Assembly: GCA_964016885.1 (NCBI GenBank) | Contig: OZ024740.1 | Coordinates: forward strand, 303,304,001-303,368,000 | Origin: Eledone cirrhosa | Lineage: Eukaryota | DNA length: 64,000 bases | Direction of reading: 5' to 3' | Part shown: positions 1 to 64,000 of the stretch, in pieces | Position numbering within the stretch: position 1 is the stretch's first letter | Layout of the letters: each line of letters begins with the position of its first letter | Position numbers and translations under genes: made by a program | The notes under the pieces: model-generated | What the model was told of the DNA's origin: nothing | The model's database searches: none | Seen by the model: the letters and a program-made list of their open reading frames with translations, nothing else

Positions 1-499
1 GCTAAATAATTCCACAATTAATCAGAAGTACAGATACTCACACGAATCTTACCACCAGCTGTTCATATTTTCTCTATTCCTTTCATCGAGAACCTAATTA
101 CCGATAATTAGTGAAATTAAGTGCCGAGACAACAAACGTAACACTGGAGAATAGAATATATGTGATCGTTATTTTTGCTTTTCTCTTCATATTATGCATT
201 TTTTAATAACAGTTCTATATTTAACGGCTGCTCGATATGTATGTATGTATGTATACCTAAAAAGGTAGTCCTAAGTAGGTATGGCAGAGAGATCTACTTT
301 GTGGCATTAAACAGTCACTGCATTCTACTTAAACGAATTATTTATTAATTAACCATAATAAGCTTAATTTTCTCCTACTTCCAACGCGAAAGATGGGGTG
401 GGGACATAACCTTATAATAGACTGATATCTTACCCAGAGAAGAGAATAATTTTACAAATGTTTAATGCCAATTAACGAGTGCATCGCGTCAAAGAGGTT

Positions 500-610
500 G
501 AAGAAGAAGAAGAAGAAGAAGAAGAAGAAGAAGAAGAAGAAGAAGAAGAAGAAGAAGAAGAAGAAGAAGAAGAAGAAGAAGAAGAAGAAGAAGAAGAAGA
601 AGAAGAAGAA
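500..610. repeat. (GAA)n microsatellite, ~37 units
   Basis: Pure GAA run; it explains the poly-K/E/S/L ORFs at 465-723. Confidence 0.98.
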
Positions 611-1066
611 TGTTTCCAAAAGTATTTATCCGATGCAAAATCTGCCCTTCGTTTCTTCGATGACACGACACCTCGCTGTAGTAACTGCTGTGTTTCGAAT
701 AACGAATGAAATATAAGTGTCATTATAATATTATATCTGCATCGTTTGAGTTCGTGATTCTTAATTGTAATCTAAGCATCATTGCGTGATCTGTTTACAA
801 TTCTCAATTGATCGGTCTGTTAGCACCAATGCTTTTATACTTTAACGCTGAGAGCAGAGACTATCATCCAATTCGCTCAGACCATTTAAGAAATTAATAT
901 GTAACTCACTCACGATCTATAATCTCAGCCTGTGACAACAAAATCTAATCAAGTCAATGTGAAAGTTTCTACGTAGTCACTCAACTTGCTAATAATACCA
1001 GTCGAATTACCCGCATATCACAACCTAAATTCTTTTTTTTAAATTAGGCCACATTATATATTATAC

Positions 1067-1256
1067 TGGCGGTGGATTGGCAGTATCGGTAGAGGGTTGG
1101 ACGCCATGCTTTCTAGCATAGTTACGTCCCTTTACAGTCTGAGTTCAAATCCCGCCGAGGTTAACTTTGCCTTTCATCCTTACGGGGTCGATAAAATAAA
1201 GTACCAGTAATGTACTGGGTAATTGCTGGCCTTGTGCCTAAAGTAGAAACAATTAT
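1067..1256 (+). mobile_element. tRNA-derived SINE, family A (Nin/Deu-domain-like core), full length
   Basis: A-box-like TGGCAGTATCGG, B-box GAGTTCAAATCCC, core GCCTTTCATCCTTACGGGGTCGATAAAATAAAGTACCAG and an ATT tail; ~20 copies in the window. Confidence 0.9.
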
Positions 1257-1269
1257 ATATTATACGTAC

Positions 1270-1742
1270 AAATGGATGACTGTATGACGCATATGTGTGA
1301 AGTACGAAGCTGCAATGTAGTGAAACATGGCCAGTGACTGCAGAAGGCATGCGTAAACTGGAGAGAAATGAAGTAGCTATGCTTCATTGGGTGAGCAACG
1401 TAAATGTGAGAGAAAGGCAGAGCTCGGATGAACTGAAGGAAAATCTGGGTTTAAGAGGAATCCGATGTGGTGTGCAGGAGAGAAGATTGCGTTGGTACGG
1501 ACATGTGATGCGCATGGATGATGATCGATGGGTGAAGAGGTACTAGGAAATGCCAGTGGATGGAAACCGCAGTAGAGGTAGACCAAGAAAGACCTGGGCA
1601 CGGGGGGGTGAGAGCTGACCTCAAATCGCTGAGATTCACAAATGTCGGAGAAAAGAGGTGAGTGGAGAGATGCCATGTTGAGAACGACCCATTCAACCCA
1701 TGCGAGCGTGGGAAAACGGACATAAAAACGATGATGGTGACG
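1270..1742 (+). mobile_element. RTE-clade LINE 3' fragment (ORF2 C-terminus plus tail)
   Basis: Translation contains ETW..., RRLRWYGHVMRMDDDRWVK and GRPRKT; tail CCCATGC...GGACATAAAAACGATGATG. Confidence 0.9.
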
Positions 1743-3164
1743 AAGATATACTGTGTTTGAAAATAAAAAGACGGGATCGATGTAATTGGATTGACTTACA
1801 TTGAAAGTCTGGCCTGAGATTAAACAACTAGATTTCTTTCGGTGAATAGTGGTTTGTTGTTATTGTTTAGTTACAGGTCAGACCTAAATGTGCTGTTACA
1901 ACCAGCCCATAATTATTTAAAGACAGTAAGTTTGAGGGAAATTTGGCTGTTAGTCCTGGCAAGTCGAGTAACGATGTAAAGGCTCTCCCCGTTGAATTCA
2001 ATTTCTATCAGGTACTTCTTTTGGAATTTTTTTTCATATAATTTACCAATTACATCCACACAGTGTTTAAGCATGTATTTCACCCACCAATGCGATCATA
2101 AGACTGCTCGATTATTTAAAAGTAAGCAACAATTATTTCGAGAAAAATTAATTCAGTATGATCAATGTGAAAAGATTAAGAATGCTGGTTTGATCGCAGG
2201 CAGTGTATTGACAGGATCATTAGAGCGTCGGGTAATATTTAAGGTATTTAGCTACGGCCATTTGCGTTCTGAGTTCAAATCCAGCTGACGTCAGTTTTGT
2301 TGGGGGCAGATAAATAAAACACCAATCAGATACTGGGGCCAATTTATATTCCTATAACACAACCTAGAATGGAATTGTTATAGAAGCCTAAGACAAAGAC
2401 AGTTAATATTTGATGTAATCAAGGTCAGTGTACGGGCAAAGAGGTATGTAGTGACCTACATTCTGAGGGCTCATACGTTGTTTGGTTCAGTTCAGCCAAT
2501 CGCTATCAGCGTAGGAAAATGTATTTCAACTTCCGCCGAAAGGGAAAAATTCCCGCTTCGCTTCGAAAATCTCTCTCTTGCAGCTCGACACCACCAAGGT
2601 AAACATCTCTTGATTTCGTTCCTCAAGCATAGACAATATGTAGCAACAAATATCACTACGGGTCTGGCTAACGCCTCAGCCAGTTGACCGTACTTCCTTA
2701 AACTCTTAATTTGTCTATTCATTTCTCTTGGCATGAGAGCTAAACCTTTGTAATCGGTTTGTAAATAAATTATATATTATAAACATTATAAAGTCGTATG
2801 ATGATATTTTCAACGACATTCCCTTGAACTGCTTCTTCGGTTACTCTCTGTGCTACAATACACAATCAAATATTAACATTCATAACACAACATAAACCCA
2901 TATATCTACCTCTCCTATTAACTATCATTAATAACCAAAATAACAATTAAACCAGTCTTCTAAAGGTAAATATATTTCAATCGTTGTTCTGTATTCTGAA
3001 ATCAGGGTCGATCTAGTCAAGTTAACCACACATTTACAAACATTGCTTTTGTATTTAATATCTTTGGCACTCCGTCGGTTTTGACAATGAACGTTCCAGT
3101 TGTTTTATCCACAAAATAACCTACGCATAAAATTAATGTGTAAGTGGCTGAGCATTCCACAAAC

Positions 3165-3710
3165 ATGTTTAGGAGATTAGTATCGGTGTACATATATGTA
3201 TTATCAGAAATGACAATAAATGCCGGTGTGTGTTGTGACAAGGTTTTACTTCACAGAAGTCAAATGAATTAATATAAATAAATGGTTACCCGTTGGTCAC
3301 AACTCCTAGGTTGGAGTGGGTAGAGAAGAACAGAAATCTTCTCTTGGCGGTGTTAGCATTTTCTTAGGCTGCCGGTGGTGTGCTTCTTGCTGGCGAAGGA
3401 AATGAGACAGGAATTCTTCTTCTTGCTGGCGAAGGAAATGAGACAGGAGTCATCAATGATAAGGTCATGAGATGACTCCTGTCATGTTGTCACTTCGGAG
3501 TTGAGGATGCTAGAGAGGCTGGTAGCCTAGCAGCCCCCAGATTTATAGTGCCCAGGGGGACGCAACTCCGTTTAGTACCTGAATCTGCCAATGGGGGTCG
3601 CGCCTATCGCAAAGGGACGTAACTCCTATTCGTGCTGAGTTACGACCGTCGTAAAGGGACGCAACTCCCATACGTGCTGAGTCACATCCGTAAAGGGGCG
3701 CTACGTTACA
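3165..3710 (-). mobile_element. Possible solo LTR inserted into a SINE remnant
   Basis: GC-richer block that starts TGTAAC on the minus strand, with a TATA-like CTATAAAT near 3545, an internal ~27-bp direct repeat (3384-3448) and GGGACGCAACTCC-like repeats. No clear TSD; the left boundary is uncertain. Confidence 0.45.
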
Positions 3711-4339
3711 CATGAAAAGTCTTAACGGAATTCTCGAAGGATGATCTAGTGTGTAACAAGGCTGGCGTTTTGAATTTCACGAACAACTCTTTTTTACCGG
3801 CTGCATGGATTGGAACCACGTTAAATAACGTGACTTGCTCAAGAACGTAACGTGACGCCGGGAATCGAACTCACTGAGCTATGTGCCTTCATTGTATTTA
3901 ATTAAGAAACTAATGATAATCATTCAACTATGATAAAGATAACAGATTCAGAGGAATGGTGAACGGGTTTCTCTCAAATTCATGTTCAAATCCCGTTTGC
4001 GTGAAGTTTATATTTCATCACTGTCAGGTCAATAAACTATTTTATAATATTTTTCTGCTTGTCACGATGTGTATTCAAATGTTACCCTTTCTAATGGAAA
4101 TAACCTCATCTTCTCCTCGGTTGTTATTCCTATCTGTTGCTGTTGGACTTGCTGACACATCAAGTGAAGGCAAGAGTTAACAAGTGCTAGTATGGAGAGT
4201 TGACACGCTCAGAAAGAGAAGAGATTGATGCGGCTAGGAAAGATTAATATTTCTTATATTGTTACTAAGTCCTAATTATTCAAAAGCCCCAGTCCATTAT
4301 CATAAACACTTCTAACATAATGAAACAATGTTATAAATA

Positions 4340-4745
4340 TATAAATTCTGCAGAAGACATGCGTTGACTGGAGTGACATGAAGCAGTCATGTTTCGTTGG
4401 ATGTGCCACGTAAATGTGAGAAAAAGGCAGAGCTTGAATGAATTGAGGGAGAAGCTGGGTTTAAGAGGAATCCGAGGTGGTGTGCATACGGACATGTGAT
4501 AGACATGGATGGTGATCGATAGGTGAAGAAGTGCCAGGAAATGCCAGTGGAAAGAAGCCGCAGAGTCGGTAGATCGAGAAAGACCTGAACAGAGGTTGTG
4601 AGAGTAGACCTCAAATCACTGAGACTCATAGAGATAACAAAGAATCGCGAGGAATGAAGAGATGCTGTGCTGAGAAGGACCAGTCTAACCCATGCAAAGA
4701 TGGAAAAACGGTCTTAAAAACGACGTTGATGAGGGTGATGATGAT
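4340..4745 (+). mobile_element. RTE LINE 3' fragment (degenerate)
   Basis: Homologous to 1270-1742, with the same tail; contains stops. Confidence 0.85.
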
Positions 4746-4828
4746 ATACAAATGTATGTATCAAATTTAAAGTATGAAACTGTAGAAAGCTTGGCATTTC
4801 CGCAGATCTCGTTAGTTACTATTAATAG

Positions 4829-5128
4829 GTACTATTTAATTCCTGCTATTTAACCTGCTGATCGAACTTTCCCTAGGGGGTTTGGAGTAAGCAGGGAGTT
4901 GGAAAGTCGGTAATGTTTCCAGGTTGTCTCCATTGATTTTTAAAAAACGGAATTAGTCGTTTAGTTTACATATTGAGGCCCCAACCCGTTCTATTTATTT
5001 TATAACGTATGGGATTTCTTGTAAAGTACTTTTTTTGACATATATAATGTGTTGTTTTTTTTTAATGTATAAAGGAAATTAATTGTCGCAGGAATGTGGA
5101 GGGGACTATTGTTTGTGAGCCAAGAGTA
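4829..5128. mobile_element. MITE (Tc1/mariner-pogo-like family), degenerate copy
   Basis: Internal sequence shared with 18688-19060, 50224-50634 and 51015-51300; the right end resembles the TIR (...GCCAAGAGTA). Confidence 0.55.
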
Positions 5129-6179
5129 TACATTAGGAGGCTTTCACAACATTAAATATGTTTATTTTAGACACCAGGAGCCATTAGTTTAGAAAAGATA
5201 TAAATAAGACAGTGAAAAATGCTGCCTTTCTCAAAACTATTAATAATGTAATTAAAAAGTATTAGAGTATCGAAAGAGATTCTTGGTCTCCATCAGCAGC
5301 GATTTGGGGGTGGGTGTTGACTGGGCAGTGGTCAAAAACACCACAACATTTAATGGGCTCCAAATTAATGTTTTTGCTACTATAAATAATATGCAAGGCC
5401 TCTGATAACCAATAAAATATTCATCCAGGGTCCTCATCCAAGCTTAATCTGCCATAAACTTACTTCTTGTTTTAAATGACACAACAAGAGAAATTTATAG
5501 TGAACTAGTACAGCCTAAGTATATTTATTACAGATAGTGTCTTTAACGACACATACACTGGAATGAAAAACAAAATCAACTTCATTGGGGAATTTGAATT
5601 TGAAATAGTAAGACAGTGAATACCATAATATAAATCAATGTGTACAGTTGTGTGCCAAATGCTCTAACTTCATACACGTTAATAATTAAACATTTGGAGA
5701 TGAGATTAATTATTTAAACAACTTTGATGCAACTCACCTTGCCAACGAGGAAACAGTCTTGCTATTTATAGCACCAATAATCCTTTATCATTTACACTAC
5801 TCTATATTTACTATTGTATTTTTGCAGTAAAGACTTTATCTCACATAATATTGAATCGATGAGATTTTGATGACATTATTATTTATTTTGAGAGCACTCC
5901 CTTAACATCAGTATGTGGGGCCAGTTACAGCCAGTTTGAACAGAATTAAGTGAGAGAATTCTGGCTAAATATGGCCAGTTTAAATGATAAAGGGATAATA
6001 TATATGTGGGAGAGAAAGTATGTGAGTGGGTACTTAAGAACTGAGGCTTAGTGTTTAAGATGCTGGGCTCACAATCATAAAATGGTTAGTTTCATTCTGG
6101 GACAGGAGGATACGTTGTGTCCTTGAGCCAGATACTTTATGATATATTGCTCCAATCCTCCCAGAGATTCTTTCCTGAG

Positions 6180-7290
6180 ACATTCTAACCTCATATCCAT
6201 AGTATCAGATCTGTGAGCTCTCAATTTGGAAAAGTAGCTGCTTTACCTGGAGCAACTGTCTGATCTCTGAGCTATGCACTCTATCAAGTAACATTACTCC
6301 AAAGACCCTTCAGAAGAACCCCATTTCAACTGCTTGTATTCATAATCATATTCTTTCGGTCATTATACAAGATTCATGACCATAGGTAAAGATTGGCATG
6401 AATACCAAATTGAAGATAGCGAGTTTGGTTTGTACACCTTCCTCCCTTCTGCTTACCAGTTGCTGAAGCTGGCACACTACTGCACAAGCTCCTGCAATTC
6501 TTGCACTTAATTCAGCCATTTAGCCTCCTGCCTTCCATCACTCTTGAACATGGCCCCAAGATATTTGAACTTCTCCATCTGCTTCAGTGAAACTCCATTC
6601 ACATGTAGAGTGCACTGTGCAGGCTTCTTGCAGAGGACGAGTGTCTCAGTTTTCATAGCAGTGATTTTCATTCCAGCCATGCAGCACTTGGCATCAAACC
6701 AATCAAGTGCAAGTCAAAGATCACCTTCTGTCGATTTAAGTATTACCATGTCGTCTGTAAATTCCAACAAACAGATTCTACACCTGCCAGTTGTGATACC
6801 ACTTTCAACCCAGCTGCGCAAGTCAGTCCTGTTCATGAAAATAATAACCAGGAGAGGTGACAAAATGCACCCTTAGCAGATTCCAACTTGCATACTGAGT
6901 GGTTTCGATTTAGCACCATTTATCTGAACACAAATACCCGGGCATTCATATAGCGACATCAGGGCAACAAGCAGCTGATCATCGATCCCATACTCATGCA
7001 TAACCTTCTCCAGCAGGTCTCCTGGAACCACAATGATCATCAGCTAGCTTGGATTCAACAATCTCTGTACATCTCCTTGCTAGACACTTAGGATAGACTT
7101 TACCGGAGAGACTTAACAAGGAGATCCCTCTTTAATTGGAGCAATCTCTCTTGTCTCCCTTTTTGAAAATTGGGATTATCACTCCTGATTGCCATTGTTT
7201 AGGTGTCTTTCCAGATATCCAGGCCACCTGGCACACACAAGTCACACACTATTTTCTAGTTAAGGCTTTTAACATCTCAGTCTGAATTTC
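6180..7290 (-). mobile_element. RTE-clade LINE reverse transcriptase fragment (second RTE family)
   Basis: The minus strand reads ...GCILSPLLVIIFMN...LEFTDDMVIL...GMKITAMKTE...EKFKYLG, with stops. Confidence 0.85.
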
Positions 7291-7469
7291 AGTGCTACTA
7301 ACAAATATAACATCAGTTACCTCATTCTTTAACAGTTGTTATTACTGTTATTTATCTTCCTGGTCAGCCCTTGATCAAACATGCCATAGTTGATCAAGTT
7401 GAAACTATCTCATCTCTTTTGTTCAGGTATCTATGACTACATTATCTTAAGTACTACTGATAACATGTT

Positions 7470-7960
7470 ACAGGGTTCAACCTGTCACATTGTTGACTCG
7501 TCAGCTACTAAACCAGCAACCTCACCAAGCAAGCTTGGTGAGCAGGGCGATTTTTAGACATCCTGCAGGGTGAAAAACAAAATCTGTAAAAGGCTGGAAG
7601 AACTCAGGAGAATCAACAGCCATCCATTAGTGTGTAAAAAAAAAAACATGAACAGACAGAGTTTCTTAGCCTTAGCAGTCTCTCAGGAAGAATAACTCTG
7701 ATTTCAAAACCGAAGTAGATAAGACTCCTTAGTCACCATGGTGAAACCTTTCAAGTGACCAATGGCTTCATCCCTGTAATGAAGATGGATGAGCTGCAGC
7801 TCAGTAACCAGCTTCCGAGTAATGGTCAGACGAGGATTTGGGACCTACCAACATCACTTTTTTCCCCAATAAAAATCATGGACATACATCATATAGATGA
7901 GCATTGATGCAATTGTCTATGGTTCCAACCCAGCAATGAGAGAGGGATGAAATACCAGTA
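7470..7960 (+). repeat. Interspersed repeat (probable LINE 5' UTR or SINE-like)
   Basis: A reverse-complement partial copy lies at ~20190-20350 (CACCAAGC...TTTTAGACATCCTG...GAAGAACTC). Confidence 0.5.
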
Positions 7961-8284
7961 ATTTTCTGGTGTTAATTTAATTGACATGCCACCTTCATAA
8001 AAGTCATAGGCCAAAGTGAGAAATCAATGTATTCATCAATGGAATAGAAAAAAATGAGACTATTTCATTTGCTGGTTGCAGTGGCATATAATGACAGCCA
8101 CAACTTCCCATTTACTTATCTTCTCAATTATTAACCTTCAGTACCTTTTAGATATAAATATTTATAATCTATATAATGGGCATTGTAGAATCAACAATCC
8201 AACTCAGTGACCCGGTTTCAGTTCCTATTCGAAACTGCTTTCTTTTCACTCACATAACATAAATATTACAACTCCCAATATCAT

Positions 8285-8556
8285 CATCATCATCTTTTCC
8301 TTCTTCTTCTTCTTTTCTTCCTTCTCCTTCCTTCACCTCTTCCACCTCATCCTTCTTCTTCTCATCTTCGTCCTTCTACTTCTTTTCCTCCTCGTCTTCC
8401 TTCTTTTTCCTCCTCATCCTTCTTCTTTTCTTCTTCATCCTTCTTCGTATTTTCCTTTTCATCCTTCTTTTCCTTCTCATCTTTCTTCTTCTTTTCCTCC
8501 TTGTTCTTCTTCTTCCTTTCCATCTCATTCTTCTTCTTTGTTTCCTTTTTCTTCTA
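8285..8556. repeat. Degenerate (TTC/TCC)n polypyrimidine tract
   Basis: ~270 bp that are almost all C/T. Confidence 0.9.
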
Positions 8557-9044
8557 TTTTCATACCTATGTGAAACCCAATTATTTACTATTGATTATGG
8601 AATAATTGAATAATCGATACTGGAATGATTAATTTTGTGAACAGGGAGTTATTTACTACAAGGGGAGAGAGAGAGAGAGAGAGGGAGAGAGAGAGATGAT
8701 TATATATTAATAATCTGTCAGTAAACAACTTGAAGGAAATTACATTCAGTGAAGACAGCTTCCTTGACACTAGCAAATATTCGGTGTGGAAATTGGCAGT
8801 GGAAAGAGAAAAAGGTATGATGGATTGATTACAGAAAACGAAGGAATTATTCCTAGTGATGAACAAATTTATTCATAGAGACGAAAGAATGTATTCATAG
8901 AGTAGACGGAAATTAATCATACAAATAATTGGACTGAAATATTAAAAGAAAGTAATATTATTTGAGACAAAATGAGTGTTATTCATGAAGAAAAGAAGAA
9001 AGTTGAGTTTTCATGAAGACCAAAATATATATTCTTTATCCGTA

Positions 9045-9340
9045 TTAATTATTATTGTTATTATTATTGCACATTGTCACTGCTTTCCCGAGCACATATC
9101 TGTGCGCCTTAGGTATGAGCAGTGTAGTTTTTGCTGGTGTTGTTTCTATTGTATTAATAGTACCTTTCGTAGTATGTGTGCAGTGCCTTGTATGTTCTAC
9201 ATATTTGTAAGTCTTAGTGTTTTTGGTTATATATCTGTCTGCATGCTTTTTTTTATCATTCCGAGAGCACCTATTATTATAGATCTTGTTTCTGTTTTCA
9301 TTTTCCACATTCGAGTTATTTCTATCTCTAGATATTTATA
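9045..9340 (-). mobile_element. R4/Dong-like (RLE endonuclease) LINE 3' fragment, left half of an interrupted copy
   Basis: The minus strand reads YKYLEIEITRMWKMKTET..IIIGALGMIKK, followed by an (AAT)n tail. Confidence 0.8.
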
Positions 9341-10449
9341 CCAGATAGAAAAATGCATACAGCAAAAAAAAGTAATATTGTTGGAATATAAACCTTTAAA
9401 AATACAGGACAAGAAACTAAAATAAAACTTTAAAAGAATAGGACAAGAAACTGAGATAAAACTTTAAAAGAATAGGACAAGAAACTAAGATAAAACTTTA
9501 AAGAATTGGACAAGAAATAAAAAATTTTACAATAATATTAGTGGCAAAATTTTTATTGGTAAAAAATCGAGTTTCACATTCATAGGCTCTGGGTTCCACA
9601 TTCAGAGGTCGTCGTCAGACCGGGGGATCATTTGATCCTGGTTTGAACACCAATTGGGCCATAACCATACCCCTATTTCATCATTCGGCGACACGCCTCA
9701 TGTATCATGCATAATGTGAATGGACCCATGGGCCCATGAGCACAGATCTTGAGCAGCAGCGGACGGTCTTGTCGTCCCGCTCATCCTTGATCTTGACCAA
9801 CCCGTCCATCTTCTCCTTGCATCTTTTCCTTGAGTTCAAGTCCGGCAGTCCAGATGAATGCGTGCCACAGCTTTCTGGTACAGGAAGGGGGAGCAGGAGG
9901 ACTGGAGGGATGACGGGACAGAGGGAGGGAGGTGCCGTAGTCGGTGGTCAGAGTCGACATCTTGTCCTGGTCGTCTTCTCCATCTTCGTCTGGTGTTGCG
10001 GGACCAGAAGTGCATTCTTGGAGGAGACCTGCAGCTGCATCGGCCAATTCTTCTTGCAATGGTCATTCTGACGGAGTAGAACTGCTCAGCCAACCAACCC
10101 CAACCAGAACCAACCGCTCAGGGGCAACGCACAATGAGAGCATGACAATTATTATGCATTAATCAAGAAGATACTGGGGCATAGCACAGGAAACGAATAG
10201 AAAAATGTTGCCACTAATATTATTGTAAAATTTTTTATTTCTTGTCCAATTCTTTAAAGTTTTATCTTAGTTTCTTGTCCTATTCTTTTAAAGTTTTATC
10301 TTAGTTTCTTGTCCTATTCTTTTAAAGTTTTATCTTAGTTTCTTGTCCTATTCTTTTAAAGTTTTATTTTAGTTTCTTGTCCTGTATTTTTAAAGGTTTA
10401 TATTCCAACAATATTACTTTTTTTTGCTGTACGCATTTTTCTATCTGGT
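9340..10449. repeat. Long inverted repeat (arms 9340-9547 and 10208-10449) with 34-bp tandem subunits
   Basis: The arms are near-identical reverse complements. The right arm has one extra AGGACAAGAAACTAAGATAAAACTTTAAAAGAAT unit. Confidence 0.95.
9600..10143 (-). pseudogene. GC-rich degenerate coding-like segment of unknown function inside the inverted repeat
   Basis: Abrupt GC rise. ORF 9781-10059 has acidic and Pro/Ser-rich tracts, and the frame continues past single stops on both sides. An AATAAA lies on the minus strand at ~9553. Confidence 0.4.
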
Positions 10450-10721
10450 CTACTATTTTTAAGGCAATGCAAGCAACAACTATCTAATAATTAAATGATC
10501 ATAGTGAATTACTGACAAGTGATTGACATTTTAAAGTTCTTTTGAGTATGATTGCAATCTAGTTGAGGCAACGGGCTTAATGACAAAGCTAGTAAATCAT
10601 GAATGCATTTGAGATGATTAGTGCATAATAGTGAATTGGTGAAACTTGTGCATTTCAATGGTGTTACAACAATAGATGTAAGTTATATAGTAGTAATACT
10701 TTATCATTTTAACTTTTTAGA

Positions 10722-11081
10722 ATGGACAAAAACCCATGCAAAGAAATGACTTTGACTGCAGTGATTCTCTCCAATTTACTTACAAAGCAAAACGTGGTCA
10801 AATACCTTATCATCTCTGATAAAATGCCCATTGAATCACTGAAAATCGGATGCATGGAATTCCTCATAAAATGCACCTATGAATCGGAAGCCATCACATA
10901 TATCAATGGATATAGGGAGTTGTTCACACTGGAAGACCATCACTTCATTTGTGACTTCATCAGTTATCTCCACAATTATCTCAGACACCCAATGCCATTG
11001 ATGAGAGGTGATCCAATGTGTGAGCATGTAACTAATCTTATAGAAGTTGTTATCGACCACCTGGCTTTTAGTGACATTTGA
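10722..11081 (+). CDS. Hypothetical 119-aa protein (element cargo, no recognised family)
   Basis: Open ATG-TGA frame of normal complexity in AT-rich DNA, preceded by a pyrimidine tract and AG (TTTTAACTTTTTAG|AATG), a likely splice acceptor. Confidence 0.5.
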   Translation: MDKNPCKEMTLTAVILSNLLTKQNVVKYLIISDKMPIESLKIGCMEFLIKCTYESEAITYINGYRELFTLEDHHFICDFISYLHNYLRHPMPLMRGDPMCEHVTNLIEVVIDHLAFSDI

Positions 11082-11261
11082 CTGATTTGACTGATAATGA
11101 TGTATTTTTAAAAAGTATGTGTACATTCTTGTTACTATTTTAAGACAATGCAAGCAACAACTATTTAATAAAATTTTAATTTAAAAATGACCATTGTGCA
11201 TTACTAGTATGATGACATTTTATTAAGTCACAAAATTAGTCAGTCAGCCATAGAACAAGGA

Positions 11262-11933
11262 TCAGGTGGCAAAAACATTGGCAAAAATTTGTGTCAATTT
11301 AAGATTTCCAACATTGTTCAAATGAATCATATCTGGTTTGAAGTCAGATTTGTCAAATTTTGACCAATTTTCAATGTTGTGAAGATTGGGCAAGTTCAAT
11401 TTTTGAATCATTTCTTTCATGCAGTAATTAAACTTTTCCAAATGAGAATTTCTCTTGCCCAAGTCATTTTTATTTTCAATTACACTTTGTGGACGTGGAA
11501 TGACACCACTGTAGAAAATGGGTGTACAGTGGTGCTTTTCCGCTATTTTCTGTAGCCTTGCAAAGAGACTCTTCCCCTGTTTTTCCGGTTTTGTGCCTCG
11601 AATGGGCACTTTGTCCTTAATTTACAAATAAATGATTAATATAAAATACTTGGGCAAAAATTATTGTATTACTTTGCACAGCTTTGTAGTGCCAACGCTG
11701 CGACGAGGATTCAGATCATTAGAGCCGACATGAACCACCAATACTTTCACAAAAGAACAACAGATAACAATGTTGGCGATTAACATTACCTGGCCTTGAC
11801 GGGCCCCAGGTATACAAAATATCTAAGTATTTTTGTTGGTATGATAAGTAAATACATTTGAATTAATATTTTTATACCTTCTGGTCATTCTATTTCGCCA
11901 CATTTCTAATTATGGATTTGTAAAAACTGGCAT
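11262..11933 (-). pseudogene. Three-exon SGNH/GDSL-family hydrolase (esterase), disrupted in exon 1
   Basis: Exon 1 11933-11878 (MPVFT/x-SIIRNV; 1-nt frameshift and a TAG). GT-AG intron 11877-11823. Exon 2 11822-11673 (IFCIPGAR...VLVVHVGSNDL). GT-AG intron 11672-11616. Exon 3 11615-11262 (SGVIPR...DMIHLNNVG). Blocks I, II, III and V are in the SGNH order. Confidence 0.8.
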
Positions 11934-12585
11934 GAATGTGAATTTGATCAGTCCAATTGCCCGATTTTAGTGAAAAGTTTTGATTCGAAATGGAAATACT
12001 CCATTTCCGTGCCATGGAAAAAATGAATAAGCCGATCAAAAAGCCGCGAAACATCATTTTTAATTAAGCGAAATTAGTGGATGCAAATCTCAGAAAATAT
12101 TGTACACTATTCGCACCTATCGCACTATTCGCACCTATCGGTACAAAAAATCGCACGACTGTTAATAATACTAGAAGTGCAAACTATCTGTTGAATACCT
12201 GGTATATGAAGAGCAACCGATGCGATCGGTCTTGAAGAAGAATGAAGAATGAAGTGAAATTTTGGTCTGGTTGTTGTCATCGGTGTTTCGCAGAGATGCC
12301 GGCACGAACAAAGGTGTCAGTGACACAAAGTTGTCCGCTTGAACAAAGGTGTCGGTCCGACAAAGGTGTCAGTCAGACAGACAGTCAGACAGTGTCACAG
12401 TCGGTGCGACAAAGCGATCGATGCGACTAAAAAAAATTTACCTCACATGTTTACCTATATTTTCGCAAACTATTGATAGATTGGTACAAAAAATAGCTTT
12501 GATAATAAACATAAATTTTTAACGAAGTATTTAAAAAGCATTTTAGCAGGGAAAAGTGAAGTAATGTTTCACACTGACGCAAGTA

Positions 12586-12709
12586 GGGCCATTCAGAAAT
12601 GACGTAGTCAATTAGGAGGAGGGGATTCGGCGATTTGACTACATTTGACTAATGTAATCACAATCACAAGAGTTCCGCCGAAAAAAATTCGTCATTTCTG
12701 GATGACCCC
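12586..12709. mobile_element. Small MITE-like element (PIF/Harbinger-like TIRs) nested in the Helentron-like element
   Basis: GGGCCATTCAGAAATGACG ... CGTCATTTCTGGATGACCCC, flanked by GTA on both sides. Confidence 0.55.
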
Positions 12710-12995
12710 GTAGAGAGAGAGAGACTCGTAGAGAGAGACCTCCCCTAGCGTCACGCTTACTACTCACTCACTTGAACACAAGATTTATCAGCAAACTTTG
12801 ATTATAAACTTTTTCCCGCTGGACCAAATTTCTAGATTTTTAAGCCAAAAGATGCGTAATGATCTACTGTTCATGCTCATATAAGTTTTATCTCAGTTAA
12901 ATAAAGTAGAGCCGCGCTGTACTGTCGTAAACAGATGATTGCCAACGAAAACATGACTACAACAATATTACTAAACGGACTACCGTCCGTTTAGG

Positions 12996-13110
12996 ATTTG
13001 GAGAGTTTGTTTTTCTTTGTGGTCTTTGACTATATCTGGTCAGTTGGCCTTGATCTCTCTGTCTGTATGTATTGGAATATCCTAGAGAATGGTTGCTTTG
13101 TCATTCTCTG
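12996..13110 (-). mobile_element. R4/Dong-like LINE fragment, right half of the interrupted copy
   Basis: The minus strand reads ENDKATIL*DIPIHTDREIKAN*PDIVKDHKEK...KLSK, collinear with 9045-9340. Confidence 0.8.
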
Positions 13111-13136
13111 ATTATTATTATTATTATATTTGGAGA

Positions 13137-13327
13137 GTGGATTGGCAGTATCGGTAGAGGGTCGGACGCCATGCTTTTCAGTATAGAGTTACGGCCCTTT
13201 ACCATCTGAGTTCAAATCCCATTGAGGTTAACTTTGCCTTTCATCCTTGTGGGGTCGATAAAATAAAGCTCCAGTAATGCACTAGGGTTATTGCTGGCCT
13301 TGTGCTAAAAGTAGAAACAATTATTAT
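13137..13327 (+). mobile_element. SINE family A
   Basis: Homologous to 1067-1256. Confidence 0.9.
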
Positions 13328-13797
13328 ATTTGGAGAGTTTATCCTTTTTCTTGGTAGAAATGTTGCCATGGGTATTATTTTTTTTTTTTTCTGTTATTAT
13401 AATCATTTTCCTTTGATACCTGTATATTCACTTGCATCTCACCAGGCCTCAACTAGGGGCCTGGGTTGGGTTAAGTGAGGGTTTGTTATGTCACATTTAT
13501 CCAGCTCCATAGATAACTGATTGTTATAAAATATATAATGGATAAACTGCACCATTTTGTCCATGGGTACAATATGGTTTGCCCTCCCAACATTACATTG
13601 GCAATGCTCTTCACAAAATGTGGGCAGTACTAGTAAGTATGATTTTTTAAAATTTCTATTATACAAGGTGTACCTGGCACTTGATCCAAGAGTTTGTTAA
13701 TTCCCTTGTTTATCAGGACCAGTCCCCATCTACAACTGGAATAGTGGTAGCCTTCATACCCAACATGTTTTCAATCTCTATTTCAAGATATATTATT

Positions 13798-14460
13798 AGA
13801 GATGCACGTGGGGTGACAAGACTGTCCTGCATGCACTTGTCCAGTGTCCGAGTATTGCTGACTTGTGGGTTTATGTCGAACATCTGCTATCGCATGTAGG
13901 ACGGATCTGGCTATCAGCTGAGTCCATCATGAAGATTTTCCCGGCAGGCAATTTTTATCTGCCTGGTAGCCTTGGTGAAATGGTGGATGCATCTGAAAGG
14001 GTTCAAGATGGGCATTTTCCTCTTTGGCGAGGCCCTCGTTAAATTTTTCAGGTTTCAACTGAAAAGGAAAATCCTTCTCCACCTTGATTTTCCTTTTCAG
14101 TTGAAACCTGAAAAATTTAACGAGACAGTTTGTTGAAAGGTGGGTAAGATAGGCAAGAATGACCCTTGTGAATGGGCCTGCTCTGAGTGTGTGTCTGTAG
14201 TATTGTAGGACAACTGGGAGAGGGTACTTACCCTAGCAGTCAGGGTGACCGTGACTTTTGAGGTCTTTCTCCACGAGTAACCCTCAGCTGTCTCCCCACT
14301 ATTGAGAATTTTTCCTTTGTTTCCATTTTTTTTTTGTTACATCTTTTGTTTTTGATTCCTTTTATTTTACATGCAGAAACCCATATTTGTACCGTCCTGT
14401 GCTGTCCTTAATATATTTTTTTTGTAAACCCTTTGTGGTTAATAAAGAAATCATTATTAT
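13798..14460 (+). mobile_element. Tx1/L1-like LINE 3' end (zinc-knuckle region plus 3' UTR)
   Basis: Translation RCTWGDKTVLHALVQCPSIADLWVYV...FFRFQLKRKI; ends in AATAAAGAAA plus an ATT tail. Confidence 0.7.
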
Positions 14461-14589
14461 AAGGGTTCATAACAAACCTAATTTTGGTGGTAGAAGCCTC
14501 CATCAGTTTGGATTAAATGAGAGTTTTCAATAGTGCCAAATATGGCGTCCTGGTGGCTGTCTTCCGTGCAACTGGTCTCAGTTTCATTT

Positions 14590-14765
14590 TCAGAGGGGCA
14601 AAACTAGCTGGCAAGAGACCCAGGGGTAGACCCTGAGCAAAATGGTTGGATAACATCCAGGAGATCGGCTGGTCTTGCTTGGAAGTGGTTGCTTCTGACA
14701 GGACCCACTGGAAGGACTCTGATCCCATTATCCTCTCAGGAATAAGTGAGCAAAGAAGAAGAATG
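14590..14765 (+). mobile_element. RTE (second family) 3' tail fragment
   Basis: GRP...WLDNI motif and tail GGAATAAGTG...GAAGAAG shared with 17910-18220, 53590-53815 and 55130-55585. Confidence 0.75.
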
Positions 14766-15594
14766 AATGAATATTCAATCATCAGGCTAAATGGAACCGT
14801 TTTGAATTACATGATGGATTCATTGAAGGTGTTCTCTCTCATCTCTTCTATTCATACTATCTCTCAAGTTACTGTTATTATCATCTTGTCCTTTTTGTAT
14901 TTTAATATCAGAGAATTCATTGTCCAATGCATCTTAATTTAAGACAGTTGGATATGATTTTAAAAGAAATTTGGCTGTTATCTCTAGCAAGTCAAGTGAA
15001 CTGAGAAGCACTCTCAATGATTCATTGTTGTTGTTTTCAAAATGAAGTGATTTTGCAGATATACTAAGCTAAAAAATAAATACATACATAATATAAAAGA
15101 AATATTTGTTGCTTGGTTCTTTCACACATCACACAAAAACCATAAATGACAATTGAAAAATAGGGACACCAATCGAAAAGGGATATACCCAGGAAGGTTT
15201 ATTGATACCATTTTTTTTTTAAATCAAAGAAGAAAAACATCCCGGGTATGCTGACTGCTATTTCTAGCAGGTTGGGAATCAACCATAAGGGATTCTCTCT
15301 GTGTGTTATTTGCCAATGATTGTGTTTCATGGACAGTGTCTCCGATTTGAACGCTGGTTTACACACACACATTTATACATATATATCTATATATTTAATC
15401 ATTTTACTTTTATTAACGTCATTTTCCATATATGGTAGCTGGAAAACTATTCAGCTATTCTAAAAAGAATATTAGACTCCTAATTTTTTCATAGCAAAAA
15501 TATGTTTTTTCCATAGCAAGAATTTCTTCTTCTCGCTCCACATAATGACGTAATATACTAATTTTATTTACAATTGTATAAATAACATTACAAA

Positions 15595-15750
15595 TGGGGA
15601 AGGGGTAAAGAAGGCAGAATATGATGGGCTCTGGGGCTCGGGCGCAGCGCTGTGACCCGCAGACAATGCTGCAAAAGCATTTCCGTGGACAATGGCCAGC
15701 GACACCTGCTGCAACAGTTACCCCACCTCACTTCACGGGGCTCCTGACAT
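15595..15750 (-). mobile_element. CRE-like (RLE) LINE 3' remnant
   Basis: Homologous to 31170-31460 and 31835-32130 (GCAGGTGTCGCTGGCCATTGTCCACGGAAATGC). Confidence 0.55.
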
Positions 15751-16754
15751 TCCTATCTATATCTATATATAATATAAAAGATTGGAACTTCCATCATCCT
15801 TTTGAGAAACCTGAACCAGCCATGTCTATACAATGGCACACGCTTAACAGTCAGGGGAAAATGAACCACCTCCTAGAAGGTCACTATTCTGGGAGGCAAT
15901 CATCAAGGAGGAAATGCATTTATTTCCAAGATTACTTTAATTCCTTTCTCTACTCAGCTGCCTTTCAAATTTTCAAGGCTTCAGTTCCCTGTTAGAGCCA
16001 GTTTTGCTATGATCATAAATAAAGCTCAGAAATTCAAAGTTGTAGGATTGAATACAAGAGAATCACTTTTTAACCTCGTACTGTAAACCAAACCATGCAT
16101 CCAATACAGTCATTTTCTCGTATAACTATTTGGAAACCTTTAACAGTATTGGAACATTATAGATAAGGTATGAATGTCTTGTAATCAGTAAAATATCTTA
16201 GCTTATCTATAAACTAGTCTAATTGTCATCTCTTTTAATGGCAAAGCATCAACGTGTTTTTAAATGAAATATCAGTTTCTTAGTTTTAATTAATCTTCTT
16301 GTGTTTCTGTAATATGTCTTTTGTGATGCATTCTTTGATACATAATCATCATCATCACCATTTAATGTCCATTTTCCATGCTAGTATGGGTTCAACGAGC
16401 TGTCCTGTTGTGAGACAAGCCAAGTCGGATGACCATGTCTTGCTCTTACAGAACTGATTTTGTCATATTAGTGGTTTCTAAAATAGAAGCAATGCCACAA
16501 ATTTGGGATGAATTGGATAGAGTTTATTCAATATATACATATTCTTATACATATGCACATATATATGCACTGTATTTCCCAGCATCAAAGATGCTACTTT
16601 TTTCCTAAAATAATCTCAAATCTACCATGCGTCCTGGAGGCCAAAGATTGTTTATTATTTTTTTTTTAATTTTTGGTTGTCAAAATTAGGGTGTGTCCTT
16701 GAGGATGAAGCGTCTTCAGCGCCAAGAAATACGGTATAGACATACATAAGAAAT

Positions 16755-16945
16755 GCCATTAGAGGTAGACCAAGAAAGTCCTGGGTAGAGGTAGTGAAAA
16801 CTGACCTCAAATAACTGAGACTCACAGAGGAGATAACAAAGAAATGCGATGAGTGTCTGTCATGCTGTAAAGGACCCATCCAACCCATGCAAGCATGGAA
16901 AAATGGACGTAAAAACGATGGTGATGATGATGATGACATCATCAC
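16755..16945 (+). mobile_element. RTE LINE 3' fragment
   Basis: GRPRKSW motif and the RTE tail. Confidence 0.8.
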
Positions 16946-17364
16946 TCTTACATGTTTAGACTCATGTCAACCTTCCATGCCAGCAAATATTCAACAGGGT
17001 ATCACAGTCTGAGAGCAAACATGTAAGAGTGACCTCATCTTGCTCATATGTTCTATATCTGGCACAGCATCCATGGCCAGATGCCCCTCCCAAACTAAAC
17101 TTCTTTTACAGGGTGTACTAGTTGCATTTTATCAGAAACCAGTACTAAATAGGTTGTCACATGTTTGTCCCAATTAATGAGTCCTCTCAAACCCTAGACA
17201 GTCTCTGTTCAACCACCAACACTCTAGCCTCCAGCCTCTCACTATATTTACTTTTGAAGTTGCAATCTTGTACTGGTAGATGGGTCTTTTGCACTATGGC
17301 ATATCTCCAGTTAGCTTTGTCTTGTTTCATCTCCTTCATGTGGTCTCCTTCTTGAGGTCTTTCT

Positions 17365-17905
17365 TCACAACTTCATCCAATATCTTCCTTGGTCGCCTTC
17401 TTCTGCAGGTTCCATCTACTTTAAGTGCTTGGCACCTTTTTATATAACTCTCACTCTCTTTACATATTACATGGCTATAACAGCACAATCGTCACCCTTC
17501 TGTGCTACATTCAACTCCTCTTATTCTCAGCTTTTCCCTCAGCTCATTTGTGGATTGTTGTTCATGTACTCTATCATTACACATCCTACAAAGTATGCAT
17601 GCTTCATTTCTGTACTCAGGGCTGATGTCTCTGACATTCAGCCTAGCAATTTGAACACAAGCATCATATAATCTGTTCTTTACTCTGAGAGAGGCACCTT
17701 TTGTTACCAGCGAAGTTAACATCTCCCTGAGTTTCTTTTACCTTGTTCTCACTCTAGCTACAACACTTTCACTACATCTACCTCCACTGTTAATGGGGTC
17801 CCCTTGTTCTCACTCTGGCTACAACACTTTCAGTACATCCACCTCCACTGTTAATGAGTTCTCCTAGATAGCAAACATTATCTACTATTTATCTAGTGAG
17901 TCTTC
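17365..17905 (-). mobile_element. RTE LINE ORF2 fragment
   Basis: The minus strand reads ...LVTKGASLRVKNRLYDACV...ELREKLRIRGV; contains a short tandem duplication at 17745-17860. Confidence 0.8.
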
Positions 17906-17909
17906 TGAG

Positions 17910-18222
17910 CAGAGAGTTATTCCAGGTAGAACTGCTACTTCTCCGAATTGAGAGATCACAGCTCCGATTTTATGGGCATGTGGTTAGAATGTCTCAGGAA
18001 AGAATCACTGGACAGAATTTATGGGCAAAACCAGCTGGCAGGAAACCCAGGTGTAGACCCTGAGCAAGATGGTTGGATAACATCCATGAACTTGGCTGGT
18101 CACGCTTGGGATCCAGCTGGATCAAGTGGAGATGGTTGCTTCTGACATGACCCGCTAGAAAGAGTATTTGAGGACTCTGCCTCCATGACCCTCTCAGGAA
18201 TAAGTGGGCAAAGAAGAAGAAA
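17910..18222 (+). mobile_element. RTE (second family) 3' fragment
   Basis: LLRIERSQLRFYGHVVRM motif plus tail. Confidence 0.8.
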
Positions 18223-18687
18223 AGTCTTCTGAGCATATGAGGAAGTTCATTTCCCAAGTATCCTTACTGTTGGCTACTCCTGTGGATCTTTCACATATTA
18301 AGTCTACCTTCTCTGTCAGCCTACCTGTGATCCTGCTACATCACTTATGCATCCACTGTCCGCATATAAAGTTTCTAACTATTCCTTTTCAGCATAGGTA
18401 TCAGAACCCTATTCTTTTTTCTACTTACTAAATCTTTAGTCTTTGATGGGTTTTCTTTAAGGCCCTTTGATTTCAGATTTTGTTTCCATGTTTGGAGCTC
18501 ATATTCTTCCTCAGTTTCTATGAGGGCTAAAAATCAACATACAGGAGTTCCCATGGACATCCAGTCTTGAATTGCACTGTTATGGCCTGAAAGAAGACTA
18601 CAATGAATTTTAATTAGCTTACAGATGTTTAGAATGCATGTATCCAACAACTTGCAAGATATCATCTCAGGTTGTTTAATATGTCTA

Positions 18688-19060
18688 TACTCTTGGGTCC
18701 CAAATAATATGGGATGGGTGTGGAATAAGTGGTGGGGCTAGAAAATTGATTATTTTTCATGGTTGTCTTCCTTGATTTTAAAAAAAAATCAGAATTAGTG
18801 GTTTAGTTTACATATTGAGACCCCGACACATCCTATATATTTTATAACATATGGGATTTCTAGTAATGTTCTTTTTTTGTCATGTATAATGTTTTTTTAA
18901 TGTCTAAAGAAAATTAATTATCGCATGAATGCTAACACTTAAAATAAAATTTTGACGGAGATAGAAACTGAGGGGCTTGGAATATGAGCGTAGCGTGTGG
19001 GAAAAAAATCTGAAAAATTAATAAATTGGAGAGGTAGGCATTATTCAAAAGCCAAGAGTA
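18688..19060. mobile_element. MITE, TIR ~TACTCTCGGGTCTCGAATAAT, TA-flanked (Tc1/mariner-pogo-like)
   Basis: TACTCTTGGGTCCCAAATAAT ... ATTATTCAAAAGCCAAGAGTA; the interior is shared with three other copies. Confidence 0.65.
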
Positions 19061-21181
19061 GTTACCTAACATTTCCAGAAATAAACTATAGCAAGGGAAA
19101 TAACTCTACCCATTTAATTAAAGTTGTCTCTCTTTGATTTAAATATATGTTATAGTTTTATTGAATTTGTCTCCCATCGATTTAAATATAAGCAGCCAGA
19201 TGAAACGACTGAACTGAAACTTCGATGTCACTTTTCTACTTAGAATATAAAATTTGCCCTGTACCTACAAGTATTGAGTGCTCATTCAGTCATATTTGGA
19301 TGTTTTAAATACTAAGGTGTTTTAAATACACATATATATATTAGCAGTGACACTTTTTTCTGCCAGCAACCTGGTGAATTCAAGCAACAGACCCAAATTT
19401 CATTACCTGACAAGCTGAAGATCACAAGCTATTGATGCTTCAACTGTATTCTGATGAGCTTATCATTGGACCTATATCGGCAGAGACTTCTGGCGTTTTG
19501 GATCCCCATGCCCAGCCCAGAATGTAAAGTGGGTCGTATAGGTGTCACAACAAAAAGCACCCAATCTGCACTGCAAAGTGCTTGTGTAGGTGACACGACA
19601 AAAAGCATGTGGTTGGCATAAGAAAGGGGATCCAGCCAGAGAAACCAAGCCGAAATCAGTTCCACATCTGACCTGGCTTCTCACAATGGCTAGAATATAT
19701 GTGGCTCACAATACCTGCACACTTGTGGATTTCTTCACAAACTAGGGCAGTTGTGCCAACCCATTATCAAATTAATAGTCAATCATCTGCAAAGCCACTG
19801 ATATTCACAACAGAAGTCAGCTAATTAAACTGATGGTCGCTGCATGAACTACTGCTTACTATGAGACAAGCAGGATTTTTGTTGAGGCTTATTATTCTAG
19901 ATCTGACCTGTTCTACTTAACTATCCCATGATAGCCATATCAGAGACATCTTGTGTCAGATATGGCTCTTCACGATGTAAGTCAGTCTTCGAACTGAGAG
20001 AGGCTAGGTGAGTATATATTGCACATCAGTTCACTGAATGGCATATTGAACAGACACTTGGATGCATGAGGACACCACAAAAGACCATCTAGTGCCAACC
20101 AGTGAAAGCTACTACAGCTCTGCACACTCTTAAATTAGCATATACATATATACACACTCGCACAACATATATATATGTACACATTATTGGATGGCTGTTG
20201 ACTCACATGAGTTCTTCCGCCCTTTGTCAGGTTTTGTTTTTCACCCATCAGGATGTCCAAAAATCACCCTCCTCACTAAACAAGCTTGGTGGAGTTGCCG
20301 GTTTAGTCACCAATAGCCCAACCATGTGATAGGTTGTACTGGGTTACATGCTGTCAGTACTATTCAGGAGTGACCTGACACAGAATTTTGGCCACACTAA
20401 CTACAGCAGTCCATTCAACATTCTAAACCATGAAACAACTTGACATCACAGATATCTTACTTGCAAATTATTTTGTGACCCAGCAAGTATTAAGCCTTAA
20501 GCTTCTAATGCATCTCTGTCATTACTTTTGTGAGTAAACTGGGAGTTGGTAATATAAAACCCATATTCTTCACAAAGTCATAGGAGCATGAAACTTGTTA
20601 ATCATGTTTCCTACACTGCGACAACCAAGAGAGTTCCATGTTTGCCAATCTGTTATGACTCTGATATTGAAGTTCCACTGTAATATGACCTTGTCTGACT
20701 TAGGATTTTCCTGGGTACAGCTCTTGTCTGGGTATAGAATGCAGTTTTGTCTTCATCAGGACTGAGGCATTTATCAAAATAGCAAATTGCTTGTATTTGT
20801 AATGCGGATGCAGTCATAAACTGATTGTTTATAAGGATAGGAAGTTCTTCCAGCTTCTTAAATACTTCAAAGAACATGATATATTTATATTCCAGCTAGA
20901 CATTTTCTATTCTTTCTTTGTTTTTCAAGTATAGACATCTATCAGTAGAAAAACTTGACCTCAGCATCAGAACATAACACTGCTTATAGCAATGATCTGT
21001 ACTTACACAAAATACCTACTTATATCTAAACTGAGCCTTTCAGTGAGATGAGTAAAACCATAGCTTCTCTGCAGTGCTGGTGACAGGTTATAAACCATTA
21101 ATACCTTGCAAATATTACCCATTCAATATATTTCCCATTTATCATTTGTTCAATCTAACTGCTAATTTTGTAACAACCTTA

Positions 21182-21447
21182 ATTAACCCTTTCAATACCA
21201 TATTTTGAATGAAAGACACTGCCAGTAATATTTAATTGATTTTGAAAATAATCAAGAATTTAGAGAGACTTAGTAATATAATTAACTTTCTCATTATTCA
21301 TCTGGCATCTGGAACATAACTTAACTAAAGTTCTTACATAAAATTATGATGGAAGACTTTTAGATAAATATAAACACTTTAAAATAAGCAGTTTTGATAT
21401 ATAGAACAAAGGGCAATTTCTGACAGTTTTGTATCAAAAGAGTTAAC
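21182..21447. mobile_element. piggyBac-like MITE (TTAA|CCCTTT...AAAG(A/G)G|TTAA)
   Basis: TTAA flanks and CCCTTT termini; relatives at 37443-37680, 38860-39092, 41540-41816, 53176-53398 and 58465-58630. Confidence 0.6.
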
Positions 21448-21794
21448 TAAACTCACTCTATATACTTGACTCTTCATATCACCCTCACACAGCTTCCATC
21501 ACAGAACCCTTCTACTAAATACATTAGCACAATTCACAAGAACCGGATGTCTTGAACTTTCTGCCTTTATATATTTCTTCTAACTGAAATTATTTAAATT
21601 ACAAACTATAAGCACCAACTGCACCCAGTTATTCTCTGCTATATTAACAATCTCCCCCTCCCTTTTTTCCGTGACCTTGTTCTTTCCCTCCTTTTCTTCT
21701 TATTTATGGCATTTATAGTCCTTTCCTTTATTTTCCTATACACCCAGATCCACCCTTCTTTAACCCTCCTCCTATTTTTTTTCATTATTCATCG

Positions 21795-21980
21795 GTGAAT
21801 TGGCAGTATCGGTAGAGGGTTGGACGCCATGCTTTCTAGCATAGTTACGTCCCTTTACAGTCTGAGTTCAAATCCCGCCGAGGTTAACTTTGCCTTTCAT
21901 CCTTACGGGGTCGATAAAATAAAGTACCAGTAATGTACTGGATAATTGCTGGCCTTGTGCCTAAAGTAGAAACAATTATT
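21795..21980 (+). mobile_element. SINE family A
   Basis: Nearly identical to 1067-1256. Confidence 0.92.
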
Positions 21981-23044
21981 CATATAATTAATTATTAAAA
22001 CTTAAACAATTTGAATAAAAATTTTATATAAGAAATATTTCATTAGTTTTACACTGATGGAATTCATCAAAATTAAAAGACTAGAAAAATACTCAAATAA
22101 TTTACTATAACTCTCATGTTGTTATTTTTAGTCACATCAATGAGACATATTTTGACCAATTGTTTCACTCTTTATAATTTGACAACTATATTACTGATTA
22201 TCTAATTTGGTACAATTATTTCATTAATGTCGGCATAACTACTACTTGAAATAATTCTTTTGTTTCTAAGTAACTATTTGGGAAGATTATTGCTGAAAAC
22301 TATCCTATAATTCCAACATTTTTGTCTAATTATAGAAAATATATATGCAAGAGTCAACAACAAACATATCATAATTATCACCATTTAATGTCTGCTTTCT
22401 GTGCTAACAAGTATTTGAGAGGTTGTGAAAGACCAAGTCAGAATGTAATCAGAGCTACAAACTTCTCAGAGTGGCCGCAGGCATGCATCTTGCTTACATG
22501 TTTCCACACTCTACCAAGGGCACCAAATTCATTTTAATGTAGCACTAGTACTAGGGAAGTTGTCATGTTCCCAAACCTTTGTTTAACAAGTTTTCTATGG
22601 CTGTATGCCCTTCCTATCATCACAAAACACACATACATACGCACATTTATATATATATACAGAATGAGAAAGATCTGCAGTGCTGAAACCAAAGAGATCA
22701 TGGGAGATATGTAATATCCTGACTGCGGTGACAAACGTTTCGGTTTGTGTGTTCAGCAAGCCATCCAGGGTGTAAGACTTGCTGAACACACAAGGCGAAA
22801 CCAATCAGCACCACAGTCAGGATTATGGCTATATATATATACATATATATATATGTGTGTATATATATAGGTGTAGAGGTGCAAGATAATTGCATCTGTA
22901 GGCGGTATGCCGGGTGAGCACTCAATGCTCTTGCAGAGCAGAGTATCAATAGTATTAGAATAAAAGAACAAAGAAACAGTGTTGCATCATAACATATTTA
23001 GTATGTTATGATGCAATACTGTTTCTTTGTTCCTTTATTCAATA

Positions 23045-23411
23045 TCATCATCATCATCATCATTTTTTATGTCCGCTTTTCCCTGCTTGCAAGGGTGGGA
23101 CGGGAACTGAATCTGGCTTGATTTCTACAGCTGGATGCCCTTCCTAACACCAACCTCATTTACAGTGAGTGCTGGGTGCCTTTTTGCCGTGGCACCTCCA
23201 CGACCACTTTGCAGTGGAATGATATGGACCCCAGTCCTATCATCTCATTTCTACAGCTGAGTAAACTGGAGTAATGTGAAATAAAGTGTCTTGCTCAAGG
23301 AAACAACACATCACCCGGTTTGAGAATTGAACTCACAACCTTTCGGTTGCAAGGCCAAAAGGTTGTGAGTTCAATTCTCAGACCGGGTGATGTGTTGTTT
23401 CCTTGAGCAAG
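23045..23411 (-). mobile_element. tRNA-derived SINE family B with RTE-like tail; its 5' end is replaced by a foldback
   Basis: Homologous to 40195-40505 and 56150-56530; GAGTTCAATTCT B-box and CCTTGAGCAAGACACTTT core. Confidence 0.85.
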
Positions 23412-23454
23412 ATATATATATATATATATATATTCCATTGCACAGATGGTTCTA

Positions 23455-24148
23455 TCGCAAAAGTGAAACTAATTTTTGACGACAATTACGTACGTCATTA
23501 CTTTCAATTTGGATTGTGAATTTGTTTGTTTTTTTACAACAGGTCTCAATAGTGAAAGTGAATTTTGTTGATGGTGTTAATTAGTATTGCGTGTACGTGA
23601 TAATTTTTTTTTATTCTTTTTTTGTGTATTGTGTGTACGGAAAATTTTTTTTTAAATAATGACATTGTGTGTTGAAATAAATAAATATTGAAAATCCTTA
23701 TTTAAATAATGACATTGTGTGTTGAAAGAAAGAAATATTGAAAATCCTTATTTAAATAATGACATTGTGTGTTGAAATAAATAAATATTGAAAATCCTTA
23801 AATATTGAAAATAAGGATTTTCATAAGGTACGTCAATTTATATTTTATATGCAACAAACGTATAACTATGTAGTTATTTTTTTTTTTTTAATTTATTTAT
23901 TTCTTTCAACACACAATGTCATTATTTTTAAAAAAAATTTCCGTACACACAATACACAAAAAAAGAAAAAAAAAAAAATATCACGTACACGCAATACTAA
24001 TTAACACCATCAAAAAAATTCACTTTCACTATTGAGACCTGTTGTAAAAAAACAAACAAATTCACAATCCAAATTGAAAGTAATGACGTACGTAACTGTC
24101 AAAAATTAGTTTCACTTTTGCGACCGGCCGTTTTGACATATGCCCCTT
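23455..24148. mobile_element. Foldback/MITE-like element with ~230-bp inverted arms and internal ~51-bp tandem repeats
   Basis: 23455-23686 is the reverse complement of 23891-24123; three copies of TTAAATAATGACATTGTGTGTTGAAATAAATAAATATTGAAAATCCTTA. Confidence 0.8.
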
Positions 24149-25095
24149 CCGTTACCTGGGGGATAAAATCAGCAGTGGGGGAGGGTGCTCTGAAAGTACA
24201 GTAGCTAGAGTGAGAACGGGATGGAAGAAGTTCAGAGAGCTTATACCACTATTGGCCGCTAAAGGGTTCTCTCTAAAAATGAAAGGCATCTAAAAATGAA
24301 AGTATGATGCCTGCATACGAACAGCAATGTTACATGGCAGTGAGACCTGGGCATTGTGTGCAGAGGATCTACGCAGACTAGAGAGGAACGAAGCTTGCAT
24401 GCTCTGTTGGATGTGTAATAGTAATATACGTGAACGACAAAGCATAAATGAACTAAGGGAGAAATTAGGAATAAGAGGAATCAGATGTTATTTACTCGAG
24501 AGAAGACTACGTTGGTATGGTCATGTGATGCGCATGAAAGACGACAGCTGTATAAAAAAGTGCAGGGCGATAAAAATAGACGGTAGCCACAGAGTAGGCA
24601 GACCCAGAAAAACCTGGGACGACTTGATAAATTCCGACCTCACACACTTACACCTCTCCAAGACAATGTCACTGGACCGAGATCTTTGGCGCTACACAGT
24701 AATACAGAAGACCCGCCTTGCCTAAGTACAAAGCGAAACCTACAGTCAGTAGGCACCTCTAACAAAAATACACCCCCGCCCCACCACCCCTTTCGATGTA
24801 AAGTTATGTTGGTACCACAACATCCAGTCCTAAATAAATGAGGTTATGTAGGTGTCACGAAAAAAAAACACACAGTCCACGCTGTAATGTGGCCGTGTAG
24901 GTAACACGGTAAAAACCTCCCATTCCACACTGTAAACGTGGTTGGTGTTAGGAAGGGCATCCAGCTGTAGAAAACCCGCCAGACAGTCCTATACGAGCAA
25001 GACAACCAATCTTGCTTCAAGCGGGAAAACTCCCGTCCAAACCCATGCTAGCGTGGAAGATGGACGTTAAATGATGATGATGATGATGATGATGA
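24149..25095 (+). mobile_element. RTE LINE 3' portion (relatively well preserved)
   Basis: FRYLGD...ARVRTGWKKFRELIPLL...MLHGSETWAL...RRLRWYGHVMRM...GRPRKTW, then the 3' UTR and a (GAT)n tail. Confidence 0.92.
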
Positions 25096-25435
25096 TATAT
25101 ATATATATTTATATTATGTAATATATTTCTAAAGTAAAACAGGGTATTTATAAGGGGATAAATGTGTAATCAATGTTATTATTTCAAAAACATGTTCCCC
25201 TTTCTGTATTACATTAGAAATATATTACATATTAAATGTATTGCCTAAAATGCAGTTTGAAGAAGTCATGTTAGTGATTACATAAGTAATAACAACACAA
25301 AAATACATATTACATCAAATTACGTAATAAAATGACTTACAGAAATCATATATATATGTATATATATATATATAGGGATGGCAACATGAATAGACCTGTT
25401 ATTTTTCTCTAAAAACATGTTTTCTAATTATTCTT

Positions 25436-25472
25436 TCTTCTGATGAAGGACTAGTGTCCGAAACGTTTAAGA
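25436..25472 (+). ncRNA. Minimal type I hammerhead ribozyme motif (Penelope-LTR type)
   Basis: TCTT-CTGATGA-a-GGAC-tagt-GTCC-GAAAC-GTT-t-AAGA: core boxes, a 4-bp stem II and a stem I. Confidence 0.6.
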
Positions 25473-25593
25473 TGTTCTTCCTGCTCTTTCAAGCGTTAAA
25501 TTTATATATTCTTTCCATATACTGTACCGATTGTGTTGTTATTTCTGTTTACCTTTTATATACATACATATTTATTTATATATATATAGGGAA

Positions 25594-25778
25594 TGTAACG
25601 TCCAGTTACAGTGGGTTCACCAGAGTAAGCAGTTCACCAGTTTGAGAGATGCCACCAAAAAGAGAGTGAGTGAGCAAGAGAGGACGAGTGACGTCAGAAC
25701 ACTCCCTTATATACTGGCCACGGGGAAATAACTCCAATTAGTTTTTTCTCCCCGGGCAAGGTGGCACTAGTCGCTACA
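25594..25778 (-). mobile_element. Possible short solo LTR
   Basis: TGTAAC...GCTACA termini and a TATATAA box on the minus strand; no TSD seen. Confidence 0.3.
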
Positions 25779-25850
25779 TACTCAATGCATAGTTTCCACT
25801 AAGTATAGAGGTGTAGAACAGAGCAGAGTGTAATAATAATAATAATAAAA

Positions 25851-26110
25851 AGGATGATTTGTTATGTTTTCATTACGTTTATTGAGTAGTGATGCGTGTT
25901 TCGCTATTGATCAGCTCAAGGTTAGATCTGTATCGATCTAGTCCGACTCAAAAGCTTGTTGGACTTCTGCTGTGATAATGATAGCAGAAGTCTGACGAGC
26001 TTTTGATTCCAGAGTCGGGCTAGATCGATACAGATCGAACCTTGAGCTGATCAATAGCGAAACGTGCGTCACTACTCAATAAACGTAATGAAGACATAAC
26101 AAATCGTCCT
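25851..26110. repeat. ~260-bp palindrome (inverted Penelope-like LTR ends)
   Basis: 25851-25970 is the reverse complement of 25984-26110, with scattered mismatches and one short indel. Confidence 0.9.
25986..26076 (+). ncRNA. Type I hammerhead ribozyme with extended stem II
   Basis: AGAAGT-CTGACGA-GCTTTTGAT...ATCAATAGC-GAAAC-GTGC-GTC-ACTACT, followed by AATAAA. Confidence 0.65.
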
Positions 26111-26123
26111 TATTATTATTAGA

Positions 26124-26455
26124 GCGGTGGATTGGCAGAAACGGTAGAGAGTCGGACACCATGCTTTGCAGCATAGTTACGGCCCTTTATGATCCGAGTT
26201 CAAATCCCGCCGAGGTTAACTTTGCCTTACGGGGTCGATAAAATAAAGTACCAATAATGTACTGGGTAATTGCTGGCCTTGTGCCAAAACTAGAAACAAT
26301 TATTATTATTATTTCAGTTCAAATCCGAGGTTAGCTTTGCCTTTCATCCTTACAGGGTCAATAAAATAAAGTAACAGTCACGCACTGGGGTCGATTTAAT
26401 CGACTTTCCACCCACCCAAAATTGCTGACCTTGTGCCTATATAAGAAACCATTAT
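26124..26455 (+). mobile_element. SINE family A, full copy plus a tandem partial copy
   Basis: Homology to 1067-1256. Confidence 0.85.
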
Positions 26456-26784
26456 AATATGTGTGTGTGTGTGATGGCGATGTGAATAGACCTCTATTGC
26501 CTGTTCCAGCTGAGGGGCTGAGGCCATGCAGGGGCACCACTATTGATGCTACACTTTCTATAGACAGGCTTCTTTGGTTTGCCATATGATGCAAAAGAGA
26601 GTTTGTTGCTGCTGCTCTTATTTGCACTTCGACTTGTGCAGTGGGTTCAGCCAGGATTTTGGTCAATAGAATGTCGAGATGTCTCTAGAAAACATCTACA
26701 TGCATCATGTAGCTCTCTCAGATTTTTTGGTGGCTTATTAAAAACATAGTACTCTAAAAATAATACCTTACCTTAGCGAAAGAT

Positions 26785-27000
26785 GATTTCTTGTATAGAC
26801 ACAAAGCCAGTAATTGTGGGGGGGGGGGGGTCGATTAAATCGACCCCAGTACGTAACTGTTGCTTTATTTTATCGACCCCGTAAGGATGAAAGGCAAAGT
26901 TAACCTCGGCGGGATTTGAACTCAGGCTGTAAAGGGCCGTAACTCTATGCTGCAAAGCATGGTGTCCGACTCTCTACCGATACTGCTATTCCACCGCCCT
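26785..27000 (-). mobile_element. SINE family A (longer 3' variant)
   Basis: Reverse-complement homology, including the B-box. Confidence 0.85.
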
Positions 27001-27383
27001 TTAGCGAAAGATAACAATACAGAGCGCCAATTACAGTTTTTCAGTAATCAATCAATTAAAAATGCAACGAAATACAATTACTATTTCAGAGAATAGAACA
27101 AATCAAAACAGAACATAATAGCCCAGCGAACGATATCAGAAACAAGCAAAATCTTTAGTGTATAAAAATAAAAACACAAAATAGACAGAAGGTCGTTTTA
27201 CATTCTGCTTGTAGTAAAAAAAAGTAATAATAATACATTTACAGTTTAGAATAAATAAAATCAAATGACTTCCTGTAGCACCTATTTCAGTATATATTTC
27301 ATAAATATGGATAAAAAACATTATTTTTAGACAATACAAACCATTTTTGTTAGAAATTCAGATATGGCTAATATTAATATATG

Positions 27384-29696
27384 TTTAAGAGTTAATATGT
27401 ATTAATGTTAGTAGCGCCACGAGTGACCAGTTCTGTAGAAAGATGTGGTAAGAATATCGGCAACGACTTTGTCTTTTTTTTTACATTATTTATTAATAAG
27501 GTTGAGCTGTGTAGAGCAGGCATGCCAAGAGTAATAAAACAAACAAATTAAGGATTTCAGAAGGCACGGTCCACTGGCTGAAGTTTGCCAGGCCGTGGTT
27601 AAGTTGTTGTGTAACATGATTTCACGACGAAAGAAAGTTAGTTGTTTACCTTTTCACAGTCAGGATGCGAGAGACAGATTTCTTAAATCAACACAGGAAT
27701 TTTTCCCTCAAGGCGCGTAGAGATACATTCTCTTCTACTGGCGCTGATTGGCTGAGCTGAGCCAAATCACGCACAGAGAATGTATGTGAGCCCGCGGAAT
27801 GTAGGTCATTACACTACTCCCCCTCTAGTCGTAAGACGATACAGATTATTGAATCAGCAGGAAAAAATGCTGAAAGAGCACATCAGTGAAAAAATAATTG
27901 AGAAGAAGGATGCATGCAAGAAGAACAATGAGGCGCTAAGGGCCGTGTTGAGCCGCTGTGTCAAATGACTAGCTGTTTTGTAGTTTATACGTGACCACCA
28001 AGGGTCTAACAGAAAACGGATAAAGTCTGACATGGGCGAAGTTGCTGTTCTTGCATTAAATGGTAATGATAAGTGTTGTACCAGTAGCTGTGGATGAAGC
28101 TATTATGGTAGTTTACCATTTCTTGCAAGAAGATGATGGGTAGGCGAGAAAATGTCGGCCTCCCAGATGTATTGCCGAAAGTGCTAGGCAGCCAGGAAAA
28201 AATGGCTGGTTGCTTTGAAAAGAAAAAAGCTAGTTGAATCTGTAGTAGTTGAAATGTAAATTCCATAATTCTGGCTAATCCATAGAAATGGTGGAAATGC
28301 TGACAGGTCCAGTTCCATTTGTTGTTTTCCCAGTGAGTCGGGTAAGGTAACAAGATGGAGGTTGTTATGGACGATGAGTGTGCAACGAGATGCGAAACTG
28401 TTTGAGTTCAGCTGCAATTAGCATTCTCGTGCTGCGGTGCAGGTGAATTAAGCTGCAAAGTGTCGATAGCATGTTTGGTGTCTCCACAAAGTGAGAAGGG
28501 ATCTCGCAGAATTTTACGACATTTGAATATCATACACTAAGAAGAACAACATGTTGGTGTGTGTCAAAGAAATATGTGTGCATATGCAGGCATGTAATAC
28601 AGCAAAGAATGTGTGGGTGCAGTCATATATACAATGATAAAGAAAATGATGCAGTCATATATACAATGATAAAAAAAAATTTGTTTTCATATAATGCAGT
28701 TCTAAAAGAATAAATGTCCGGACATTGCCTGTAAATAGAGAAAGAAAGAAATAATTGTTTCTTGAAACAAAGTTCGCCTTTTTTTCTTTGGGATCGCTCT
28801 TACTAGGAAGCTAGTAGAGTTGTTGTTGTTGTAGTTGTTAAAGCAAAGTCACAGTGAATCTTCTGTCGAATCGAAGTCGAGCGTTGAAGAGCCTAGAGTC
28901 ACCAATATGCAAGTCACGTCTGACGCCATAGTGGTGAGAAGACTGATGTCTTAATTTCTCGAGTCCCTGTGGTAACGAGACAGAAGGTATGTTGGTTGCG
29001 TCGCTAAAGTTACAAGGCTGCCACATCGCTATTCCCTGTTGTTGGTTAGTAGTTAACCATGTGTTGTCGCTGCTGCTGATGTATTTGGTAGTGGTGATAG
29101 CCATGTGTTGTTGCTGATGGCTGGTAGTAGAGAAGTACTTGGTGGTAGACATTTTGAAATTTCCTCGTGGCACAAATTTTTTAAAATACTGCTAATTTTT
29201 TTTTATTTTAAAAGGAATATTTTCTATTTACGATATTCCTCACGTCAGGTCACCAATTTAACAGTTAATATGTGTTATTGTTAGTAGCGCCACGCGTGAC
29301 CAGTTCTGTAGAAAGATGTGGTAAGAACATCGGCAACGACTTTGTCTTGTTTTTACATTATTTATTAATAAGGTTGAGCTGTGTAGAGCAGGCATGCCAA
29401 GAGTAATAAAACAAACGAATTAAGGATTTCAGAAGGCACGGTCCACTGGCTGAAGTATTGCCAGGCCGTGGTTAAGTTGTTGTGTTACATGTTGGCTAGT
29501 GATTTCACGACGAAAGAAAGTTAGTTGTTTACCTTTTCACAGTCAGGATGCGAGAGACAGATTTCTCAAATCAACGCGGGAATTTTTCCCTCGGGGCGCG
29601 TAGAGATACATTCTCTTCTACTGACGCTGATTGGCTGAGCTGAGCCAAATCACGCACAGAGAATGTATGTGAGCCCGCGGAATGTAGGTGACTACA
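27384..29696 (-). mobile_element. Non-autonomous Gypsy-like LTR retroelement (TRIM/LARD-like), structurally complete
   Basis: LTRs 27384-27813 and 29257-29696 are highly similar. TSD TATG on both sides. PBS TGGTGACCTGACGTGA from 29255 (minus strand). PPT AGAGGGGGAGTAG at 27826-27814. No recognisable gag/pol inside. Confidence 0.88.
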
Positions 29697-29877
29697 TATG
29701 TATATTTTTACTTTACAGTGTGATTAAAGTGGTTTTTAAACAAGGAAATTACTGTATTTTACTAGTGAAGAAAACAGCGTCGAGAGACCAATATATTTTC
29801 TCTAAAAAAATTTTTTTTCCATTTCTGCCACTGCCCGTTTCCTCAAACTTTCTATTTCTTCTATAATTTCTCATTCT

Positions 29878-30015
29878 ATTTTCTGATTAAGGACTAGCGA
29901 CCGAAACGTTAGGACTCTTTTCCTACTATATCAAGCATAAAACTAATAATATATTTCTTCATTGCACCGTGTTGTTTTCTTTGTTATTTCTGTTTGCCTT
30001 TTGCATTTATGTATA
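29878..30015 (+). mobile_element. Penelope-like LTR remnant with a degenerate hammerhead (CTGATTA...GAAACGTT)
   Basis: Homologous to 25430-25570. Confidence 0.55.
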
Positions 30016-30026
30016 TACATATATAT

Positions 30027-30612
30027 ATATATGGAGAATAGAATTGGCTGTGTAGTTGCTATTTAAGCTAACTTAAAATACAGTGGGAATACGAAGAAAG
30101 CAAGAACAGCGGGGGAGGGTTCCTCATCAGTTGTCTACTGAGGGTCTAGGATATTTCTACGCTTTAAAGACAAGATACGACTTCACCCCAGGGCGTCAAT
30201 AACTGGATAAGTTATTGGGAAAACGAAGGAAGAAGGGAAGGAAAGCAAAGGGGAAGAAAAGAGAAACAGTAACAAAACAGCGAAAAAAACCACAACTAGC
30301 AACTATAGGTAGGAAATCCAGGACCACTCGATAATAGAACTTAAGTTCGAGACCCAGTAATCGGGAAAAGAAGACGTCTGATGGCCGCAGTTGTAAGTGA
30401 GAAGAGAACTGCTAAACGGTCAGACGAGGGGATGAAAGTGAGAGGGAAAAAGGGAGAGGAAGAAAGTGGGGTAAGAGTAGATAGGGAGAACGTGGGGGGG
30501 GGGGGGGCGAAATAGGTAGGTAGAAGGGGGAGAGAAGAATGATCACAGCGAAAATCATGATGAAATATATGGAGAATAGAAATGGCTGTGTAGTTGGTAT
30601 TTAAGGTAACTT

Positions 30613-30620
<8 letters not shown>
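30027..30620. repeat. Repeat bounded by ~55-bp direct repeats (possibly a Penelope-like tandem end), abutting (TA)n
   Basis: ATATATGGAGAATAGAA(T/A)TGGCTGTGTAGTTG...AACTTAAAATA at 30027-30080 and 30565-30620. Confidence 0.55.

Positions 30621-30687
<67 letters not shown>
30617..30687. repeat. (TA)n microsatellite
   Basis: Pure TA run. Confidence 0.97.
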
Positions 30688-30689
<2 letters not shown>

Positions 30690-31169
30690 AGGGAGTGTAC
30701 ATATAAGTTTGCATATCTGATGTCGAAAAAAAGTAGGGGTCAGTCACCTTGATTTTTCCCGGAGCTGGTATCAAGGGAGACAACCTAGAAAAATTATCGA
30801 TTTTCCACACTACACCCCCCCCCGCTAATTTCAACACCCCTCTCACTCATTCCACTACCACCCCATATTATTTGTGACATGAAAGTCATTATGAAATATA
30901 ACTGCGACACAGGCACTCACACAGAAGTTTGAAAATCAGATAGACGGAATGTACTCTTACATGTTATGGAGGGTTGTTAACATCACTTGAAAGATCCATA
31001 CTATCTATATATAATATCTTGCTACAATTAACTGAAAAGATAGCTCAGCAAAGGCATGTCACTCTGTGACGCATCGCAAAGAAATACCTTCAAATCTAGT
31101 GTTATGACAGCCAACATGAATTAACCATGGGGAATAAACCACTAACTTTATTGGCATTCTTTAAAATCG

Positions 31170-31460
31170 GATTGTTAGCAGCCCATCTGAGAAAGAAACC
31201 CCACGAGGTGGGGTGGATGTTGCAGTGGGTGTCGCTGGCCACTGTCCGCAAAAATGCCTTTGCTGTTTTGTCTGCGGGACTCAGACTAAACACCGCCCCG
31301 ACCTATATGTAGAGTCTGCTAAACTATCCTCTTCCCTTTCTTCTATGGCCACATATTCCTGGCTTTTTCCCTCCTTTCCCTCTCATTTATGGCATTTATA
31401 GCCCTTTCTCCTACTTTCCTATACAGTCAGATCTGCCCTTCTTTACCCAGTCCCCCTTCT
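31170..31460 (+). mobile_element. CRE-like (RLE) non-LTR retrotransposon 3' fragment
   Basis: HEVGWMLQWVSLATVRKNAFAVLSAG resembles the C-terminal 'FLFQRxSxAIQRGNA' motif of RLE-bearing elements. Confidence 0.55.
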
Positions 31461-31834
31461 GTTCATTGTTTGGTTTTGTTTTCATCCTTTTGTAAATACT
31501 TTTTCTTTCATATTTCCGTCAATATTTGTAATGCTATTTATACAACTGTGAATTGATTTATTGCCTATAATTTTATTTTCTTAAAAAAAAAAAAAAAAAA
31601 ACTGGACTGATGACTGTATAAAAATATAAATAGTGATGGTAGAGTGAGACGTTTGGCATAAGTATGTTTTCCTGGTTCGATGCGAGATGAATTAAAGTTC
31701 TTTTGAAGCTACACATGTAGTGTGAAAGCAGAATTTTGTTGGGGTAAAAATAAGAGAAATAAATATCTGTAACTTGGTTGAATATAGATATGCCAACACC
31801 AGGTTAAACATATAGAAAAAGAAAGCAGCATTGA

Positions 31835-32130
31835 AAGGACTATAAATGCCATAAATGAGAGGAAAAGGAGAAATCAAGGTCTATTAGAGAATGGAAGAAA
31901 GAAAGGGGGGAAGGGGAGAGGGTGACAGACTCTACACCTAGGTCAGAGCGGTGCTTTCGCTGCGCCCTGCGGACAAAAGAGCAAAAGCAATTCCGTGGAC
32001 AATGGCCAGCGACACCCACTGCAACAGCCACCCCATCTCGTGGGCCTCCTTTCTCAGACGGGCTGTAATCGAGGACGCCTGAGGTCTCGACAGCGACCGG
32101 TGCAAAGAGGAAGCAGCCAGATAACTCAAA
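31835..32130 (-). mobile_element. CRE-like (RLE) non-LTR retrotransposon 3' fragment
   Basis: LFAPVAVETSGV plus EMGWLLQWVSLAIVHGIAFALLSAG. Confidence 0.6.
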
Positions 32131-32485
32131 CATGTCTTGTATTGAAATTAACAGAATAAAAATAAACTGAAAAGTAGATACTGCATTACATGTACACAAG
32201 ATGCAAATTAGATGTGCATAATGTGTGTGCCAGATGCTAGCAAGGTCTACATCATCTTTGTGTTATCATGCAAGTGAGTCTGTAGGAAACGAATGGTATG
32301 GTATAGTGTGACTCCGTAACTCCTGATGGTGTCGTAGGGGCGCCATATTGACATACAGCATTTCTTGGGCATGTTAAGCCTGATGGAGCCAATCTCCTTT
32401 CTATTTCTGAATACAGCAGATTTCTTCCAGAGAAGGATAGAGAGATTGAAAAAGAGGAAGTGAGAAAGAGATATAGAGGAAGAAT

Positions 32486-32632
32486 TGACCCCAGTAAAGA
32501 CTGGTACTTTTTTTTATCAACCTGGAAAGGATGAAAGGCAAAGTTAACCTTAACGGGATTTGAACTCAGAGAGCAAAGTCGACACGAATACCATCAAGCA
32601 TTCTCTCTAACAACTCTGCTAAATCGCTGCCT
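32486..32632 (-). mobile_element. SINE family A, diverged copy
   Basis: GGATGAAAGGCAAAGTTAACC...GGGATTTGAACTCAGA. Confidence 0.75.
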
Positions 32633-35600
32633 AGAAAACGAGAGCCACAGGTTGCCCATGTCTGCTTTATACTATAATACTGTACTGTATTTAATCTTTA
32701 TGTTACTTTTTTTTTATTTAAGGCCCTTCATAGTATATACTACAGGCCCTACACTAACGTAATCCAGCACTGATCTGCTGTCCTTACTAGTAAAACTAGT
32801 CTATTACTGACTAAAGTGAAGCAATGACATAGGGGAAATATGTAACATTTCAGAAAACAACCATCAATTCACCACCCAGTGCGACAATCAGTCGCATTAC
32901 ACAAGGGTTATAGTGATGGTCGTTTTTTTTCTTCTTTCTTTCGCTTTGATCACATATTTTAGTGCGTTATATTTGTGAGGTTCCTAGCAATAATTAATTA
33001 TATTAATTATGTGTTTTAAAAAAAAAAATTCATAAAATTGTGTTTCAGTGCGTGAAAACCAGGTTATCAGACCAGAAAGAAGTAACTTGAAACTTATATC
33101 TTATTGAGAGATACCGGCACTCTCACTAATCATAGGGATAACATTAAGTTGCAGCATAAACTTGGGAAATTTCCTAACTTTCGTCAGAAAAGGGCTGTTT
33201 GATTGATTGGAAATCAGGGTCATCAGCGTTGAAAATATGATGTGTGAGACATCAACAACAAACATTTTATGTAAGTTCTCTTTTATTTTACATTTACTAC
33301 CAAGACAAACATCAACTCCAGTGTGTTATCGACCCCGTAAAAATGAAAGGCAAAGCTAACCTCGGCCGACTTCATATGTTTCTGGCAGGAATGCCTTGTT
33401 CAGTATTATGTCTTGCTTGAGACTTAACTGACAGTTTCAGCTATGGTCGAAGAAGGAAAAATAATAACTTGGTTGTCTGAGTTCTGCAAGAGAGAGAGAC
33501 AGACAGATGGGGGGGGGGGGGGGGGGGGGCAAACATTTGGCTCATGGCTGTAATCTACCGAGGAAAATGTGGGTGAGAGCGTGGACTTCCGCTGTATATA
33601 ACCGAGGTGTGTTACTCCCATTGATCCAATAAAAACATGGAAAACAGTGAACGACGACCAAAACTTCACCTGGTTGTATATAAGTTTATGTTGTGAACCA
33701 ACATATGTCAATCCACCTTGTGTCAGTTCATTTAATGTTTCTCACGCCCTCTCCATGCTAATTACGAACCCTACGTCATAAGAGATTTTTCTTATACTCA
33801 AAACTTATTAGGGTGATTCATCAAGTAAATTGGTTCCTTGCATTCTCATGCCCCCCCCCCCTAACCACCACCACCACCAAAAACTCTCAGCCCCTATGGA
33901 TTTTGAGAAGCAGTCTTGTACAACCGTGTAAAATTTCTCTCTGGGACCCTGCATACAGAATCCTAATGGAAAAAAGCTAACTATTCACATGTATGTTCTG
34001 TTTAGTTTCCTATTGAAGTTTTAAGCTGAGATTTAAAACCGACCACTTACAACTTTTTCCCACAATTACAATCACTAACAGCTATGGTGTACTTCATGTT
34101 CTACTCTTTTGATCCTACTTACACAGATTTAGAATAGATATGAAATATTTCATTAAATTACCCGCTGACATAGTAGCCGCATTTATTATCCTTAAACGTT
34201 CGCAGTCAATTAATTGAAACTTGTCCTTGTTGATCTCATAGCAAGTCACTTACAAACTGCTAGATTATTTATCCCATTTTTCTCGTTTCCTTCTAATTAT
34301 TATCTCGGAGAGGTCAAATCTGTTTTTTTCCTTTGTTTTCTTTTTTTATCCATTAATTAATGACGGCTGTTGACACCTTCATTAGTGTCGAACTAGTCTG
34401 ATTGTTGAGGTGAATTGTGGCTGGCAGTTGTAAATGACAAGCGGAGTAACTCGTTCAATATATGAGTAGGTAGGCTGCTAATCACTTACACGCAGCCTTC
34501 CTTTGTTGACACTAGCTGGATCACAGCCACAGCCAGCCGTATATTTAATAAGAGGACAGAGTGTACAAACGATATTTCTTGGTTCGATTTTATTGCCATG
34601 ATAACATAACTTAAAACGTATCTCCCTGTATATATACATATATACATATATTATCTATATATACACATTTTCTTAAATATTGTATATAGGTAATTTCAGT
34701 TTATATTTAAACAACAATGAGTATACGTATGTATATATAGATGTATTATAATTAATAAGTTAAGTGGTAGAGTGCGAGCGACGACACGGTTGATTCTCAA
34801 GTATTCATTCTCGGAGTACAGTAAGAGCTTTCGTCTTCAGACAACCTGTTGAGAGTATGGAAACCACAACAAACCAGATACCAACTGCTGAATTAACCAA
34901 AGGTAAACCGCATCATTATATTATTTTACATATTGACAGTATGTCCGATATGTATTAGGATATTTTAAAAACCATATTTTTCGTATGGAATCATTCCGAG
35001 TAATAGTGTGTATAGCTTCAATATGTTACAACTATGCATTGATATTGTATCGATCGTTGTATTTATATTTTTTACTCGATTTAAAACAGAAAACCCACTG
35101 TCCCCGTCATTTTATATTGTCCCCTATATGTAGGCTCTTGTGGCCAATAAAGAAAGAATTATTTAGTAAGAAATAATAAATAAAAATATATAAATAAATC
35201 ATTATTTAGTAGTTAGTTGCGAGTTGCTGGCCTTGTGCCTAAAGTAGAAACAATTATTTAGTAGCGAGGTGTGTTCCCTATCATGAATATACACTTGCTA
35301 TTTCCATACAAACACTCAAATATTAACGTCCGAGTACCACCGTAGCCTTAAACTAGTATAAAAGTAAGTAAAAGAAACTTAAATACAACTTTAGTACTTT
35401 CTCTTTTTTCCCCATGTGTTGTTGTCTTTGTGGTTCACTCCTACCTCACCCACTATTTAAAAACAATAAAACTATTTAAGGAGCCAAAACAATTAGCTTA
35501 TCTTTTGTTTACCGGTGTGCGTAAACATTTTGTCCTTTAACCTCTTGACAACTGCTTGCTTACTCGACTGCAACCAACATTTACTCTCAGGAAATTCTAA

Positions 35601-36363
35601 TGGCCGCTGTTTTATCCATATATCTTTTTACACTCATGTAATTCACCCGTGGTAAGGGATGAATGCCACAGAGGTAGGCTCATGTTAAGCTGAACCATTA
35701 TTGTATAGATTAAGCATGAACGATAATACTGTCCAGATCTCCCTCAATTTCTCATATATATATATATGTTAGAAATCTCAATTACCCCTACTTTGATTTG
35801 TTTAATGCTGCTCAGCATTTTACACGATGAAACCTTTTGTTTACTTCCTATGTGTTCATTTTCTAAATTGTTGGTGAATGGAAAGACTTGCTGTGGGATA
35901 GCGTTATCAACATTACCATATGGATTCAAGTTAGAACTCTGTTAATTCTTTAAAAGCTCATCTATTACGACTTGGGTGCTGCTCGACTTTATGAGGAAGC
36001 ACGAATTTTATCACCCAATTCAGATAATTTTTATTTACTTAATAATTGTTTCTACTTTAGGCACAAGGCCAGCAATTATACAGTGTATTACTGGTACTTT
36101 ATTTTATCGGTTTTGATAATGCAAATTAAAGCCTCAATATGTTTACTCTTTTTATGCTGCAAAGTATTTCTTTTTTTACACGTGAATTGTGTTGGGGACT
36201 CAATTTTGTTAAGCAAATGGCTAACAAATGTTCCCCGTCGTGAGGCATTAGCCCTTCACAAGAAATTTACCCACAAATTTCAGAATTATCAATATAAGTA
36301 GAAACTAAATGGCCTTAAGGGTATATTGGATTACTTACTCAACGGTATTGCGTTCAAATCCAC

Positions 36364-36546
36364 TGAAAGTGCGTTGTTGTGTAAGATGAGCTGGACAGGT
36401 AGAAGAGACCGGGGCTAGATTAATTGAAAGTGTGTTATTGTGTAAGTTGAGCTAAACAAGTAGAAGAGACCAAGACTAGATTATCTGAAAGCATGTTGTT
36501 GTCAAGGTTGAGCTGGACAGGTAGAAGAGACCAGGGCTGAATTAAC
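36364..36546. repeat. ~60-bp tandem repeat x3
   Basis: TGAAAG...GTTGTG..AAG.TGAGCTGGACAGGTAGAAGAGACC repeated three times. Confidence 0.85.
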
Positions 36547-37442
36547 CATTAAACAAAATAAGTACATCCTTGGGACATTAAGAGAAGAGAGGCACCATTT
36601 TATTTAAATCAATTGTATTTGTCACTTCCCTCCCCAAATTGTTATGCAGACTTTATATATGGGGTGGGGAGGAGGCACCAAATTCTTTTTAAGTGCTTAT
36701 GGCCTCAAAAGGACTTAATCCAAATGTGCAAGAGAAAGAACCCAAAATGTTGCAGTTAGCAGTGCTCATTCATGAAATTCATTAACTCTAAGCAGAGTAT
36801 TCCAACAAACTGTCTTGGCATTTACTATTTGTAACTGCTCTCTTAGGCATGACCTCAGCTATTCACACTTGATATGCTGATGATAGGAACATATCAAAAG
36901 TCCTAATGGTGTTAAGACATCAAGGACAAATATTATGGAGAAGTAGTAGACTGATGAAAATAGCATGCAATTTAATACTGGGCATTTTAAACATTTTGCT
37001 ATGTATCCTCTTATTCATACATCCAAGATACAATTCCAGAATCATAATCAGTTTGTGATCTGTGGTCTAAAATGAGTAATGTATTTGAATAGTGTAGTTA
37101 ATATGAAGTATTGTGAGATATGTAGTAAAAGACTGATAAATGTTTTTTTTTAAGCCGGTACAATGCAGTAGAAAAATACAAAGGGCAAATGATCACAAAT
37201 AAAACAAAACAAAGTAATGTTTTAGCCAGTGTATTTTAATATAGTATTTCATGGGCTATTACCCTCCTCTCAGATGTGAAGCTGAAACAGTCCAAGACAA
37301 AACAAACGATCAGAGTTTTCTTCCCCAAGTTAGAGAGGAAAACTCTGATCAAGCAAAAGTCAAAAGCCATGACTATTCCTTGTTTTTTTCACATATAATG
37401 TATCTAGCATTACATTATCAAATCGGTTCTGTTTATTCCTTA

Positions 37443-37680
37443 GTCCTTTCATGACTGCATTTCCAATGAAATACACTCCATTTCAATTAATTAATTAAGA
37501 ATTTTAAGGGATTTACTTAAATAATTAATTATTTCATTATTAAGATAGTAACTTAATGTAAGGTTCTTATATAAAATTATGCTGGAAGATTTAAATTTAA
37601 ATTAGAAAGCTTTAAAATGGGTGGCTTTATTTCATAGAACTACAGCCAGTTTTGACCGTATTGGATAATAAAAGGGTTAA
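37443..37680. mobile_element. piggyBac-like MITE
   Basis: CCTTTCATGACTGCATTT...AAAGGGTTAA; homologous to 53176-53398. Confidence 0.65.
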
Positions 37681-37796
37681 GTAGTGTGTTAATGCTTGAT
37701 CAGTTGTTATCATTTGCTCTTCAGATTTTTCTATGGCATTTGCTCTTCAGATTTTTATCGGCGAATTTATTATTTTATGCTTATATTATTACTAAG

Positions 37797-37978
37797 GGCG
37801 GTGAATGGCAGTATCGGTAGAGGGTCGGACATACTTTCCAGCATAGTTACGTCCCTTTACGATCTGAGTTCAAATCCCGCCGAGGTTGACTTTGCCTTTC
37901 ATCGGGTCGATAAAATAAAGTACCAGTAATGCACTGGGTAATTGCTGGCCTTGTGCCAATAGTAGAAACAATTATTAC
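37797..37978 (+). mobile_element. SINE family A
   Basis: Homology to 1067-1256. Confidence 0.88.
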
Positions 37979-38331
37979 TAAGATGGCAATAACATACAGA
38001 AGACTTGTAAAATGGATTTTGAAAATATTTGATCATGCTGGTCGTGTAGAAGACATTTTTCCACATTTGCCTGGGTTATTGCTCCTACATTGAGCTGTGT
38101 TGTGCATGTTTACTATGTCCTGGGTGTCAGCCAATAACAGTACTGTAAAGTAGGGGTGGAGGTAATTACCACCTAACAAACATACAGCAACATGCAGTAA
38201 ACAACATCACCACATAGCTACAGATGTATTAAATATAGAAAACCATGCTTTCTTTTCTTTTCATGCCATATCATGTCTGATGATTGGCAAATATGTGATG
38301 AAGTTATGACGTGTGTATGTATGTACTTTCA

Positions 38332-38570
38332 TCATTATCACTTTTACATTCATTTTTCCACACTTGGCACCAGTTGGATGGGTCCTTTTCAGCACAGCAT
38401 CTCTCCACACATTGTGATCCCTTGTCACCTCTTCTGTGAGTTTCAGCAATTTCATATCAGCTCTCACCACTTCTGCCAAGGTCTTCCTTGGCCTTCTACT
38501 GGGATTTCTTGACACTTATTCACCCAGGGATCACCGTTCATGCGCATCACTTGTCCATACCATCAACATA
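38332..38570 (-). mobile_element. RTE LINE 3' fragment
   Basis: WYGQVMRM...RRPRKTLAEVVRADMK. Confidence 0.8.
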
Positions 38571-38859
38571 TTTTTTTCATACACAGAGCCTTGTTAGCAA
38601 GGCATTATAACAAATGATTTTAATGACAACACTGCAACCATATATCAGTACAGTTTCATGTAGGGACATGTTCCTATTGTGGGGCAACAGAGACACACAG
38701 GTGAATCAAGTGTCTCATTAGAGCCAGTCTTTCCTCAAATTATGGATCCATGGCAGTCATTAGAGTGTCCAATTAAAAATATTTCAGTATTTGTTCCAGC
38801 TCACTTCACTTAATCTAGAAATAACTGCCAAATTTGCCTCAAGTTACACTCTACTAAAT

Positions 38860-39092
38860 AATTTTGTTACCAACCCAGCCAAAACTGGCTCTGGTTCTAT
38901 GAAATAAAACCACCCATTTTAAAGGTTTCCAATTAATTTAAAATTTCCAGCAAAATTTTATATAAGAACCTTACATTAAGTTACTATCTTAGTAATGAAA
39001 TAATTAATAATTTAAGTAAATCCCTCAAAATTCATCATTAATTAATTGAAATAGTGTGTATTTCATTAGAAATGAAGTCATGAAAGGGTTTA
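38860..39092. mobile_element. piggyBac-like MITE, inverted relative to 37443-37680
   Basis: Reverse-complement homology; ends ...CATGAAAGGGTTTAA. Confidence 0.65.
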
Positions 39093-40194
39093 AGAATATG
39101 CAGAACCCATTTGATAATGTAATGCTAGATACATTATATCTGAATAAGTAGTCATAGCTGGAAGGCTTTTGATCATAGGTTTGCATCATCCGAGTTGACC
39201 TGGATCTAAACTACAGCAACAAACCTTTGTTAGCAACACATGTGTACAGCCACCGGAAATAACATCTGTGAAATAAACAGCTCCATCTATCTGCTTAGCT
39301 AGCTACCTCACCGTGAAACAACCAACCCTTAAAGCCACCAAAATAAAACACCTACGCAGCGGCTAAACATCAAATGATTATTTTTGTATAAATAGAGTGA
39401 TTCCAAACACTTTCGCCAGTCGGCCTTTGGCAGAGTCAGCTCACGTATCGTTGTTCCTCTCCTCTGCCACATTTGTCACTCACACACGCCTTGTACCTCT
39501 GTATCGTCGCTTCATTTATGAAAATATATAGCTGACCGAAACTACATCTCTCGCCTTGCTCGTCCTTTCAACTTGTGCTTTCGTCTGTTCATCCTTATCG
39601 TATGAGACAACAGTCCTTTTAAGGGCTACCCTCAGATCCGATCAGACTGTATGCAATAACAGTCCTTTTAAGGGCTATTCTCAGATCTGATCAGAAGTAG
39701 CGACCATGTTAGACTGCACAATATCATTTTCAACCAGGCAGAGCTATAATATATCTAGTGCACTGAATCTGATAGGTCAGCAATTTCCAGCCTTTTAGCA
39801 CCATGACCCATTTTGGTAAATCAGTAAACTTCCAAAGCCTTTTTTTAAATATTCAAATAAAAAACAATTTGCAAAAAAATAGAATTAAATCAACATTTAA
39901 TAATTTTCACAGAGAAGTATTCCTCCTCCTTCTTCTCCCTCCTCCTTCTTTTCCTTGTCCTTATTCCACTTATTCCTGAGAGGTCGTGGGGGCTGAGTCC
40001 TCAAACATTCATTTCAGAGGGTCTCGTCAGAAGCTACTGGATCCCCAAGCGAGACCAGTTAAACTCATGGATGTTATCCAACCACCTTGCTCAGGGTCTA
40101 CCCCTGGGTCTCCTTCAGGTTGGTTTTGCCCTGAGTCTCCTGCCAGTTTTTGTTTTTAGAAAACGTTATGTCTATAGCTTTCATTTCATTTCAT

Positions 40195-40505
40195 TTCATT
40201 TTACGTCCGCTTTTTCCCTGCTTGCAAGGGTGGGACGGGAACTGATTCTGGCTTGATTTCTACAGCTGGATGCTCTTCCTAACACGTGCTGAGTGCATTT
40301 TTGCCGTGGCACCTCCACAACCACTTTGCAGTGGAATGATAGGGACCCCAGTCCCTATCTTCTCATTTCTACAGCTGAGTAAACTGGAGCAATGTGAAAT
40401 AAAGTGTCTTGCTCAAGGAAACAACACATCACCCGGTCTGAGAATTGAACTCACAACCTTTCGATTGCAAGGCCAATGCTCTAACCACTAAGCCATGTGC
40501 CTCCA
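40195..40505 (-). mobile_element. SINE family B, full length
   Basis: The minus strand starts GGAGGCACATGGCTTAGTGGTTAGAGCATTGGCCTTGCAATC...GAGTTCAATTCTC (tRNA head) and ends in an RTE-like tail. Confidence 0.85.
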
Positions 40506-41067
40506 GCTTATATAACATATTCATGAACATTTTATATTTTATTAGATATCTAAAAAGTAAAAGGCTTTGTCATTGGAATCATACTGAGGCCCATATTTGG
40601 GAGCCTCTGTGATGAGTAATCAACTGAATACCAATAGACCATAGGACTGATCCATCAAGGCTGACCACAATTATTTAGCATTAACTAACACAAGTGAAAC
40701 ATCAAATAATATATATATATATATATGTTATTCTTTGGTGGTTTCATATTACCAGTAGAAACACATGCCCCAGTAAAGTTTCACTTCAGTACTATTATTA
40801 GCTAGGGAACGAATCAATTCCTCAATTAGTTTAGTAACCAGATCGATGTCATATTTTTATGTGACAACGACTAATAATAAAACTGAAGTGTAACTCAACT
40901 GGTGAATGTGTTTTTATTGACAGCATGACTCTTCGAACCTATATCAATATCTGTTTCAAAAAACAAATACCAAAATGAAGTGTGTGTGTGTGTGTGTGTG
41001 TAGTTCAAACGGGGGTAACCACAGGAATTAAGGTACTCAATATAAGTAAAAAGTAAACATCTAATTT

Positions 41068-41183
41068 AAAATTTAATATAGAAATGGCTTCTACAGGACT
41101 AGAACTGTTTCATTTGAAAGAAATCACCAGGAAAGCTAACAAAACAGTTCTAGTCCTGTAGAAGCCATTTTTATACTAAATTT
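41068..41183. repeat. Inverted repeat (~42-bp arms) overlapping a degenerate hammerhead-like motif
   Basis: AAATGGCTTCTACAGGACTAGAACTGTTT / AAACAGTTCTAGTCCTGTAGAAGCCATTT; the minus strand has CTGGTGA...GAAAC...GTC. Confidence 0.8.
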
Positions 41184-42608
41184 GATGGTGTGTGTGCATT
41201 TATGTGTATATATATATATATATATATATAAATTGTTGTGTAGGTGTCACAGCAAAAAGCATCCAACCATAGAAACCAAGCTAGAACCAGTTCTGTATGA
41301 GCAAAACATGGTCACCTGATCTAACTTGTCTCACAATGGGTCAACTTGTGTAACCCATGCTAGTATGGAAAGATGGACATTAATCGATGATGATGATGAT
41401 ACACTATACACCCACACACAAGAGATAATATGACTGGAAAGTTTAGGTGCTAGACTATTGACTATATGAGGTCACACTTTACTATTACAGCTACAGTTAT
41501 TGTGATATGCTCCTGAGTAATATGAATACATATTTCTATTAAACCTTTTCTGAACAAACTGTCTAAAACCAGATTTAGTTCTAATATGCAAAGCAATATA
41601 TTTTAAAACGTTTATTTTTATCTAAAGAAAACCTCTCATCATAATTTTATACAATAGCCTTTGTTGAAATGTTTAACAAAAATGTTCCGAATACCAGATT
41701 AATAATTAAAAAGTTAATTATATTACTAAATCTTTCCAAATTCTGGATTATTTTCGAAATTATTTGAAAATCGTAGTTAGTGACTTTCATTAGAAACTTG
41801 GTAACAAAAGGGTTAAAGGAATGTTTTACATCACCCCAGTGTGTTCATTATTTTAATATTAAAAACATTTCTAGGGGTTAGAGATAACAATGTGCTGTTC
41901 AATTGTTGTCATTATTGATTAGTCACAGATATGCTCTGATCAAGCAGATCCATATTCAGAAGTATTCTAGCTGTAACAATCCCATATTTATTACAAATAT
42001 ACTACACCAGGAATTAGATTATCCAAAAAGCATCTAGATCACACTGTAAAGTGGTCATGTAGGTGACACATTAAAAAGCACCCTGTACACACTATAAAGT
42101 GGTCATCTAGGTGCCACAATAAAAAAGCACCCAATACACACTGTAAATGTGGTTGGCATTAGGAAGGGCATCCAGCCATAGAAACCAAGCCAGAACCAGT
42201 TCTGTCTGAGCAAGACATGGTCACCTGATCTGACTTATCTCACAATGAGATAACTCATCTAACCCATGCTAGCGTGGAAAAATGGACATTAAACAGTGAT
42301 GATGATGAAACCTGCCGTATCCAGCCAGAATGCTCTCATTTCTTTAAACTGGCTGTAACTGTCCAATCATACTGATGTTAAGGTATTGTTCTCAAAATAA
42401 ATAACATCAAAGTCTTGTAGATTCTATATTATGTGAGAAAATTATCTAAGATAAAGACTTTACCACAAAAATACAATAGTTTATATAATAGATAGATTAG
42501 TAAATGCTAAAGGATTGTGGGATATTACAATATCTGGGTATAAATGGTCCATTTGCTTATGTTTCAATCTTCATGTTCCGTGATACTTTTACATGGTTAT
42601 TTTTAAGG

Positions 42609-45600
42609 ACATGTTCTGGTGTGTGGTCATACCACTTCTTCACATGTTTTGGTGTGTGGTCATACCACTTCTTCACATGTTTTGGTGTGTGGTCATACCA
42701 CATCTTCACATGTTCTGGTGTGTGGTCATACCACTTCTTCACATGTTCTGGTGTGTGGTCATACCACATATTCACATGTTCTGGTGTGTGGTCATACCAC
42801 ATCTTCACATGTGCTGGTGTGTGGTCATACCACATCTTCACATGTTCTGGTGTGTGGTCATACCACATCTTCACATGTTCTGGTGTGTGGTCATACCACA
42901 TTTTCACATGTTTTGGTGTGTAGTCATACCATATCTTCACATGTTCTGGTGTATGGTCATACTACTTCTTCACATGTTTTGGTGTGTAGTCATACCACAT
43001 CTTCACATGTTCTGGTGTGTGGTCATACCACTTCTTCACATGTTTTGGTGTGTGGTCATACTACTTCTTCACATGTTTTGGTGTGTAGTCATACCACATC
43101 TTCACATGTTCTGGTGTGTGGTCATACCACATTTTCACATGTTTTGGTGTGTAGTCATACCATATCTTCACATGTTCTGGTGTATGGTCATACTACTTCT
43201 TCACATGTTTTGGTGTGTAGTCATACCACATCTTCACATGTTCTGGTGTGTGGTCATACCACTTCTTCACATGTTCTGGTGTATGGTCATACCACTTCTT
43301 CACATGTTTTGGTGTGTGGTCATACCACTTCTTCACATGTTCTGGTGTGTGGTCATACCACATCTTCACATGTTCTGGTGTGTGGTCATACCACATCTTC
43401 ACATGTTCTGGTGTGTGGTCATACCACATTTTCACATGTTTTGGTGTGTAGTCATACCACATCTTCACATGTTCTGGTGTGTGGTCATACCACTTCTTCA
43501 CATGTTCTGGTGTATGGTCATACCACTTCTTCACATGTTTTGGTGTGTGGTCATACCACTTCTTCACATGTTCTGGTGTGTGGTCATACCACATCTTCAC
43601 ATGTTCTGGTGTGTGGTCATACCACATTTTCACATGTTTTGGTGTGTAGTCATACCACATCTTCACATGTTCTGGTGTATGGTCATACTACTTCTTCACA
43701 TGTTTTGGTGTGTAGTCATACCACATCTTCACATGTTCTGGTGTGTGGTCATACCACTTCTTCACATGCTTTATGTGTGGTCATACCACTTCTTCACATG
43801 TTCTGGTGTGTGGTCATACCACTTCTTCACATGTTTTGGTGTGTGGTCATACATCTTCACATGTTCTGGTGTGTGGTCATACCACATTTTCACATGTTTT
43901 GGTGTGTAGTCATACCACATCTTCACATGTTCTGGTGTATGGTCATACTACTTCTTCACATGTTTTGGTGTGTAGACATACCACTTCTTCCCATGTTTTG
44001 GTGTGTGGTCATACCACTTCTTCACATGTTCTGGTGTATGGTCATACTATTTCTTCACATGTTTTGGTGTGTAGTCATACCACATCTTCACATGTTCTGG
44101 TGTGTGGTCATACCACTTCTTCATATGTTTTGGTGTGTGGTCATACCACTTCTTCACATGTTCTGGTGTGTGGTCATACCACTTCTTCACATGTTTTGGT
44201 GTGTGGTCATACCACATCTTCACATGTTCTGGTGTGTGGTCATACCACATTTTCACATGTTTTGGTGTGTAGTCATACCACATCTTCACATGTTCTGGTG
44301 TATGGTCATACTACTTCTTCACATGTTTTGGTGTGTAGACATACCACATCTTCACATGTTCTGGTGTGTGGTCATACCACATCTTCACATGTTCTGGTGT
44401 GTGGTCATACCACTTCTTCACATGTTTTGGTGTGTGGTCATACCACATCTTCACATGTTTTGGTGTGTGGTCACCACTTCTTCACATGTTCTGGTGTGTA
44501 GTCATACCACATCTTCACATGTTCTGGTGTGTGGTCATACCACTTCTTCACATGTTCTGGTGTGTGGTCATACCACTTCTTCACATGTTTTGGTGTGTGG
44601 TCATACCACTTCTTCACATGTTTTGGTGTGTGGTCATACCACATATTCACATATTCTGGTGTGTGGTCATACCACTTCTTCACATGTTTTGGTATGTGGT
44701 CATACTACTTCTTCACATGTTCTGGTGTGTGGTCATACCATATCTTCACATATTCTGGTGTGTGGTCATACCACATCTTCACATGTTTTGGTATGTGGTC
44801 ATACCACATCTTCACGTGTTTTGGTGTGTGGTCATACCACTTCTTCCCATGTTTTGGTGTGTGGTCATACCACATCTTCACATGTTTTGGTGTGTGGTCA
44901 TACCACTTCTTCCCATGTTTTGGTGTGTGGTCATACCACATCTTCACATGTTTTGGTGTGTGGTCATACTACTTCTTCACATGCTTTATGTGTGGTCATA
45001 CCACATCTTCACATGTTTTGGTGTGTGGTCATACCACTTCTTCACATGTTTTGGTGTGTGGTCATACCACATCTTCACATGTTTTGGTGTGTGGTCATAC
45101 CACTTCTTCACATGTTTTGGTGTGTGGTCATACTACTTCTTCACATGCTTTATGTGTGGTCATACCACTTCTTCACATGTTTTGGTGTGTGGTCATACCA
45201 CTTCTTCACATGTTCTGGTGTGTGGTCATACCACTTCTTCACATGTTCTGGTGTGTGGTCATACCACATTTTCACATGTTTTGGTGTGTGGTCATACTAC
45301 TTCTTCACATGCTTTATGTGTGGTCATACCACTTCTTCACATGTTTTGGTGTGTGGTCATACCACATCTTCACTTGTTTTGGTGTGTAGTCATACTACTT
45401 CTTCACATGTTCTGGTGTGTGGTCATACTACTTCTTCACATCTTTTGGTGTGTAGACATACCACATCTTCACATGTTCTGGTGTGTGGTCATACCACATG
45501 TTCTGGTGTGTGGTTATACTACGTCTTCACATGTTTTGGTGTGTGGTCATACCACATCTTCACATGTTCTGGTGTGTGGTTATACTACGTCTTCACATGT

Positions 45601-46750
45601 TCTGGTGTGTGGTCATACCACTTCTTCACATGTTTTGGTGTGTGGTCATACCACATATTCACATATTTTGGTGTGTGGTCATACCACTTCACATGCTTTG
45701 GTATGTGGTCATACCACTTCTTCACATGTTCTGGTGTGTGGTCATACCACATCTTCACATGTTCTGGTGTGTAGTCATACCACATCTTCACATGTTTTGG
45801 TGTGTGGTCATACCACTTCTTCACATGCTTTGGTATGTGGTCATACCACTTCTTCACATGTTCTGGTGTGTGGTCATACTACATCTTCACATGTTCTGGT
45901 GTGTGGTCATACCACATCTTCACATGTTCTGGTGTGTAGTCATACCACATCTTCACATGTTTTGGTGTGTGGTCATAACACTTCTTCACATGTTTTGGTA
46001 TGTGGTCATACCACATCTTCACATGTTTTGGTGTGTGGTCATACCACTTCTTCCCATGTTTTGGTGTGTGGTCATACCACTTCTTCACATGTTTTGGTGT
46101 CTGGTCATACTACTTCTTCACGTGCTTTGTGTGTAGTCATACCACTTCACATGTTTTGGTGTATGGTCATACCACATCTTCACATGTTTTGGTAGGTGGT
46201 CATACCACATCTTCACATGTTTTGGTGTGTGGTCATACCACTTCTTCACATGTTTTGGTGTGTGGTCATACCACATCTTCACATGTTTTGGTGTGTGGTC
46301 ATACTACTTCTTCACATGTTCTGGTGTGTGGTCATACCACATCTTCACATATTCTGGTGTGTGGTCATACTACTTCTTCACATGTTTTGGTGTGTGGTCA
46401 TACTACTTCTTCACGTGCTTTGTGTGTGGTCATACCACTTCTTCACATGTTTTGGTGTGTGGTCATACCACATCTTCACATGTTTTGGTGTGTGGTCATA
46501 CTACTTCTTCACATGTTCTGGTGTGTGGTCATACCACATCTTCACATGTTCTGGTGTGTGGTCATACCACTTCTTCACATGTTCTGGTGTGTGGTCATAC
46601 TACTTCTTCACATGTTTTGATGTGTGGTCATACCACATCTTCACATGTTCTGGTGTGTGGTTATACTATGTCTTCACATGTTCTGGTGTGTGGTTATACT
46701 ACGTCTTCACATGTTCTGGTGCGTGGTTATACTACGTCTTCACGTGTTCA
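42609..46750. repeat. 33-bp minisatellite array, ~125 units (CACATGTTYTGGTGTGTGGTCATACCACWTCTT)
   Basis: 11-aa periodicity in all frames (CGHTTSSHVLV, MFWCVVIPHLH). Confidence 0.98.
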
Positions 46751-46849
46751 AACTTTAAGCTTTTTACAAATTTTCTAATGTAAGATTGTGAAAACTTAGT
46801 TGTGTCTCCAGTTCTTATAATGATTTTGATCAAGCATGTTACATTCAGA

Positions 46850-47955
46850 GACCACCTGTGCCACTGTCTCTTCTCTTTCAACCATGTCTTCATTATTTAT
46901 ATTATTTCCAATATATCACATTCTTATTGCCTGATCCTGCATGGCTAAGATTAAGCCCCCCATCCTCTCTCTCTCTCTTCAAACCTCCTATCTTTAGCCA
47001 CTTGCATGACTTCTCATTTTGATGACATTCAGTATTTTGGAAGTAAGCTTTTCTGTTCATATTGCTTACTGCTTTTGAGGCCTTCACTTAATATATCCTC
47101 TCCTTGTACTGCTATCAAGAACACCTCTTCACTATCAGCAACATACTTACTTTTCAGTTCACACTTCAGATCCTGGTACTATTTAATTTTCTCCTCCTTT
47201 TCTGGCACTCTTGTGTCAAAGGGGAAAGTTACATCTATAATCAAGCAACATCTTTTTTCCTTGTCAAAAACCACCAGGTCAGGCTTATTGTGTTTTAATT
47301 CTGTTTGCATCCTGACATTCCACAACTCCTTTACCCAATCATTTTCTATCACTGACTCTGGCTTATGCTCATACCACTCAAAATGGGGTAAATTATTCAG
47401 TTTACATAAATACCAGTGGATCACTTTTCCTATCATATCATGTCTCCATCCTTTATAATGAGTCTGGGCTAAATGTTTACATTTCGATACGATGTGAGCC
47501 ACACTTTACTCTCTCTCTCTCTCTCCACAGATCCTACAGAGTAATATAGCCTCCTTCTTGTCAATATAATGTTTCATCCACTTCATTCTAAGGGCTTGCT
47601 CCTGTGCAGACAGTAGCTTTCCCTCTGTAGCTTTCTTAAAGTCCCCTTTCTTTAATCAGTGCCATGTCTGCAGATCTCTGAATTCTGTTTTTTTCAAAAA
47701 GATGCTATGAAGGGCTTTTTCATTCAGGACGTCATGCTATTACTTAATAACATTCTGGTGTTGAAGATTTCTAGGCACTTGATTATGCAAGAATGAGGAA
47801 CCATGTTGAATACCTTGTAATCTATCCATCCCATAGCAAAACGAGTATGCCTCCTCTTGCAGTTCCTTATCATCATCTTGTCAATAAGTAACTGATCTTT
47901 TGTACCATGGGACTTCTTTCGGCATCCTTTCTGTTCCTCCAGCAATAAGTTATGT
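46850..47955 (-). mobile_element. R4/Dong-like LINE fragments (RT motif, CCHC knuckle and RLE endonuclease)
   Basis: [20 protein letters not shown]; CRICG...HIVSKC...RHD...KPDLVVFDK...IIDVTFP. Confidence 0.88.
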
Positions 47956-47956
47956 A

Positions 47957-48350
47957 GATTGGCAGTATCAGTAGAATGGTGGACAATATGCTTTGCGGCA
48001 TAGTTATGGCCCTTTATGCTCTGAGTTCAAATAACGTTGAGGTTAACTTTGTCTCTCATCTTTACGAAGTTGATAAAATAAAGTAGTCAATTTCATTGAC
48101 TTCTCCCACCCCCAAAATTGTTGGCCTTGTGCCTAAATCAGAAACCATTATTATTGATGTCGGTGGATTGGCAGTATCGGTAGAAGGTCGGACGCCATGC
48201 TTTGACACATAGAGTTACGGCCCTTGCCATTCTGTGTTCAAATCCCGCCGAGGTTAACTTTGCCTTTAATCCTTATGGGGTCGATAAAATAAAGTACCAG
48301 TAATGCACTGGGTAATTGCTGGCCTTGTGCCAAAAGTAGAAACAATTATT
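47957..48350 (+). mobile_element. Two tandem SINE family A copies
   Basis: 47957-48150 is diverged and 48160-48350 is younger. Confidence 0.88.
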
Positions 48351-50223
48351 AATGTTGATGTTTATCATTACTATTGTTTGTGTTATTGAGCTGGTTGACA
48401 TCTTTCTCTTAAAATAAAACTCTACTTTTATCTTACAAGATCTAACTAGTGTTAAAGGAATGTTAGGAGTGTGATTTAACTAAGTTTATTTACCAGAATT
48501 TCCTTTTCAAATCCAAAGAACCAGTGTTCAGTAATGTGAATATATTAACATCATACAGTATTGTTTAGTATGAGTGGAGGTAGACTGCCACATTAAACAG
48601 GAATTTCATATTAAAAACCATAAAGTATTTAGTTTTGACATCTAGATATTCAGGTGGGAAAATTCTGCTTTTAATTACTCCAAACAAGTTGTTGATCTGC
48701 AATAAATATTACTTAATACCTGCTATTCTGGAATAAGTTTATGATAAACTATACATTTGACTTACAAATTTGTGGTATTGGGTCACTGTGTTCCTTTAAC
48801 CTTATTTCTCTTTCCAGCTTTACTGCTCATTCTAAAAAGTCAGTCTCGGGTCATGTGGCTCATCAGGCCAGTGCTTATCCTAGTTTCCATGGCGTGAAGC
48901 GACTGAGAGTACAAGACTTCACCATGGACAGGATGCCAGTCCATTGCAGGATTAAACCTCCAGCTATTGCTGGTACTAATTTTCAGCTGAGTATACTGGA
49001 GCAATATGAAATGAAGTGTTTTGCTCAAAAACACAACCCAGTCTAGGAATCAAACCCAACCCACAACATTTTGGCAGAGTTGTAAGGGGGACTGCTCATT
49101 GGGCCATCTTATATTATTTTTTGTATGCAAAGAAAATGGTAGCCATTCATTTAACCTTTCTCCATTCCTAGAAGAAGAAAAAGGATCCTGTATACCCCCC
49201 CCCCCCCCATGTCTATTTTCATGGTGCAACATAGCCAAATTTAAAGAGTGATAAGAACTAACTCCAGTACTTGACTGGTACTTTATTTATACAAACAAGA
49301 AAGGATGAAAGCAAAGTTAACCTTAGCAGAATTTAAACCCAGAACACAGTGTGCTCAGATGAATATGACAAAGCAATGTATCTGACACCCAATTCCAATT
49401 TTCCACCTTGTCTCAATCGAACAAATTATTATCAAGAACAGGTTGTAGAGATTCACCTCTATGTTCTTGTGGTGACTCTCCAGAATCTCTTTAGCACTAC
49501 TTGTTCCAATGTAGAAACTATCAGTCTGAGAGAGAGGCTATATTGAAACAAATCTTTTAAAAAACTACCAAGATTAGACGTTCAATATATGATTAAAGGT
49601 CTACCAAATATAAACAAAATATTTGAGTACATGTAAACTATGAAAAGATTCAACAGGAACTTCTAGATGTTTTACAGCTTCCCTTGTTTCCTAGTTTCTT
49701 TTTCATTTTTCGTTTTCTTATGCATAATCTGCCTCTCTGCTTCAATATTTGAATTTTTTTTTTTTTTTCACTTTAAAAATTTTGTTCTTATTACTTGTCT
49801 CACTAGCTCTTTTTGATTATCAATTGTAAGGAGTACTCAATACTTCCCCTCTGTCGTGGCTTACTAGCTCTATACGGACGTTTAAATTGATTAAATTGAT
49901 AAACTAATAAATAGGACTGTCACATCACTAAAAAACTGGGTCTCTACATTTTCTTGTGCTATATTTCTGACAATAATGTCTGGCATTATCTCCAAACATA
50001 GAGCAGAAGAAGTAGAAAACCAAGAAATTATTTTGTAGTATTTTGTTACGTTCCTGTACATTCTGACCCTTCTGGAGTCAACTTTCCCTTTCCTGTTATA
50101 ATCAACTATTTAAAAATAAATTTTTTTTCATCAGATTGATTGGAGGAAAGAGCCACTGTGTTGATGGCCTTCACAGACTCAGCACACCCCTCTCGGCATA
50201 ACAACAACCAGTCTGTACCAATT

Positions 50224-50634
50224 ATTCTCGAGTCTCAATTAATGCCCCCCCCCCCCCCCCCCCTTCCTCAGCTGAATGATTAATTTTTCAGATTTTTCCC
50301 CAACCTCCCCCGCTCTTCTTCCACCTCCACCAACCCCTGTTTATTAAATTATGCTAATCTATCTCCACTGAAATTTTATTTTAAGTGGTAGCATTCCTGC
50401 GGTAATTAATTTTTTTTATACAATAAAAAATATACATGACATAAAAAGTACATTACTCGAAATCCCATAGGTTATAAAATAAATAGGATGGGTTGGGTCT
50501 GAATATGTAAACTAAACAACTAATTCTGGTTAAAAAAAAAAAAAATCAAGTGACAAGCTTGAAAAATGACCGACCCTCCCCCCTTCGCTTATTCTCCCCC
50601 CCCCCCATACCCCTATTATTCAGGACCAAAAAGT
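50224..50634. mobile_element. MITE (same family as 18688-19060), opposite orientation
   Basis: ATTCTCGAGTCTCAATTAAT...ATTATTCAGGACCAAAAAGTA. Confidence 0.6.
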
Positions 50635-51014
50635 ACTGGTAAAGGAGCCACAATGTCACCAGGTTGCAGCTACCATATCAGGTAGTTTCTAGAAGCTGGG
50701 GTGTTTAGGTGAAGAACAACTTCATGCCAATCAGTCAGGCTGTCATTTTTTGTGGGGTCTTTATTCAAGGATGTCTATATATAGCAGCAGCTGGATCATT
50801 GCCCCAAATGTGGAAGCACTACCCTTTATGCATCACATTTGAGCTTTGTAGAGAGTTCATAATTGTTGGGTGCAAAAGTAGTTTCTAACCCTGAAAAAGA
50901 GGGCTAGTGTTTATGGACAGTTTTTGCTATGTTGAAGATGTGCATGAACTGCAGTTAAGATAATTAAATATGCACTGAATTGTATTAAAGTATTGGGTGA
51001 TTGTGTACAATATG

Positions 51015-51300
51015 TATTCTCGAGGCCCAAATAACAGAGGTGGTGATAAGCGGAGTGGTGGTTGTAAATCAGTAATTTTTCTAGGTTGTCTCCGTTGGTT
51101 TTTTAAAAACCAGAATTAGTCATTTAGTTTACATATGGGATTTCTTGTAATGTACTTTTTTTGTCAGGTATAATGTTTTTTAATGTATAAAGAAAATTAA
51201 TTGTTGCAGGAATGCTACCACTTAAAATAAAATTTCACCAGAGATAGATTTACAAAATTTAATGAGCAGGGTGGGAGAGATTATTCGAAACCTGAGAGAA
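51015..51300. mobile_element. MITE (same family)
   Basis: TATTCTCGAGGCCCAAATAA...ATTATTCGAAACCTGAGAGA. Confidence 0.6.
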
Positions 51301-51769
51301 CTATGTGAGTTGTATTAGAGTAGTATGAGATGATAGAATTTGTACCGTGATTTACAGAATAATGTCGCTATAATTTAGGTCACGTGAAGCTGTGCTATGG
51401 TTCTTATGATTTTGTTGTTCATTGTTTTTATATATAATACCCAGTACCATTTTTACCATCACTCTCGGCATTTTGCTTATTTCCATTTCAAATAGCCTGT
51501 AATTTGGTAGCTCTGCTTCATATTCCTTCTAGCTGATATTTTAGTTGGAATAGGTCTAGATGTTTATCAGAGTGTCTAGGTTTTCATTTCTGTCTTTGAT
51601 TGGAATATCTGATTACTTCACTTTTGACTCATTTCTCAGGCAGGACAGTCATGTCACTGTCACATCTTCAGTTTGGAGTATGCTTATACCACTGATTCTC
51701 TGTTATATACTCTCGGGTCTCGAATAATCGTCTATGTTGTAGATATTATGTCGGCCTCTTCACTTTTCA

Positions 51770-52384
51770 CCACCACACATACAAACAACAGGCCTACACA
51801 TGGGATCCAGTCTTTCAGGCCTTCTGGCCATCACCTATATGGACCAACTGGAACGTCGAGTGCTCAACACCTGCTGCTCCTGTAATAGAGAAAAACGAAT
51901 ACCCAACATCCACAGTGTATCATCTAAGGGATTGAAGGCACCACAGGCATAAGACCTCCTCTAACACCTGCTTCATGAAAGCAGGTAGGACTGGACATAC
52001 AATTAGCTCACTCTGGCCCTATCTAAAAAGCGATCCAGAGACAACAACAATCAATGCACACTGACTAACTACCCTATCCGCGACAAGTATGTGCCACAGA
52101 CACATAGGGTATACGGGATTGAATGCAACAAATGTAAGGAGTTCTACGTTGATAGTATGACTCAACCACTCCACACATGCATTAAAGAACACCTTAACAC
52201 ACACGCATCCTCATTCAAAAAACACATTGACAAATGCAGAAACGCCAAAAAATATAACAGTCAATATTGAAGCCAGAGAAATGTGGGCAATTTAAGAATA
52301 AAAGAAGCCTTGCTTATACCTAGACTCAACCCACAAAACAATAACAGAATGGAACTCAGCACACAATACTTGACATAAAAGGAT

Positions 52385-52450
<66 letters not shown>

Positions 52451-52600
52451 ATTGAGAGTTCCTTATACTCTGACGAATAGAATTTTATGTCCCAAAAAAC
52501 AAAGATTACCAGGTAACTAATTTTTTGTTGCCTTCATCTTACCGTCCATTTTGCATTGTCTTAGCCTTCTTACATATATCACTTTCCACATTATATATAT
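51770..52600 (+). mobile_element. Penelope-like element 3' fragment (RT remnant, GIY-YIG endonuclease and LTR remnant)
   Basis: SGLLAITYMDQLERRVL; VYGIECNKCKEFYVDSMTQPLHTCIKEH...LRIKEALLIPRLNPQNN; followed by (CT)n and CTGACGA. Confidence 0.82.
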
Positions 52601-53175
52601 ATACAATGATTCAAGCAAACTACAACATTCTATTTGGTGACATATTGTTACTGTGTTTTATGTTCTGAGTTCAAATCCTGCTGAGGTTAGCTTTGCTTTT
52701 CATCCTTACGGTGTTGATAAATAAAGTACCAGTAATGCACAAGGGTTGATTTAATCGACTTTCCCCTACACAAAAATTGCTGGCCTTGTGCCTATAGTAG
52801 AAACAATTATTATTATTATACTGATATAACATACAATCTAGTGTGCTTTCTACTTGAAAGCTTTCACTCACCAACACTGTTTCCTATTGGCTTAGACAAC
52901 ATTCTAAACACTTTATCCTGTGTTTCTTCCCGAGATTTATATCCTCATGGAAACTCATCCCTGCTCATGTCTCCTTAATACCCATTCATACTCCAGCTTC
53001 TATTCCACAACAATTCACAGAATATAACTACATTAACTTAATCTAGTTATCACTATCCTCCAGTCTTAGAGAGCCTGAAAAGTCTATAGGCTCTGTCCCC
53101 ATCTGTAACTTAATCAGAGAAAAAAATGTTGGTTTTAATTCCCTATATTAACAACTTACTTCTGTTTACAGATCT

Positions 53176-53398
53176 TTAACCCTTTCATGACTGCATTTCT
53201 AATTAAATATATTCTCTTTTAATTAATTAATGAAGAATTTTGAGGGATTTACTAAAATTATTAATTATTTCATTACAAAGATAGTAACTTAATGTAAGGT
53301 TCTTATATAAAATTATGGTGGAAGATTTTAATTTAAATGGGTGGCTTTATTTCATAGAACCAGAACTGGTTTTGGCCAGGTTGGTAACTAAAGGGTTG
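53176..53398. mobile_element. piggyBac-like MITE
   Basis: TTAACCCTTTCATGAC...AAAGGGTTGA. Confidence 0.65.
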
Positions 53399-53589
53399 AT
53401 ATTGAAAGTTTCAAGAAAATAAAGTATTAAAGGATTCATTAACATCATCATCATCATCATCAATAGCAGTAGCAGCATTGTCATCATTGTGTTGTCATTG
53501 TCATCACTTTTCTAACTAGTTAAGTGGTTATGGATTGGCAGAATCATTGGAGCATTGGACAAAATATTACTTTTGTCATATTTCTTCCT

Positions 53590-53815
53590 TGGAAGAATTG
53601 CTGGACAGATTTTACAGGCAAAACCAACTGGCAGGAGACCCAGGGGTAGACCCCGGGCAAGATGGTTGGATAACATCCATGGGCTTGGCTGGTCTTATTT
53701 GGGGGACCCAGCTGGATCAGTTGGAGACGGTTGCTTCTGACAGGACTCGCTGGAAGGAGTGTTTGAGGGCTCTGTACACATGACCCTTTTCAGAATAAGT
53801 GGATGAAGAAGAAAA
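53590..53815 (+). mobile_element. RTE (second family) 3' fragment
   Basis: KPTGRRPRGRPRARWLDNI. Confidence 0.85.
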
Positions 53816-54294
53816 GAATCTTTCTTCCTGCTCTTTATGTTATGAGTTCAAATTCCATCAAGGTCAACTACTTTGCCTTTCTTCCTTTCAGGATTCAACC
53901 CAAGTACAGGGGTTGATTTTCTGGCCTAGTGCCTAAAATAGAAACTATTATTCTAACTAGTGTGTAAGAGATTCAATAAGACAGGTATGCAGTTAGATCA
54001 CATTATATTGAGGTCAAAGCCTGCTGAGACAACTTTGCCTTGCAATCCTCCAGATTTGATCAAATAAATTCCATTCAGTCGTCATTGATTCACTGCTGAA
54101 TGGGGGCCTTTTATACTATTGCCAACTTATCTATGCTGGTTGTAGACCTACCTGTCCACACTGGTCAACAGCTGATCAAACTGGCTGCTCCCATGGTCAG
54201 ATGATTAACCCTGACCATCAGCAGAGGCAGAATTTAAACTTAGAATGCAAAAAGCTGAAATATATACTAAAGGGCATCTCAGTCAACAATCTAA

Positions 54295-54485
54295 TAATTG
54301 TTTCTACTCTTGGCACAAGGCCAGCAATTATCCCAGTGCACTACTGGTTCTTTATTTTATCGACCCCGTAAGGATGAAAGGAAAAGTTAACCTTGGCAGG
54401 ATTTAAACTCAGACCATAAAGGGCCATAACTCTTTGCTGCAAAGCATAGCATCCGACCCTCTACCGATACTGCCAATCCACCGTC
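54295..54485 (-). mobile_element. SINE family A
   Basis: Reverse-complement homology. Confidence 0.88.
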
Positions 54486-55129
54486 AACAATCTAATAATA
54501 CCAAAAATCCACTGCACTTGACTGGTTCTTCGTTTATTGACCTTGAAAAGATAAAAGGCAAATTTAACTTTGGCAATTCAATGCTCAAACAAACAGATGA
54601 CTGCTATTTCATGTATTAGTTGCAGTTTGATTAACTCTAGCTCTCTCTCTTTCCAACAAACATGTAGACATTGTTGCTGTTATTCCTTTATTTAGCTCTT
54701 ATTTCTTACAGGTTAGACTGGTTTTATTGATTTGATTAGTTTTGTATTGTTCATCTACAAAGAAATATAACATGAGAATCAGAGCATGGATAGCATACTA
54801 AATGCCAAAAATGAACTATGTTAGTCTAGTTTAGTGTGGTTATTTAAAACAGGTAGATTTATACAACTTGTTATAGGTGTTTAAAAACTATGCTAACTAT
54901 ATGATAGCAAATCAGCTGGCATTGACATAGAAAAAGATAGTAAAGTAACAGAGTACCAGATTAAAAACCTTGCATTATTTAGCTTTGTCACATCAAAGCA
55001 GCAGATAAGAGAGAAAGATCAAATAAGTATTTCTAAAAACCTTGCAATATTTAGATATATGGGAAGCAAACAACAGAAACAGACGAAATGATAGGCCTTG
55101 CAATATTTAATCACATCAGGGCAATTGAC

Positions 55130-55585
55130 TCGCAAAAAGCCAAACTCGCTATCTTCAATTTGGTACTCTTGCCAACCCTTACCTATGGTCATGAAAGAAT
55201 ATAATCTCAGATACAAGTGGCCGAAATGGGATTCCTCCGAAGGGTCTTTGGAATAACGTTATTCGATAGTGTGTAGCTCGGAGATCAGAGAGTCACTCCA
55301 GGTAGAGCCGCTACTTCTCTGAATTGAGAGATCACAGATATGAGCATGTGGTTAGAATGTCTCTGGAAAGAATTGCTGGACAGATTTTATGGGCAAAACC
55401 AACTAGCAGGAGACCCAGGTGTAGAACTCAAGCAAGATGGTTGGACAACATTCATGAACTTGGCTGGTCCTGCTTAGGTGTCCAGCCAGATCAGTTGGAA
55501 ATGGTTGCTTCTAATAGGATACTGTGAAAGGAATGTTTGAGGACTCTGCCCCAATGACCCTCTTAGGAATAAGTGGGCAAAGGGT
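55130..55585 (+). mobile_element. RTE (second family) ORF2 C-terminal fragment
   Basis: KAKLAIFNLVLLPTLTYGHE...QVAEMGFLRRVFG...HVVRMSLERIAGQILWAKP. Confidence 0.85.
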
Positions 55586-56149
55586 TGTGGATGACAAAAA
55601 TGGACAAAATATACTAGATGAAGTAATTGACTCTTGGTATTTATTTATTTAATTGATGAACTAAAGGCATTGGAATATTTAGTCATATCAAAGCATTGGA
55701 TGACAAAAATTAAATTAATTAGTTTTGCCCTTCCACATTCTAAGTTCAAATATTACCAGTGTCAGCTTTACCTTTTTATCTAATATCAATTAAATAAATA
55801 CCAGTCATGTAATAGGTTGTGCAATTCTCTTTATTCTGAAATTTTAATAAGCTCTTAGGAGTTGTATTTACCTTTCATCTTTCTAATTAAAATGATACTA
55901 TTGGAGTCATTTTTGTTTTCCATTTATGTAAGATTGATAATGTAAGTAGCTGTCATATTATGAGGTAAATCTAATTGATTATGCTCCTTTCCTAGAAATG
56001 TTTTCCTCTTTTTTCGTGTAAGAAATCATTATTCATGAAAAGGAAATAAATGCACTTCTCAACTATGATGGTTCTGTAAGCAATACCCCATGGGAAAAGT
56101 CTCCATATTTGCAGCCTGCGTTGTATCTAACTTCACACTGCACACACTC

Positions 56150-56530
56150 ATCACAGTTTTACATCCATTCTTCCATGCTAGCATGGGTTAGACGGGTTGT
56201 CCTGTTGTGGGCAGTGTCCGGTCAGCTGACCTTGTCTTGCTCATACGGGAACAGATTCTGGCTTGATTTCTACAGCTGGATGCCCTTCCTAACACCAACC
56301 TCATTTACGGTGAGTGCTGGGTGCTTTTTTGCTATGGCACCTCCACGACCACTTTACAGTGGAATGATAGGGACCCCAGTCCTATCATCTCATTTCTACA
56401 GCAGAGTAAACTGGAGCAATGTGAAATAAAGTGTCTTGCTCAAGGAAACAACACATAACCCGGTCCGAGAATTGAACTCACAACCTTTCAATTGCAAGCC
56501 CAATACTCTAACCACTAAGCCATGCACCTA
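56150..56530 (-). mobile_element. SINE family B, full length
   Basis: Homologous to 40195-40505. Confidence 0.85.
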
Positions 56531-56789
56531 GGTAAATAAATCTCCAGAACAATCATTTTCCACTCCATTAGGCTCACTGACATGTACATATATTCACCAT
56601 GTACAAAGCACCTTTGTTTGCTTCAAACCAACAAGATTATTGGCCCTCATAATATTACAACTATTACCCTCAAATAATATTCTACTTATCTAACTATTAT
56701 CCTTGCCAAATTCTTCATTCTTTCTACCTCTGCAGGGTTATATTAGGACATTTAGATACACTTAAGTGCCTCAATCCCAATAAAGGCCA

Positions 56790-57950
56790 TCCTTCAGATT
56801 CTGCCAAATATCATTCTATTGCAATCACATTTAATATTGCAAAGGTAGTGGAGACGGCTATTAAAAACTTTCTCCAAAATCTTTAATCTCTCACCCTCAT
56901 GAATGACCACCAGTATGGCTTCCATAAATCTAGATCATTGGAGAGACCTACTCTCTCATGTCACTTCCCTGTAGACTCTCATTTTCAAGAAACTTGGTGA
57001 AACCTTTTGACCATATCTGGTACATGGGTCTCTTGTCAAAACTACCTACATATGGTCTCCACCCACCTCTCATCTTTTAGGTTGATGGCTTTGTCAGATC
57101 ACACCATCACAGTAGATGGTGCTTGATCACATCAGTTTGTGCTGATGGAACTCTGTCTCACTCTCACGCTATTAATTCTAGTCTGCCTCAGGGTTTCGTT
57201 TTGCTCCTCAACATTTTTCTCATACATCAACAACCTCCTACAATACTTAGTCCTACATAGATAATACTGCTCTTTATTTCTCTCTAACATTCCTTGCTCA
57301 ATCATCCTCCATGTGCAACTTAGATACTTCAGGCCAAACCTTTACTGGCTCTCTAACCAACGACCTAGAAGACACCCCTCTATAGTCTCATGCCAATTTT
57401 TTTCTCCTTCAACAATACAAAAGTCAGTGCACACATCAAGAAAATATTGTCATACACATCTTCCTCTTGAACATGATCACAAATATTTACAACCTTGAAG
57501 TTCACTACTAATGCTAAGTTTTACTATCTCTGAGGATCTCTCCTGGCAAAAACAAATCCCAAACAGCCAAAACTACATCTCAAAGAGCAAGAATATACTT
57601 CTCCCAACAACTCTCTACAAATCTCAGTGAAGTATTGCTCTCACATCTGAGTCAGTGCTGTTGCTATACAACCCAACATCCATAGAAATGCCACTTAACA
57701 GACTGCTTTGCATCAAGAGAAATTCTCACAAACATGCTGCTTTTTTTTTTCTACCACAACTACAGTTGCCTTTGCTCCTTGGAGCTAACTGGTCTCTCAT
57801 TACATTCTCTCAGACACTGCCAGTTTACTTGTCTCTCCTTTCCTCACCCATATTGTGTCCTCCCTAACCCCATGCTCCACACAAGTCACTAACACTCAGT
57901 TCTTCCTCCCCAAAATGCCATCCCTCTGGGATCCCCTGCCTGCATGTGTT
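56790..57950 (+). mobile_element. Highly degenerate CR1/L2/Jockey-group LINE RT fragment
   Basis: Remnant motifs DHQYGFHKSRS, LPQG.V and YINNL; many frameshifts. Confidence 0.55.
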
Positions 57951-58857
57951 TTTTTTTTCTGTTTATGTCTATTTGTTTATATAAAATATTAACCACATCA
58001 ATGATCTCAGGGCCTGAAAATGCCATTGACACAAACCAAACGAATATTTTTTTTTTTTTTCCTGGCTTTATTGCTTTCCACCACACATCCACTTTAACTC
58101 ACATAACAGCTAATGTTATGTAACTATCACTAACTACATGTGTCTGCTTTGCATGGATATCTTGTGGTGTTGTTTATCTCCATGTCAGCACTGGTTGTGC
58201 ATATTGTTAATCAGTTAAAGGTTTACTTTAGTTTGCTGCAAATTTTCGCAAAGATCTATCAACTTGTAAAGATACTATAAACATTTGAATTAAAAAATTT
58301 GTTTTTAGATATTTTCTGCTAAATCGTTAGAAGATAATATGGTAACTTAGAATTGATTTCATCAGATATCCTCTATGCACAGAAATCTTTTTCCCGTTTC
58401 AGTTTCACCTAACACATCCTTCTGCTTTCATATATCAATATAGACTTATAGTAATAACAACAGTGTTTCCAATTCAAATTAAAATCTTCCAACATAAGTT
58501 TATATAAGAACCTTACATTAAGTTACTATCTTAGTAATGAAATAATTAATAATTTTAGTAAATCCCTCAAAATTCTTCATTAATTAATTGAAACAGAGTG
58601 TATTTCATTAGAAATGTAGTCATGAAAGAGATCTAAGGGTATTATAAGTGATACTGAGAGATTTATTTTGTCCCTAGACCTGCTAAACATAACAACCAAA
58701 CTCCCTGAAATATTACCCTGAACTATGATGTCTAATTCTATAATATCGGATAATTTCACCTATCAACACCTACCACACCTCCAGCATTTCATGCACCATG
58801 CAACATGTATTCACATAATATAACCATGCTAATGCAGCTGCATACATCTGTAATATA

Positions 58858-59045
58858 ATAATAGTTTCTACTTTTTGGCACAAGGCCAGCAATTACCCAG
58901 TGCATTACTGGCACTTTATTTTATCAGCCCTGTAAGGATGAAAGGCAAAGTTAACCTCAGCGGGATTTGAACTCAGACTGTAAAGGGCTACTTTATGCTA
59001 CAAAGCATGGCGTCCGACCCTCTACCGATACTGCCAATCCACTGC
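58858..59045 (-). mobile_element. SINE family A
   Basis: Reverse-complement homology. Confidence 0.88.
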
Positions 59046-59634
59046 ACTGTAATATAATAATGATTACTGATTTAGGCACAAAGCCAACAATTTGGGTGGG
59101 GGTAGGGGAAAGTCGATCAAGCCCAGTGTGTTACTGGTGCTTATTCTTATAGTAATACCATCTCCAATATAAGTAGTAGTAGTAGTAATTTTCATACATA
59201 ATGATTTTAAATTTAGACACAATACCATAGATTTGAGGGGAGGAAAGTCGATTATTCAACCCCCAGTACTTTACTGGTACTTTATTTTATTGACCACGGA
59301 AGGATGAAATGCAAAGTTGACCTCGGTGAGCCTTGACCTCAGAATGAAAAGAGCCAAAACAAATACTGCAATAGTATTTTATCTGATGCCCTAGTAACAC
59401 TCAAGGGGGTGGAGGTCAACTTTGCCTTTCATTCTTTCGGGGTTGATAATAAAAAGTACCAGTTTAGTACTGGGCTTCATTCTTCCTCTATATATCTTTC
59501 TCCACTTCCTTTCTCTCAGTATTTATCCTTCTCTGGAAGAAATCTACTCTATTCAGATCTGGAGAGATGGGCTCCGTCAGGTTTATAAATGCCCTAGAAA
59601 CGCTGTATGTCAATATGACACTCCTATGACTCAC

Positions 59635-61280
59635 AGTGTTGTAGTAATAACAACAATGTTGTAGTAATAACAAGTGTTGTAGTAATAACAACAACAGTTG
59701 TAATAATAACAACAGTGTTGTAGTAATAACAACAACAGTTGTAGTAATAACAACAGTGTTGTAGTAATAACAACAATGTTGTAGTAATAACAAGTGTTGT
59801 AGTAATAACAACAACAGTTGTAATAATAACAACAGTGTTGTAGTAATAACAACAACAGTTGTAATAATAACAACAGTGTTGTAGTAATAACAACAACAGT
59901 TGTAGTAATAACAACAGTGTTGTAGTAATAACAAGTGTTGTAGTAATAACAACAATGTTGTAGTAATAACAACAGTGCTGTAGTAATAACAACAATGTTG
60001 TAGTAATAACAAGTGTTGTAGTAATAACAAGTGCTGTAGTAATAACAACAATGTTGTAGTAATAACAACAGTGCTGTAGTAATAACAACAGTGTTGTAGT
60101 AATAACAACAATGTTGTAGTAATAACAGCAGTGTTGTAGTAATAAGTGCTGTAATAACAGCAGTGTTGTAGTAATAAGTGCTGTAATAACAACAGTGTTG
60201 TAGTAATAAAAACAGTGTTGTAGTAATAAAAACAGTGTTGTAGTAATAACAACAATGTTGTAGTAATAAGTGTTGTAGCAATAACAACAATGTTGTAATA
60301 ATAACAACAATGTTGTAGTAACAACAATGTTGTAGAAATAACAAAGGTGTTGTAGTAATAACAAGTGTTGTAGTAATAACAACAGTGTTGTAGTATTAAC
60401 AACAGTGTTGTAGTAATAACAACAGTGTTGTAGTAATAACAACAATGTTGTAGTAATAACAAGTGTTGTAGTAATAACAAGTGCTGTAGTAATAACAACA
60501 ATGTTGTAGTAATAACAACAGTGCTGTAGTAATAACAACAGTGTTGTAGTAATAACAACAATGTTGTAGTAATAACAGCAGTGTTGTAGTAATAAGTGCT
60601 GTAATAACAACAGTGTTGTAGTAATAAAAACAGTGTTGTAGTAATAACAACAATGTTGTAGTAATAAGTGTTGTAGTAATAACAACAATGTTGTAGTAAT
60701 AAGTGTTGTAGCAATAACAACAATGTTGTAATAATAACAACAATGTTGTAGTAACAACAATGTTGTAGAAATAACAAAGGTGTTGTAGTAATAACAAGTG
60801 TTGTAGTAATAACAACAGTGTTGTAGTATTAACAACAGTGTTGTAGTAATAACAACAGTGTTGTAGTAATAACAACAGTGTTGTAGTAATAACAACAGTG
60901 TTGTAGTATTAACAACAGTGTTGTAGTATTAACAACAGTGTTGTAGTATTAACAACGGTGTTGTAGTATTAACAACAGTGTTGTAGTATTAACAACGGTG
61001 TTGTAGTAATAACAATGGTGTTGTAGTAATAACAGTGTTGTAGTAATAACAACAGTGTTGTAGTAATAACAACAGTGTTGTAGTAATAACAACAGTGTTG
61101 TAGTAATAACAGTGTTGTAGTAATAACAACGGTGTTTTAATAACAATGGTGTTGTAGTAATAACAACAATGTAGTAATAACAGTGTTGTAGTAACAACAA
61201 CGGTGTTGTAATAACAACGGAGTTGTAGTAACAACGGAGTTGTAATAATAACAACAGTGTAGTAACAACAGCAGTGTTAT
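59635..61280. repeat. Degenerate ~17-23-bp satellite (GTGTTGTAGTAATAACAACA)n
   Basis: Tandem array; it explains the low-complexity ORFs at 59488-61254. Confidence 0.97.
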
Positions 61281-61284
61281 ATTA

Positions 61285-61475
61285 TAATAATTGTTTCTAC
61301 TTTTGGCACAAGGCCAGCAATTACCCAGTGTATTACTGGTACTTTATTTTATCGACCCCGTAAAGATGAAAGGCAAAGTTAACCTCGGCAGGATTTGAAC
61401 TCAGACCGTAAAGGGATGTAACTATGCTCGAAAGATGGTGTCCGACCCTCTACCAATACTGCCAATCCACTGCCC
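61285..61475 (-). mobile_element. SINE family A
   Basis: Reverse-complement homology. Confidence 0.88.
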
Positions 61476-61574
61476 TATTGTTATATTATAATAATAATAA
61501 TAATAATGATGAAATTATTGTGTACAGTGCACAGGTGCACTACAACACATCAAAGGTGCATGTTTAGTACATAG

Positions 61575-61766
61575 AATAATTGTTTCTACTTTTGGCACAA
61601 GACCAGCAATTATCCCAGTGCATTACTGGTACTTTATTTTATCGACCCCGTAAGTATGAAAGGCAAAGTTAACCTCGGCGGGATTTGAACTCAGAATGGC
61701 AAGGGCCGTAACTATTGTGTCAAAGCATGGTGTCCGATCCTCTACTGATACTGCCAATCCACCGCC
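61575..61766 (-). mobile_element. SINE family A
   Basis: Reverse-complement homology; inserted in the CR1 3' UTR. Confidence 0.88.
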
Positions 61767-61769
61767 ATA

Positions 61770-62760
61770 GAATAATGTACAAATGTCAGGAAAATGAGCA
61801 AAGTACAAGTCATGAAATACATGTGTGCGTGTGTATGGAGGGGGGACATCAGGTGTAGTGTTGGCGAATCTCAGGAAGCATGGAGGTTATAAAGGATGCA
61901 GTGTCTCGACAGCTAACAACTGATGCGGGTAGTTTGTTCTATGCTTCAGCAACTCTGAGCGTGAAAAAAATGTTTCCGAAAGTCATGGGAGCTGTGCTGT
62001 TTTCTGACTTTGTAGGCATGCCCACGTGTGTTAGACACATAGAAATCAAAAAGGTGCTCAGGGTTGTTGTTGGCAAGATGGTTAATAATTTTGTGCGTGT
62101 TTACCAAGTCAGTTGCCAGACGTCAGAGCTTCAATGTATCCATGCCCAGGGAAGCATGGCGTTCAGAGTATGGTAGATGCATGATGGAGGGTATTCGCTC
62201 GGTTACATGTCTCTGAACAGTTTCCAGGAGGTCAATGTTCTGAGCAAGATAGGGGTTCCAGGCTGGTGATGCAAATTCTAAGTGTGGCCGCACCATAGCT
62301 ATATACAGCTTTAAATAGATAGCTGGAGAGTGTCTGACAAAGGTCTTGCTGGGTGTTGCTAAGACACCCTCGGCCTTCTTGACAATTTTAGAAACGTGCT
62401 TCGTCTATTGCAAATCGCTGCTGACAGTAATGCCCAGGTCACGTTCACAAGAAGACTTCTTGATATTAGTATTGTGGAGGGAGTATGTGGATGCTGGGTT
62501 TTTACTCCCAAAATGCATGGTGGTACACTTGTCCACAGTCAACTTGAGTTAGCAGCCCATGATCCATTGTTGCATTGCAGGCAAGATCTATAGTGTTCAG
62601 GATCTGTCCTTTTTATCTCAAGGTACAGCTTGATGTCATCTGCATATTCCAGTACTGTGGCATTCTTTAAGTTGGCATCTATGTCATTAATATATGCCAC
62701 AACAAAAAGGGGGACAAGAACAGATCCCTGTGGTACTCCAGATGACATCTCATACGGTAG
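61770..62760 (-). mobile_element. CR1-clade LINE 3' fragment (RT motifs to 3' UTR)
   Basis: SGVPQGSVLVPLF..YINDI...YADDIKLY; RDLGI; LYIAMVRPHLEFASPAWNP. Confidence 0.88.
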
Positions 62761-63399
62761 TGATAACAACAGTGTTTTAGTAACAACAACAGTGTAGTAG
62801 TAACAACACTTACAATAATGGTTTCTGATTTAGGCACAATCCCAACAAATATGTGGAGAGAGAAAAGTTGATTAAATCGACCTCAGTACTTAACTGGTAC
62901 TTTATTTTATCAACCCTGTAATCTAACCCGGCAGTATTTAAACTCAGAACATAAGGGCTATAACTACTGCCAATCCACTGCCCTATAACAACAGTGTTAC
63001 AATAATTAAAGCAATGTTATAAGAGTAGTATTTATGAATGATATAGGACATTACAAGCTGAAATTTGAAATAGAAAAGAACAATAGGTCCTACTGCTGGA
63101 ATTAAAACCATGTATCAATCACTTGCTAGGTGACTGCTTAACTAATTACATATCAAAGTATTTGCTGTTCCATATTCTCAAATTAGGTCCTACAAATCAT
63201 TCCTGCTATGTTAACAGTTAACATAGCAGGAATAATTTGAGAAGATGAGATGGTATGTACTCTGTAATGTAATCAGAAATGTAGATCCCTGGAAAAAGAT
63301 TAAACAATATGTGGTTTGAATCTTATCTGTGTGTCTGAAATTGGTATTTATTTGTACTGCTGTTTCATATTATTTACATTAAGATCTCAGTAGTTAATT

Positions 63400-63575
63400 A
63401 ATGGTTTCCAATTTAGGGACAAGGTTAACGATTATAATGACACAAGTATTAGATTGGTACTTTATTTTATCAACCCTGGAAGGTAATGTTGGCCATGGTG
63501 AGGCTTGGACTCTGAACATAAGGAACTGGAACAAATACCACAAAGCATTTTATCTGTGGCTCTACTAATTCTCCA
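63400..63575 (-). mobile_element. SINE family A, diverged copy leading into a satellite
   Basis: GGTACTTTATTTTATCAACCCTGGAAGG... and a degenerate 5' head. Confidence 0.6.
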
Positions 63576-64000
63576 ATCCAACACTCTTCTGCCAATCCAA
63601 TACTCTTATTCCAATCCAACACTCTTCTGCCAATCCAACACTCTTCTGCCAATCCAATACTCTTATTCCAATCCAACACTCTTCTGCCAATCCAACACTC
63701 TTCTGCCAATCCAACACTCTTCTACCAATCCAACGCTCTTCTGCCAATCCAACGCTCTTCTGCCAATCCAATGCTCTTCTGCCAATCCAACGCTCTTCTG
63801 CCAATCCAACGCTCTTCTGCCAATCCAACGCTCTTCTGCCAATCCAACGCTCTTCTGCCAATCCAACGCTCTTCTGCCAATCCAATGCTCTTCTGCCAAT
63901 CCAACGCTCTTCTGCTAATCCAACACTCTTCTGCCAATCCAACGCTCTTCTGCCAATCCAACGCTCTTCTGCCAATCCAACGCTCTTCTGCCAATCCAAC
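63571..64000. repeat. 19-bp satellite (TCCAACGCTCTTCTGCCAA)n, running off the window end
   Basis: 19-aa periodicity (3 x 19 nt) in the ORF track. Confidence 0.97.

Follow-up and report, generated by a model that had tools for sequence, protein, structure and literature searches.

On contig OZ024740.1 of Eledone cirrhosa, within a stretch of 64,000 nucleotides (the window), a block of 3,656 bp interrupts a LINE, which we take to be of the R4/Dong type, between the residues KLSK and YKYLEIE of its reading frame. The split, already recognized in the initial annotation, was borne out, and a paralogous copy of the LINE (L175) contains reverse-transcriptase ORFs matching Pfam RVT_1. The proposed right end was correct, but the left end shifts by one base: the best register is 9341–12996, and base 9340 belongs to the target. 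Comparison with 24 paralogous LINE copies agrees with the reported lack of a TSD, since the flank spacing corresponds to zero duplication and zero loss in 20 of them; two of the others have no anchor and two no usable spacing. The features of the locus are compiled in Table 1.

Table 1. Features of the interrupted LINE and of the inserted element (positions within the window).
Feature	Position	Strand	Remarks
Host LINE fragment, downstream of insertion	9045..9340	-	outside element
Whole non-autonomous element	9341..12996	-	3,656 bp, 5'-TC ... CTGG-3', between A and T
Outer foldback arm (3' terminus of element)	9341..9554	-	34-bp array 9388-9517, subTIR 9371-9383, CTGG-3'
GC-rich spacer of foldback	9555..10200	.	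no supported gene
Inner foldback arm, inverted copy of 3' terminus	10201..10448	+	34-bp array 10238-10401, third subTIR copy 10406-10418
119-aa ORF	10722..11081	+	behind AG acceptor, between 34-bp direct repeats 10457-10490 and 11138-11171
Rear half of parent's NADAR-SGNH gene	11262..11912	-	exon pieces 11912-11878, 11822-11673, 11615-11262
First codons of parent's RepHel frame	11913..12057	-	ends at deletion junction
5' non-coding region shared with parent, presumed promoter/UTR	12058..12959	-	short tandem repeats 12105-12140, 12308-12379
5' subTIR	12960..12972	-	13 bp; 2-nt overlap with distal arm of hairpin; same sequence in sister family
5'-terminal hairpin	12971..12994	-	10-bp stem, 4-nt loop, 2 nt from end
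Host LINE fragment, upstream of insertion	12997..13110	-	outside element

Read on the minus strand, the element consists of 5'-TC, a hairpin and a subTIR at one end and of a second subTIR and CTGG-3' at the other, and it sits in an A^T target without a TSD. Both terminal motifs had been described from this copy and are well above chance: an inverted match of 13 bp was reached in none of 2000 shuffles, and the hairpin has a z-score of -5.2 (0/200 shuffles). The 3' subTIR lies 30 nt from the element end. Among genomic copies, the base before the 5' end is A in 61/61 cases and the base after the 3' end is T in 44/45, and the 45 complete copies all start with 5'-TC and finish with CTGG (39), CTGA (3), CTAG (2) or another tetranucleotide (1). 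The genome holds at least 285 hairpin ends that match exactly over 38 nt and follow an A, and only two exact 31-nt hairpin ends that follow another base. A sister family has TC...CTAG ends at A^T and the identical short, asymmetric, subterminal repeat, and one pair in the stem of its hairpin is altered on both sides. The 3' end folds no better than shuffled sequence, and neither family has a stable 3' hairpin.

Besides the window copy, 27 near-full copies with identities of 93–96% were found (38 of 822 candidates were scored), and the two ends co-occur in many of the genomic copies, as anticipated. A search for longer, RepHel-encoding copies with the same ends identified a parent of 12,628 bp (G000:C28; L141/L142). 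Its layout corresponds to positions 12996–11902 of the window, followed by RepHel-UCH and cargo and then by positions 11916–9341. The window copy is thus the parent minus a single 9-kb deletion, and belongs to a population of hundreds of copies with internal deletions. The deletion junction, at 11913/11912, joins RepHel codons to an SGNH exon. The initial annotation was right that the block contains no Rep or helicase domain, but the block retains the start of the RepHel frame. An origin from a Polinton, a Crypton or a TIR transposon is ruled out by the RepHel of the parent and the absence of a TSD.

Other copies show rearranged ends: in C12 the hairpin end is missing and the 3' end is present twice, and L036 has two hairpin ends. 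Head-to-tail junctions, a trace of circles or tandems, were found neither in the loci examined nor among the listed contigs of four DNA runs covering the element. Two older family copies (66–68% identity) are too decayed for their ends to be defined. Pairwise comparison defined no termini among metagenome loci of at least 4 kb (80 loci fetched), and a strict hairpin-plus-repeat scan that recovered both families gave no match in 34 long metagenome loci, whose contigs may stop before the ends.

The RepHel of the parent matches the Pfam families DUF6570 (E 9e-18), Helitron_like_N, PIF1, Pif1_2B, UvrD_C_2 and UCH. An HUH motif (HIH) and two tyrosines (YxxxY) can be read from the sequence in addition to the Pif1 helicase, and the aromatic-x-R signature that precedes ExQxRG reads YFWRLEYQQRGAPHIH, with A in place of the S of Helentrons. 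In the RepHel frames of the two families, which end in UCH, Pfam scans detected no AP endonuclease domain. In a phylogenetic tree, the protein stands apart from four HLE1 Reps (support 100/100) and likewise from five Helentrons with an endonuclease (95/99); the homologue search gave 46 proteins, HelenPi572 and FoHeli3-5 not among them, and the tree contains no Phytophthora or Fusarium proteins. These sequence features assign the transposase to the HLE2 (Helitron2/Helentron) clade. Between the two families, dN/dS over RepHel is 0.12–0.28 at a dS of 0.26–0.5, which indicates purifying selection. None of 12 copies examined has an unbroken RepHel frame (the longest extends over 1,904 aa and then meets one stop), and the broken frames thus lend no support to present activity.

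The element reads on the minus strand, because RepHel runs away from the hairpin and the sister family ends in CTAG. As the A^T target is symmetric, the polarity was deduced from the direction of RepHel and the match to TC/CTRR. RepHel copies have lost their precise 5' end about as often as their precise 3' end, which adds no independent support. The initial annotation had noticed TC...CTGG at an A^T site on this strand, but considered the hairpin to be at the wrong end; with the minus strand as the polarity of the element, it is a 5' hairpin. The opposite reading, of a plus-strand HINE/DINE-1-type element with a 3' subTIR and stem-loop, would require the RepHel of the parent to be inverted as in Helentron-Da-40. 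The DINE-1 scheme (PMC4067079) does fit an end at which a stem-loop follows the subTIR, and HLE2 elements with inverted RepHel frames have been described (PMC4067079; PMC5148889). On that strand, however, the 5' subTIR would lie 30 nt from the end instead of the 2–4 nt of HINEs, the stem-loop 2 nt from the end instead of 8–35 nt, and the target would be A^T instead of T^T; the ends would be CC/CT...GA, whereas the minus strand yields TC...CTGG/CTAG. We consider the plus-strand reading improbable.

With the minus-strand polarity, the proposal of a Helentron-derived non-autonomous element holds as far as the HLE2 clade, the subTIRs, the terminal hairpin and the missing TSD are concerned, but the element is not a strict Helentron, as no endonuclease was found. 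Nor does it belong to the HINE/DINE-1 class, since the hairpin is 5' rather than a 3' stem-loop and the target is A^T rather than T^T. Helentrons and HINE/DINE-1 elements (PMC4067079) likewise belong to the HLE2 clade, with 13-bp subTIRs, tandem repeats and many non-autonomous derivatives, and differ in their endonuclease, their T^T target and the absence of a 5' hairpin. The T^T target and 3' stem-loop usual in HLE2 are both missing here, as is the strict Helentron/HINE spacing (5' subTIR 2–4 nt and 3' palindrome 8–35 nt from the ends, flanking Ts). Canonical HLE1 Helitrons such as Helraiser (PMC4778049) share 5'-TC, CTRR-3', the A^T target and the lack of a TSD. They have a 3' hairpin 10–12 nt before CTRR, which this element lacks; it has instead subTIRs, a 5' hairpin and a transposase outside HLE1.

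The closest layouts come from outside animals. Proto-Helentron-Pi/HelenPi572 of the oomycete Phytophthora infestans (PMC4067079, PMC11417382) shares the HLE2-type RepHel without endonuclease, A^T, no TSD, a 5' stem-loop, subTIRs (about 12 nt there) and a 3' CTAG, which is the end of the sister family, the window element having CTGG. It differs in its 5'-TT end (TC here), in the distance of its 5' subTIR from the stem-loop (3.6 kb, adjoining here) and in its cargo (SET/TIR there; UCH, NADAR-SGNH and a 3' foldback here). HELIANO found nothing similar to the proto-Helentron layout in 404 genomes (PMC11417382). The HLE2-reverse elements FoHeli3/4/5 of Fusarium oxysporum (PMC5148889, PMC11417382) also have a 5' hairpin upstream of the left inverted repeat and none at the 3' end, and resemble the element in a 13–16-bp repeat 20–40 bp from the 3' end, a size of 9–11 kb and DUF6570 (PMC5148889). 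Their ends are TGCCT...CTCCTGT with no established target (PMC5148889), as opposed to TC...CTRG at a strict A^T. The element thus mixes canonical TC...CTRR/A^T junctions with an HLE2-reverse/proto-Helentron layout of 5' hairpin and no 3' hairpin.

The interior had been described as three compact gene-like units, but is leftover from the parent, carried as a passenger in the window copy. The SGNH unit is real but 5'-truncated, and bears a private stop (11890–11892) absent from the other 11 aligned copies. In the parent it belongs to a gene of five exons, with borders read from the sequence, that combines a putative NADAR domain with SGNH. The deletion removed the NADAR domain together with the G-D of the GDS motif and fused the remainder to the first RepHel codons; its introns are GT-AG, of 55 and 57 nt. 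All four SGNH blocks (GDS, G, GxND, DxxH) are present in the parent gene, block I being cut in the window copy, and in one copy with an intact frame the D of the last block is replaced by N. The Pfam match to SGNH falls below the cut-off (E 0.0028), and atlas neighbours carry Lipase_GDSL; the last exon has no match among 1.84 billion representatives or in the PDB. The NADAR (YbiA/DUF1768) profile is covered in order by three consecutive exons (positions 4–67, 81–116 and 120–162), each below the cut-off when scanned singly (E 0.005, 0.047 and 0.02), and a two-exon genomic match reaches E 6e-4. NADAR exon 1 has no match among longer proteins or in the PDB.

The 119-aa ORF is open, and no homologue was found among proteins of near length or in the PDB. 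Its AlphaFold model is unusable (pLDDT 39), and atlas matches to BTB/BACK clusters (0.88–0.91, from language-model features only) offer a BTB/BACK-like fold as a lead only. The GC-rich ORF is unsupported: it has no Pfam match and is frameshifted in 23 of 79 copies. Synonymous fractions among copies were neutral in five cargo regions (0.19–0.30 against 0.23–0.27 expected), as expected for dead copies, and are therefore uninformative about the parent. The initial annotation did not know this cargo set from described Helentrons, but SGNH is already on record with Helitrons: the texim genes beside Helitrons of platyfish (PMC4021074) are likewise intron-bearing SGNH genes carried by a Helitron, and SGNH occurs on Helentron protein P0040, to which no similarity of the NADAR-SGNH gene was detected. 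NADAR is found on transposons as well, in Ectocarpus Gypsy and oyster Tx1 ORF1 (PMC12477816). By contrast with these cases, NADAR and SGNH form here one five-exon gene inside a Helitron.

A foldback of 1.1 kb occupies the CTGG (3') end. Region 9341–9554 is repeated in inverted orientation at 10201–10448 with 98% identity over 166 nt. This was overlooked in the initial annotation, which reported the 34-bp repeats at the left end and missed the second array. The spacer is flipped in 2 of 106 rows, and no donor of spacers was found in 1.95 Mb of sequence examined. The sister family has an equivalent structure at the same position, with family-specific arms and unrelated sequence in place of the spacer; arm identity is 98–100% within and 88–90% between families. 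Most likely, a single event before the divergence of the two families, either an inverted self-insertion or a template switch, produced the foldback, and recombination now and then probably keeps its arms similar. A foldback transposon would likewise have long inverted arms with tandem repeats inside, such that a TIR/MITE element mobile by itself might have jumped into the end of the Helitron. Independent mobility was rejected, as the foldback was never found alone in the 106 rows, which include 30/30 spacer-selected loci still inside the Helitron; it has no TSD, its outer arm, subTIR included, forms the terminus of the Helitron itself, and the arms follow the Helitron family. A separate element is thus highly improbable.

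It is conceivable, albeit doubtful, that the element needs the foldback. The displaced outer arm would snap onto the inner one, and a 1.1-kb panhandle flush with CTGG-3' would replace the hairpin missing from both families as terminator, or prime second-strand synthesis. Both arms are retained in every deletion class with more than one copy, the smallest (1.5 kb, about 15 copies) breaking 140 nt before the inner arm; five independent breakpoints fall within 330 nt before this arm, and inner arms make up 393 of 812 arm ends genome-wide. The sister family, in which the structure recurs with arms of its own and a different spacer, points the same way. Against such a role, precise ends without a complete inner arm occur in L039, in C1_73 and in 4 of the 40 copies retrieved through the hairpin end, although each arm-less copy has its own junction, so that loss before and after insertion are indistinguishable. 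Repeat numbers in the arms are unequal (3.9 v 4.9), and variants in 71 copies are arm-private (35 inner-only, 29 outer-only, 2 shared), which argues against wholesale recopying of the arms. Finally, FoHeli3-5 have no 3' hairpin, and the available part of their description reports no comparable foldback (PMC5148889).

Taken together, we read the block as a copy, internally deleted and without coding capacity, that derives from a 12.6-kb HLE2-clade Helitron in the genome of this animal and has TC/hairpin/subTIR and subTIR/CTGG ends at A^T; it was probably copied in trans by the RepHel of the parent via a single-stranded rolling-circle intermediate (probability about 0.88). By analogy with the model for bat Helraiser, the HUH/two-tyrosine domain would nick at A^TC, the Pif1 helicase would peel off one strand, and a second nick after CTGG would end the strand, which would be joined into an A^T site. 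Bao and Jurka reportedly proposed that Helitron2 termination depends on subTIR pairing; following this proposal, the stop signal in the absence of a 3' hairpin may be the 3' subTIR paired with its subTIR partner. A wider reading, which we regard as speculative and rather unlikely, is that this animal HLE2 lineage with TC...CTRR/A^T uses a 1.1-kb panhandle with self-homogenising arms, flush with the 3' end, in place of the terminator hairpin, stopping the helicase or priming second-strand synthesis. The loop would then be an exchangeable cargo slot, the predicted NADAR-SGNH enzyme of the parent might free the single-stranded intermediate of ADP-ribose, and RepHel would be preceded by a 2A-like recoding peptide.

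An end layout so far described only from fungi and oomycetes, with the proto-Helentron form thought to be confined to Phytophthora, is found here in an animal genome, together with a 1.1-kb foldback. In this animal family, which is young, of high copy number and combines canonical junctions with a 5' but no 3' hairpin, end structure is uncoupled from transposase clade. From its series of deletion derivatives, the sequence needed in cis can be mapped to about 250 nt at the 5' end and, at the 3' end, about 1.2 kb in the amplified classes. Annotation software that expects a T^T target, or a hairpin ahead of CTRR at the 3' end, would overlook the element or place it in the wrong orientation. If functional, the foldback would be a new termination signal in Helitron biology, and the NADAR gene a possible counter-defence.

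The block had been described as an interruption of a LINE fragment, which we take to be R4/Dong; it is present in the sequence, and one paralogue of this LINE holds reverse-transcriptase frames. Of 24 paralogous LINE copies, 20 have contiguous flanks (in the remaining four, the anchor is absent in two and the spacing is not measurable in two), with 3,656 inserted bases, none duplicated and none lost, in agreement with the clean insertion without target-site duplication claimed previously. The 13-bp subterminal inverted repeat (subTIR) is also real (0 of 2000 shuffles reach the same), as are the 34-bp tandem repeats and the 10-bp-stem hairpin (z = -5.2, folding versus shuffles). The structure in the initial annotation was nevertheless incomplete: the 3' terminal segment recurs in inverted orientation further inside the element, forming the two arms of a foldback.

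Coordinates of the element (window copy on the minus strand) and of related features; C, contigs of the same genome (G000); L, individual loci taken from it
Feature	Contig or locus	Position	Remark
Window copy	window	9341-12996	3' terminus (CTGG side) at 9341
Outer foldback arm	window	9341-9554	
Foldback spacer	window	9555-10200	
Inner foldback arm	window	10201-10448	inverted recurrence of the outer arm
5' hairpin	window	12971-12994	
Internal deletion of host LINE	window	12997-13010	by comparison with paralogues; roughly 13 nt from the insertion site
Long minisatellite array	window	42609-46748	33-bp units
Long minisatellite array	window	59633-61264	20-bp units
Long minisatellite array	window	63569-64000	19-bp units
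Copy with inverted 5'-hairpin loop	C18 (L137/L138)	12.53-12.55 Mb	micro-inversion at palindrome
10.3-kb copy	C12 (L161/L162)	22.46-22.47 Mb	3' ends on both sides, no hairpin end
1.4-kb copy	L036		hairpin (5') ends on both sides
Copies with second internal 5' end	L109, L110		
Copy with second internal 5' end	C2	22.18 Mb	
Third RepHel-UCH family	C1, C2 (L151/L152, L163/L164)	266.2 Mb, 271.8 Mb	decayed, 66-68% DNA identity
Hydrophobic run, then CVELNPGP	L112	1705-3450	near RepHel N-terminus
Hydrophobic run, then CVELNPGP	L147	3450-9161	near RepHel N-terminus, identical to L112
Sister-family spacer frame	L148	3371-3985	205 aa, PHD-like Cys/His pattern, coiled-coil-like end

Among the best 38 of 822 candidates, a whole-block search of the 3.0-Gb genome returned at least 27 other copies that are 3.2-3.7 kb long and 93-96% identical, and the low substitution divergence among 12 aligned copies (1.7%) marks a young burst. 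The exact 38-nt hairpin end occurs at least 285 times in the genome (control, 0). Read on the minus strand, A precedes the 5' end in 61 of 61 cases and T follows the 3' end in 44 of 45, with a few loci counted twice in these sets. All 45 complete copies start with TCC, and they end with CTGG (39), CTGA (3), CTAG (2) or another sequence (1). A base other than A precedes only two exact 31-nt ends, neither of which represents a head-to-tail joint. At 29 of 45 junctions there are suffix-prefix matches of 2-10 nt, variable in length and mostly within TA-rich flanks; the other 16 have none. Because the element begins with T and a T also follows it, the element may alternatively be read as CC...CTGGT inserted after AT. 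The 11.2-kb sister family (contigs C13 and C10) begins with TC, ends with CTAG and has an A^T target; its subTIR is identical to that of the first family, and its hairpin has one stem pair altered on both sides. The 3' end folds no better than shuffles in either family. The element thus combines canonical Helitron junction letters and an HLE2 transposase with a hairpin at the 5' end.

The longer copy that was sought, with the same ends and encoding the Helitron transposase RepHel, is a 12,628-bp element on contig C28 that runs from TC to CTGG. It consists, in order, of window 12996-11902, RepHel, 2.6 kb missing from the window, and window 11916-9341; the window copy is therefore this parent minus a single 9-kb deletion, which places an SGNH exon directly behind the initial RepHel codons. 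The copies show at least eight further deletion junctions, and RepHel lies inside 2 of 40 hairpin ends examined with their surroundings. A RepHel DNA search gave at least 10 full-length copies at 97-100% (query counted) and two at 85-88% among the best 40 of 134 candidates. The frame is unbroken in 0 of 12 copies, the best reading 1,904 aa, one stop, and 507 aa.

RepHel points away from the hairpin and matches the Pfam domains DUF6570, Helitron_like_N, PIF1, Pif1_2B, UvrD_C_2 and UCH, with no endonuclease domain in Pfam scans of its frames; among 46 homologues, DUF6570 is found in 44, UCH in 15 and an endonuclease in five. A tree of 49 Rep regions separates the family from four HLE1 Reps (100/100) and from five endonuclease-bearing proteins (95/99). 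Comparison of the two families gives a dN/dS of 0.12-0.28 for RepHel and 0.40-0.55 for UCH (two copies holding UCH whole). The closest RepHel homologue (P0001, 45%) is labelled a Gammaproteobacteria MAG, and is probably host-animal DNA in the bin. Near-identical HLE1 Rep copies on C16, C19, C20 and C27 (L043-L070) are spaced 110-130 kb apart and all point the same way, which suggests large tandem repeats containing a Helitron.

Some 90 codons from the start of RepHel, both families conserve the 2A/StopGo-like peptide LLIIGCVELNPGP, which is similar to the StopGo motif DxExNPGP except that C replaces D; the canonical motif is found in 1 of 46 RepHel homologues. The frame upstream of the peptide has a dN/dS of 0.30-0.39 in three of four comparisons. 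Neither our literature search nor the available text of PMC12846837 names a StopGo case in a Helitron.

The SGNH unit proposed as cargo is a real gene in the parent, with five exons and four GT-AG introns of 54, 213, 55 and 57 nt, but neither NADAR nor the G-D of GDS survives in the window copy, which also carries a stop of its own. An open 335-aa frame remains in one of three copies holding the gene whole. Exons 1-3 match the NADAR profile in order, every match being below the cut-off, and a genome search for NADAR gave two matches (four candidates), both of them these parents. SGNH has been reported with Helitrons (PMC4021074, in the part available), and the Helentron protein P0040 is likewise SGNH-bearing. 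Excerpts of two papers describe NADAR in Gypsy and Tx1 elements (PMC12477816) and its reversal of guanine ADP-ribosylation of ssDNA (PMC11543638); no NADAR-bearing Helitron appeared in the literature search or in the HELIANO supplement (PMC11417382). Speculatively, NADAR might protect the single-stranded intermediate. As for the other proposed genes, the 119-aa ORF has a BTB/BACK-like lead and no homologues were found, and the GC-rich ORF is unsupported.

Inner arms of the foldback account for 393 of 812 exact arm ends genome-wide. Among 106 rows, in which some loci recur, no foldback module stands alone, and two have the spacer in flipped orientation. By hand count of 40 fetched hairpin ends, both arms are present in 29, a complete inner arm is lacking in four and a normal 3' end in seven; all deletion classes with more than one copy retain both arms. 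The sister family has a foldback at the same position, with arms that are alike within the family (100/100) and less so to the first family (87-88/98), and the arms thus evolve in concert. Single-copy variants are mostly arm-private (35 and 29, with 2 shared, in 71 copies) and repeat number differs between the arms, so occasional recombination suffices to explain their likeness. The sister spacer is unrelated to that of the first family and contains a Cys/His-rich frame with no Pfam match, whose PHD-like pattern and coiled-coil-like end presumably recall LINE ORF1. A foldback named Tetris is reportedly the subject of another paper (PMC4079207). A part for the foldback in termination or priming is conceivable and rather unlikely.

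As far as can be inferred, the family would work like other Helitrons. For Helraiser, the available text of PMC4778049 describes a required 5'-TC end, a 3' hairpin as terminator, circle formation and insertion at AT, and the same chemistry probably applies here. The stop signal proposed by Bao and Jurka is the pairing of two asymmetric repeats (PMC3627910, in part); the 3' subTIR would have two possible partners, the 5' subTIR or the inner-arm copy. Against a clean picture of the mechanism count the lack of head-to-tail junctions in the examined loci of the family, the about equally frequent loss of 5' and 3' ends, and the copies on C12 and at L036 with like ends on both sides (Table). Self-insertion can yield double-ended copies, according to the portion of PMC5148889 available.

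In the available text of HELIANO (PMC11417382), the 5'-hairpin layout of FoHeli3-5 is termed HLE2-reverse and likened to the Phytophthora proto-Helentron, nothing similar to which is reported there among 404 genomes; its table gives five HLE2 copies for Octopus sinensis with no description. FoHeli3-5, as excerpted in PMC5148889, start with TGCCT and finish with CTCCTGT; a hairpin is present at their 5' end and none at the 3' end. The proto-Helentron has 5' TT, 3' CTAG, an A^T target and no endonuclease (PMC4067079). Our literature search found no description of an animal element with a proto-Helentron-like layout, and the family may be deposited in Repbase or Dfam. The family is a real, young, non-autonomous Helitron; its novelty for an animal lies in bringing together canonical junctions and the HLE2-reverse layout with a NADAR-SGNH gene and a conserved 3' foldback.

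Follow-up and report, generated by a model that had tools for sequence, protein, structure and literature searches.

A predicted spliced SGNH-type esterase gene inside a putative non-autonomous Helitron-like element

Esterases of the SGNH/GDSL type are encoded by mobile elements of more than one kind. The ORF1 esterase of ZfL2-1 (PDB 4C1B; Schneider et al. 2013, PMC3905857) is reported to act slowly, to bind to acidic liposomes and not to be required in a cell assay. Its landmark residues are S143, G165, H191, N195, S228, D279 and H282 (numbering of PMC3905857), two of which, H191 and S228, are reported as conserved only among transposon-encoded esterases (PMC3905857). The original prediction for the locus described here named CR1, L2 and RTEX retrotransposons as the home of such enzymes; this holds, but SGNH/GDSL ORFs are also described in Penelope-like, Terminon and LTR elements (PMC3905857, PMC5408684, PMC6431247). 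In the published descriptions of bdelloid Terminons and Vesta LTR elements, the GDSL ORF is a stand-alone accessory ORF of a kind that unrelated mobile elements have in common, as is proposed here (PMC5408684, PMC6431247). Both, however, are retroelements with a reverse transcriptase, and hammerhead motifs are described for Terminons; neither feature was found at this locus.

Among DNA transposons, multi-intron SGNH genes beside Helitrons are already known from fish. These Texim genes count up to 15 exons, lack a reverse transcriptase and, in several fish, have a Helitron next to them (Tomaszkiewicz et al. 2014, PMC4021074; guppy copies in PMC7643365), and their authors offer two hypotheses: that the gene helps transposition, or that it is cargo (PMC4021074). 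The novelty originally implied for a stand-alone spliced SGNH gene in a DNA element is therefore not upheld. The present locus shares with Texim an intron-containing SGNH gene, the lack of a reverse transcriptase and the association with a Helitron. By description, which is the level at which the two were compared, the 15-exon TeximY is placed next to a Helitron coding region or around it, and the association is reported only in fish, whereas the gene here has three coding exons, introns of 55–57 nt and a position inside a complete 3.7-kb non-autonomous element. What is new is such a compact gene with tiny introns in a fully delimited non-autonomous element with mixed ends. Texim is the only SGNH–Helitron association found in the literature covered, which includes work on mollusc transposable elements (PMC10294476); Repbase entries, subscription papers and supplements lie outside that scope and could hold another. 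The main text of a HELIANO survey of 404 genomes never mentions SGNH, GDSL, esterase or lipase.

TC and CTRR ends with an A/T target (insertion between A and T) are the mark of canonical Helitrons (PMC11417382, PMC4067079). In the HLE2-reverse type, described as FoHeli3-5 and the proto-Helentron, a 5′ hairpin stands upstream of the left inverted repeat, there is no 3′ hairpin, and an asymmetric inverted repeat of 13–16 bp lies about 20–40 bp from the 3′ end (PMC5148889, PMC11417382, PMC4067079).

The window, meaning the whole 64-kb stretch of DNA that was analysed, is 37% GC, repeat-rich and animal-like. Taken as a whole, the locus is somewhat more probably than otherwise a recent non-autonomous Helitron-like copy that carries, as an accessory gene, a spliced SGNH esterase from the transposon pool. 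The gene is modelled as follows.

11878..11933, minus strand: exon 1, 56 nt; block I, with the presumed catalytic Ser codon at 11916-11914
11823-11877, minus strand: predicted intron 1, 55 nt, GTATAA..TTAG, phase 0, 18.2% GC
11673..11822, minus strand: exon 2, 150 nt; block II Gly at 11807-11805, transposon-type His at 11732-11730, block III Asn at 11720-11718
11616-11672, minus strand: predicted intron 2, 57 nt, GTAATA..TAAG, phase 0, 17.5% GC
11262..11615, minus strand: exon 3, 354 nt; candidate transposon-type Ser at 11510-11508, catalytic Asp at 11333-11331, His at 11324-11322, and the stop

Joining the three exons, with both joins in phase 0, gives an SGNH model of 186 codons in which S-IIRNV, PGAR, HVGSND and DMIH follow one another, and an AATAAA signal lies downstream of the exon 3 stop at 11224-11219 (minus strand). 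The two tiny phase-0 GT-AG introns, the product of about 186 amino acids and the ordered SGNH blocks of the original prediction are all recovered in this model. The ordered pattern of blocks II, III and V, formulated post hoc with the sequence already seen, occurs once in the window and in none of 150 Markov-simulated windows, across which the block III motif alone occurs once.

The predicted introns are poor in G (3 and 5 G) and have a GC content of 17.5–18.2%, against 34–44% in the exons, and the lone AG of intron 1 is its 3′ end. Retention of intron 2 leaves two in-frame TAA codons, with intron 1 left in the reading frame is lost on the way from the Ser to block II, and removal of intron 1 sets the spacing from Ser to Gly at 18 residues, against 22 in ZfL2-1. 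Comparably intron-like spans (50–64 nt, GC at most 20%, the 20 nt ahead of the acceptor free of AG; thresholds set post hoc) number 21 in the window over both strands. Splicing of both introns is a prediction from sequence, since no close homologue was found; and because the model exceeds ZfL2-1 by 18 residues in the interval from the Asn to the second Ser, homology does not fix the equivalence with S228 or the acceptor of intron 2, for which an alternative is conceivable near 11577.

Exon 3 has no match at E≤0.001 among 1.84 billion representatives, and its one candidate in a set of 5.8 billion was not accepted, nor was any of 10 candidates for the read-through of exons 2 and 3 or the single one for exon 2 against longer proteins. 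The weak records from plasmids (3) and phages (13) include none that covers 80% of the query and none annotated as SGNH. In prokaryotic genomes one of 74 stretches passed (L001) and was rejected: the match is short, centres on one word of 8 residues and lies in a protein read as unrelated.

The reading of the product as an SGNH-type esterase is supported by several lines of sequence evidence, each of them weak and all jointly consistent. The SGNH residues S, G, N and D-x-x-H are present in four ordered blocks, with the residue before the Ser masked by a lesion, and the gaps between landmarks are 18/25/4/51/59/3, against 22/26/4/33/51/3 in ZfL2-1. By alignment, H191 has its equivalent in the His that precedes the block III Asn by four residues. 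The candidate equivalent of S228 lies 51 residues past the Asn, against 33 in ZfL2-1, and outside the aligned part of 4C1B. The profile matches foreseen in the original prediction were found in part: against Pfam, exon 3 matches Lipase_GDSL_3 (E=0.0031, 18.3 bits against a cut-off of 27) and the read-through of exons 2 and 3 matches GDSL_3 and GDSL_2 (E=0.0078 and 0.079; 17 and 13.9 bits), along with one unrelated family at 0.022, but no match of these two sequences reaches a curated cut-off. Against the PDB, the same read-through finds the ZfL2-1 esterase 4C1B at E=0.23, second of seven matches behind an unrelated protein; the alignment takes in blocks II, III and V, and exon 2 corresponds to residues 30–72 of 4C1B. 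SGNH proteins are absent among the seven PDB matches of exon 3 alone. In the Atlas, where the query was exon 3 only and hence without blocks I–III, the nearest entries are unnamed eukaryotic clusters (0.95 and 0.93), and all 10 of the best family-assigned matches fall within the GDSL family or clan. A single-sequence fold model is of low confidence (pLDDT 41.5) and has no Foldseek match at E≤0.001; the SGNH esterase CrmE10, at ranks 15 and 25 with E of 0.13–0.18, was discarded as non-significant. The claim that this is an SGNH-type gene is thus supported by motifs together with weak but consistent Pfam, 4C1B and Atlas matches.

The likeness to the ZfL2-1 enzyme lies in blocks II, III and V, the landmark spacing, the H191 equivalent and an Ile directly after the Ser, as at the gating residue I144 of ZfL2-1. 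It differs in having no preceding coiled coil by eye, no ORF2 or reverse transcriptase, about 18 extra residues after block III, introns and an inactivated gene, and the match itself stands at E=0.23. The gene does not read as a LINE ORF1: the frames of the element give no reverse-transcriptase or endonuclease match, and an intronless reading runs into stops or a frame shift.

The copy was originally described as dead through two lesions, of which one is firm. The TAG at 11892-11890 (minus strand) falls between the Ser and intron 1. The 1-nt frameshift, in contrast, is required only if translation starts at ATG 11933, since ATG 12057 reaches the same Ser in frame. A deletion of 1 nt just upstream of the Ser codon in exon 1 is probable, and the frameshifted reading appears to give a better block I than the reading from ATG 12057; an assembly error at the deletion is conceivable. 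The open frame from ATG 12057 (11890-12057, minus strand) begins, by eye, with a hydrophobic stretch resembling a signal peptide, and matches nothing in Pfam or NCBIfam.

The gene was also placed inside an element mobilised at the DNA level, and the ends of that element can be defined.

9341..12996, minus strand: whole insertion, putatively non-autonomous and Helitron-like, 3,656 bp; 5′-TC...CTGG-3′ between A and T
12971..12994, minus strand: perfect 5′ terminal hairpin, 10-bp stem and 4-nt loop, 2 nt from the end
12960..12972, minus strand: 5′ copy of a 13-bp asymmetric (sub)terminal inverted repeat, immediately past the hairpin
9371..9383, plus strand: second copy of this repeat, on the 3′ side, at 30 nt from the element end
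10406-10418: third copy of the 13-bp inverted repeat, in the inner fold-back arm
12883..12898, minus strand: 16-bp motif, an inverted match to 9449-9464 inside 34-bp subterminal tandem repeats
12997..13100, minus strand: upstream half of the interrupted LINE-like remnant; the downstream half lies at about 9060-9340

The translation of the remnant breaks off near 12997 and picks up at 9340, so that it is interrupted at one point, and when the insertion is removed in silico the remnant reads continuously. We take the remnant to be a LINE on the strength of its motifs; it has no Pfam match, and related fragments lie at 13324-13355 and 13725-13865 (weak E-values). Three adjacent registers restore the same flanking reading, which leaves the end positions ambiguous by 1 nt and makes the target A/T or T/A depending on register. 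The signature of TC and CTRR ends between A and T is met by 50 of 200,000 random breakpoint pairs when three registers and both strands are allowed. The uninterrupted target word is present twice nearby. The window has three perfect hairpins of this kind; the 5′ hairpin, which is among them, was equalled in folding by 1 of 200 shuffles. The 13-bp repeat stands at offsets 24 and 30, a word of that kind being common to 3 of 2,000 random pairs of 60-nt sequences. The 16-bp motif is possibly a protein-binding site.

The ends combine features of two Helitron types. With canonical Helitrons (HLE1) the element shares the 5′ TC, the 3′ CTRR, the A/T target (with the 1-nt register ambiguity) and the lack of a duplication; it differs in that the HLE1 hairpin of 16–20 nt about 11 nt before the 3′ end is not evident, while subterminal inverted repeats and a 5′ hairpin are present. 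HLE2 and HLE2-reverse elements have asymmetric inverted repeats of 12–16 bp, one of which adjoins a terminal stem-loop, comparable to the 13-bp repeat and the hairpin at 12971-12994. The usual HLE2 target is T/T (not established for FoHeli3-5), whereas it is A/T or T/A here. As described, FoHeli3-5 and the proto-Helentron are fungal or oomycete and autonomous (TGCCT..CTCCTGT; TT..CTAG), whereas this element is non-autonomous, has TC..CTGG at A/T, and is further set apart by a 1.1-kb 3′ fold-back and the esterase gene. To judge by sequence, the architecture of the ends resembles HLE2-reverse, with the terminal letters and target of canonical Helitrons. Neither the frames of the element nor the other long ORFs scanned in the window yielded a RepHel remnant, and the element occurs only once in the 64 kb, so the class is read from the ends. 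A further 24 long ORFs gave no credible Pfam match; together with those scanned earlier they form a subset of the 54 ORFs of the window, chosen outside tandem and low-complexity repeat frames. With good confidence, the locus is a non-autonomous rolling-circle (Helitron-like) element; as it carries no RepHel gene, it would have been moved in trans by an autonomous partner.

Other repeats surround the element. An abundant SINE-like family of about 210 bp (13110-13330 and 12 other long matches), whose end carries the target word of the element, may belong with mollusc repeats. A decayed reverse-transcriptase-like remnant at about 6100-7250 (minus strand) is assumed from its motifs to be of RTE type. 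Tandem arrays occupy 42609-46748 (33 bp, 126 copies), 59633-61264 (20 bp, 86 copies) and 63569-64000 (19 bp, 23 copies, running off the end of the window), and further inverted repeats of fold-back or MITE-like kind, with two perfect hairpins of 15–16 bp, lie at 23481-24100, 37385-39147, 31179-32065, 22982-23016 and 63199-63233.

Besides the esterase gene, the element contains the following parts.

9341..9554, minus strand: outer arm of the fold-back, which is the 3′ terminus with its 34-bp tandem repeats
10201..10448, plus strand: inner arm, an inverted copy of the 3′ terminus that likewise ends in CTGG followed by T
9555..10200, no strand assigned: unique loop of the fold-back, G+C-rich (about 50–65% in places), unlike the rest of the element
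11133..11222, minus strand: direct repeat 1, after the esterase gene; 76% identical over 94 columns to 10451-10533, and 94% in a 34-nt core
10451..10533, minus strand: direct repeat 2, abutting the inner fold-back arm
10534..11132, minus strand: possible second, decayed cassette with an open frame at 10839-11072

The two arms enclose a fold-back of 1.1 kb (9341-10448) and agree at 211 positions with three mismatches and one extra 34-bp unit in the inner arm; since they differ at only 3 of 214 sites, the fold-back is young. The direct repeat of about 85 bp closes each cassette in the manner of a shared 3′ processing signal or a former terminus. The open frame of the second cassette has a GC content of 46/28/45% by codon position; the cassette has no credible family match, with an Atlas score (0.80) at chance level, and neither it nor the loop resembles the esterase model. 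The loop has no Pfam match in seven frames. Over the element as a whole, none of the 16 frames in or beside it has a credible Pfam match, NCBIfam gives nothing credible for seven peptides, and five Rfam matches at E≤5 were rejected, all being far below gathering scores. The 5′ part of the element, at 12159-12710, contains an imperfect inverted repeat (12586-12620/12674-12708) whose folding was equalled by none of 200 shuffles. It also has 17-nt repeats accompanied by a GTCA/GACA microsatellite (12308-12391), an arrangement suggestive of DINE/HINE elements, and a 40-nt span at 12198-12159 that may be a GT-AG intron.

In the proposed history, a recent copy of the non-autonomous element would have inserted at A/T and split the LINE-like remnant. 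The fold-back would be a recent inverted duplication of the 3′ end, arising by strand switch or by self-insertion; for Helitrons of fungi, insertion of the element into itself in the opposite sense has been put forward (PMC5148889). The compact spliced esterase gene would be drawn from the transposon esterase pool (CR1/RTEX/Penelope type) and most likely served the parent family as an accessory gene, a role that the slow, membrane-binding and dispensable ZfL2-1 enzyme fits. By analogy with ZfL2-1, intact copies may encode an acyl-esterase that works slowly, attaches to acidic membranes and might aid transport of the element or its germ-line transmission. The present copy being disabled, the enzyme would either not be needed in cis or have decayed after insertion.

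The original prediction left the choice between an accessory gene and a captured host gene, and capture is the weaker of the two. On that account the Helitron-like carrier is the same, and the esterase is a host SGNH gene, Texim-like or other cellular, that was taken up passively, has decayed ever since and never served the element. Helitrons do capture host sequence, Texim-like genes are described without Helitrons in amphioxus, sea urchin and Oikopleura (PMC4021074), the esterase copy is broken, and the unrelated cassette and G+C-rich loop look like more captured pieces. Capture is nevertheless unlikely. The His, and probably the Ser, that are conserved only among transposon esterases are present, which favours the transposon pool; the gene is whole from block I to the stop and poly(A) signal, and capture of a full gene is termed exceptionally rare; and no host parent emerged from the homologue searches, although these returned no relatives at all.

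Still less probable is an account without rolling-circle movement, in which terminal inverted repeats, long and degenerate, mark a cut-and-paste transposon, or in which the fold-back 9341-10448 and a piece of 2.5 kb are separate insertions side by side. In the inward direction both ends do read CC, a patchy alignment joins the 5′-most 200 nt to the 3′ arm, and 9341-10448 is a near-perfect fold-back with tandem repeats of its own. However, no target duplication of 2 nt or more is present at either set of ends, and the terminal hairpin is a Helitron-like feature; the 13-bp and 16-bp motifs link the 5′ end to the 3′ arm, and the LINE-like remnant is cut at a single point. The least probable account, to which very little weight is given, is a retro-mobilised fragment of a Penelope-like or Terminon element with a GDSL ORF and an inverted terminal repeat: such elements retain introns and are known to encode esterases, and the lack of a target duplication would suit them, but the ends are precise (TC/CTRR at A/T), no hammerhead ribozyme was found by Rfam or by a motif test (one core match, with a stem II of 0 bp), and the frames scanned have no reverse-transcriptase or GIY-YIG match. 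A Penelope-like donor for the esterase gene itself is possible.

Mixed termini, with HLE1 letters in an HLE2-reverse layout, would be missed or misread by Helitron finders that work from the ends. A single dead copy by itself proves little. As a test case the element is far simpler than Texim: it measures 3.7 kb, its ends are exact, its gene has a single domain, and its copies lend themselves to collection and to tests of selection and expression. Such tests bear on the open question of why an SGNH esterase is retained by so many mobile elements of unrelated kinds (PMC3905857, PMC5408684, PMC4021074). If the host is an invertebrate, the fish-specific claim for the SGNH–Helitron association, as made in PMC4021074, would need revising. 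A more speculative proposal, which has the odds against it, is that the locus represents an undescribed animal family of HLE2-reverse-like Helitrons with TC/CTRR ends, in which a spliced transposon-type esterase is a stable component maintained by purifying selection. If that is true, the transfer of the esterase module from retroelements to rolling-circle DNA transposons would have happened on two occasions, or else long before the fishes, and the esterase would be a general membrane-related accessory factor across both classes of mobile element rather than a fish-specific captured testis gene.
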